The notes under the pieces: generated by a model | Databases searched by the model: none | What the model saw: only the letters and a program-made list of their open reading frames with translations | Told to the model about the DNA's origin: nothing | Shown: piece after piece, positions 1 to 25,453 of the stretch | How positions within the stretch are numbered: the stretch's first letter is position 1 | How the letters are laid out: the number at the start of each line of letters is the position of its first letter | Position numbers and translations under genes: made by a program | NCBI GenBank assembly: GCA_964350235.1 | Contig: CAYGKI010000002.1 | Span: 5,974-31,426 of the forward strand | Reading direction: 5' to 3' | Source of the DNA: an uncultured Gemmatimonadaceae bacterium | Lineage (GTDB): Bacteria; Gemmatimonadota; Gemmatimonadetes; Longimicrobiales; Gaopeijiaceae | DNA length: 25,453 nucleotides

Positions 1-1401
1 CTCGTGCAGATACTCACCCACCCCGTCGCCGAGCACCTGTAGGACCCTCCGTCCCACGCACCAGTACATCTCCTCGGTGGCCGCCCGCGACGTGATGTCC
101 ATGTAGCCCAGGTTGAAGAGGCTCATGGCCTCTTCGAAGGCGTGCGCGGCGTCGTTGAAGAGCTCGAGGGGATCCAGCTCCTCCGGGTCGGCGGAGTCCA
201 TGCGCTGGTAGGCGTCGAGGATGTCGCGCAGCGGCTGGGGAACGGTCTCCGCCGCCATCGCCCGCTCCATGAGCTTCTCGTTGGGGGTCTCGGGAAGGCG
301 CCTGGTGGCCACCGCCTCGCAGATGATGGCCGTGCAGTGGCTGACCAACGCCCGACCCGACTCGGAGAAGATGTGCGGGGGCCGGATCTCGGCATCGTCG
401 CAGATGGCCTTGATCCGGTGCACCACGTCCAGGGCGTACTGCTCGACGGTGTAGTTCGAGGAAGCGGGGCTCGCCGACTGGGTCCCGTCGTAGTCGACGC
501 CCAGACCTCCACCCAGGTCGAGCATCCCCATGGGCGCACCCTGCTTCACCAGCTCCGCGTAGAGGTGCGTGACCTCGCTCACCGCGTACTTCACGGTACG
601 GATGTCGTAGATCTGGGACCCGATGTGACAGTGCAGGAGTCGCAGCGAGTCCAGAAGATCGTGCTCCTTGAGATAGTCCACCGCCTGGAGGACCTCGCTC
701 ACCGACAGCCCGAACTTGCCCCGCAGGCCGGACGACGTGGCCCAGCGCCCGATGCCACCGGCACCCAGACGCGCCCGTATTCCGATGTTCGGCCGAACCT
801 TGTGAGCCTTCGCCTGCTTGGCGATGAGCTCGAGCTCGTGGAACTGCTCCACCACCGGGATGACGTTGCGCCCCATCTTCGCCGCGAGGATCACGGTCTC
901 GATGAACTCGTCGTCCTTGAAGCCGTTGCACACCAGGGGCATGGAGTTACGGCCCACGGTGAGGGCGAGACCGGCCAGCAGCTCCGGCTTGGACCCCACC
1001 TCGATCCCGAAGTCCAGTTCCCCGGCGAAGCGCACCACCGCCTCGCACAGCTGCCGCTGCTGGTTCACCTTGATGGGATACACGCAGGAGTAGCGGTTGC
1101 CGTACCCGGTCTCCTCGATGGCCGTGGCGAAGGCGTCCCTCAACTGGGTCATCCGGTGACGCAGAAGGTCCGGGAAGCGCAGGACCACCGGGGCCGTAAG
1201 ACCTCGGGTCTCCAGGCCCTCGATGATCTCCAGGAGATCGAGGGAAGGCCCGTCTGGCCCGCTGGGCCGGACGGTCAGCGTGCCTGAGCTGGAGATGCCG
1301 AGGTAGCCGTCGCCCCACTCCTCGAACCTGTAGGTCTGGGCTGCGTCGGCGGTGGTCCATTCCGTGGACCGTTCCGGCATGGCGGTGGCCACTTCACTCA
1401 T
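1..1401 (-). CDS. speA: Biosynthetic arginine decarboxylase (PLP-dependent, fold type III); 3' part lies outside the window
   Basis: Absent from the ORF track because it runs off the edge. Manual translation from ATG 1401 gives MSEVATAMPERSTEWTTADAAQTYRFEEWGDGYLGISSSG...LRFPDLL...YPIKVNQQR (PLP lysine)...GSKPELLAGL...CNGFKDDEF...KFGLS...LLHCHIGSQI...DLGGGLGVDYDG...LFNLGYMD, still open at position 1. GAGG lies upstream of the ATG; alternative in-frame ATG at 1380. Confidence 0.95.
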   Translation of the reverse strand, partial: MSEVATAMPERSTEWTTADAAQTYRFEEWGDGYLGISSSGTLTVRPSGPDGPSLDLLEIIEGLETRGLTAPVVLRFPDLLRHRMTQLRDAFATAIEETGYGNRYSCVYPIKVNQQRQLCEAVVRFAGELDFGIEVGSKPELLAGLALTVGRNSMPLVCNGFKDDEFIETVILAAKMGRNVIPVVEQFHELELIAKQAKAHKVRPNIGIRARLGAGGIGRWATSSGLRGKFGLSVSEVLQAVDYLKEHDLLDSLRLLHCHIGSQIYDIRTVKYAVSEVTHLYAELVKQGAPMGMLDLGGGLGVDYDGTQSASPASSNYTVEQYALDVVHRIKAICDDAEIRPPHIFSESGRALVSHCTAIICEAVATRRLPETPNEKLMERAMAAETVPQPLRDILDAYQRMDSADPEELDPLELFNDAAHAFEEAMSLFNLGYMDITSRAATEEMYWCVGRRVLQVLGDGVGEYLHE

Positions 1402-1522
1402 CGCTCATCCTCGCGCGGTGGGGCCTGGACCGGACCGGCTGGCGGCCCGGGGAGGCGCTCCTCGATATCGTGGAGACCAATATCGCATCCGGCGACCGGA
1501 CGTGTAATGCCACCGGTCCGCG

Positions 1523-1560
1523 AAAAGCCCCCCGACCCCGCTAGGGAGGGGCCGGAGGGC
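1523..1560 (-). terminator. Putative intrinsic terminator on the minus strand
   Basis: RNA gcccuccggcccc-ucccuagc-ggggucggggggc-UUUU: 13-bp stem (1560-1548 with 1539-1527), 8-nt loop, U4 at 1526-1523. Two G-U pairs would be C-A mismatches on the plus strand, favouring the minus strand. The U-tract is short. Confidence 0.6.
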
Positions 1561-1684
1561 GAAGGCGGCATCGCACGGAGCGACCCGCCTGCCAGCCCGC
1601 GGCCCCATGGGCCTGAGGGCGGCGCCTCGCGAGGATCCGCCGTCAGCCCACGGCCACGCCCTCACGATGTCGGAAACATGCTAC
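1523..1684 (-). ncRNA. Candidate ~160-nt structured RNA (sRNA or attenuated speA leader) divergent from the oxyR-like gene
   Basis: Bounded by a predicted promoter (1691-1720) and terminator (1523-1560), with additional hairpins at 1608-1650 and 1563-1590. No known family recognised; the 5' end is inferred from the -10 position. Confidence 0.35.
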
Positions 1685-1690
1685 GACCGG

Positions 1691-1720
1691 AGTGTAGCAC
1701 GTACCGTCATAGGCAGCCAA
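1691..1720 (-). promoter_or_regulatory. Putative sigma70 promoter (extended -10) firing toward speA
   Basis: Minus strand reads TTGGCT (1720-1715), 18-nt spacer, TGnTACACT (TG 1699-1698, TACACT 1696-1691). Confidence 0.55.
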
Positions 1721-1756
1721 TATCAATATCCGATCTATTCCATAGACCTAGCATAT
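1709..1756. promoter_or_regulatory. OxyR/LTTR-type operator overlapping the divergent promoter and the regulator's own start codon
   Basis: AT-rich island reading ATAG-N7-ATAT-N7-CGAT-N7-ATAG-N7-ATAT (1709, 1720, 1731, 1742, 1753). It has 11-bp periodicity, contains T-N11-A boxes, and resembles the OxyR consensus ATAG-N7-CTAT-N7-ATAG-N7-CTAT. Confidence 0.65.
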
Positions 1757-2660
1757 GGATCTCCGCCAGCTGCGCTACTTCGTGGCCGTGGCCGAAGCAG
1801 GAACCATGACCCGGGCGGCCGAACGGTGTCATGTGGCCCAACCCTCCCTCAGCCAGCAGATCGGCAAGCTGGAGCAAGGACTGGGCGTGGCCCTGTTCGA
1901 TCGGCTTGCAAGGGGCGTGGCGCTCACCCCCGCCGGTCACGCGCTGCTTCCCAGAGCCCGGCGTATGCTGGCGGACGCCGAGGAGATCCGTGCCCGCATC
2001 GCGGACGACGTCTCCGATGGCGCGGGGCGATTCGCCGTGGGCGCCATTCCCACCATCGCGCCGTACACCCTCCACCGCGTGCTTCCCCGGCTCAAGGCCG
2101 AATTCCCGCGCGCGGAGATCACCATCCGTGAGGACCTCACGGACATGGTGGCGGAGGCGGTGGAGGACAACCAGCTCGACCTGGCCGTCACCAGCACACC
2201 CATTCGGCGGGACCTCCTGGAAGTGGAGGTGCTCGCGTCCGAGCCTCTGATGCTCGTCCTCCCCGCCGGGCACCCTCTGGGAGAAGCCCCGGCGGTGAAC
2301 CCAGCGGATGTGCGCGACGAGCCCACCATCATCCTTAACGCCATGCACTGCCTGGGAGAGCAGATCCAGGGGTTCTGCGCCCGCTCCGGGATGGCACGGA
2401 GGATCGTCTGCGAGGGGACCCAGCTCGGGACCGTGCTCGAGCTGGTCTCGGCCGGCATGGGCGTTTCCCTCGTGCCACGAATGACCGCCCGCCAGGACTC
2501 CTCTCCGTCGCGCCGCTACCTGCCCTTCCGTGGAGAGGCAGGGCAACGGGACATCGCGCTCATTCGACGCCGCGATCGCTCCGTGTCCAGGGTGGCCCGC
2601 CGCTTCTCCGAGCTGTTGAGGGAGGTCCTCATGGACCCCCCGGACCCAGGCATCGCCTAG
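1755..2660 (+). CDS. oxyR: LysR-family regulator, OxyR (H2O2-sensing) type
   Basis: N-terminal HTH MDLRQLRYFVAVAE...AAERCHVAQPSLSQQIGKLE; GAIPTIAPY; redox motif HCLGEQIQGFC, whose cysteines (codons at 2349 and 2376) fall at residues 199 and 208, as in E. coli OxyR (HCLRDQAMGFC). Confidence 0.85.
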   Translation: MDLRQLRYFVAVAEAGTMTRAAERCHVAQPSLSQQIGKLEQGLGVALFDRLARGVALTPAGHALLPRARRMLADAEEIRARIADDVSDGAGRFAVGAIPTIAPYTLHRVLPRLKAEFPRAEITIREDLTDMVAEAVEDNQLDLAVTSTPIRRDLLEVEVLASEPLMLVLPAGHPLGEAPAVNPADVRDEPTIILNAMHCLGEQIQGFCARSGMARRIVCEGTQLGTVLELVSAGMGVSLVPRMTARQDSSPSRRYLPFRGEAGQRDIALIRRRDRSVSRVARRFSELLREVLMDPPDPGIA

Positions 2661-2679
2661 GCACGCTCCGCGGCGCCTG

Positions 2680-3435
2680 CTAGACCTCGCCGGACGAGAC
2701 CCGCCTGAACACCTCGAGCACGGCCGCCAGCTGCACGGGCGAGGCCTTCACCCACTCGGCCCAGGCCTCGGGTCGATCCTCGGCACGCTCCAGGAGGGCC
2801 TCCACAACGCGCTCGAGGAGATCGAGGACGGCGGGCGCCGCGAGGTTCAGCTTGGGCCAGAGCTCGGCGACCACGTCCAGGGTCTCGCGACTTCGACGAA
2901 AGAGGTCTCCCAGCTCCTGGTCGGTGAAGAACGGTCCCCGGGCGGCGGCGGTCAGGCACCGCCCGAGAAGCTCCACGACATCGTCGTCGAGCTTCCGACG
3001 CAGGATCTTCTCCGACCGGAACTCCAGCACCCGCCCCAGAAAGGTCATCAGCGGATAGACCGCCTCGCCGAGGTGATCCAGGATCACCGGCGGCGCGTCC
3101 CGGGGATAGAGATAGAGTCGGTCCCAGTGCTCGTCCTTCTGGCCGACCTTCTCGGACATCTCCGGCGTGATCCAGTCGTACCCCACCAGGTCCTCGAAGC
3201 GCACGAGATCCAGCCCCCGATCCGCGAGGGCCCGCTGGATACGCCTGGGCGTGACCACCAGCTCGGCACCGTCGGTGGCATGGATCCGTGCCACCGCCCC
3301 GGCGCCCGCCAGGACGTCCTCCTCGCCCAGCGGGCTCCTCGCCACGAGCTCGGCGTTGAGCCGGGGACGCTTGACCTGCGCCTCCTGGAAGATCTCCATG
3401 AGCTGCTCGGTGAGCAGCCAATCCACCATCGTCAT
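2680..3435 (-). CDS. Hypothetical protein (~251 aa)
   Basis: C-terminal part of track ORF 2680..4386 looks like a globular protein from ATG 3435 (MTMVDWLLTEQLMEIF...; alternative ATG 3429) with AGG upstream. The earlier part of the ORF is the antisense shadow of the 3586..4254 gene. Confidence 0.75.
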   Translation of the reverse strand: MTMVDWLLTEQLMEIFQEAQVKRPRLNAELVARSPLGEEDVLAGAGAVARIHATDGAELVVTPRRIQRALADRGLDLVRFEDLVGYDWITPEMSEKVGQKDEHWDRLYLYPRDAPPVILDHLGEAVYPLMTFLGRVLEFRSEKILRRKLDDDVVELLGRCLTAAARGPFFTDQELGDLFRRSRETLDVVAELWPKLNLAAPAVLDLLERVVEALLERAEDRPEAWAEWVKASPVQLAAVLEVFRRVSSGEV

Positions 3436-3585
3436 CCTGCGTTGTCCCCTGGCATGAGGTCGCACACGAAGGTCCCGCCCACCGCCCCCTCTGGACCCTG
3501 GGCCGTCACGAAGGAGCCTTCCCGATCGTAGGAATAGCGGAGGTTCGACACCTCCGGGACGCGGCTCGAGCGGAGGCACGCCGAA

Positions 3586-4254
3586 GTGGGAAAGATAACG
3601 TATCGCCAGGACTTCCCGATCTTCGTGACGGCCCTGGGAACTGCCCTTTCGTCCCTGCTCTGCGTGGCGATCCCAGGTAGCGCCGCGGCCCAGTCCGTGG
3701 ATGTGGACCTGGCCTTGGAGCAGGCCGTCACCACCGTGGATGACATGGGCACACCCACGGGGTACCGCGTGGGGATAGCCATCCCCCGTCTCCTGGGCGC
3801 CGTGGGTCTGGAGGTGAGCTACCGGACGGTCAGGGAGCACCTGGGAGAGCAGGCCCTCCGCTGCGGCTTCGACATGTGCACGCCCGGTCCCTTCGACACG
3901 GCCATGCGTATGCGGGCGGTGGCCATGGGCCTGGGCTGGTCCATGATGCTCAACCCGTTCGTGGAGATGTCCACGGGCGTGACGGCTTCGGTGAACTGGC
4001 AGGACCACGAGTACCGTCCGGGACCGGGCGCCGACCAGGAGCTCGACGCCTTCGGGACCGAGACGACCGGGCCCGACGCGGGGTTGGGCGTCTTCGCGTC
4101 CTGGCGCTTTCCACCCCTCCTCTCCGTCCTCAGTCCCTTCCTGTTCACACGTGCCGAGTGGGTCCGGGCCGGGGCATGCCCTGCCGATGCCGCCTGCTTC
4201 GGTCATCGGTACGTGGGGAGCGCCGGGATCGGGATGTACGCCCGGATTCCCTGA
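3586..4254 (+). CDS. Secreted protein, probably a small outer-membrane beta-barrel
   Basis: Signal-peptide-like segment (...ALGTALSSLLCVAIPGSAAA-QSV), alternating amphipathic strands (GLEVSYR, VEMSTGVTASVNW, LGVFASWRF, GIGMYARIP) and two short Cys-Cys loops. Start uncertain (GTG 3586 or GTG 3625). Confidence 0.7.
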   Translation: MGKITYRQDFPIFVTALGTALSSLLCVAIPGSAAAQSVDVDLALEQAVTTVDDMGTPTGYRVGIAIPRLLGAVGLEVSYRTVREHLGEQALRCGFDMCTPGPFDTAMRMRAVAMGLGWSMMLNPFVEMSTGVTASVNWQDHEYRPGPGADQELDAFGTETTGPDAGLGVFASWRFPPLLSVLSPFLFTRAEWVRAGACPADAACFGHRYVGSAGIGMYARIP

Positions 4255-4262
4255 CACGGATG

Positions 4263-4297
4263 CCGCCCTCCGGCCTCGCCGCGAGGCCGGAGGGCGG
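4263..4297. terminator. Perfect 16-bp GC hairpin between convergent genes; probable bidirectional terminator or 3' stabiliser
   Basis: ccgccctccggcctcg (4263-4278), ccg loop, cgaggccggagggcgg (4282-4297), between the stops at 4254 (+) and 4313 (-). No U-tract on either side. Confidence 0.6.
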
Positions 4298-4312
4298 ACG
4301 GACCCGGTCCGG

Positions 4313-4789
4313 TCAGACCGGCGGAAGCTCCACGTGCACGTGCACGGCGGTGGTGACGAAGTCCGCGTGCCCGCTGCCCACGGCACCGTGCATCAGGCTG
4401 AAGACGGCTTCGGTCTCACCTTCCGCCACCCCGTGGAGGTGCCCTCCGAACTCTCCGGGCGTGTCCTGCTCGAACTCGGCGATGTCCTCGTCCGTGATCT
4501 CCACCTGGAGGTACACGTCGTCGTCGAGCGTGATCTCGTCTCCGTCCTCGTCGACGAACCGGACGTCGATGTGCGCCGTCTCCTCGCCCACCTCCACCTC
4601 CAGCTCACCAGTCCAGCCGGTGTCGGCGTCGTACGAGGCGATGGTCACCCCGTTGAGCACCAGCTCGACGCCGTGGGGATCGGCGTGGTCATCCAGGCCT
4701 ACGGGGTCGTTGCCACACGCGCCGAGCGCGACGGAGCCGGCCAGGGCGAGCGCCACGAGGGGGCTGCGGCCGAAAGCTTTCTTGTTCAT
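4313..4789 (-). CDS. His/acid-rich lipoprotein, probable metal-binding partner of the TonB-dependent receptor
   Basis: ATG 4789 preceded by GAGAGGTG; MNKKAFGRSPLVALALAGSVA-LGAC lipobox; 158 aa with 9 His (DDHADPH, GGHLHG, MHG, GHADF, VHVH) and about one quarter Asp/Glu in the mature part. Confidence 0.85.
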   Translation of the reverse strand: MNKKAFGRSPLVALALAGSVALGACGNDPVGLDDHADPHGVELVLNGVTIASYDADTGWTGELEVEVGEETAHIDVRFVDEDGDEITLDDDVYLQVEITDEDIAEFEQDTPGEFGGHLHGVAEGETEAVFSLMHGAVGSGHADFVTTAVHVHVELPPV

Positions 4790-4867
4790 GGGTCCACCTC
4801 TCGTTGATTGCATGGTTGTCGGTGTGGCCACCTGAGTGGGGTCGCGTCGAGCCCCGGCGGCCGGTGC

Positions 4868-7138
4868 TCAGAACACGACGCGGTAGGTCAGACTCAATCC
4901 ACGGCCCGCCTCGGGCATGATGTCCTTCACCCGGGACAGGTGGTTGCGGTACGTACGGTCGGTCAGGTTGTCCCCGCTCAGCGTCAGGGTGTGGAGCCGG
5001 CCCGCCACCGTGAGGCGCACCCCCGCCGAGGCGTCGAGCACCACGTATCCGGGCGTCTCCGTCTCGAACTCGTCCACGCGATCCTGCCGCGCGGCGAGCA
5101 CCGTCTCCACACGGGCGAACCACGCGGGACGCTCGTACTCGGTGCCCAGACGGGCCTGAAGGGGAGGAATCAGGGGCAGCGGCGTGTCGTCACCGTCGCG
5201 CTGGCCCCTGACGTAGGACGCGGTTCCGTGCAGGGTGACGTCGCCGGCCACGGTCCAGTCGAGCCGGCCCTCGAAGCCGGTGAGTACGGCGTCGTCCCCA
5301 CGGAACTGGTAGATAGGGAGGCGAACCTGGCTCGTATCCCCGGTCTCCGCCGGATAGATGTAGCCCGAGATGGCGTTCCGAAAGCCGGTGAGCTCGGCGG
5401 ACACCCGTTCCCGCTCCAATCGGACGAACACGTCCACACCCGTGCCGACTTCATTGTCCAGATCCGGATTGCCCACCTCGAACGCGTATGCCGCCAGGTG
5501 CGGCCCCTCGGAGTACAGCTCGTTCACGTCCGGGGTGCGGAACGCCCGGGACACGCTCACCCCTGTGATGAGACCCGCCGGGAGGCGGTACAACAGGCCC
5601 AGGGACCCCGACGCCGCGTGGAAGGTGCGGTCGCGGATGTCCCCGATCTCCGAGTCCGGATCGTCCTGGAGCGGGTCCGCTCGGGTCCAGTCGTAGCGCA
5701 GCCCCGCTTCCACCAGCAGCGGATCCAGGTCGATCTCCTCGAACACGTAGCCGGCGAGAGACAACCGGCGCGTGTCGGGGGTGGAGAGCCCTCCGGCGAA
5801 GGTGAACTGCTCCAGAGAGGCCCGGGCTCCCACGGCGCCGTTGGTGAACGGCCCCCAACCTTCGTGGCGGGCCACGACATCCCCGCTGCTGGTCTGGAGC
5901 TTGAAGAAGGTGCCGATGATGTCCGGCGGCTCGATCTCCAGGTGACGGTACCATGTGTAGCTGCCGTCGAGATCCAGGGAGCGGAACGGCCCCCACTGAC
6001 CCTCCACCCGGCCATCCACCTTCGTGGCCATCCGCCTCATCTCCACCCGGACCCCGTCCTCGTGCCCACCCACGAAGCCGCCTGGAATGCCGTAGTCGTT
6101 CTCCATGGCCCTGAACGCCACACCCAGATAGCCCTGATCTCCCACCCACGCCGTTCCGGCTCCGACATTCCACGTGTCGACACCGGTGTTCTCCAGGACA
6201 CCCGCCGGCGTGCGCAGGTCGCCGGCCGTGCGCCCACCGGCCTCCAAACGCACGGGAACGCGGTCGGTGAGCGCTGCGCGGACGTGACCGCTGGCGCTCA
6301 CCGCGTCCATGACGCTCTGTCCCTGCAGCGTCACCGATCCCGTGGGGTGGTGCGGGACGTCCGACGGCACCTCGTCCCGAATGACGTTCACCACGCCGCC
6401 GAGCGCGTTGCTCCCGTACAGGATGGCGGCTGGCCCACGCACGACCTCGATTCGCCGAGCGGATCCCGCGTCCAGGGCGGATGCGTGGTCCGAGCTGGAG
6501 CTGGACATGTCACCGCTCCGCACCCCGTCCTCGAGCATGAGGACCCGGTCACCCGAGAGGCCCCGGATGACCGGACGGGCGGTGGCCGGCCCCATGCTGG
6601 TCACTGCCACGCCGGGCTCGGAGGCCAGCGTGGCCGCCACCGTCCCCTGCAGTCGGCGCTGCAGATCCTGGCCGCGCAGCACGTTCACCGGCCGGAGCGC
6701 TTCGGCGGCCGTCCGCTCGCTCAAGGCCCCCGTCACCACCAACCCTCCCACGTCCAGGGGCGACGCCGTCAGCTCGATGACGACCAAGGCTCCGTCCGCC
6801 GAGGTGGAGACCTGGAGCGTCTCGGTCCCGTACCCGAGGCGCTCCACGCGCAGGGTATGCGTTCCGGCTTCCAGTCCGGATAGGTGGAACGAGCCGTCTC
6901 CGTGTGTGGTGGCGGCAGGCCGCGCACCGACAACCGAGACCAGGACGCCGGCCAGTGGAGCGCCCGTCTCCGCGTCCCTCACCACACCTTCGACCTCACC
7001 GGCGTGCTCCGGTACAGCCTGAGCGGACAGACTGGTCGGCTGGACGGCGGCCGCGAGACCGGCCACCGCCGCGAGGACCCGTAGCTTCCTGATCACGAGT
7101 CCGTGTGCGCGGCTAAGATGCATCATCGTTGACGCCAT
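4868..7138 (-). CDS. TonB-dependent receptor, ZnuD-like (Zn/Ni/Co-type metal uptake), with N-terminal carboxypeptidase-regulatory-like domain
   Basis: Signal peptide; VEGVVRDAETGAPLAGVLV domain; TonB-box-like VVVTG; plug RPVIRGLSGDRVLMLEDG...SDHASALD...RIEVVRGPAAILYGSNALGGVVNVI; GPHLAAYAFEVGNPDL; C-terminal NLTDRTYRNHLS...GRGLSLTYRVVF. Start uncertain (7138, 7126/7123 or GTG 7096). Substrate is inferred. Confidence 0.9.
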   Translation of the reverse strand: MASTMMHLSRAHGLVIRKLRVLAAVAGLAAAVQPTSLSAQAVPEHAGEVEGVVRDAETGAPLAGVLVSVVGARPAATTHGDGSFHLSGLEAGTHTLRVERLGYGTETLQVSTSADGALVVIELTASPLDVGGLVVTGALSERTAAEALRPVNVLRGQDLQRRLQGTVAATLASEPGVAVTSMGPATARPVIRGLSGDRVLMLEDGVRSGDMSSSSSDHASALDAGSARRIEVVRGPAAILYGSNALGGVVNVIRDEVPSDVPHHPTGSVTLQGQSVMDAVSASGHVRAALTDRVPVRLEAGGRTAGDLRTPAGVLENTGVDTWNVGAGTAWVGDQGYLGVAFRAMENDYGIPGGFVGGHEDGVRVEMRRMATKVDGRVEGQWGPFRSLDLDGSYTWYRHLEIEPPDIIGTFFKLQTSSGDVVARHEGWGPFTNGAVGARASLEQFTFAGGLSTPDTRRLSLAGYVFEEIDLDPLLVEAGLRYDWTRADPLQDDPDSEIGDIRDRTFHAASGSLGLLYRLPAGLITGVSVSRAFRTPDVNELYSEGPHLAAYAFEVGNPDLDNEVGTGVDVFVRLERERVSAELTGFRNAISGYIYPAETGDTSQVRLPIYQFRGDDAVLTGFEGRLDWTVAGDVTLHGTASYVRGQRDGDDTPLPLIPPLQARLGTEYERPAWFARVETVLAARQDRVDEFETETPGYVVLDASAGVRLTVAGRLHTLTLSGDNLTDRTYRNHLSRVKDIMPEAGRGLSLTYRVVF

Positions 7139-7278
7139 GGATGAGATGGGAGGTCCGGTGCGGACCCGACGCCCACGGCTGGCGCGGCATCGGGGAACAA
7201 CGGCACTCCTCGGCTGCCGAGGAGTGGCCGGACCTGGGGTGCTAGGGAGATCCCGTGGGCGGAATGCCCACGAAGGCG
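7139..7278 (-). promoter_or_regulatory. Structured 140-nt spacer between the RAPP leader ORF and the receptor
   Basis: Perfect 10-bp hairpin 7204-7226; 7-bp hairpin 7254-7272; long-range inverted repeats 7170-7178/7253-7261 and 7151-7158/7228-7235; C-rich 3' end with no Shine-Dalgarno. Confidence 0.5.
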
Positions 7279-7647
7279 CTACGCGGAGGGAGGTGCCCGC
7301 GGGCCGGAGGAGCCCTGGAGAAGGCGATGGGACCGCCTCAGCTCCGGGACCGAGAAAGGCTCGGCGAGATTGCCGAGAGGATGCCCGAGTGCGACGGTGG
7401 CCGGGACCCGGGCCGGCGTGGCGAGCGCGTTGGCGCGCACCAGCTGACAGAACGCATGGTCGTGGTGGGGCGTGCAGTCGTCACTCCCCGGGGACTCGAC
7501 GTGGACCGGAACCCCGTATCGCTCGACGTCGAGAACGCCGTCCGCCGCCGGCAGGGCAACTGCCCCTGCCAACTGCAGAACAGCCAGCACCAGCACGCCC
7601 AAGCGGCGGCCGAAACCGGGGTCCCCATCGTGTTTGCGAGCGTTCAT
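7279..7647 (-). CDS. DUF2946/CruR-like upstream leader protein with C-terminal RAPP ribosome-arrest motif
   Basis: 122 aa: hydrophobic N-terminal segment (RRLGVLVLAVLQLAGAVALPAA), metal-ligand cluster VHVE...DDCTPHHDHAFCQL, Pro/Ala spacer, and ...SSGPRAPPSA-stop (RAPP codons 7299-7288), directly upstream of a TonB-dependent receptor. Confidence 0.8.
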   Translation of the reverse strand: MNARKHDGDPGFGRRLGVLVLAVLQLAGAVALPAADGVLDVERYGVPVHVESPGSDDCTPHHDHAFCQLVRANALATPARVPATVALGHPLGNLAEPFSVPELRRSHRLLQGSSGPRAPPSA

Positions 7648-7720
7648 GCGCGGCCCTTCGTGACCGTCCGAGTCGCGGGAGTTCGTGGAAGATACCGACC
7701 TTCCCCACGTCGGGTTCCCG

Positions 7721-8743
7721 TCACCGAACCTCGAAGACCGTGTTCTGAGCCAGCTCGAGATACGACAACGAGGCGTTGGCCCGACTCACGTTGCAGGAGT
7801 GGTAGCGGATGTCTCCATCCGCTTCCACCGCGTCGTACGGCTGTGAGGAAGAGAATCCCCCCACGACCATCCCGTCGATGTCACCACGGATACGGTCGTC
7901 GATCCAGCCCGCCAGGACGATCCCGTCCCATGAGAAGCTGGGGTTGGCGTCGAACTCTTCGGTGACGATGAGCACGCCGCGCCCGCTCCAGGACGCGTTG
8001 AAGTGCCGGCTTCCGTTGATGCGGAGCACCGGGCACGAACCGGCGGGCAGGGCTCCGAAGTCGGGCCTCACGTCCTCGAAGTCCACCGGGACCGACGGAT
8101 CGGCGAGGAAGTCCCACCGGATCCCGCTCTGCTCGAGGAAGTCCGCGTGCGTCCCGCTCCAGAGGAGGGCGGGCGGGCTTCCCGTCAGGGTTCCGTCGAC
8201 ATCGATGTCGTCCTCGGCCACGGCGCCGGGAATGCTCGGGGCAGTCCCTCCCGGACAGACTGCACCACCGAAGTCGTCCCCGCTGACCGTGCCGTCCACG
8301 TCCAGCTCCTCCACCCGGACCACCAGCGCGGCGTGGAGCGGCAAGGGGCTCCGGCGCTGGTAGGCGTAGGCCCCGACCACGCGGCGGGCGGGGGTATCGG
8401 GGAGGAGCGGATCCACCACGGAGGCCTCGGATCGAATGAAATACACGTGGGTCGAAGCATCGACCACCGAGACGCGCCGCGCCGTCACCAGCGCCTCCCC
8501 ACCGCCGATGGCATACCGACCCGAGTCGGCCACCACGCCGAGCTGCTCCGAGACGAAGCGCTGGAGCCCGCCACGAGCGATGGCCAGGGCTTCTTCCCCC
8601 TGGGTCGCGTAGCGCGCCATCCGCGTCTCGGCGCTCACCATGAGATAGCCGGCCGTGCCCATCACCGAGATGGCGAAAAGCATCAGGACCACGAGAGCGA
8701 GAACGAATCCGCCCTCCCCGGACGTGGGACGAGGCCCTCTCAC
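7721..8743 (-). CDS. pilX: PilX/GspK-like minor pilin with extended C-terminal domain (~340 aa)
   Basis: GTG 8743 overlaps the pilW stop (GTGA); prepilin site G|FVLALVVLMLFAI lacks Glu5, typical of PilX/GspK; ALAIARGGL helix; C-terminal Gly/Asp/Val-rich repeats. Confidence 0.8.
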   Translation of the reverse strand: MRGPRPTSGEGGFVLALVVLMLFAISVMGTAGYLMVSAETRMARYATQGEEALAIARGGLQRFVSEQLGVVADSGRYAIGGGEALVTARRVSVVDASTHVYFIRSEASVVDPLLPDTPARRVVGAYAYQRRSPLPLHAALVVRVEELDVDGTVSGDDFGGAVCPGGTAPSIPGAVAEDDIDVDGTLTGSPPALLWSGTHADFLEQSGIRWDFLADPSVPVDFEDVRPDFGALPAGSCPVLRINGSRHFNASWSGRGVLIVTEEFDANPSFSWDGIVLAGWIDDRIRGDIDGMVVGGFSSSQPYDAVEADGDIRYHSCNVSRANASLSYLELAQNTVFEVR

Positions 8744-9597
8744 GGCACGTTCCTCAACAGGAGGTTCGTGGCGATTCCGAAGGAGATCTCGTCTTCTGGC
8801 CCCGTCCCGGTGGGTCTTCGGACGTTCATGACCAGGCGCACGCCGTCCACGTTCCCCACCGACCCCGCCGTCACCGTGTCCTGGTAGCTCCCACCCCCGG
8901 TTCGATACCGGAACGCGCTCGTGCTGTCCATGCCGGACGCGAACTCCACGGCATCCCCGCCGTAAGGCTGACGGAAGAGCGCCAGGGTGCCCGGCTCCAG
9001 GGCGGACGGACCGATCCGGAACGTGATCTCCCTGAAGAGCATGAGCACCTCGCCCACGTCGGGGACATCCAGCCCGTACAGGAAGAGCAGCCGCCGGATG
9101 GAATGGAACTCGTCCGCCACGCCGAGCGTGTCCGCTCCGTTCCCCGCGCACCGGCCGGCGCTCCCGGAGCTTCCGCCGTTGAGGAAGCCCCAGGTGGCGC
9201 GCTGGTAGTCCCACGCCCCGGACGCTTCGTCCAGGACCGCCACGCCGGCCACCTCGTCGGTGGCCAGCGCCGCGACGCCACCATCCACATGGACATCCAC
9301 ATTGGGGAGGAAGAATCCGGACCGTCCGCACGCGCTCACCACGGCGACGGGGGAACGCACCGTGAGCGTCCTGGCTCCGGCCACCAGGATGCCGTCCCTC
9401 ATGGACGAGCGCAGCTCACGCGCCACGAGATCCGTGGCGGCCCGGACATTGTCGTGCGCCGCAGCGAGCGCGGCCTGGGTGGCCTGGGCCCGATTCTGGG
9501 CGAGGAACGTCGAGCTCACGAGGACGATGACCAGAGAAGACAGCACCAGCGCGATGAGCGCCTCCACGAGCGTGAACCCTCCGCGGGGGCTTCTCAC
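8740..9597 (-). CDS. pilW: PilW/GspJ-like minor pilin (~285 aa)
   Basis: GTG 9597 overlaps the pilV stop (GTGA); G|FTLVEALIALVLSSLV...DLVARELRS. Confidence 0.85.
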   Translation of the reverse strand: MRSPRGGFTLVEALIALVLSSLVIVLVSSTFLAQNRAQATQAALAAAHDNVRAATDLVARELRSSMRDGILVAGARTLTVRSPVAVVSACGRSGFFLPNVDVHVDGGVAALATDEVAGVAVLDEASGAWDYQRATWGFLNGGSSGSAGRCAGNGADTLGVADEFHSIRRLLFLYGLDVPDVGEVLMLFREITFRIGPSALEPGTLALFRQPYGGDAVEFASGMDSTSAFRYRTGGGSYQDTVTAGSVGNVDGVRLVMNVRRPTGTGPEDEISFGIATNLLLRNVP

Positions 9598-9983
9598 CAG
9601 ACCTCCGAGACGTAGGAGGTGACCTGGTAGGAAGGCCCTTCGGACCCTCTGGGCCGTAGCGTGACGTCGACGCGCATGAGCAGCGGAGAGAGACGGGTGA
9701 GCGAGACGGTCCGATCGTAGTCGAGCCCCGAGACCACCACCACATCCACGTCGGAGCCCGCCACCAGCGAAGAGAAGGGCTCGGCCCCCAGGGAATCCAG
9801 CCGTTCCGCCGCCCTCAGCGCCAGGGCGGAGGAGATGCCGGCGTAGCGCATCTGCGTGCTGGTCGCGGTGCTGAGGCGGATCACCATGAGCACGCCCACG
9901 GCGAACACGACGAACGCAGCCACCACTTCGATGAGCGTGAAGCCGCCCCGGCGGACACGGTCCGAGCGAGCGATGCGGATCAC
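9594..9983 (-). CDS. pilV: PilV/GspI-like minor pilin (129 aa)
   Basis: GTG 9983 overlaps the fimT stop; G|FTLIEVVAAFVVFAVGVL...AAERLDSL. Confidence 0.85.
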   Translation of the reverse strand: MIRIARSDRVRRGGFTLIEVVAAFVVFAVGVLMVIRLSTATSTQMRYAGISSALALRAAERLDSLGAEPFSSLVAGSDVDVVVVSGLDYDRTVSLTRLSPLLMRVDVTLRPRGSEGPSYQVTSYVSEVW

Positions 9984-10447
9984 GGTGCCTGGACGCGCGA
10001 CGAGCCGAGGGCGTTGAACGACACCCGGTACTCGGTGGACCCGGCCACGAAGCGAGCCACACCCAGCGTTCCGGAGGCTCCGGAAAGGTCGGCGAACCCC
10101 CGGCGGTCGAAGAGGACCGTATCACCCGCGAGCTCGAGAGCGATCTCCGAGAGCTCCAGCCCGTCCGAGCTGGAGAACCGTCTTTGCACCAGCTCCGTGG
10201 CCCCGTCCAGCGTGGCAACCTCGTACCGGAGGCTACCCTCGAAGAAGCGCAGGACCACGGGTGTCTGGCTCCGTACGGCGAGCTGCCTCGCCTGGGTGAG
10301 GTCCTGGGCGAACACCTGCGCCGCCTGGCGGGCGGCGCTCCTGCTGAAGTACTGCGCCAAAGTGACCGCCGCGAAGCCCATGGTGACCGCGCTCAACGTC
10401 AGCACGGCCAACAGCTCGATGAGCGTGAACCCCCTGGCCCGCGTCAT
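9980..10447 (-). CDS. fimT: FimT/FimU/GspH-like minor pilin (~155 aa)
   Basis: ATG 10447 overlaps the gdh stop (ATGA) with GAGGTG upstream; MTRARG|FTLIELLAVL...AQDLTQARQLAV...VLFDRRGF...VSFNALG. Confidence 0.85.
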   Translation of the reverse strand: MTRARGFTLIELLAVLTLSAVTMGFAAVTLAQYFSRSAARQAAQVFAQDLTQARQLAVRSQTPVVLRFFEGSLRYEVATLDGATELVQRRFSSSDGLELSEIALELAGDTVLFDRRGFADLSGASGTLGVARFVAGSTEYRVSFNALGSSRVQAP

Positions 10448-13400
10448 GCACCTCGATCCGCCAGGGCCGCCAACTCGCGGATCACCACGGACACGGCCGC
10501 GAAGCCCACGGTGCCCTCGGCCTTCAGGTCCGTGATCAGGTTCCGGTACCGTTCGATCTCCCGGGCCCTCATCCTCAGCAAGCGCTCGGTGGCCTGCTCG
10601 ATCCCCTGGTCGTCCTCCGCCCGCCGGAGCACCGAGGCGATGAGCTTCCGGTGGGCCCGGGCAAGGTCCTCGGCGAGGGCCTGGGCGGCCCGCTGCTCCC
10701 AGTGGTCCCCACCCGCCGTGGCGAAGGTCGTCCGTCGGAGCCACGGGACATCGAAGAGATCGGAGATTCGATAGAAGACCTGCGCCGCGGCCACCGGGTC
10801 GGCCTCCGTCTCGCGCGCAATCTCCAGGATCTCCAGGAGCTGGTCGAGGAAGCGCAGCGTGATCAATCGACGGGAGAACAGGTCGTCCGCGCCCACCTTA
10901 CGGATCTCCTGGACCCGGGCTTCGAAGAGCGTCCTGTCCTCGCCCTGGACGAAGGACTCGAAGTGCTCTCTCAGGACCGCCAGTCCGGGTACGCTCCGCT
11001 CCACCACCGTCGCTGGCGACACGTCCGGATCCACGTTCTGGAGGACCCAGCGGGTCGTGCGCTCCAGCACCCTGGCGAGCCCCAGAATCCACCGGTACGC
11101 CACCCTGAGGTTAAGTCGATCGTGCTGCTCGCCGATCTGCGCCATGAGCGCCCGGTGGTCGGCGAGGCGAGACGCCACGAGCCAGGCCCGCGCCACGTCC
11201 TCCACCCGGGAGCCGGTGTCCCGGGCCACCCGGGTCACGAAGGTGGCGCCCATGATGTCCACCAGATCGTTGGTGAGCTGACTGGCGATGATCTCCCGCC
11301 GCAGGCGATGTCCCTCCAGGTGTGATCGGCCGGCGGCGTTGATGGCCGATGACGGGAAGTACCCCAGGAGATAGCTCTCCGTGACCGGGTCGTCCGGGAG
11401 CCCTCCGGCCAGAAGGCGGGTCTTCAGAGCGAGCTTGGCATACGCGAGGAGGACGCAGAGCTCCGGCCTGACCAGCGACTGCCCACGCTCCCTCCGCTCG
11501 CCCAGGACATCCAGCGAGGGAAGTCCTTCCGAAAGCCTGTCCAGCTCCCCCGTCTTCTCCAGGGCGAACATGAACTCGCGGAAATCGTCGAAGCCCTCCT
11601 TGGCCCGCTGCTCGTCCAACGAGACGGCCAGGCTCTGGGAGCGGTTGTCGTCCAACACCAGGTCGGCCACACCCTCGGTGAGGTCCTCCAGGAGCCGGTT
11701 CCGGTCGTCCTGGGACATGGCGCCCCCGACCACGGAAGGCGCGAGGAGGATCTTCAGATTCACCTCATGGTCCGACATGTCGACGCCGGCCGAGTTGTCC
11801 AGGGCGTCGGTGTTGGCACGCCCTCCCCGCAGGGCGTAGGCGATCCTGGCCTTCTGGGTCAATCCCAGGTTTCCACCTTCGCCCAACACGGCGCATCGGA
11901 GCTCGGAGGCGTCCACGCGCACGGCGTCGTTGGAAGGGTCGCCGGCGTCGGCGTGGGTCTCACCATCTTCTTTGACGTACGTGCCGATGCCGCCGTTCCA
12001 CAGCAGCTCGACGGGAGCCTTGAGTACCAGCCGGATGAGCGACTCCCCGTCCATGGTCCCGGGCTCATCCTCTCCCACCCCCAGGGCGGTCCGCGCCTCC
12101 GGCGTCAGCTCCACCTCCTTGGCTCCCCGGGGGACGATCATCCCGCCTTCGCTGAGCAGCGAGCGATCGTAGTCGTCCCAGCTGCTCCGCCCCAGTCCGA
12201 AGAGCCTCCGGCGCTCCGCGAAGGAGGTGGCGGGATCGGGGTCGGGGTCGATGAACACGTGCCGATGATCGAAGGCCGCCACGAGCCGAATCTGCTCGGA
12301 AAGGAGCATGCCGTTGCCGAAGACGTCCCCGCTCATGTCGCCGATCCCGGCCACCGTGAAGGGCTGAGACTGGATGTCCTTGCCCTTCTCCCGGAAATGC
12401 CGCTTCACGCACTCCCAGGCACCCCGGGCGGTGATGCCGACCTCCTTGTGGTCGTATCCGTTGGAGCCGCCCGAAGCGAAGGCGTCGTCCAGCCAGAATC
12501 CGTACTCCGCCGATACCGCGTTGGCCAGGTCGGAGAAGGTGGCGGTGCCCTTGTCCGCCGCCACGACCAGATATGGATCCGGTGGATCCCAGCAGACCAC
12601 CGCTTCGGAGATCCCGGGCCGTCCGTCCGCCAGGTTGTCGGTGATGTCCAGAAGGCCACGGATCAGCGTGCGATACTGGCGGCGTCCCTCCTCCCAGCGC
12701 TCCTCGGCGTCCGCTGGAACCACCCGGGTGATGAACCCGCCCTTGGATCCACCGGGCACGATGACCGCGTTCTTGACCACCTGGGTGCGGACGAGGCCCA
12801 GCACCTCGGTCCGGAAGTCGTCGGGGCGGTCGCTCCACCGGATGCCGCCCCGGGCGACACGGGCGCCGCGAAGATGGATGCCCTCCATGCGGGACGAGTG
12901 CACCCACACCTCGTAGAGCAGGCGTGTGGTCCTCCCGAAGTCCAGGCTCTCGCTGGCGAACTTGAACGAGATGTACGGCACCCCTCCGGATCGCGCCGAA
13001 GGGTCGGCGGCCCCGGTGCGGTAGTAGTTCGTGCGCACCGTCGCAGCGATGAGCTGCTCCAGCCTCCGAAGCGCCCGATCGTCGGAAAGGAGGTCCACCC
13101 CCTTGAGGGAGGCATGGAAGGCGCTCCGGATGTCGGTGGCCGCCCGTTCCCGTTCCTTTGTGGACATCCTGCGGTCGGGGTCGAACCGCGTCTGGAACAG
13201 CTCGAAGAGCTCTCCGGCGATCCCCGGGTGCGAGACCAGCGCCGATGGCAGCGCCAGCCGGCTGGGCACCGCCCTCATCTGGAAGGCGAACCCGGAGTAG
13301 GCGCGGAGCACATCCACTTCGCGCCACCGCAATCCGGCGGTGAGCACCAGTCCGTTGAGGCGGTCGCTCACGGCGTCTCCATCGCGCACGGCGAGGATGG

Positions 13401-15357
13401 TCTCGGAGAGCAGGCCCCCCCTCCGCTCCACGTCGATGCGCTGGCCGGCGGCGTCGAGCACGGCGAACACGTAGACCGTCGCGTCCGGATCCCCGTCTCC
13501 CGCCACCACGAACGGCTTCACCGCCAACACCTTGAGGCCGCAATCCTCGAGGACGGGCATGAAGTCCGAGAGCACCAGGTGCTCGCCACGGAGGAAGACC
13601 TTGAGCTCGGTGACGTCCTCGGCCCCCGCCACCCGGATTCCGGGTCCACGATTCGTGAACGATATGGACGTCGCCTGCCCGTCGGCCTTCATGGCTTCCA
13701 GTATCGCGATGTCGGTGGCGGCGACCTGCGGATCCGTGGCGGCCTGATACTCCCGACTCATGCGGGTCGCGTAGATCCGGGCCAGGGCCCTCGCCTCGTC
13801 GGAGCCGTGGGTCTGCTCCAGCTCTTCCTGCACCCGGTCCTGCCAGGTGCGGATGAGGCGGGCGACGGCCTGCTCCAGCTCCTGCGTATCCACCTGGGCG
13901 GCACGGTCCGGTGGGGCACCCATATGGAAGTGGAGCCTCGCCTGGTCGCCGGATCCCAGCGCGAGGTGGTAGTTGAGCACGTCACCGTCGAAGGCGCGGA
14001 CCAGCTCCCGCTCGATCTCCTTCCGGACCGCCCCGGAGAACCGCTCCTTGGGCAGGATCACCATCACCGAGAGACCCCGTTGCAGGGGGTCCTCACGGAG
14101 CGCCACCCTGACGTCGTCGGTGTTGTACGCCGTGAGCACCGTGCGGATGTCCGCACCGATCTTCTCCGCCGAAGTGAGGAACAACTCCTCCTTCGGCATG
14201 GAGTTGAAGATCGTGATGATCTCCTTGAAGTCGTGGGAGCCGGGACGCACCCCCGAGTCTTCCAGGATGTCCGCGAGCTTGCGCCGGAGAATGGGGATGT
14301 TCTCCGCGGCCTCCGAGTAGGCCCGCGAGGTGAACAGCCCCAGGAACCGGTGCTCACCCACGGCACGGCCGGAGGCGTCGAGCTTCTTGACGCCGATGTA
14401 GTCCATGCGTGCCCGTCGATGGACCGTGGACTCCGCGTTGGCCTTGCTGATGATCAGGACCGGCCCTTCCTCGGCGAGTCTGCGCATGCCCTCGTCCAGG
14501 CGGGACAGCCGGACGCCGGCGGCGAAGCGTGACTCCGCCTCGTTGCGGAGCACGCCCAGCCCCGATCCCGGCTCGACGATGACGGTCCGATCGTCACCGA
14601 CCTCGTCGGGCACGAAGTCGTATGCCCGGTATCCCAGGAAGACGAAGCCGCCGTCCCGAAGCCACTCGAGGAACGCGCTGATCTCCGACAGCTCGCCGGC
14701 GAGCTCCTCGTTGCCTGCCGCGTGCGCGCCAAGATCCGCGAGGACGCGATCCACGGCGCCCAACATGGGCCCGAAATCGTCGGTGGCGCGCACCACGTCC
14801 TGCAGCCGCCGCGCAAGCTCGGCCCGGAGCTCGTCCAGTCGAGCCTCGTCCGTGACCTTGTCCACCTCGCAGTGGACCAGCGACTCCTTCGTCCCGGTGT
14901 CGGTGCCCGGACCGATGGACACCACGCTCCCACGCTCGTCGTGCTCCACGTCGAGGATGGGGTAGACCATCCACGTGACGGGGAGCTCCTGGGCGTGCAG
15001 GAACTCGCGGATGGTGTCGACGATGAAAGGTCGCTCGCTGACGTTGGTCCGGATGACCGTGTTCGGGCAGCCCCACCCCTCGTCTTCCGTGGAGGGGTTG
15101 ATGACCTGGACGTCCACCCGGTTGGCGCTGGAGGCCCTGAGGAAGCGGTAGGCGCCCAGGGTCATGCCGATGAGGTCCGGCACCGCCCGACCCCAGAGGA
15201 GATCGTCGGGGGCGCGCCGCAGGAACGCCCGGGCGAACCCGAGGGCCACGTCGGACTCGGGGGCCGGTACGGAGGACCGGATCCCGTCGCAGACCAGCTC
15301 GACGGTCTCTGCGGAATCGCGGAGTCGGCGGCGCGCCGTTCCCGTGGTATCGCTCAT
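10444..15357 (-). CDS. gdh: Large NAD-specific glutamate dehydrogenase (~1640 aa, GdhB/GDH2 type)
   Basis: NVSERPFIVD and RRARMDYIGVK N-terminal regulatory region; RFLGLFTS; EGIHLRGARVARGGIRWSDRPDDFRTEVLGL; GGSKGGF; YLVVAADKGTATFSD; YDHKEVGITARGAW; GIGDMSGDVFGNGML; LLWNGGIGTYVK; NTDALDNSAGVDMSDHEVNLKI. Start ATG 15357 preferred; GTG 15393 possible. Confidence 0.97.
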   Translation of the reverse strand: MSDTTGTARRRLRDSAETVELVCDGIRSSVPAPESDVALGFARAFLRRAPDDLLWGRAVPDLIGMTLGAYRFLRASSANRVDVQVINPSTEDEGWGCPNTVIRTNVSERPFIVDTIREFLHAQELPVTWMVYPILDVEHDERGSVVSIGPGTDTGTKESLVHCEVDKVTDEARLDELRAELARRLQDVVRATDDFGPMLGAVDRVLADLGAHAAGNEELAGELSEISAFLEWLRDGGFVFLGYRAYDFVPDEVGDDRTVIVEPGSGLGVLRNEAESRFAAGVRLSRLDEGMRRLAEEGPVLIISKANAESTVHRRARMDYIGVKKLDASGRAVGEHRFLGLFTSRAYSEAAENIPILRRKLADILEDSGVRPGSHDFKEIITIFNSMPKEELFLTSAEKIGADIRTVLTAYNTDDVRVALREDPLQRGLSVMVILPKERFSGAVRKEIERELVRAFDGDVLNYHLALGSGDQARLHFHMGAPPDRAAQVDTQELEQAVARLIRTWQDRVQEELEQTHGSDEARALARIYATRMSREYQAATDPQVAATDIAILEAMKADGQATSISFTNRGPGIRVAGAEDVTELKVFLRGEHLVLSDFMPVLEDCGLKVLAVKPFVVAGDGDPDATVYVFAVLDAAGQRIDVERRGGLLSETILAVRDGDAVSDRLNGLVLTAGLRWREVDVLRAYSGFAFQMRAVPSRLALPSALVSHPGIAGELFELFQTRFDPDRRMSTKERERAATDIRSAFHASLKGVDLLSDDRALRRLEQLIAATVRTNYYRTGAADPSARSGGVPYISFKFASESLDFGRTTRLLYEVWVHSSRMEGIHLRGARVARGGIRWSDRPDDFRTEVLGLVRTQVVKNAVIVPGGSKGGFITRVVPADAEERWEEGRRQYRTLIRGLLDITDNLADGRPGISEAVVCWDPPDPYLVVAADKGTATFSDLANAVSAEYGFWLDDAFASGGSNGYDHKEVGITARGAWECVKRHFREKGKDIQSQPFTVAGIGDMSGDVFGNGMLLSEQIRLVAAFDHRHVFIDPDPDPATSFAERRRLFGLGRSSWDDYDRSLLSEGGMIVPRGAKEVELTPEARTALGVGEDEPGTMDGESLIRLVLKAPVELLWNGGIGTYVKEDGETHADAGDPSNDAVRVDASELRCAVLGEGGNLGLTQKARIAYALRGGRANTDALDNSAGVDMSDHEVNLKILLAPSVVGGAMSQDDRNRLLEDLTEGVADLVLDDNRSQSLAVSLDEQRAKEGFDDFREFMFALEKTGELDRLSEGLPSLDVLGERRERGQSLVRPELCVLLAYAKLALKTRLLAGGLPDDPVTESYLLGYFPSSAINAAGRSHLEGHRLRREIIASQLTNDLVDIMGATFVTRVARDTGSRVEDVARAWLVASRLADHRALMAQIGEQHDRLNLRVAYRWILGLARVLERTTRWVLQNVDPDVSPATVVERSVPGLAVLREHFESFVQGEDRTLFEARVQEIRKVGADDLFSRRLITLRFLDQLLEILEIARETEADPVAAAQVFYRISDLFDVPWLRRTTFATAGGDHWEQRAAQALAEDLARAHRKLIASVLRRAEDDQGIEQATERLLRMRAREIERYRNLITDLKAEGTVGFAAVSVVIRELAALADRGA

Positions 15358-15598
15358 GGATTCAACAGGTCGCTGCGAGGGAAGCTCTGCCACACGACCG
15401 CCGCCACCCCATCACGCGCGGAGCCATGATCTCAGATCGTTGGACGCATGCGACCTGTCCAGGGGGCCCGGGGAGCGTCGGAGCGAGGATGTGGAGATGG
15501 AACAACGTTATCTGAGAACCGAGCGGCAGGAAACCCGGAAGACGGAGGGGGTCCCGAGATCGAATTCCCCGCCTACGGGGATTCATCTACCTTGCTTC

Positions 15599-16855
15599 AT
15601 GCGCTTCCTCCACGTCGCCGACGTCCATCTCGACACCGCCTTCGCCGGCAGATCCGAGGCCGTGCGACGCAGACTCCGTGAAGCCTCCCGCGAGGCGTTC
15701 CGGCGGGCCGTCGACGTGGCGCTCCAGGAGCAGGTGGACGCCGTGCTCATCGCCGGTGATCTCTTCGATGGCGATCGCCTGTCGTTCGAGACGGAGCGCT
15801 TCCTCATGGAGCAGGTGGGACGACTCGGCGATCACGGCGTCACCGTCGTCTACGCCACGGGCAACCACGACCCTGGATCGGTCTCCGGTGGGCCCCGAGC
15901 GCTGCAATGGCCTCCCAACGTGGTCACGGCATCCGACGCGACGCCCAAGCGCATCACCATCACCGGCCGGGGTGGGGGAACCGCGGGTCACGTGAATGCC
16001 GTCGGACACGAGACGGCGCACGAGGAGCGTGACCTCTCCCGGCTGATGCCCAGACCCGAGGGAGAGGGACCCGAGGTGGGACTGCTCCACACACAGGTCC
16101 ACGCGTCCGCGGGCTCGGAGCGCCACGGGTCGTACGCGCCGTCGGATCTCTCCTACCTCAGGCGCGCCGGATACGACTACTGGGCCCTGGGGCACGTGCA
16201 CGTTCCCCAGGAGCTGTCTGCGGACCCGCCCATCTGGTACTCCGGCAGCCTCCAGGGGCGGAGTCACGGTGAGAGCGGCGAGCACGGCGCGCTGGTGGTG
16301 GATCTCACGGACCGGCACGCCCCCGAGGTGTCCTTCCGTCCCCTGGCTTCGGTGCGATGGGAGACGCTCCTCGTGGAACGCTTGGAGAACATCCGGTCGT
16401 TCGACGCCCTCGTCGGTCACGCGGCGGCCCTCTGGCGAGACACCCGAACCGCGGAGCCCGGCGCTCCGGGAACCGAGTGGATGGTTCGCCTGCAGCTCAC
16501 GGGAGCCTGCCCGCTGTGGTCCGAGCTGCAGCGGGAGGAGGATCTGGAGACCCTGGCCGCGGAGCTCCGAGATCTTCTCGGCGTGCTGGACGTCATCGTC
16601 ACCGCGGAGGCGGTCCACCCCGTCCTCGACCTCGACGAGCACAGGGCCCGAACGGACGTCCTGGGAGAGGCGCTCCGCCTCGCACAGCGGATCCGGAGCG
16701 GGAACGCCGCGCTTCCGGCGGTAGTCGCCGATGACCTGGCCGGCGTACCCGGTGCCTCGGAGGAGGCGGTGCGGGCTTACGTGCGAGATCTCCTGGACGA
16801 TATCGACGGCGAGATCGCCGCCCGTCTCATCGAGGACTCCGGATCGCGCTCGTGA
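15599..16855 (+). CDS. Metallophosphoesterase, YhaO/SbcD/Mre11-like DNA repair exonuclease
   Basis: All five phosphoesterase motifs: HVADVHLD, AGDLFD, GNHD, LLHT, ALGHVH, then YSGSLQGR. Start MRFLHVAD at 15599; an in-frame ATG at 15497 with GAGG upstream is an alternative. Confidence 0.92.
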   Translation: MRFLHVADVHLDTAFAGRSEAVRRRLREASREAFRRAVDVALQEQVDAVLIAGDLFDGDRLSFETERFLMEQVGRLGDHGVTVVYATGNHDPGSVSGGPRALQWPPNVVTASDATPKRITITGRGGGTAGHVNAVGHETAHEERDLSRLMPRPEGEGPEVGLLHTQVHASAGSERHGSYAPSDLSYLRRAGYDYWALGHVHVPQELSADPPIWYSGSLQGRSHGESGEHGALVVDLTDRHAPEVSFRPLASVRWETLLVERLENIRSFDALVGHAAALWRDTRTAEPGAPGTEWMVRLQLTGACPLWSELQREEDLETLAAELRDLLGVLDVIVTAEAVHPVLDLDEHRARTDVLGEALRLAQRIRSGNAALPAVVADDLAGVPGASEEAVRAYVRDLLDDIDGEIAARLIEDSGSRS

Positions 16856-19539
16856 GGATCGAGCATCTCGAGGTCGAAGCGTTCGGCAGGCTCACCACGT
16901 TCGACGAGCATGAGGGTCCGCTCCCGTCCATGGTCGTGGTCCTGGGCCCCAACGAAGCCGGAAAGTCTACGGTCTTCGAGTTCCTGACGACCATGCTGTA
17001 CGGTTTCTCTCCCGCGTCGCGGGATCTGAACCCGTTCGTGCCCTGGGGTAGCGACGAGGCCCGGGGTGCGCTCCACATGCGGCTCGCCGACGGCCGGTCC
17101 GCCACAGTGACGCGCCGGCTCCGTTCTCAGCCGGCGGCCCAGCTCGATGTCGAAGGACAGTTGTCGGATCTGAGGAACCATCCACTCCCCTGGGTCAGTC
17201 ACGTGCCGCGCCGGGTCTTTCGACAGGTGTTCGCCATCACCCTCGGCGAGCTGGCGAGCCTGGACGAGGACACGTGGGCCCGCATCCAGGACCGCGTCGT
17301 GGGATCCATGGGTGCCTCGGATCTCCGTCCGGTGCGGGAAGTTGCGGCGGAGTTGGAGCGGGAAGCGGGGGAGCTGTGGCGCCCGAACCGGCGGGGCAAC
17401 CAGAAGATCCGCGAAGCGCGGAACGAGCTTCGCGCCGTCAGGGCCCGGCGTCGTGAAGCGGTGCAGCGAGACCGGGACCTGCGGGCACGGGTCGAGGAGC
17501 TCCGACGCGCCAGCATGGTGCTCAAGGCCCGGCGGGAGCGCCGTGACGCCGATCAGGCCGTGCTGGACCGCGCCCAGCTGCTCCTTCCCGTTCGGGCCCA
17601 GCTCCAACGGATCGCGGCCCTGAGGCGGGACGCCGGCCCCGAGGAGTTGCTCCACGGCCTGCCCCGAGAGCCTCTCGTCCGATGGGAGGAGGCGCGCAGC
17701 CGGGTGCGTGCCCTGGAAGAGGAGCTGCGGGAAGCGCGGACCGAGCGGGAGGCGCCGCGGGCCAGGCAGGACGCGCTCACCGGGGGTACGGCCGCCGTCC
17801 TCTCCCTGAGTGAGGAGATCACGCGGTACGCATCGGCGGCGGCGCGCGCCTCGGCCGACCGCCAGCGTATCGAAGAGCTCAGGACAGAGATCGCGGCCAT
17901 CGAGGAGAAGCTGGACCGGGTCTGCCACGACCTGGTGGGCCGCCCCTGGGCCTCGGCACCCCGCGACCGCCTGCTGGAACGTACGCCCGCCTCCATCCGT
18001 TCCGCCGTGGAGCGTCTGGAGCGCGGGAGGAGTCGCGTGGAGCGTACCGAAGCCGAGAGAGCTCCGGACGTGCCAGGATCCCCGGGACTCGCCCTGTCGG
18101 GGGTGGTGGCGGTTCTAGGCGTGGCTCTGGCGGCCTGGGGGCTCACCTCGCAGAGCGCCCTCCTCATGACTCTGGGCACCGTCACCGCCACTGCGGCCGC
18201 CGTGCTCATCTGGGTCCTCTCACGGACCCGTTCGGCGGGGGAAGCGGCGGTCGCCGAGTGGACGCGGCGCCGCGAGGAGGCGAACAGGGAGCGACAGGAG
18301 GCTCGGGCCATGTTCCAGGCCCTCGTCCAGGACCTGGAGCTCTCCGAGCATCATCGCCAGTACCCAGGCCGCGCGCTGGTGGATGCCCTCGAGCGCGTGC
18401 ACGAGCTCGCGGACCAGCACCGTCTGAGGGCGAGGACCCTGGACGAGGCCGAGACCAGGGTGGAGGCGGCGGTCCGCGAAGGCCGGGCGCTGGCGGGCAG
18501 ACTGTCCGTCGAAGTCGACCCGGCGACCGACCCGGAGTCGTTGGCTTCCGCGCTCTCCAGCGGCCTGCGCGAGGCGGAGCGGATCGAGCAGGCCGCGTCG
18601 GCGGCCGAGCGGGAGCTGGCCGGCCTGGATCGTACCATGGAGCGCATCGAGGTGGTCCTCGCGGATTCACGTGGGGTGGTGACCGAGCTCGAGGAAGCGG
18701 CTCGACGGTTCTCCGACGGCGCCGCCGAGGAGGGACTGGGAGAGGCCACCCGACGCTTGGCGGCGTGGGAGCGTGCGCGTCGACTGGAGGAGGAGCTGGA
18801 AGAGAGCCAGCCCGATCTCCAGCTCTTGCGGCAGCGCATCGAGGAGGCCGAGCGCCAGGGCGCACGGTGGCTTTCGGAAGACGACGACCTGGTCACCCGC
18901 CGCAACCGCGTACGCCAGCTCCAGGACCAGATCGAGGAGCTGGAGGGAACGACCAGCGCGCTGACGAAGGAGATCGAGCTGGCCCGAAGCCAGGAGACCG
19001 CGGACCGAGTGGACGGTGAAGCCGCCACGCTCCAGGCGACCATGCACGCGCTGGTCCGGGCCAGGGATCGGAAGTGGGTGCTGGCTCAACTCCTGCGCCA
19101 GGCCGATCGGACGTTCCGGGAAGAGCATCAGCCGGACCTGATGCGCCGGGCTGGGCGCCACCTGAGCCACCTCACCGATGGACGATACGACCGGATTCTC
19201 GTGGAGGAAGGCGACGAGCGGGATCTCTTCCGCATCGCGGGACCGGGGGTCGCCGGGCCCATAACGCTCAGCCATCCCGTATCCACCGGAACCCTCGAGC
19301 AGGCCTACCTCAGCCTCCGCCTGGCCATCGTGGACCACCTGGATCAGGGCACGGAGCCGCTCCCGTTGTTCATCGACGAAGTGTTCGTGAACTGGGATGC
19401 CGAGCGGCGACGGCGGGGCGTGGAGGTGGTGACCGGGCTCGCGGCGACGCGCCAGGTCTTCGTCTTCACATGTCACCCCTTCATGGCCGAAGAGCTGGCC
19501 TGCGCGGGAGCGCGCGTGGTTCGGCTGGAGCGCGGGTGA
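16852..19539 (+). CDS. YhaN-like (SbcC/Rad50/SMC-like) ATPase with long coiled coils and a central hydrophobic hairpin
   Basis: GTGA overlap with the nuclease; Walker A GPNEAGKST; signature VSTGTLEQAYLSLRLA; Walker B/D-loop LFIDEVFVNWD; H-loop FTCH; two hydrophobic segments at residues ~413-457. Confidence 0.92.
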   Translation: MRIEHLEVEAFGRLTTFDEHEGPLPSMVVVLGPNEAGKSTVFEFLTTMLYGFSPASRDLNPFVPWGSDEARGALHMRLADGRSATVTRRLRSQPAAQLDVEGQLSDLRNHPLPWVSHVPRRVFRQVFAITLGELASLDEDTWARIQDRVVGSMGASDLRPVREVAAELEREAGELWRPNRRGNQKIREARNELRAVRARRREAVQRDRDLRARVEELRRASMVLKARRERRDADQAVLDRAQLLLPVRAQLQRIAALRRDAGPEELLHGLPREPLVRWEEARSRVRALEEELREARTEREAPRARQDALTGGTAAVLSLSEEITRYASAAARASADRQRIEELRTEIAAIEEKLDRVCHDLVGRPWASAPRDRLLERTPASIRSAVERLERGRSRVERTEAERAPDVPGSPGLALSGVVAVLGVALAAWGLTSQSALLMTLGTVTATAAAVLIWVLSRTRSAGEAAVAEWTRRREEANRERQEARAMFQALVQDLELSEHHRQYPGRALVDALERVHELADQHRLRARTLDEAETRVEAAVREGRALAGRLSVEVDPATDPESLASALSSGLREAERIEQAASAAERELAGLDRTMERIEVVLADSRGVVTELEEAARRFSDGAAEEGLGEATRRLAAWERARRLEEELEESQPDLQLLRQRIEEAERQGARWLSEDDDLVTRRNRVRQLQDQIEELEGTTSALTKEIELARSQETADRVDGEAATLQATMHALVRARDRKWVLAQLLRQADRTFREEHQPDLMRRAGRHLSHLTDGRYDRILVEEGDERDLFRIAGPGVAGPITLSHPVSTGTLEQAYLSLRLAIVDHLDQGTEPLPLFIDEVFVNWDAERRRRGVEVVTGLAATRQVFVFTCHPFMAEELACAGARVVRLERG

Positions 19540-20369
19540 CCCTCGGTCCTCAGCCGGTGCTCCACGTGGTGCGCGGCGGCCTGCCACCGGGTCCCGACAC
19601 CCAGACCTTCGTGCTCGTGCACGGGTATGGAGCGTCGACGTTCACGTGGCGCCGCTGGGTACCCGAGCTGGAACGAAGGGGCCACGTCGTTCAGGTGGAT
19701 CTCCTGGGCTGTGGAGCCTCGCCCGCGCCCCCGACCGGCCCGTACGACCCCGAGGGCCAGGCCGGCCTCCTCCTGGAGCGCCTCCGGAGCCTCCGGTTGA
19801 CGGAGCATCCGGTCACCCTCGTCGGACACTCTCTCGGGGGCGGGATCTCCCTGTTCACCGCCCTGGAGCTCGAGCGCGCGGGGACGCCCCTGCGCCGCCT
19901 GGTGGTGGTCGCCGGTGCGGCCTACCCCCAGCCCATGCCGCCGTTCGTGACCCTGGCCCGATACCGGGCTCTGGCTCTGACGGCGCTCGAGGCCATTCCT
20001 AAAGACTTCCTGGTGCGGCAGATGCTCCGCTCCATCGTCTTCGATCCCTCGGTGGTGACGGACGAGCTGGTGCGGGGATACGCGGGTCCGCTGGCGCGCC
20101 CGGGCGTTCCGCAGGCCCTTCTCGAGACCGCGAGGCGGATCGAGCCCCCCGATCTCCCCGCCCTCACTCGCCGGTATCCCACCCTCGCCACGCCGACGCT
20201 CCTCCTCTGGGGACGGCACGACCGCGTGGTTCCCCCTTGGGTGGGGCACCGGTTGGCGCGCACGCTCCCGGCCGCCCGGCTCCATCTCCTCGATCGGTGC
20301 GGCCATCTCCCCCAGGACGAGCGGCCCGAGGCCGCGCTGGCAGCTCTAGCTGCGTTCCTGGACGCCTGA
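19536..20369 (+). CDS. Alpha/beta-fold hydrolase (~277 aa)
   Basis: GTG 19536 overlaps the ATPase stop; VLVHGYGAS oxyanion motif, DLLGCG, GHSLGG nucleophile elbow, WGRHDRVVP acid, CGHLPQDE His. Confidence 0.92.
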   Translation: MTLGPQPVLHVVRGGLPPGPDTQTFVLVHGYGASTFTWRRWVPELERRGHVVQVDLLGCGASPAPPTGPYDPEGQAGLLLERLRSLRLTEHPVTLVGHSLGGGISLFTALELERAGTPLRRLVVVAGAAYPQPMPPFVTLARYRALALTALEAIPKDFLVRQMLRSIVFDPSVVTDELVRGYAGPLARPGVPQALLETARRIEPPDLPALTRRYPTLATPTLLLWGRHDRVVPPWVGHRLARTLPAARLHLLDRCGHLPQDERPEAALAALAAFLDA

Positions 20370-23102
20370 GGTCCGCACGTACCGCTTCCAGAGCTGACCC
20401 GCCGCCAGCGGAACCAGCGCCGCGCCTGCAGCCACCAACCAATCCGCCGGCGCCAGGGGCACCGTGCCCAGAGCTACCTGGAGCGTGGGAACGTACACCG
20501 CGGCGACCTGCAGGAGCAGCGCGAACACCAGAGCCGCCGACAACCACCGATTGGAGACCCTTTCCGCCCCGGGACCGACAGGACCGAACCGCCGGGCGTT
20601 CAGGGCGTGCGCCAGCTGTGCCAGGGCCAGCGTCATGAAGGCCATGGTGCCGGCGTAACCCGGTGCGGCGCCTTCCCGGGTCAACGCGAGGGCGAACACA
20701 CCCAGCGTGGAAGCCGTCAGCAGGGCGGCGTACCCACCCAGCGTCGCCAGGAATCCCCGGGACAGGATGGGCGCGTCCGTCGGACGCGGCGGGCGCCGCA
20801 TGACGTCGGGCTCGGCCGGCTCGGCGGAGAGCGCCAGAGCCGGGAACACGTCCGTGACCACGTTCAACCAGAGCAGCTGTAGAGGAAGGAGCGGGAGGGG
20901 GGCTCCGACGAGGGACGCACCGAGCACTACCCCCACCTCCGACAGGTTACAGCTGAACAGGTAGAAGACGAACTTCCGGATGTTGTCGAAGATGACCCGA
21001 CCCTCCTCCACGGCCACACCCACCGTCTCGAGTCGGTCGTCGGCCAGGACGAGGTCCGCCACGCCCTTGGCCACGTCGGTTCCCCGCCCCCCCATGGCCA
21101 CCCCGATGTCCGCGCGCTTGAGGGCCGGAGCATCGTTGACACCGTCACCCAGCATGCCCACGACCTCACCTCGCTCTCGGAGCGCCTCGACGAGCCTCAA
21201 CTTGTCGTGCGGGCTGACCCGACCGAAAACGCTGGCCTCGGCAACCAGCGCGACCAGCTCGTCGTGCCCCATCCGTGACAGCTCCGCACCCTTCACCACC
21301 CGCCCCCCTTCCGGGAGCATGTCCAGGCGCCGGGCGATGGACCGGGCAGTGGCGGGCTGATCCCCCGTGATCATCAGGGTCCGCACCCCCGCGGATCGAA
21401 AGCGGGCGATGGTTTCCGCCACATGGGGAGCGGGAGGATCCATGAGTCCGATGAACCCGAGCAGGGTCAACCCCTCCAGCCCCTCGTCACGACCCGCTCG
21501 GGCCCTCGGCGCGTGACCCGAGGCCACCGCCAGCACGCGGAGGCCCTCCGCCGCGAGGCGCTCCTCGAGCTCGAATACTTCCCGGCGCGCAGACTCGTCC
21601 ATCGGCTCACGGCCCTCCGGGCCCATACGGTCGACGCACAGAGGCATCACCCTGTCCGTGGCGCCTTTCACGAGGACCTCCACGGTATCCGGTTCGGGCC
21701 CCGCCCCGCCGTGGAAACTGGCCATCAGCATCCGCTCGCTGGAGAAGGGCATGCGCGCGACTTCCGGCGCCTGGTCGAGGAGCGCCGCGCGCTCCATTCC
21801 CATGGCGTCTCCCAGACGGAGGATGGCCACATCGGTGGGATCGCCGATGCCCCGCTGGACCCCATCCACCGACTCCAGGCGGGCTTCGTTGGCGAGCACG
21901 GCGGCGCGCACCAGCTCGTCCAGCCCCGCCACCTCCACCAGCTCCCCGGCGCGACCCTCCGGGCGCCCCCGAGCCCCTCCCTCCTCGGGAGAGAGGTCCA
22001 CCCGTCCCCCGGCCGCGAGCACCGAAGTGACGGTCATCTTGCCCGTGGTCAGGGTCCCGGTCTTGTCGGCGCAGATCACCGTGGCGGACCCCAGGGCCTC
22101 CACGGCCGGCGGCCGCCTCACCAGGGCGTTGCGCCGTGCCATCCGCCACATCCCCACCGCCAGGGTGATGGTGGCGACCACCGGGAGTCCCTCCGGGACC
22201 GCTGCGATGGCCAGGGCGAGCCCCGTCTGAACCACCAGCCAGGGGTCCCTTCCTCCCACCAGCCCCACCAGGATGACCAGCGCGGCGACACCGAGCGTCA
22301 GCCACACCAGCCGCTTGCCCAATACGTCCAGACGCTGCTCGATGGGTGTGGGCGCGTGCTCGAGGGTGCTGACCAGGACCCCGATCTTCCCCAGCTCCGT
22401 GCTGGCCCCGGTGGCCACGACCACTGCCTCGCCCGCCCCCCTCGCCACGGTCGTGCCCTTGAACACCATGGACGTCCTGTCCCCCACGCCCGTCGGTCCG
22501 GCTGCCTCCTCCACCACCGGGTCGGTGCTCTTGCCCACCGGCTCCGACTCCCCGGTGAGCGCCGCCTCTTCCATCCTGAGCTCGTCCGCCCGCAGAAGCC
22601 GCGCGTCGGCGGGGACGGCGGCGCCTTCGGAAAGGACGATCACGTCGCCGGGCACCAGCTCGGAAGCCGCCACCTTCAGGCGATGGCCGTCCCTGAGCAC
22701 CACCGCCTCGTCGACCTGGAGCTGCCGGAGGGCATCCACGGCCATGCGCGCCCGCCACTCGGTCCAGAACCCCACCGCGACGTTGATGGCCAGCACGACG
22801 CCGATGGCGGCCGCTTCGACGTGGTCGCCGATGAGCGCGGAGAGCGCGGTGGCGGCCACCAACAGCCAGACCACCACGCTCCGGAACTGGTGGCTGAACA
22901 CGGCCCACGCCGATACGGGCCTGCGAACCGCCAGGACGTTGGCTCCGTAGCGGGCGAGGCGCTCGGTCGCCTCCTCCGCCGTCAGGCCCTCCCTGTCCGC
23001 TCCCTGCCGCCGGAGAACTTCGTCCGCAGAGAGCGCATGCCAGGCGTCAGCCTGCGCGTCCTCGGTGATGTTACCTGACCGCGGGTGGTCGCCGGGCCTC
23101 AC
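20346..23102 (-). CDS. Cation-translocating P-type ATPase, P2A (Ca2+-type; CtpF/SERCA-like)
   Basis: [10 protein letters not shown]-terminus, [45 protein letters not shown]5 SCNLSEV, M6 [20 protein letters not shown] start overlaps the upstream stop. Confidence 0.95.
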
Positions 23103-24187
23103 CCCGTGTAGCGCAACCTGGCCCCCACCCCTTCCGCTTCCTCGTCGAGCCGCTCCGCGCTGTCATGGGAGAGCTCCTCCACCCCGGCGCCCTGCTCGAA
23201 GGCCGTCCCGACGAAGTGGTCGGCCAGGTCGGGGTGGCGCTCGCGAAAGCCTCGGGTGAGGAGCAGGGTGTCCACCCGCGCCCCGCGGAGCGCATCTTCG
23301 GTGTCCACCAGCCCCAGCGCGCCCTTGCCGCCCGATCGCGCCAGGTCCATGACGGTTCCGAGGAGCTCGCCCTGGAGGGCACGAGTCAGCTCGGATGCCG
23401 CCCCCTCCACCGTCTCCTTCACCTCCGCTTCGGTCATGGCGAGATGCATGGAGGGAACGACGACGAGCCGGTCGGACATATGCTCCAACTGGCCCGCCAC
23501 TGCGGCCTCCCGCTCCGCGACCCCCCCCAACACCACGAGCCCGTCCTTGCCCGCCAGGTCCTCCACGACCTGGACGAGGCGAGCCTGCAGCTCGGTGGCG
23601 CTCTTCTCCAATGCGCGCTGGGCGGCGTCCGTGCCCGTCTCACCGTGCGTGCCGGTGTGCGTGGACGCCCGCTTGCTCATGCTGGACTCCCGGTAGTCGC
23701 CGATCTCCGCGTCGGCGAGGAGATCCGCGCGCTCCTCCAGCTCACCCTGATGGTAGGTGAAGACCCTGGCCTTCCGGCTGTCCACCAGGACCGCCACCAC
23801 CATCCGATCCTGCTTGAGGGCGCGCACGTACGGTGCAGCGCGGAGCCCGCGCTCCCAGCGGACCAGGTGTGGCATGGGCACGGGGAGCTCCTCGGCGTAG
23901 ACGAGCCCTCCCTCCGCCGCAAAGCCGACCCACCCCTTCGCCGGCAGGAAGGCTCCGTAGCGGCCAAGGCGCTCCTCCACCAACGCCTTCGCCCGGTCGA
24001 ACGCATCCAACGTCTCCGGGCTCTCGGACTCGACACGGGCTCGCTCCCGCGCCAGCCCCTGCTCCAACTCCAGCGCCCAGGTCCGGCGCTGTGCGGGGTC
24101 CTTGCCGTCCCCGTCGACGTAGACGCTCAAGACGCTCTCGTCGCGGTGGCTTCGGTAGAGCTCGATCAACTGGTCTCGGTTCAGCAT
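23099..24187 (-). CDS. Bacterial aeRF1/pelota-like protein (baeRF family, probably baeRF10-type) lacking GGQ; Balon-like candidate
   Basis: N-terminal VLSVYVD; middle RNaseH-like domain VAVLVDSRKARVF...LVVLGG; L7Ae-like C-terminal domain ARVDTLLL...GVGARLRY (eRF1 GIGAILRY-like); loop at the GGQ position reads GTHGETG. Strong SD GGAGGGAG upstream. Confidence 0.75.
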   Translation of the reverse strand: MLNRDQLIELYRSHRDESVLSVYVDGDGKDPAQRRTWALELEQGLARERARVESESPETLDAFDRAKALVEERLGRYGAFLPAKGWVGFAAEGGLVYAEELPVPMPHLVRWERGLRAAPYVRALKQDRMVVAVLVDSRKARVFTYHQGELEERADLLADAEIGDYRESSMSKRASTHTGTHGETGTDAAQRALEKSATELQARLVQVVEDLAGKDGLVVLGGVAEREAAVAGQLEHMSDRLVVVPSMHLAMTEAEVKETVEGAASELTRALQGELLGTVMDLARSGGKGALGLVDTEDALRGARVDTLLLTRGFRERHPDLADHFVGTAFEQGAGVEELSHDSAERLDEEAEGVGARLRYTG

Positions 24188-24223
24188 GGAGACACTCCCT
24201 CCGGAAGTGGCGCTAGGTGATGG

Positions 24224-25453
24224 TCAGTTGAAGCTGCGTCGCGGCGGCCGGCACTGGGGCCAGCTGGCGGGGGTCCCCGGCGGCGGGTCGCTGGGCAGAA
24301 CGCGGGTATCGCTGGGCACCCGCTCCGGATCCTCCGAGGCCATGTAGGCCAGCATGGCCGCGAGCGTCGCGTTGTTCCTGAGATCCGCGAACACGATCTT
24401 GTCGAACGTGTCCAGGTTCGTATGCCACGTGTACTGGCGGTAATCGGGGTAGCTGGACTGGAGGCGGAAGCCGGGCGCGGGCACACAGATGAACGACATG
24501 TGGTCGCTCCCCCCCACCTCCGGCACCCCGGGGATGTCCAGCTCGATATGCTGGGTGATCTCACCCGGGATCTTGGAGAACCAGCGCGCGAAGTGGGGTC
24601 CGGCGCCCGTGAACCCCTGCATCCTTATGAAGTCGATGCGCCACGTGCCGTTGTCCTGGTTGAACGCCGCCTGAAGGCCGTCCACCACCGCCGGGTTGTC
24701 CGCGGCGAAGGCCGTGGACCCGATGAGCCCCTGCTCCTCACCACCCCAATGCCCCACGAGAATGGTGCGGCGAGGATTCGGGTAGGTCTCCCGGAGGATC
24801 CGCATGGCCTCGAGCATCATGACCGTGCCCGTGCCGTTGTCGGTGGCTCCGGACGCGCCGTCCCACGAGTCCAGGTGGGCGCTGAGCACCACGTACTCGT
24901 CGGGGAGCTCCGTTCCGGGAATCCGGCCCACCACGTTGAACGCCGGCACGTCCCCAAGGAACTCGGCTCTGGCGTCCACCCGAATGCGCGGCCCCTGGCC
25001 ACGCTCCGCCATCCGTGCCACCAGTCCGTAGTCCTCACATGCCAGATGCAGACCCGGGATGGATCGAGAAGGAGCGCTGAAGATCTTGTCCGCGCCCCAG
25101 CCCTCGGACCACCGGCTGGTGACGAAGCCAAGCGCGCCTGCGGCCTCGATGCGCTGGACGTACTCCGGGCCGATGGCCCGAAGGGACTGCTGCCAGGCCG
25201 CCCGGCCACGGGCACGGGCGTCGCTCATCTCCTGGAATGCTTCCTCGGTGGCCCACTCCTCCCAGGACTCGTCGGGCCGACACGTGGGCTCGGGGAGGGA
25301 AATGGCCACCATGCGGCCTTCCACCCCGGGCAGCCACGCCTCGAACTCGGCGCTCGTAGAGAACCGGGGCATGAGCACGACCTCCGCCTCGACGGGTCCA
25401 TCCGTGCCGGCGCTCCACGCCAACATCATCCCCTCGAGGGTACGGACACGAGG
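24224..25453 (-). CDS. M28-family zinc peptidase (PA domain, carboxypeptidase Q-like); 5' part lies outside the window
   Basis: SAHLDSW, GATDNGTG, GEEQGLIGS, NQDNG, GGSDHMSF, YTWHTNLDT. The frame stays open to the window edge (PRVRTLEG precedes the track's MML), so the start is outside. Confidence 0.92.
   Translation of the reverse strand, partial: PRVRTLEGMMLAWSAGTDGPVEAEVVLMPRFSTSAEFEAWLPGVEGRMVAISLPEPTCRPDESWEEWATEEAFQEMSDARARGRAAWQQSLRAIGPEYVQRIEAAGALGFVTSRWSEGWGADKIFSAPSRSIPGLHLACEDYGLVARMAERGQGPRIRVDARAEFLGDVPAFNVVGRIPGTELPDEYVVLSAHLDSWDGASGATDNGTGTVMMLEAMRILRETYPNPRRTILVGHWGGEEQGLIGSTAFAADNPAVVDGLQAAFNQDNGTWRIDFIRMQGFTGAGPHFARWFSKIPGEITQHIELDIPGVPEVGGSDHMSFICVPAPGFRLQSSYPDYRQYTWHTNLDTFDKIVFADLRNNATLAAMLAYMASEDPERVPSDTRVLPSDPPPGTPASWPQCRPPRRSFN

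What the first reader, a model, noticed from the sequence alone, without database searches (positions are those of the whole stretch)
1523..1756. oxyR/oxyS-like architecture: OxyR operator, divergent promoter and a terminated three-hairpin ~160-nt RNA
Seen: an OxyR with Cys199/Cys208, an 11-bp-periodic ATAG/ATAT operator, a divergent extended -10 promoter under it, then hairpins at 1608-1650 and 1563-1590 and a 13-bp stem plus U4 at 1523-1560, with no credible ORF. Known: E. coli oxyR is divergent from the sRNA OxyS under a shared operator, and elsewhere the divergent partner is often a peroxide-defence gene. Inference: this is an unrelated peroxide-induced sRNA in the same position. GC-rich DNA folds easily, so the hairpins alone are weak evidence.
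Basis: partly seen in the sequence, partly recalled or inferred. Interest (0 to 1): 0.7.

Follow-up and report, generated by a model that had tools for sequence, protein, structure and literature searches.

The report
OxyR-linked non-coding RNA replacing catalase
Next to a horizontally acquired peroxide-sensor gene (oxyR) in an uncultured Gemmatimonadota bacterium, the slot that related oxyR loci fill with catalase holds a conserved, folded, roughly 160-base non-coding stretch behind an OxyR-type promoter; it is a plausible but untested analogue of E. coli's OxyS small RNA.

Summary
The LysR gene at 1755-2660 is an OxyR: Thr100, His198, Cys199 and Cys208 are present, and its best solved relatives are OxyR proteins. 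Two ATAG-N7-ATAT dyads (1709-1723, 1742-1756) and a TGn-extended -10 (TGCTACACT, 1699-1691, minus strand) lie where 44-60%-identical oxyR loci have the same dyads and the -10 of a divergent catalase gene.

Here there is no catalase and no conserved ORF. About 160 nt follow and end in a 13-bp hairpin (1527-1560), 15 nt upstream of speA's own conserved promoter.

oxyR plus this stretch is a roughly 1.16-kb insertion. It is missing in six same-genus genomes, and I found it in no other genome of the family searched.

Three effective lineages carry it. Between them synonymous sites are near saturation (46-64% identity). The RNA body is 60-74% identical and the hairpin 97-100%.

The consensus fold has four hairpins, not three. 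It is strand-specific (-73 versus -51 kcal/mol) and beats 300 of 300 column shuffles.

There is no Rfam match and no Hfq was found. No RNA sequencing run was available. The U-tract is weak and not conserved. So transcription, termination and action in trans are all inferred, and read-through into speA is a live rival.

This scan has noted similar oxyR-linked RNA candidates in other genomes.

The parts
1755..2660 (+). oxyR: LysR-type peroxide sensor, 301 aa, with Thr100, His198, Cys199 and Cys208
   Evidence: Pfam HTH_1 and LysR_substrate. The best solved relatives are OxyR of P. aeruginosa and C. glutamicum. Residues were read. Homologs at 44-60% identity lie divergent from catalase.
1742..1756 (.). 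OxyR dyad 2, ATAGACCTAGCATAT (ATAG-N7-ATAT), overlapping the oxyR start codon
   Evidence: The same position holds ATAG-N7-CTAT in oxyR-catalase loci when all are anchored at the oxyR ATG.
1709..1723 (.). OxyR dyad 1, ATAGGCAGCCAATAT (ATAG-N7-ATAT). It spans about -39 to -25 of the divergent promoter.
   Evidence: The block ATAGGNNNNCCAATAT is kept in the four close sequences, and ATAG-N3-TCCAATAT-like motifs occur at the same distance from oxyR in catalase-linked homologs.
1691..1699 (-). Extended -10 of the divergent promoter, TGCTACACT. The predicted start is near 1684.
   Evidence: Conserved in all lineages. It lies 12 bp beyond dyad 1, where catalase-linked loci have TATGCT, TACGCT, TAGATT, CACAAT or CATAAT. 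The start site is inferred.
1523..1684 (-). Predicted non-coding RNA of about 162 nt
   Evidence: No conserved ORF. No Rfam match. Covariance model R1 hits only this site in the genome and the four homologous contigs. Both ends are inferred.
1628..1666 (-). Hairpin 1. Its apical part carries the invariant 13-mer CCGUGGGCUGACG (1641-1653).
   Evidence: The 8-bp basal helix has 2 compensatory and 4 one-sided changes and is 90.6% paired. The 13-mer is invariant in all sequences.
1592..1623 (-). Hairpin 2. The sequence varies but the pairing is kept.
   Evidence: Sequence identity between window and L038 is only 0.53, yet 94% of cells are paired, with 2 compensatory and 5 one-sided G-C to G-U changes.
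1564..1589 (-). Hairpin 3, 10 bp
   Evidence: 97.5% of cells are paired. Sequence identity is 0.73-0.92 between lineages.
1523..1560 (-). Hairpin of 13 bp (1527-1560, loop UCCCUAGC) plus UUUU (1523-1526): putative terminator
   Evidence: Identity between lineages is 97-100%, against 46-64% at fourfold sites. It is unique in the genome. It fails the U-tract criterion. A similar hairpin without a U-tract follows a gene at 4265-4298.
1479..1507 (-). speA's own promoter: -35 TTACAC (1507-1502), 17-bp spacer, TGC-GATATT (1487-1479)
   Evidence: Kept upstream of speA in same-genus genomes that lack the oxyR insertion and in all insertion-bearing lineages.
1..1401 (-). speA, biosynthetic arginine decarboxylase. 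The first 467 codons are in the window; the gene runs off its start.
   Evidence: NCBIfam NF003763, E 4.5e-152. Pfam Orn_Arg_deC_N.
1511..2679 (.). Approximate extent of the inserted block, about 1.16 kb: hairpin, RNA, operator and oxyR
   Evidence: In six same-genus genomes the homolog of the 249-aa gene (window 2680-3429) lies directly upstream of speA, with no oxyR between. OxyR is missing from 312 of 313 other family genomes.

Best explanation
A lineage of Gemmatimonadota acquired a 1.16-kb block by horizontal transfer. The block lies between a conserved 249-aa gene and the speA promoter. It holds oxyR, its operator, and the OxyR-dependent divergent promoter that drives catalase in related loci.

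Behind that promoter there is now a non-coding RNA gene of about 160 nt instead of catalase.

Proposed mechanism (inferred):
1. OxyR binds the two ATAG-N7-ATAT dyads.
2. When Cys199 and Cys208 are oxidised by H2O2, OxyR activates the TGn-extended -10 promoter. This promoter has no usable -35.
3. The transcript folds into four hairpins.
4. It ends, at least partly, at the invariant 13-bp hairpin 15 nt upstream of speA's own -35.

I take the product to be a peroxide-induced regulatory RNA. It would be a functional analogue of OxyS, unrelated in sequence and Hfq-independent. It probably arose in the place of a lost catalase gene.

Shown: the layout, the homology of operator and promoter, the insertion, the conservation, and the strand-specific conserved fold.

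Inferred: transcription, induction, the 3' end, and action in trans.
For: - OxyR identity.
- The operator dyads and the divergent -10 lie at the same distances from the oxyR ATG as in 44-60% homologs. Their partner is catalase in 8 of 12 such loci examined.
- The insertion is missing from six same-genus genomes, where the 249-aa gene abuts speA.
- OxyR was found in 1 of 313 other family genomes, at only 41% identity.
- The RNA model hits 0 of 150 other family genomes.
- The same layout occurs in three effective lineages.
- Fourfold-site identity is 0.46-0.64. The RNA body is 0.60-0.74 identical and the terminal hairpin 0.97-1.00.
- 94.7% of cells are paired, against 45-52% when the partners are slid. 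Four pairs show compensatory changes, against 0-3 in the slid controls.
- The consensus fold energy is -73.2 kcal/mol, against -51.4 for the reverse complement. Each single sequence folds 8-13 kcal/mol better than its reverse complement.
- Column-shuffle z is -5.0, with 0 of 300 shuffles as good.
- No conserved ORF. No remnant of catalase was detected.
- speA keeps its own conserved promoter just downstream.
- Precedent: OxyS replaced a peroxidase gene that was divergent from oxyR (PMC8825220).
Against: - There are no expression data of any kind.
- There are only three effective lineages, so covariation has little power. The structure was also derived from the same sequences it is tested on.
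- Without the terminal hairpin the fold signal is modest and barely strand-specific: z -2.7 against -2.1.
- The U-tract is short, fails the terminator scan, and is not conserved. A discrete 3' end at 1523 is therefore uncertain.
- No Hfq was found in this genome or in 12 relatives.
- No target is known.
- The total invariance of the hairpin, loop included, is more than a terminator needs and remains unexplained.
Confidence: 0.45

Rival explanations
1. Cis-acting leader. The OxyR-dependent promoter is a second, peroxide-inducible promoter for speA. The structured 160 nt would then be a long 5' leader whose hairpin only attenuates or stabilises the transcript. Peroxide stress would raise arginine decarboxylase and hence polyamine synthesis.
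For: - The promoter, the RNA and speA all lie on the minus strand, only 120 nt apart.
- The tail after the hairpin is UUUU, UUUCUC or GUUCUC. It fails the terminator scan.
- Canonical hairpin-plus-U terminators are not enriched in this window: 2 found against 3.9 expected.
- The arrangement with speA is kept in all three lineages.
- From general knowledge, not tested here: polyamines protect E. coli against oxidative stress.
Against: - speA has its own promoter (TTACAC-N17-TGCGATATT). It is conserved both in genomes without the insertion and in those with it.
- The neighbourhood may simply reflect where the block happened to land.
- Folding transcripts truncated before the hairpin's 3' arm gives no consistent anti-terminator pairing across lineages.
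- No known leader or riboswitch family matches.
Confidence: 0.25
2. Relic plus insulator. The stretch is the leftover of a lost catalase gene (5' UTR, 3' end and terminator). It is still transcribed from the OxyR promoter but has no function of its own. Only the hairpin is selected, to keep OxyR-driven transcription out of the speA promoter.
For: - Catalase occupies this slot in homologous loci.
- The hairpin is by far the most conserved element, and it lies at the edge of the insertion, 15 nt from speA's -35.
- The body is only moderately more conserved than fourfold sites, and its fold z is modest.
Against: - The 13-mer in hp1 is invariant and hp3 is 73-92% identical, while fourfold sites are saturated.
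- hp2 keeps its pairing through compensatory and G-U changes although its sequence diverges.
- No similarity to catalase is detectable.
- A plain insulator does not need an invariant loop.
Confidence: 0.2
3. DNA-level or plus-strand element. The conserved blocks would be protein-binding DNA sites, or part of a long oxyR 5' UTR, and not a minus-strand RNA.
For: The hairpin is an imperfect DNA palindrome upstream of the speA promoter, and invariance of sequence is typical of protein-binding sites.
Against: - 25 of 188 paired cells are G-U. These would be A-C mismatches on the other strand.
- The reverse complement folds much worse.
- The hairpin is missing upstream of speA in relatives without oxyR.
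- The oxyR dyad overlaps the oxyR ATG, which leaves no need for a long oxyR leader.
Confidence: 0.07

Closest known systems
OxyS sRNA with oxyR of Enterobacteriaceae (Rfam RF00035); origin described by Krieger et al. 2022 (PMC8825220)
   Same: - A non-coding, multi-hairpin stretch divergent from oxyR under a shared OxyR operator, ending in a hairpin.
- It occupies a slot that related genomes fill with a peroxide-detoxifying gene.
- It would therefore inherit OxyR control.
   Different: - No sequence or structure match to RF00035.
- About 160 nt with four hairpins, against 109 nt with three.
- The gene replaced is a catalase, not a peroxiredoxin-glutaredoxin.
- No trace of the parent gene is detectable.
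- No Hfq was found in this genome or in 12 relatives, 6 of them in the same genus.
- The whole unit is a horizontally acquired insertion in Gemmatimonadota.
- Expression is untested.
oxyR-catalase divergent loci, seen here in Phycisphaerales-type and Terriglobales metagenome bins (L064, L069, L105-L109, L042)
   Same: - OxyR of the same subfamily, 44-60% identical.
- The same two dyads, one overlapping the oxyR ATG.
- A -10-like hexamer 12 bp beyond dyad 1.
   Different: - The divergent product there is a catalase of 440-500 aa after a 127-180-nt spacer.
- Here it is a non-coding 160 nt followed by an unrelated gene, speA.
C-rich (UCCC-motif) Hfq-independent sRNAs of Firmicutes such as RsaE/RoxS. 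This resemblance is recalled from memory and was not tested.
   Same: - A redox-linked regulator is presumed.
- The invariant hairpin loop UCCCUAGC and the arm CCCUCCGGCCCCUCCC are C/U-rich and could pair with Shine-Dalgarno sequences.
- The host appears to lack Hfq.
   Different: - No homology.
- The C-rich arm is buried in a 13-bp stem.
- No target was predicted or tested.

Membership tests
OxyS (Rfam RF00035) | Match to the RF00035 covariance model | tested here: not met
   cmscan of 1200-2000 on both strands at E up to 10 gave no OxyS hit, only chance matches of 13 bits or less to unrelated families.
OxyS (Rfam RF00035) | Gene divergent from oxyR under a shared OxyR operator | tested here: met
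   The dyads at 1709-1723 and 1742-1756 lie between the oxyR ATG (1755) and the divergent -10 (1691-1696).
OxyS (Rfam RF00035) | Induced by H2O2 through OxyR, giving a discrete small transcript | not testable with these tools
   No RNA sequencing run could be listed.
OxyS (Rfam RF00035) | Acts in trans with Hfq | tested here: not met
   Pfam PF17209 (Hfq) was not found in G000 (75% complete) or in 12 relatives, 8 of them at least 90% complete. Action in trans was not tested.
OxyS (Rfam RF00035) | Derived from the 3' end of the peroxide-defence gene it replaced (PMC8825220) | tested here: inconclusive
   Catalase occupies the slot in homologs. However, tblastn, nhmmer and the covariance model find no similarity between the RNA and catalase loci. 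Synonymous sites are already saturated among the close lineages, so a relic would probably not be recognisable.
OxyR (LysR-type peroxide sensor) | HTH_1 plus LysR_substrate domains, with redox Cys199 and Cys208 and pocket residues Thr100 and His198 | tested here: met
   Pfam. HCLGEQIQGFC at 198-208 and PT100 were read. The top solved relatives are 4x6g and 6g1b, both OxyR.
OxyR (LysR-type peroxide sensor) | Reaches the NCBIfam OxyR equivalog cut-off | tested here: not met
   NF008361 scores 174 bits against a cut-off of 329. CynR, GltC and CidR models score similarly, all below their cut-offs. The call as OxyR rests on residues, solved relatives and the catalase context.
Intrinsic (Rho-independent) terminator | G+C-rich stem-loop | tested here: met
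   A 13-bp stem with 2 G-U pairs and an 8-nt loop.
Intrinsic (Rho-independent) terminator | U-rich tail directly after the stem | tested here: not met
   Only UUUU follows. The scan, which needs 5 T in 8, finds no terminator. The tail is UUUCUC in L037 and GUUCUC in L038.
Riboswitch or attenuator leader of speA | Known family match, or a conserved pair of mutually exclusive terminator and anti-terminator foldings | tested here: inconclusive
   No Rfam match. Truncated-transcript folds give different alternative pairings in each lineage.

The most novel reading that the evidence does not exclude
A peroxide-responsive regulatory RNA arose independently in Gemmatimonadota from, or in place of, a catalase gene beside a horizontally acquired oxyR. 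It works without Hfq. Through its placement it also couples OxyR to polyamine synthesis (speA) by regulated read-through. This would be a second-phylum, non-homologous re-run of the route by which OxyS arose, and the regulator-plus-RNA unit would be transferable as a module.
Probability: 0.2. Interest if true: 0.65.

Novelty: new variant of a known kind. Interest (0 to 1): 0.42.

Why it matters
If this RNA is real, it is an independent, non-homologous case of a regulatory RNA taking over the promoter slot of a lost peroxide-defence gene next to oxyR. That is the route proposed for the origin of OxyS, here seen in a barely studied phylum with no Hfq. The regulator and RNA appear to have arrived together by horizontal transfer. 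This would support the view that sRNAs recurrently arise from regulon members and so inherit their regulation. It would also give a compact, clonable unit of 1.16 kb with which to test that. On present evidence it is a reasonable candidate, not a demonstrated RNA.

Tried and rejected
- **Rfam at permissive threshold:** nothing relevant.
- **Catalase remnant in the spacer:** tblastn with word size 2 gave only chance hits, E at least 0.03 in a tiny database.
- **JGI metagenome scans:** the exact hairpin pattern gave 0 hits. A pattern for the RNA core gave 26 hits, none homologous by nhmmer and none next to an OxyR homolog.
- **Genome-contig scan with OxyR:** only distant homologs were found.
- **Sequencing runs:** no RNA holder was listed.
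- **Laying Logan contigs of four DNA runs:** this gave only window-like and L035-like variants, with no new lineage.
- **Lookups that returned no DNA:** P0004, P0006 and P0249. Whether the 92%-identical speA contig carries the insertion could not be told.
- **Second OxyR site in the genome:** a search for the half-site ATATTGGNNNCCTAT gave one other exact hit. It lies in NrdR-type boxes before a class II ribonucleotide reductase and is a chance match.
- **RNAduplex of the RNA against the speA leader:** uninformative, because long G+C-rich sequences pair regardless.
- **Small-protein reading:** one frame is open in all four sequences. This is expected at this G+C content. There is no Shine-Dalgarno sequence or shared start codon, and L038 has +1 and +2 indels.
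- **Hairpin as a repeated element:** it is unique in the genome.
- **Conserved anti-terminator:** not consistent between lineages.
- **Genome-wide target prediction:** not attempted. There are no gene calls, and three incomplete lineages cannot provide a conservation filter.

Full report
**Layout**

- The minus strand at 1-1401 encodes the N-terminal 467 residues of biosynthetic arginine decarboxylase, SpeA (NF003763, E 4.5e-152).
- The plus strand at 1755-2660 encodes a 301-aa LysR-type regulator.
- The 353 nt between them (1402-1754) hold the finding.
- Downstream of the regulator, convergent with it and only 19 nt from its stop, lies a conserved 249-aa gene without a Pfam domain (2680-3429, minus strand). 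The 568-aa ORF listed there is an over-extension; homologs and gene calls on related contigs give 249-251 aa.

**The regulator is an OxyR**

- It carries HCLGEQIQGFC, which gives His198, Cys199 and Cys208. It also has Thr100 and Thr129.
- Its best solved relatives are full-length OxyR of P. aeruginosa (4x6g, E 3e-36) and C. glutamicum (6g1b).
- It stays below every NCBIfam equivalog cut-off. The OxyR model scores 174 bits against 329, and CynR, GltC and CidR score alike. The assignment therefore rests on residues, solved relatives and context.
- The context is telling. Of 12 homolog loci at 41-60% identity that I examined, 8 have a monofunctional catalase as the divergent neighbour, 127-180 nt away.

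**Operator and divergent promoter**

I anchored 16 loci at the oxyR ATG. This shows a shared architecture:
- One ATAG-N7-(A/C)TAT dyad overlaps the start codon (window 1742-1756).
- A second dyad lies 33 bp further (window 1709-1723, ATAGGCAGCCAATAT).
- 12 bp beyond that is a -10-like hexamer for the divergent gene. It reads TACACT in the window (1696-1691, preceded by TGC, so an extended -10). In catalase-linked loci it reads TATGCT, TACGCT, TAGATT, CACAAT or CATAAT.

Dyad 1 covers the -35 position, where the window has only TGGCTG. That fits an activator-dependent promoter. That ATAG-N7-CTAT is the OxyR half-site pair is established knowledge of E. coli OxyR, recalled and not tested here.

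**What follows the promoter**

There is no catalase.
- tblastn with catalases against the spacers gives only chance hits.
- nhmmer and the covariance model find nothing in common with catalase loci.
- No ORF is conserved. One frame is open in all four sequences, but that is expected at about 72% G+C. There is no Shine-Dalgarno sequence or shared start codon, and L038 carries +1 and +2 indels.
- Rfam at E up to 10 gives nothing relevant.

**An insertion**

- SpeA is 84-90% identical in six same-genus genomes, but none has oxyR nearby. In them the homolog of the 249-aa gene (76-91% identity) ends 130-200 nt upstream of speA, in the same direction.
- Homology to the window resumes at about 1510, at the motif TTACAC-N17-TGCGATATT. 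This motif is conserved upstream of speA across the genus and is a sigma-70-type promoter with an extended -10.
- On the other side, homology stops right after the stop codon of the 249-aa gene.
- So about 1511-2679 (1.16 kb: hairpin, RNA, operator and oxyR) is an insertion.
- OxyR of this type was found in only 1 of 313 other genomes of the family, at 41% identity. The RNA model was found in 0 of 150.
- SpeA relatives are labelled Gemmatimonadota and Longimicrobiales. The nearest outside OxyR homologs (up to 60%) are mostly labelled Phycisphaerales. This points to horizontal acquisition.

**Relatives that carry the unit**

Metagenome contigs L035 and L036 (OxyR 96%), L037, L096 and L097 (89%, nearly identical to each other) and L038 (89%) all have speA, a 353-355-nt spacer and oxyR. 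That makes three effective lineages. Further candidates (P0004, P0006, P0249) returned no DNA.

**Conservation against a neutral yardstick**

| Segment | Window vs L035 | Window vs L037/L096 | Window vs L038 |
|---|---|---|---|
| Fourfold sites in oxyR and speA | 0.76-0.84 | 0.53-0.64 | 0.46-0.50 (near saturation) |
| RNA body, 1684-1561 | 0.90 | 0.74 | 0.60 |
| hp1 | 0.95 | 0.77 | 0.69 |
| hp3 | 0.88 | 0.92 | 0.73 |
| Terminal hairpin, 1560-1523 | 1.00 | 0.97 | 0.97 |

- The 13-mer CCGUGGGCUGACG at the top of hp1 (1641-1653) is invariant.
- hp2 diverges freely (0.53 between window and L038).
- The body is thus conserved block-wise and moderately above background. Free gap placement inflates non-coding identity somewhat.
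- The hairpin is conserved far beyond what a stem alone needs, loop included.

**Structure**

- RNAalifold on the four distinct sequences gives four hairpins: hp1 1628-1666, hp2 1592-1623, hp3 1564-1589 and the terminal hairpin 1527-1560.
- 94.7% of cells are paired, against 45-52% when the partners are slid.
- Four pairs have compensatory changes (two in hp1, two in hp2), against 0-3 in the slid controls. There are many G-C to G-U changes.
- 25 of 188 paired cells are G-U, which would be mismatches on the other strand.
- The consensus energy is -73.2 kcal/mol, against -51.4 for the reverse complement. Each single sequence folds 8-13 kcal/mol better than its complement.
- Column shuffling gives z = -5.0 (0 of 300), against -2.6 for the complement. 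Without the terminal hairpin the values are only -2.7 against -2.1.
- The structure was derived from the same four sequences, and three lineages give little statistical power. This is suggestive, not proof.

**The 3' end**

- The hairpin is followed by UUUU in the window and L035, by UUUCUC in L037 and by GUUCUC in L038. The terminator scan rejects it.
- Canonical terminators are not enriched in 20 kb of this window: 2 found against 3.9 expected by chance.
- A perfect hairpin with no U tail, sharing the arm GCCCUCCGGCC, sits between two convergent genes at 4265-4298. Hairpins without a U-tract may therefore be the local way of ending transcripts.
- The hairpin is unique in the genome. It ends 15 nt before speA's -35.
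- Whether it stops transcription fully, partly or not at all cannot be told.

**Interpretation**

- The best reading (0.45) is an OxyR-activated non-coding RNA gene in the catalase slot. It would be an analogue of OxyS, which itself replaced a peroxidase gene divergent from oxyR and kept OxyR control (PMC8825220).
- It would have to work without Hfq, which was not found in G000 or in 12 relatives.
- Rival 1 (0.25): the same promoter feeds speA through a leaky hairpin, which would make polyamine synthesis peroxide-inducible. The two readings are not exclusive.
- Rival 2 (0.20): a relic whose hairpin merely insulates the speA promoter. The invariant 13-mer, hp3, and the pairing kept in the fast-evolving hp2 argue against a pure relic.
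- Rival 3 (0.07): a DNA-level or plus-strand element. The strand asymmetry makes this unlikely.
- No consistent anti-terminator was found.
- A crude search for further OxyR sites found none; the only other exact half-site match lies in NrdR-type boxes.
- G000 (75% complete) has KatG fragments at contig ends but no PF00199 catalase.

**Novelty**

- The layout is the known oxyR/oxyS kind.
- The RNA is a new, narrowly distributed family, in another phylum, in a catalase slot, inside a transferred block next to speA.
- Earlier notes of this scan describe comparable oxyR-linked RNA candidates in Kordiimonas, Phenylobacterium and a Chitinophagaceae genome. I did not test those. They gave me the lead to the Krieger paper, which I read.
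- Interest is moderate. This is a sound candidate with a clear test, but it has no expression evidence and only three lineages.

Noticed in passing
window 1402-1510 (minus strand): The speA promoter (TTACAC-N17-TGCGATATT, 1507-1479) and its roughly 65-nt leader are 76-87% identical between lineages whose synonymous sites are saturated. The leader holds a palindrome, CGATAT-N12-ATATCG (1463-1486), overlapping the -10 and start region, and a G+C-rich hairpin before the Shine-Dalgarno sequence. This may be an undescribed regulatory site for arginine decarboxylase.
   Followed up: partly
window 4265-4298: A perfect hairpin with no U-tract (CCGCCCTCCGGCCTCGC GGCG ...) lies between two convergent genes. 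It shares the arm GCCCUCCGGCC with the finding's hairpin. This suggests that 'I-shaped' terminators are used in this organism.
   Followed up: partly
window 2658-2682: oxyR and the 249-aa gene converge with only 19 nt between their stop codons here. Gene calls on L035, L037 and L096 show them overlapping by 4-18 nt. There is no terminator between them, so antisense read-through or transcriptional interference is likely.
   Followed up: no
window 2680-3429 (minus strand): A conserved 249-aa protein with no Pfam or NCBIfam match, 76-91% identical across the genus, always lies upstream of speA. The 568-aa ORF listed by the ORF tool is an over-extension.
   Followed up: partly
L099 (G000:C111) 1180-1230: Two NrdR-type boxes (ACAACATATTGGGGT and CACCCAATATCCGGT) overlap a strong TTGACC-N17-TATAGT promoter upstream of a class II ribonucleotide reductase with a TSCPD domain.
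   Followed up: partly
L066 3001-3930 and upstream: One 58%-identical OxyR homolog is divergent from a 489-aa protein with no Pfam hit that appears to be signal-bearing, not from catalase. This may be an unrecognised member of the OxyR regulon.
   Followed up: no

What the first reader, a model, noticed from the sequence alone, without database searches (positions are those of the whole stretch)
4313..7647. Three-gene metal-uptake module apparently governed by a nascent-peptide sensor rather than Zur/Fur
Seen: RAPP leader, 140-nt structured spacer, ZnuD-like receptor and His lipoprotein, all co-oriented. I found no AT-rich Fur/Zur-like palindrome in 7648-7720 or 7139-7278. Known: ZnuD-type receptors are typically Zur-repressed, and the characterised DUF2946 leader CruR of Bordetella controls a copper-related receptor post-transcriptionally. 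Inference: an arrest-peptide circuit controlling a non-copper (Zn/Ni/Co) importer, which I do not know to be described.
Basis: partly seen in the sequence, partly recalled or inferred. Interest (0 to 1): 0.75.

Follow-up and report, generated by a model that had tools for sequence, protein, structure and literature searches.

The report
Metal-sensing ribosome-stalling leader before zinc-type receptor
A small conserved gene ending in the ribosome-stalling motif RAPP sits in front of a zinc-type outer-membrane receptor and its lipoprotein in a Gemmatimonadota genome; it is a divergent cousin of the copper-sensing leader peptides CruR and CutF and most likely switches metal uptake, probably of zinc, on when the metal is scarce.

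Summary
On the minus strand lie a 122-codon leader (7647-7279) ending GPRAPPSA-stop, a 140-nt structured spacer, a ZnuD-like TonB-dependent receptor (7138-4868) and an acidic His-rich lipoprotein (4789-4313). No Fur, Zur or NikR consensus lies nearby.

The leader is a regulatory arrest peptide of the published CruR/CutF (DUF2946) kind. Its RAPP tail and Cys/His sensor are invariant and its linker is free to vary. The sensor-to-RAPP distance is exactly 49 residues in 28 of 28 homologues, and 45 in relatives, as in CruR. A C-rich, G-poor tract and a long spacer mirror the Rho-dependent CruR locus.

The metal is probably zinc, not copper:
- All four ZnuD zinc ligands are kept in the receptor.
- The receptor has no cysteine.
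- Paralogous RAPP leaders, one in this genome, head porin-like/ZnuA/ZnuB operons in at least 14 genera.

The leader family occurs in 83 of 201 Gemmatimonadota genomes searched, usually before this receptor. Zur control is not excluded: two FUR-family genes are present. A conserved ECF-like promoter precedes the leader.

This is a new variant of a known kind. I found no paper linking such leaders to zinc. Earlier AI notes of this scan describe similar leaders before ZnuD-like receptors on other DNA. Nothing here is tested experimentally.

The parts
7693..7718 (-). Promoter-like motif GGAAC (7718-7714), 17 nt, GGTA (7696-7693). It is ECF-sigma-like and lies in the 73-nt gap after the upstream pseudopilin-like gene.
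   Evidence: GGAAC-N15/16-[GT]GTA is present at the equivalent place in 9 of 9 genus-level loci, whose upstream DNA is otherwise diverged. No sigma-70 consensus was found. Function is inferred.
7279..7647 (-). Leader ORF, 122 aa. It has an N-terminal hydrophobic helix, a Cys/His sensor, a variable linker and a RAPP arrest motif.
   Evidence: (28 homologues), and (1200 representative clusters at E <= 0.001). The AF2 model gives helix 10-44 confident and the rest disordered.
7447..7542 (-). Sensor segment D36...C67, with D36, D40, H49, E51, C58, HHDH 61-64 and C67. The second Cys of the family's CxxC is Val70 here.
   Evidence: These columns are invariant or nearly invariant. The wider family consensus is C-x3-HDH-x2-C-x2-C-R.
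7288..7299 (-). RAPP codons R117-A118-P119-P120. The predicted arrest has P119 in the P site and P120 in the A site.
   Evidence: The motif is invariant in all homologues. The arrest position is taken by analogy with the CruR toeprint in PMC12992588.
7110..7490 (-). C-rich, G-poor tract ('C>G bubble'), a candidate Rho-utilisation region. It spans the leader's 3' half and the spacer.
   Evidence: C minus G is +12.3% over 380 nt. Only 1.2% of such windows in the 25-kb window reach 13%. It recurs in 13 of 14 orthologous loci. Rho is present in the genome.
7139..7278 (-). 140-nt structured spacer. Hairpin 1 is 7271-7255. A 10-bp hairpin is 7226-7204. A third hairpin is about 7194-7166. An enclosing stem pairs 7235-7228 with 7158-7151.
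   Evidence: Hairpin 1, which starts 5-8 nt after the stop codon, is kept with different sequences in L001-L009. Spacer lengths are about 138-169 nt across the phylum.
4868..7138 (-). ZnuD-like TonB-dependent receptor, 756 aa. The candidate metal ligands are D217, H218, E401 and H547.
   Evidence: The ligands are conserved in 7 of 7 orthologues. The protein has no Cys.
4313..4789 (-). Acidic His-rich lipoprotein, 158 aa, with an Ig-like beta-sandwich. It is a candidate receptor partner or metal-capture protein.
   Evidence: The AF2 model has pLDDT 89. The best AFDB cluster is named a DUF4625 protein, TM 0.71. The mature chain has 9 His, 34 Asp+Glu and 1 Lys+Arg.

Best explanation
The leader is a cis-acting metal sensor, not a working protein.

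Proposed mechanism:
1. The operon is transcribed from its own promoter.
2. The ribosome translating the leader arrests with Pro119/Pro120 of RAPP in the P and A sites. At that point the Cys/His sensor, held a fixed 49 residues upstream, has just left the exit tunnel and probably the Sec translocon.
3. When metal is scarce, the arrested and queued ribosomes cover the C-rich 3' half of the leader. Rho cannot load, RNA polymerase reads through the 140-nt spacer, and the ZnuD-like receptor and its lipoprotein are made.
4. When metal is plentiful, it binds the nascent sensor. The resulting folding force releases the arrest, the ribosome terminates, Rho loads and stops transcription in the spacer, and uptake is shut off.

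The metal is most likely zinc.

Shown here: the anatomy, its conservation, the fixed ruler, the C>G tract, the presence of Rho, the zinc-type ligands and the zinc-type paralogous operons.

Inferred by analogy with CruR: the arrest itself, its relief by metal, the Rho read-out and the identity of the metal.
For: The leader is a regulatory peptide of the CruR kind:
- The RAPP tail and sensor are invariant and the linker is variable.
- Cys67 to RAPP is exactly 49 residues in 28 of 28 sequences.
- Relatives with CxxC have 45 residues from the second Cys. ZnuA-operon leaders have 45 in 13 of 14. CruR has 45 (PMC9426467).
- Relatives score just under the DUF2946 cut-off over the full model: 22.6 and 21.4 against 23.7 bits. 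16 of 148 family representatives hit DUF2946 and no other family recurs.
- The leader is the first gene, followed by a long spacer, in 26 of 30 loci across the phylum. CruR has 162 nt.
- A C>G tract runs across the leader's 3' half and the spacer, as at cruR. Rho is present.
- RAPP arrest of CruR has been demonstrated (PMC12992588).

The metal is zinc-type:
- The nearest solved receptor is ZnuD.
- Its ligands D99, H100, E340 and H499 (PMC4557270) align to D217, H218, E401 and H547. These are kept in 7 of 7 orthologues, and one orthologue has a His/Asp-rich loop.
- The receptor has no Cys, so an OprC-type copper site is impossible.
- CrtA entries 9RVQ and 9RVX are not among the PDB matches.
- Paralogous leaders head porin-like/ZnuA/ABC-3 operons. 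Their best matches are the zinc proteins AztC and AztB.
Against: - There is no experiment and no RNA data. Only DNA runs hold this sequence.
- The window's leader itself has no DUF2946 match and lacks CxxC.
- The C-richness partly reflects Pro/Ala codons of the linker.
- The spacer is strongly structured, whereas rut sites are unstructured. The spacer may instead hold pause or termination sites, or a translational switch.
- Cys/His motifs also bind Cu, Ni and Co.
- ZnuD-family scores are far below the curated cut-offs.
- The lipoprotein has a conserved Met-His pair, and one fold neighbour is a NosL fusion.
- FUR-family regulators exist in the genome, so Zur could still be the main switch.
Confidence: 0.6

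Rival explanations
1. Same arrest-peptide sensor, but with a translational read-out of the CutF or SecM type. The position of the ribosome, stalled at RAPP or terminating, remodels the spacer RNA and opens or closes the receptor's start region, without Rho.
For: - The spacer is strongly structured (z = -3.83).
- A hairpin 5-8 nt after the stop codon is conserved with changed sequences. It would be melted by a terminating ribosome but not by one arrested at RAPP.
- CutF works this way (PMC9973294; bioRxiv 10.1101/2025.02.05.636593).
Against: - No recognisable Shine-Dalgarno sequence precedes the receptor start in the window or its relatives.
- A stall site 150 nt from the start is far for direct unmasking. 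PMC9973294 argues that stem-loop unfolding needs short spacers.
- Apart from hairpin 1, the spacer structure is not alignable among relatives.
Confidence: 0.25
2. A copper system. The leader is simply a CruR orthologue sensing Cu, and the receptor with its lipoprotein imports copper.
For: - The leader is related to DUF2946, whose two studied members sense Cu (PMC9426467, PMC9973294).
- The wider family consensus keeps CxxC.
- The lipoprotein has a conserved Met-His pair, and a NosL-fused fold neighbour exists.
Against: - The receptor is of the ZnuD type with all four zinc ligands and no Cys.
- It is not of the CrtA or OprC type (PMC12914433).
- No copper genes (PCuAC, Sco, YcnI, CopC, PepSY_TM) lie in any of the loci inspected.
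- Sister leaders head ZnuA/ZnuB-type importers.
Confidence: 0.15
3. The small protein is a stable membrane-anchored or periplasmic metal-binding protein, such as a chaperone or receptor accessory. The RAPP tail has no regulatory role, and regulation is purely transcriptional through an ECF sigma factor or Zur.
For: - A conserved ECF-like promoter motif precedes the leader.
- FUR paralogues are present.
- The N-terminal helix and conserved ligand residues could form a real metal site.
Against: - The invariant RAPP lies exactly two or three codons before the stop.
- An unconserved linker of strictly fixed length is the signature of a ruler, not of a folded domain.
- The model is disordered beyond residue 76.
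- CruR and CutF are undetectable as proteins (PMC9426467, PMC9973294).
Confidence: 0.07
4. The leader monitors Sec export or periplasmic thiol oxidation (a C58-C67 disulfide) rather than a metal.
For: - RAPP peptides were first found as monitors of Sec and YidC.
- RAPP uORFs also precede DsbA and thioredoxin genes (PMC12992588).
- The window clade has two Cys.
Against: - The downstream genes are metal importers, not Sec or Dsb components.
- Many family members have a single Cys, for example those with GHSHLLCQ.
- His62 is invariant but Cys58 is not.
Confidence: 0.04

Closest known systems
CruR (Bp2923, DUF2946/PF11162) with CrtA/BfrG of Bordetella pertussis (PMC9426467, PMC12992588, PMC12914433)
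   Same: - A small first gene with a hydrophobic N-terminus, a Cys-containing metal motif and RAPP 2-3 codons before the stop.
- A fixed spacing of about 45 residues between motif and RAPP.
- A long spacer: 140 nt here and 162 nt in CruR.
- A C>G tract from the leader's 3' half into the spacer.
- A TonB-dependent importer downstream, with the logic of an uptake system.
   Different: - The window leader gives no Pfam match.
- Its sensor is C-x3-HHDH-x2-C-x2-V instead of CxxC.
- The phylum is Gemmatimonadota, not Proteobacteria.
- The receptor is of the ZnuD type, not the CrtA type.
- The third gene is an Ig-like lipoprotein, not PepSY_TM.
- The metal is probably Zn, not Cu.
CutF-CutO of Rhodobacter capsulatus and CutF-like proteins (PMC9973294; bioRxiv 10.1101/2025.02.05.636593)
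   Same: - The same superfamily, with an exported nascent-chain metal sensor and a C-terminal proline stall.
- That survey already suggests non-copper (Ni/Co) members with His-only motifs.
   Different: - In CutF the metal induces stalling, which melts a short stem-loop over the next gene's ribosome-binding site and turns on a detoxification enzyme.
- Here an importer lies 140 nt away, which calls for the opposite logic.
ZnuD of Neisseria meningitidis (PMC2895646, PMC4557270; 4RDR)
   Same: - It is the nearest solved receptor (E = 1.5e-34).
- All four high-affinity zinc ligands align to identical residues.
   Different: - The window receptor scores only 216 bits against the 950 cut-off.
- It has an extra N-terminal CarboxypepD_reg domain.
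- It has no His/Asp-rich loop, although one orthologue does.
- ZnuD is repressed by Zur at a recognisable box, and none is found here.
RAPP/RAGP arrest peptides ApdA, ApdP and SecM (PMC7897499, PMC10951233, PMC10987492)
   Same: The same C-terminal arrest motif and an N-terminal export signal. Release is thought to be driven by force on the nascent chain.
   Different: Those peptides monitor Sec or YidC activity and regulate the localisation machinery. They have no metal-ligand motif.
DUF4625 lipoprotein BT1419, a predicted 'lid' of the non-SusC receptor BT1420 (bioRxiv 10.1101/2023.03.17.533168)
   Same: - A small lipoprotein encoded next to a TonB-dependent receptor.
- The best AFDB fold cluster for the window's lipoprotein is named DUF4625 (TM 0.71).
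   Different: - There is no Pfam match by sequence.
- The window protein is extremely acidic and His-rich.
- Binding to the receptor is untested.

Membership tests
DUF2946 / CruR-CutF-like arrest-peptide leaders | Match to Pfam PF11162 above its gathering score (23.7 bits) | tested here: not met
   The window leader has no match, and a six-frame scan of its own genome gives none at E <= 10. Same-order relatives score 22.6 and 21.4 bits over model positions 6/7-117. 16 of 148 family representatives match at E <= 0.01. In the phylum, 4 of 151 genomes are over the cut-off.
DUF2946 / CruR-CutF-like arrest-peptide leaders | C-terminal RAPP (or a proline-rich stall motif) within a few codons of the stop | tested here: met
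   GPRAPPSA-stop. R117, A118, P119 and P120 are invariant in 28 homologues, and R, P and P are invariant in 148 representatives.
DUF2946 / CruR-CutF-like arrest-peptide leaders | Conserved CxxC metal motif | tested here: not met
   The window has C67-Q-L-V70, with an extra C58 and HHDH. The wider family consensus does have C-x2-C. Many members have a single Cys.
DUF2946 / CruR-CutF-like arrest-peptide leaders | Conserved spacing of about 45 residues between the metal motif and RAPP | tested here: met
   49 residues from C67 in 28 of 28 sequences, and 46 from position 70. Relatives with CxxC have 45 from the second Cys. ZnuA-operon leaders have 45 in 13 of 14.
DUF2946 / CruR-CutF-like arrest-peptide leaders | N-terminal Sec signal or membrane anchor | tested here: inconclusive
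   The N-terminus has an Arg-rich region followed by a 20-residue hydrophobic stretch. The AF2 model gives helix 10-44 with pLDDT above 90. No signal-peptide predictor was available.
DUF2946 / CruR-CutF-like arrest-peptide leaders | First gene of a metal-homeostasis operon, acting in cis on the next gene | tested here: met
   Synteny only. The leader is followed by the receptor in 13 of 14 loci of the order and in 26 of 30 loci of the phylum. Cis action itself is not testable here.
DUF2946 / CruR-CutF-like arrest-peptide leaders | Demonstrated ribosome arrest and metal-dependent change of arrest | not testable with these tools
   This needs in vitro translation, toeprinting or reporters. No RNA runs hold the locus.
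ZnuD zinc-piracy receptors (NF038289) | Score above the curated cut-off (950 bits) | tested here: not met
   The score is 215.9 bits. It is the best NCBIfam match but far below the cut-off.
ZnuD zinc-piracy receptors (NF038289) | High-affinity site formed by Asp99, His100, Glu340 and His499 | tested here: met
   The phmmer alignment to 4RDR places D217, H218, E401 and H547 at these positions, after the 14-residue tag offset of the chain. They are kept in 7 of 7 orthologues.
ZnuD zinc-piracy receptors (NF038289) | His/Asp-rich surface loop | tested here: not met
   The loop is absent from the window receptor. It is present as an insertion in the orthologue of locus L028.
ZnuD zinc-piracy receptors (NF038289) | Zur box in the promoter | tested here: inconclusive
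   No model-organism Zur, Fur or NikR consensus lies in 7100-7800. The phylum's Zur box is unknown, and two FUR paralogues are present.
CrtA / OprC copper receptors | Sequence similarity to CrtA (9RVQ, 9RVX), or the OprC CxxxM-HxM site | tested here: not met
   CrtA entries are not among the 61 PDB sequences matched at E <= 10. I could not verify that they are in that copy of the PDB. OprC matches only at 1e-15, over the C-terminal barrel. The receptor has no Cys.

The most novel reading that the evidence does not exclude
Gemmatimonadota use a zinc-sensing nascent peptide as a main switch for zinc import. This would be a ribosome-arrest leader with a His/Cys sensor held at a fixed distance from RAPP. 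One version would control the outer-membrane ZnuD-like receptor with its lipoprotein, and a paralogous version would control a porin-like/ZnuA/ZnuB importer. That would make it the first zinc-responsive translational-arrest regulon, working beside or instead of Zur.
Probability: 0.4. Interest if true: 0.75.

Novelty: new variant of a known kind. Interest (0 to 1): 0.55.

Why it matters
Arrest-peptide metal sensing has been shown only for copper, in CruR and CutF. Two linked zinc-type operon families headed by such leaders would extend the principle to zinc. Their sensors grade from CxxC to His-rich single-Cys motifs.

The sequence series is also a natural resource for asking two questions: how a disordered nascent chain achieves metal selectivity, and how metal binding is turned into force on the ribosome. 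The strictly fixed 45-49-residue ruler bears directly on the second.

It also flags an unannotated regulatory gene present in about 40% of the Gemmatimonadota genomes searched. Most of these copies fall below Pfam's DUF2946 threshold.

Tried and rejected
- Complex prediction of receptor (128-756) with the mature lipoprotein gave no verdict. It is no evidence either way.
- The PDB fold search of the lipoprotein gave only generic Ig-like domains, TM at most 0.53.
- The AF2 model of the leader shows an N-terminal helix and disorder, with no metal-site geometry.
- Rfam gave no family in 6900-7900, so no riboswitch is recognised.
- The sigma-70 and terminator scan found nothing.
- Pattern scans found few extra loci: 5 in genome contigs and 2 in metagenome contigs.
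- Context look-ups of four representative family members returned contigs too short to use.
- RNAalifold on the post-stop hairpin gave weak energy (-3.08) because MAFFT misaligns shifted hairpins. An alignment-free fold per locus was used instead.
- The rest of the spacer could not be aligned among relatives.

Full report
**Anatomy.** The window is G000:C2:5974-31426 of a 75%-complete Gemmatimonadota MAG. Close relatives are labelled Gemmatimonadota or Longimicrobiales. On the minus strand lie the following features.
- A pseudopilin-like gene ends at 7721.
- A 73-nt gap follows.
- The 122-codon leader runs 7647-7279 and is preceded by GAAGGG.
- A 140-nt spacer follows.
- A 756-aa TonB-dependent receptor runs 7138-4868.
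- A 78-nt gap follows.
- A lipoprotein gene runs 4789-4313.
- The next gene, 3586-4254, converges, so the unit has three genes.
- The same order is found in long contigs of relatives.

**The leader is a conserved gene whose conservation pattern is regulatory.**
- 28 homologues, mostly exactly 122 aa, share an invariant sensor: D36, D40, H49, E51, S52, C58, H62, D63, H64, C67, Q68 and R71.
- They also share an invariant tail, G112 and P116-R-A-P-P120. Residues about 80-110 are unconserved.
- The number of residues between C67 and R117 is 49 in 28 of 28 sequences.
- More distant leaders from the same order keep H62, C67, R117, P119 and P120, with spacings of 44-49.
- Those with C-x2-C have 45 residues between the second Cys and RAPP. 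This is the value reported and shown to matter for CruR (PMC9426467).
- A profile search of 1.84 billion representatives finds 1200 clusters at E <= 0.001.
- The consensus of the best 147 is ...HVE...C-x3-HDH-x2-C-x2-C-R...GPRAPP-x-A. The window clade is therefore a variant in which the last Cys became Val.
- The AF2 model shows a confident helix at 10-44 and disorder after residue 76, as described for CruR.

**Relation to DUF2946.**
- The window leader has no Pfam or NCBIfam match.
- Same-order relatives score 22.6 and 21.4 bits over the whole DUF2946 model, whose cut-off is 23.7.
- 16 of 148 representatives match it at E <= 0.01, and no other family recurs.
- I read this as a divergent branch of the CruR/CutF superfamily that lies mostly below Pfam's threshold.

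**Distribution and synteny.**
- The leader profile matches 83 of 201 Gemmatimonadota genomes sampled, in 43 of 99 genera.
- In 26 of the 30 best loci an orthologue of this receptor (44-61% identical) follows, sometimes with the lipoprotein gene between.
- Spacer lengths are typically 138-169 nt.
- The lipoprotein follows the receptor in the wider order.

**Spacer and likely read-out.**
- The spacer folds far better than shuffles, z = -3.83. The 291-nt stretch 7400-7110 gives z = -3.04.
- A hairpin starting 5-8 nt after the stop codon is present with different sequences in L001-L009. Beyond it the spacers do not align.
- On the coding strand a C-rich, G-poor tract runs from about 7490 to 7110 (+12.3%). 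It recurs in the leader's 3' half in 13 of 14 orthologous loci, while the receptor gene has the opposite skew.
- At cruR such a 'C>G bubble' marks the rut site of a Rho-dependent terminator that acts in a 162-nt spacer (PMC9426467). Rho is encoded in this genome.
- No clear Shine-Dalgarno sequence precedes the receptor start. This speaks against simple unmasking of a ribosome-binding site.
- I therefore favour CruR-like logic: arrest gives read-through, and metal-triggered release gives Rho termination.
- About a quarter of the probability goes to a translational or RNA-switch read-out. In that case hairpin 1 would distinguish an arrested ribosome from a terminating one.

**Which metal.**
- The receptor's nearest solved relative is ZnuD, at 1.5e-34. 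The next are PhuR at 1.7e-20 and OprC at 1e-15.
- The four ligands of ZnuD's buried zinc site (PMC4557270) align to D217, H218, E401 and H547. They are kept in all seven orthologues compared. One orthologue carries a His/Asp-rich loop like that of ZnuD.
- The receptor has no cysteine, which excludes an OprC-type copper site.
- CrtA, the receptor controlled by CruR, forms a separate cluster (PMC12914433). Its entries do not appear among the PDB matches.
- A second family of RAPP/RGPP leaders has the motif HDH-x2-C and spacing 45 in 13 of 14.
- One copy is in this genome on contig C131. These leaders precede a 444-460-aa protein in 14 of 14 untruncated loci, and a ZnuA-family binding protein follows it. 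An ABC-3 permease follows that in the loci that reach far enough.
- The 444-460-aa protein is porin-like by language-model features only. The binding protein and permease are closest to the zinc proteins AztC and AztB, although below cut-off.
- In the printed alignment the third ligand position of the binding protein is His. From my own knowledge this is typical of zinc-specific members and not of manganese-specific ones.
- No copper-handling genes were seen in any locus inspected.
- Zinc is thus the best-supported cargo and signal, at about 55-60%. Cys/His chemistry alone cannot exclude Cu, Ni or Co.

**Zur or Fur.**
- No model-organism Zur, Fur or NikR box lies near either intergenic region.
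- The genome has two FUR-family genes and relatives have 2-4. The phylum's operator is unknown.
- GGAAC-N15/16-[GT]GTA is conserved upstream of the leader in 9 of 9 genus-level loci. It looks like an ECF-sigma promoter.
- 'Rather than Zur/Fur' is therefore unproven. Layered control is possible.

**Lipoprotein.**
- The family has 473 or more members, typically 60-70% identical, and no Pfam domain.
- Conserved residues are H28, M126, H127, H134 and D136, and many members have VHVH-type C-terminal tails.
- The model (pLDDT 89) is an Ig-like sandwich.
- Its best AFDB neighbours are a cluster named DUF4625 (TM 0.71), unnamed proteins and a NosL fusion.
- DUF4625 lipoproteins are predicted lids of non-SusC receptors in Bacteroides (bioRxiv 10.1101/2023.03.17.533168).
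- The acidic residues right after the lipid-modified Cys recall the Bacteroidota surface-export signal. This is from my memory and is only a lead.
- A role as metal-capturing partner of the receptor is inferred. The complex prediction gave no verdict.

**Novelty.**
- The kind is published. CruR and CutF are the prototypes.
- RAPP uORFs are reported as enriched before TonB-dependent receptors across Gram-negative phyla (PMC12992588).
- A Ni/Co suggestion exists for His-only CutF-like leaders (PMC9973294).
- Zinc is not mentioned in connection with such leaders in any of the four papers I searched for it, and a search for RAPP motif with zinc found nothing relevant.
- Earlier AI notes of this scan describe similar leaders before ZnuD-like receptors in other genomes. 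Those are unchecked leads, not support.
- I class this as a new variant of a known kind.

Noticed in passing
Own genome contig C131 (locus L022: leader 2596-2931 +, 444-aa gene 3018-4352 +); also L024, L051-L066: A paralogous RAPP/RGPP leader has the motif HDH-x2-C with exactly 45 residues to RAPP. It heads a second operon type: a 444-460-aa protein with no Pfam match (porin-like only by language-model features), then a ZnuA-family binding protein, then an ABC-3 permease. The 444-460-aa protein was found in 21 of 61 relatives, and the leader precedes it in 14 of 14 untruncated loci.
   Followed up: yes
window 7693-7718 (-): GGAAC-N15/16-[GT]GTA is conserved upstream of the leader in 9 of 9 genus-level loci. 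It looks like an ECF-sigma promoter. The sigma factor and its signal are unknown.
   Followed up: partly
L028:7994-10423 (-): The orthologous receptor in another family of the order carries an inserted His/Asp/Glu-rich loop of about 23 residues. It lies before the GGHE motif and is reminiscent of ZnuD's surface zinc-capture loop.
   Followed up: no
L098 (G188:C1:2237835-2241149) and the matches G188:C1:2239335-2239649 and G188:C1:2243016-2243345: One complete genome has two leader copies 3.7 kb apart. The order there is receptor, lipoprotein, leader, receptor, which suggests tandem duplicated modules.
   Followed up: no
L025/L106 (G024:C29) and L092, L102: In some genomes the lipoprotein gene lies between the leader and the receptor, instead of after the receptor.
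   Followed up: partly
window 7721-10744 (-) and 10444-15393 (-): Upstream of the module lie pseudopilin-like genes (PilX_N, N_methyl and GspH hits in relatives) and a 1649-aa NAD-glutamate dehydrogenase. They are syntenic in the genus and seem unrelated to the metal module.
   Followed up: no
window 4313-4789 (-), residues after the lipobox Cys: The mature lipoprotein starts C-G-N-D-P...DDH, or C-S/D-D-D-P in relatives. This acidic stretch resembles the Bacteroidota lipoprotein surface-export signal, which I recall from memory. If valid, the protein would be surface-exposed.
   Followed up: no
L023 (G057:C4), leader 10160-10507 (-): An RGPP-ending leader with the motif C-x3-H-x-DDC-x2-C precedes a different receptor, only 25% identical to the window's. 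The leader family is therefore not tied to one receptor subfamily.
   Followed up: partly

Follow-up and report, generated by a model that had tools for sequence, protein, structure and literature searches.

A conserved short gene ending in RAPP ahead of a ZnuD-like receptor gene in Gemmatimonadota, and its probable role as a metal-sensing leader peptide

A 122-codon open reading frame (ORF) found directly upstream of a TonB-dependent receptor gene, in the 25,453-nucleotide stretch of DNA analysed here (the window), encodes what is probably a regulatory leader peptide, translated and of the same kind as CruR and CutF; we put the probability of this reading at about 0.6. Profile comparison makes the peptide distantly related to CruR and CutF, two leader peptides that sense copper. 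It carries a conserved Cys/His cluster and, at a fixed distance from it, a C-terminal RAPP motif. Its probable role is to link an importer of metal in the outer membrane with the supply of zinc. To our knowledge, metal-sensing arrest peptides are known from two copper cases only, CruR and CutF, and we know of no account that settles how metal binding is converted in them into release or induction of the stall.

The features referred to in the text are the following.

4313..4789, minus strand: gene for an acidic, His-rich lipoprotein, the third gene of the module (lipobox, and His invariant in 41 homologues)
4868..7138, minus strand: gene for the TonB-dependent receptor (CarboxypepD_reg, Plug and barrel; Pfam), the presumed regulated gene
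7139..7278, minus strand: C-rich structured spacer of 140 nt between leader and receptor gene
7226-7204, minus strand: 10-bp hairpin in the spacer
7271-7255, minus strand: stop-proximal hairpin in the spacer
7279..7647, minus strand: leader ORF, 122 aa (ATG at 7647, TAG at 7281-7279)
7279..7287, minus strand: S121-A122-TAG, with the stop exactly two codons past RAPP
7299-7288, minus strand: R117-A-P-P120, the motif at which ribosomes are predicted to arrest (analogy with CruR would put P119 in the P site and P120 in the A site)
7315..7434, minus strand: linker, residues 72-111, variable in sequence and fixed in length, of low AF2 confidence
7435..7476, minus strand: sensor core C58-T-P-H-H62-D-H64-A-F-C67-Q-L-V70-R71, a putative Cys2His2-type metal site with V70 at the second CxxC position
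7482-7438, minus strand: residues 56-70, DDCTPHHDHAFCQLV
7492..7503, minus strand: H49-V-E51-S52 motif, invariant in close homologues (HVE at 7503-7495)
7602-7552, minus strand: hydrophobic stretch L16-L32 (17 residues) after R14-R15, from its sequence a predicted signal peptide or N-in signal anchor

The leader ORF is conserved at the amino acid level

The ORF is present as the initial annotation had described it, with all its coordinates correct. The GC content of its codon positions 1, 2, and 3 is 0.80, 0.52, and 0.81, respectively, compared with 0.72, 0.51, and 0.86 in the neighbouring receptor gene; the pattern is also like that of the glutamate dehydrogenase gene and unlike that of the overlapping frames. 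A word-indexed search returned 28 close homologues, mostly of exactly 122 aa and belonging to Gemmatimonadota wherever the organism was named. Residues H49, E51, S52, C58, H62, D63, H64, C67, Q68, R71, and G112 and the stretch P116-R-A-P-P120 were invariant across them. An exhaustive profile search of 1.8 billion representatives extended the family to 260 representative homologues at E≤1e-3 (88 at E≤1e-10), nearly all of which are 95-150 aa long and match up to their last residue.

The leader had no match in Pfam or NCBIfam, and it lies in a region of 70% GC in which the other frames hold several overlapping ORFs of 60-236 aa. Such features would also be expected of a chance ORF in GC-rich DNA that is not translated. 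We consider this next to impossible and regard it as already refuted by the conservation data: the leader shows the codon-position GC of a coding frame, 260 homologous clusters share invariant residues, the length is kept at 122 aa, and the codons of conserved residues turn over synonymously. Since this turnover occurs at conserved residues, selection acts on the peptide rather than on the RNA, and by this pattern of conservation the leader is a real gene under selection at the amino acid level. Where the sources give names to its homologues, these are just "hypothetical protein"; the profile built here could serve to annotate such genes of about 120 codons.

The export-like hydrophobic N terminus that had been pointed out in the initial annotation is indeed there, in the form of two arginines followed by 17 hydrophobic residues. 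In the alignment of the 28 homologues, R15, L19, A22, L32, and P33 are conserved, and the AF2 model of the leader (149-sequence alignment) has a helix spanning residues 10-44 with a pLDDT of about 96. A second, short helix (64-76) carries C67 and V70, and confidence is low elsewhere; the model thus contains two helices only, without metal-site geometry. CruR has likewise been described as predicted to be poorly structured (PMC9426467).

The RAPP motif stands at fixed distances from the stop codon and from the Cys motif

The presence of RAPP two codons before the stop was confirmed at 7299-7288. Among the 167 short homologues that have a RAPP-like motif, 148 read RAPP and 18 RGPP, the sole interchange observed, and in 151 the motif stands two residues ahead of the stop. 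Similarly, 41 of 44 distinct DNA loci have the stop exactly two codons after the motif. Across these 44 loci, the Arg is written with five synonymous codons and the Ala and both Pro with four each. RAPP and RGPP are the strongest arresters reported, and the arrest of CruR, with its toeprint, has been published (PMC12992588).

Upstream of the motif, residues 78-110 vary freely in the 28-sequence alignment without a single gap. The residue equivalent to C67 lies 45-50 residues from RAPP in nearly all representatives, and the spacing from the Cys motif is similar in the related groups of leaders, as follows.

Window clade, counted from C67: 49 residues
Window clade, counted from V70: 46 residues
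Second clade: 46 residues
DUF2946-like leaders of the phylum: 43-46 residues
CruR: 45 residues

In CruR, a change of five residues in the length between Cys motif and RAPP impairs regulation (PMC9426467).

The Cys/His core is shared by leaders with and without a second CxxC cysteine

The initial annotation had named, as a finding that would speak against it, homologues conserving neither RAPP nor the His/Cys cluster; both are clearly kept. In 164 representatives, the family core reads C(-9) x3 H(-5) x H/D/E(-3) x2 C(0) Q x [C or V/L/A/T/I] R, position 0 being C67 in the window leader. The conservation of the single positions was as follows.

Position -9: C in 153 of 164
Position -5: H in 162 of 164
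Position -3: H, D or E in 155 of 164
Position +1: Q in 148 of 164
Position +3: C in 71 of 164
Position +3: V, L, A, T or I, plus one each of M, F and G, in 93 of 164
Position +4: R in 153 of 164

The HVES motif further upstream is at least 90% conserved in the 149-sequence alignment, and hhalign aligns it onto the H-x-E of DUF2946-like leaders.

The valine had rightly been placed at the position of a second CxxC cysteine: relatives read HDHLFCQLCR where the window leader reads HDHAFCQLVR, and hhalign pairs C67 with the first of the two cysteines in the DUF2946-like CxxC. The further description of the cluster as a metal site that takes the place of CxxC finds no support in that wording. A conserved Cys/His cluster exists, but the His cluster and C58 are common to the CxxC relatives, in which C58, H62, and H64 are equally conserved. 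This alignment gives C-x3-H-x-H-x2-C as the conserved core, to which a second CxxC cysteine may or may not be added. A tree of 149 sequences has only five switches between Cys and non-Cys, so that the Val type forms a coherent lineage. About half of the members thus lack one Cys of CxxC and keep C-x3-H-x-H-x2-C, which provides a natural comparison and points to residues worth mutating. Another idea was that H61 might serve as a ligand in place of the missing Cys. His at position -6 is enriched in non-Cys types (39%, versus 13% of Cys types), but this is no rule and the idea was dropped.

The leader family is related to DUF2946

CruR (Bp2923) of Bordetella pertussis is the prototype of DUF2946/PF11162 (PMC9426467). 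Membership of this family had been proposed for checking with its HMM, and PF11162 gave no match to the window protein at E≤1. It also matched nothing in the whole genome, which is 75% complete. CxxC-type relatives of the leader reach only 12-20 bits, compared with a gathering cut-off of 23.7 bits, and Val-type relatives gave no match. Profile-profile comparison did reveal remote homology: hhalign aligned the leader family with the Gemmatimonadota leaders that match PF11162 over 116 columns with a probability of 97.8% (E 7e-13). After removal of the membrane segment and of RAPP, the sensor region alone still gave 93.6% (E 2e-7), and a reversed control gave 0.3%. On the basis of this homology and of the matching Cys-to-RAPP spacing, we regard the leader family as a sister to DUF2946 that escapes the Pfam model.

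The leader precedes a ZnuD-like receptor gene and a lipoprotein gene

The best NCBIfam match of the receptor is ZnuD (1.2e-63; 215.9 bits, below the cut-off of 950 bits), and its best PDB match is also ZnuD (4rdr, 1.5e-34), compared with 1e-15 for OprC. It matches TonB-copper models as well. The third gene encodes a lipoprotein that is rich in His, Asp, and Glu, poor in Met, and devoid of Cys beyond the lipobox; its homologues often end in an HVHVHEH tail. Its AF2 model is an Ig-like sandwich (pLDDT 87.8) matching the fold of DUF4625-type lipoproteins, and one of its fold neighbours is annotated as NosL. A Foldseek search against the PDB gave generic Ig-like matches only. DUF4625-type lipoproteins have been proposed to act as lids of TonB transporters (bioRxiv 10.1101/2023.03.17.533168). 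The lipoprotein is probably a lid of the receptor or its partner in metal capture.

The triad of leader, receptor, and lipoprotein was found in 44 of 45 loci across three families. Wider synteny, with glutamate dehydrogenase and pseudopilins upstream and arginine decarboxylase downstream, is restricted to near relatives. The conserved triad, the motifs, and the fixed spacing bear out the proposal that a RAPP-type leader of the CruR kind stands ahead of a TonB-dependent receptor. The module contained no genes for PCuAC, YcnI, CopC, or PepSY and no Met-rich motifs. Genes for ZnuA/ZnuB occurred within 4-6 kb of a leader of the window type in only 1 of 45 loci, which lies on the metagenome contig L056.

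A homologous leader heads an operon with a ZnuA-like binding protein

On contig L056, the module of leader, receptor, and lipoprotein directly follows a second operon with a RAPP leader, which encodes in addition a porin-like protein of 448 aa rich in His and Glu, a ZnuA-family binding protein, and an ABC-3 permease. The second leader has the pattern …ESEH-GAC-x5-HDH-x2-C…RAPP-x2-stop and is homologous to the window leader family (hhalign 97%, E 1e-10); 14 of 16 members of its own family have a spacing of 45 from Cys to RAPP. The genome of the window has this operon too, with the second leader, the porin, and the start of ZnuA on one contig (C131) and ZnuA and ZnuB on another (C125). A porin homologue was found in 22 of the family's 49 genera. 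Where a locus extends far enough upstream of the porin, it mostly has a RAPP-type leader there, and in most of these loci ZnuA lies downstream.

For the ZnuA-like protein, the closest match is AztC, a zinc protein (NCBIfam 1e-21), with the manganese-type MntC next and close behind, and its scores lie far below every NCBIfam cut-off. Its top PDB matches are unnamed periplasmic solute-binding proteins, in our reading AztC of Paracoccus; aligned to the first of them, it keeps His at the third ligand position, where manganese-type binding proteins have Glu.

The ZnuD-like receptor and the paralogous leader on an AztC/ZnuA-like operon favour zinc as the metal sensed, with somewhat better than even odds in our estimate, and copper would be an improbable second candidate. 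The link to zinc rests mainly on the paralogous leader, since ZnuA adjoins the window type of leader once only. The receptor and the ABC importer, placed under sister sensors, look like a zinc-uptake regulon. It should be borne in mind that Cys/His sites also bind Cu(I), Ni, and Co. Two Fur-family regulators are encoded in the genome, and they could be the main control of the receptor module.

The initial annotation had taken the valine as the mark of a variant tuned to a different metal, and had suggested that the ligand pattern be correlated with the receptor subfamily. We found no separation: the receptors of Cys- and Val-type leaders are 54-79% identical, and those behind CxxC-type leaders are 54-67% identical to the window receptor. 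One genome even has a CxxC-type leader at the head of a porin-ZnuA operon. Since both types of leader precede the same receptor subfamily, the replacement of Cys by Val need not have retuned the site to another metal. A metal other than copper is plausible from the gene context, for the family as a whole, but it does not follow from the valine.

The spacer is C-rich and structured and does not appear to mask the receptor start

Compared with shuffled sequences, the 181-nt fragment 7120-7300, which includes the spacer, folds better (z = -2.88). In the RNA, the spacer and the final 150 nt of the leader each have a C/G ratio of 1.5, a skew that 7.4% of genome windows reach on either strand. In homologous spacers, which are 63-194 nt long (median 159 nt, compared with 162 nt for cruR-bfrG), C exceeded G in 37 out of 37. 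A hairpin starts 3-9 nt past the stop in most loci, and its sequence differs between clades. The geometry is such that the stop-proximal hairpin would stay intact with a ribosome stalled at P119, whereas its 5' arm would be within reach of a ribosome standing on the stop codon. Scans for intrinsic terminators and for sigma-70 promoters found nothing.

We also considered that a stalled ribosome might unmask the receptor start. Pairing of the stop-proximal spacer with the receptor start, assessed in 37 loci, gave a mean z of -0.10, with 2 of 37 below -1.64. Pairing of the RAPP codons and stop with the ribosome-binding region of the receptor gene gave a mean z of -0.12 in the same loci, and +1.25 in the window. 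The receptor start has no Shine-Dalgarno-like sequence. With both pairing tests null, unmasking is unsupported. Judged from composition, the output step fits a Rho-dependent design like that of CruR better than unmasking like that of SecM or CutF.

Proposed mechanism and alternative explanations

In the mechanism that we propose, the hydrophobic N-terminal helix would target or anchor the nascent chain, and the ribosome would stall on R117-A-P-P120 with P119 in the P site. At this point, C58, H62, H64, and C67, together with H49 and E51, would be 50-70 residues from the peptidyl-transferase centre, i.e. just beyond the exit tunnel. When metal is scarce, the stall would persist and the receptor and lipoprotein genes would be expressed. 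Binding of metal to the nascent cluster would cause local folding that pulls on the chain, so that the stall is released and translation terminates two codons further on. The C-rich structured spacer of 140 nt would then shut off downstream expression, most likely through Rho-dependent termination as in CruR. What we infer is that the ribosome stalls, that the cluster binds a metal and which metal this is, in which direction control runs, that Rho takes part, and that force relieves the arrest. The sign of the response could differ here, by analogy with CutF, in which metal binding induces the stall rather than relieving it. The exact length of the linker makes a hypothesis of force or geometry directly testable.

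A more specific version, which we put forward tentatively and at somewhat less than even odds, is that of a zinc-sensing arrest. The nascent Cys2His2 "knuckle" (C-x3-H-x-H-x2-C) would fold round Zn(II) outside the tunnel or at the translocon and release the RAPP stall, and the sister leaders would co-regulate the pair of receptor and lid and the importer made of porin, ZnuA, and permease. If this is true, a classical Zur regulon would be controlled in Gemmatimonadota, wholly or partly, by nascent peptides. If confirmed, the likely zinc-linked pair of operons would extend nascent-chain sensing from copper to zinc uptake, and into a poorly studied phylum.

The same architecture and mechanism might instead serve to sense copper, with a receptor that imports copper or a copper chelate and a valine that is neutral because C58, H62, H64, and C67 suffice for Cu(I). 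The affinity of Cys/His sites for Cu(I), the matches of the receptor to OprC and to TonB-copper models, the NosL annotation of a fold neighbour of the lipoprotein, and the occurrence of CxxC- and Val-type leaders before the same receptor subfamily are all compatible with this idea, and CruR, the sole characterised relative linked to a receptor, responds to copper (PMC9426467). We nevertheless find copper unlikely. The receptor resembles ZnuD far more than OprC, the paralogous leader heads an importer operon of the ZnuA/AztC type and no copper system, the module lacks Met-rich motifs and the copper-related genes searched for, and the lipoprotein abounds in His, Asp, and Glu, with little Met or Cys.

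Another explanation, to which we give still less weight, does away with regulation of the receptor altogether. The peptide would be mainly an exported or anchored metal-binding protein, such as a periplasmic chaperone or a partner of the receptor, or else a secretion monitor, and RAPP would merely slow translation for targeting. The N-terminal helix is conserved and confidently modelled, most DUF2946 proteins carry export signals (PMC9973294), and the RAPP peptides ApdA and ApdP monitor secretion (PMC10987492). However, residues 72-111 are free in sequence and exact in length, which suits a spacer in the tunnel and not a folded protein, and AF2 shows no fold past the two helices. Furthermore, the stop follows two codons after RAPP, the gene always sits immediately ahead of that for the receptor, with a spacer of conserved length in between, and the downstream genes do not encode Sec or YidC components.

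Comparison with known systems

The leader resembles CruR in being a small ORF placed upstream, with a hydrophobic segment of export type at its N terminus, in having a Cys metal motif about 45-49 residues from a C-terminal RAPP that is placed 2-3 residues before the stop, and in being followed by a long GC-rich spacer (140 nt here, 162 nt between cruR and bfrG) and a TonB-dependent receptor gene. It differs in having no PF11162 match and in having Val for the second cysteine of the invariant CxxC expected of a CruR-type leader. The core of the window family is C-x3-H-x-H-x2-C plus H-V-E-S, and the third gene encodes a His-rich lipoprotein, whereas that of the CruR locus encodes a membrane protein of the PepSY type. 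The setting differs too: here it is Gemmatimonadota, with a ZnuD-like receptor and a sister leader on a ZnuA-type operon, and zinc is likelier than copper.

CutF of Rhodobacter capsulatus is likewise related to DUF2946. It senses metal as a nascent chain and combines a signal sequence and a Cys/His motif with a stall at C-terminal prolines, features that the window leader has or is predicted to have. CutF, however, uses CxxxC and PPP and depends on EF-P, whereas RAPP is found here. Its copper-induced stall unmasks the Shine-Dalgarno sequence of a detoxifying oxidase, whereas the genes are import genes here and no masking helix was detected. Sequence clusters described as CutF-like number 29 (PMC9973294; bioRxiv 10.1101/2025.02.05.636593) and have varied Cys/His patterns, with probable non-copper metals (Ni/Co with HupE/UreJ) (PMC9973294). 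Text searches of the literature found no paper that links such leaders to zinc uptake or to uptake of the ZnuD/ZnuA type.

"TonB-related" upstream ORFs ending in RAPP or RGPP are a published class, widespread in Gram-negative bacteria (EMBO J 2025, PMC12992588). The window leader shares with them the C-terminal motif, a predicted localisation signal, and a downstream TonB-dependent receptor. The survey was made by motif and annotation only, and it leaves the sensor core, the fixed spacing, and the ZnuA operon undefined (PMC12992588). With ApdA, ApdP, and SecM, the leader would be expected to share the arrest chemistry of RAPP (RAGP in SecM) at the peptidyl-transferase centre (PMC10987492). These peptides, however, monitor Sec/YidC, precede genes of the localisation machinery, and have no conserved Cys/His sensor. 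The window leader does not fit the gene order of these secretion monitors, in that its downstream genes encode a TonB-dependent receptor and a lipoprotein.

Distribution in the phylum

We searched 301 genomes of the phylum with both profiles. PF11162 matched 22 of them, 9 above its cut-off, and the new leader profile matched 52. The latter were found in 34 of the 47 genomes of the window's own family, in 10 of 23 of a second family, and in 7 of 125 of a third. Some genomes of the phylum match both PF11162 and the new leader profile.

Possible co-transcription with upstream genes, and the stop-proximal hairpin

The leader is preceded by pseudopilin-like genes, which separate it from a gene for NAD-glutamate dehydrogenase.
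7721-10744 (-), four pseudopilin-like genes (GspH/N_methyl/PilX_N signals)
These genes end 73 nt before the leader starts. Because no sigma-70-type promoter was seen in this gap, co-transcription of the pseudopilin-like genes with the leader is possible.

On the other side of the leader lies the spacer to the receptor gene (7139-7278 (-)). In this spacer and its homologues, most loci have a hairpin that begins 3-9 nt 3' of the leader stop. Its sequence is clade-specific, and a C-rich tract lies 3' of it. Since the gap between RAPP and the stop is constant, at two codons, a terminating ribosome would reach the 5' arm of this hairpin, while a stalled one would not.

Receptor N-terminus

The receptors (window 4868-7138 (-); homologous loci L058-L093) share a conserved A-Q-V-E-H-E-G-E-I-E-G motif at the mature N-terminus, directly after the predicted signal peptide, where the CarboxypepD_reg domain begins. 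The version in the window receptor is VPEHAGEVEG. A single genome (L075, G133:C1:2233335-2243643) carries two complete leader-receptor-lipoprotein modules, arranged in tandem.

Other RAPP leaders

A second RAPP leader was found outside the window, on another contig of the same genome (C131), and on the metagenome contig L056.
C131, about 6588-6930 (+), second RAPP leader
L056:618-980, second RAPP leader
The C131 sequence reads …CPPAHDHTFCTQV…SRAPPRPT followed by the stop, with a run of N inside. It is followed by a 448-aa His/Glu-rich porin-like protein, which had no Pfam match, and then by an AztC/ZnuA-like binding protein. This order recurs in most porin-holding loci, the porin-like protein being present in 22 of the 49 genera of the family.

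Canonical CxxC/RAPP leaders of the DUF2946 type occur in other Gemmatimonadota (loci L007, L009, L015; L008, L010, L013), upstream of genes for an ABC-2-type ATPase and permease or of putative outer-membrane efflux (TolC-like) genes, the latter assigned solely by visual inspection of the N-terminal sequence. This gene content indicates that leaders of this type serve several kinds of predicted metal operon in Gemmatimonadota.

Release factor-like gene

A release factor-like gene in the window adjoins a P-type cation ATPase gene.
23099-24187 (-), gene encoding a domain of the bacterial archaeo-eukaryotic release factor family 10 (baeRF_family10, 7.8e-11)
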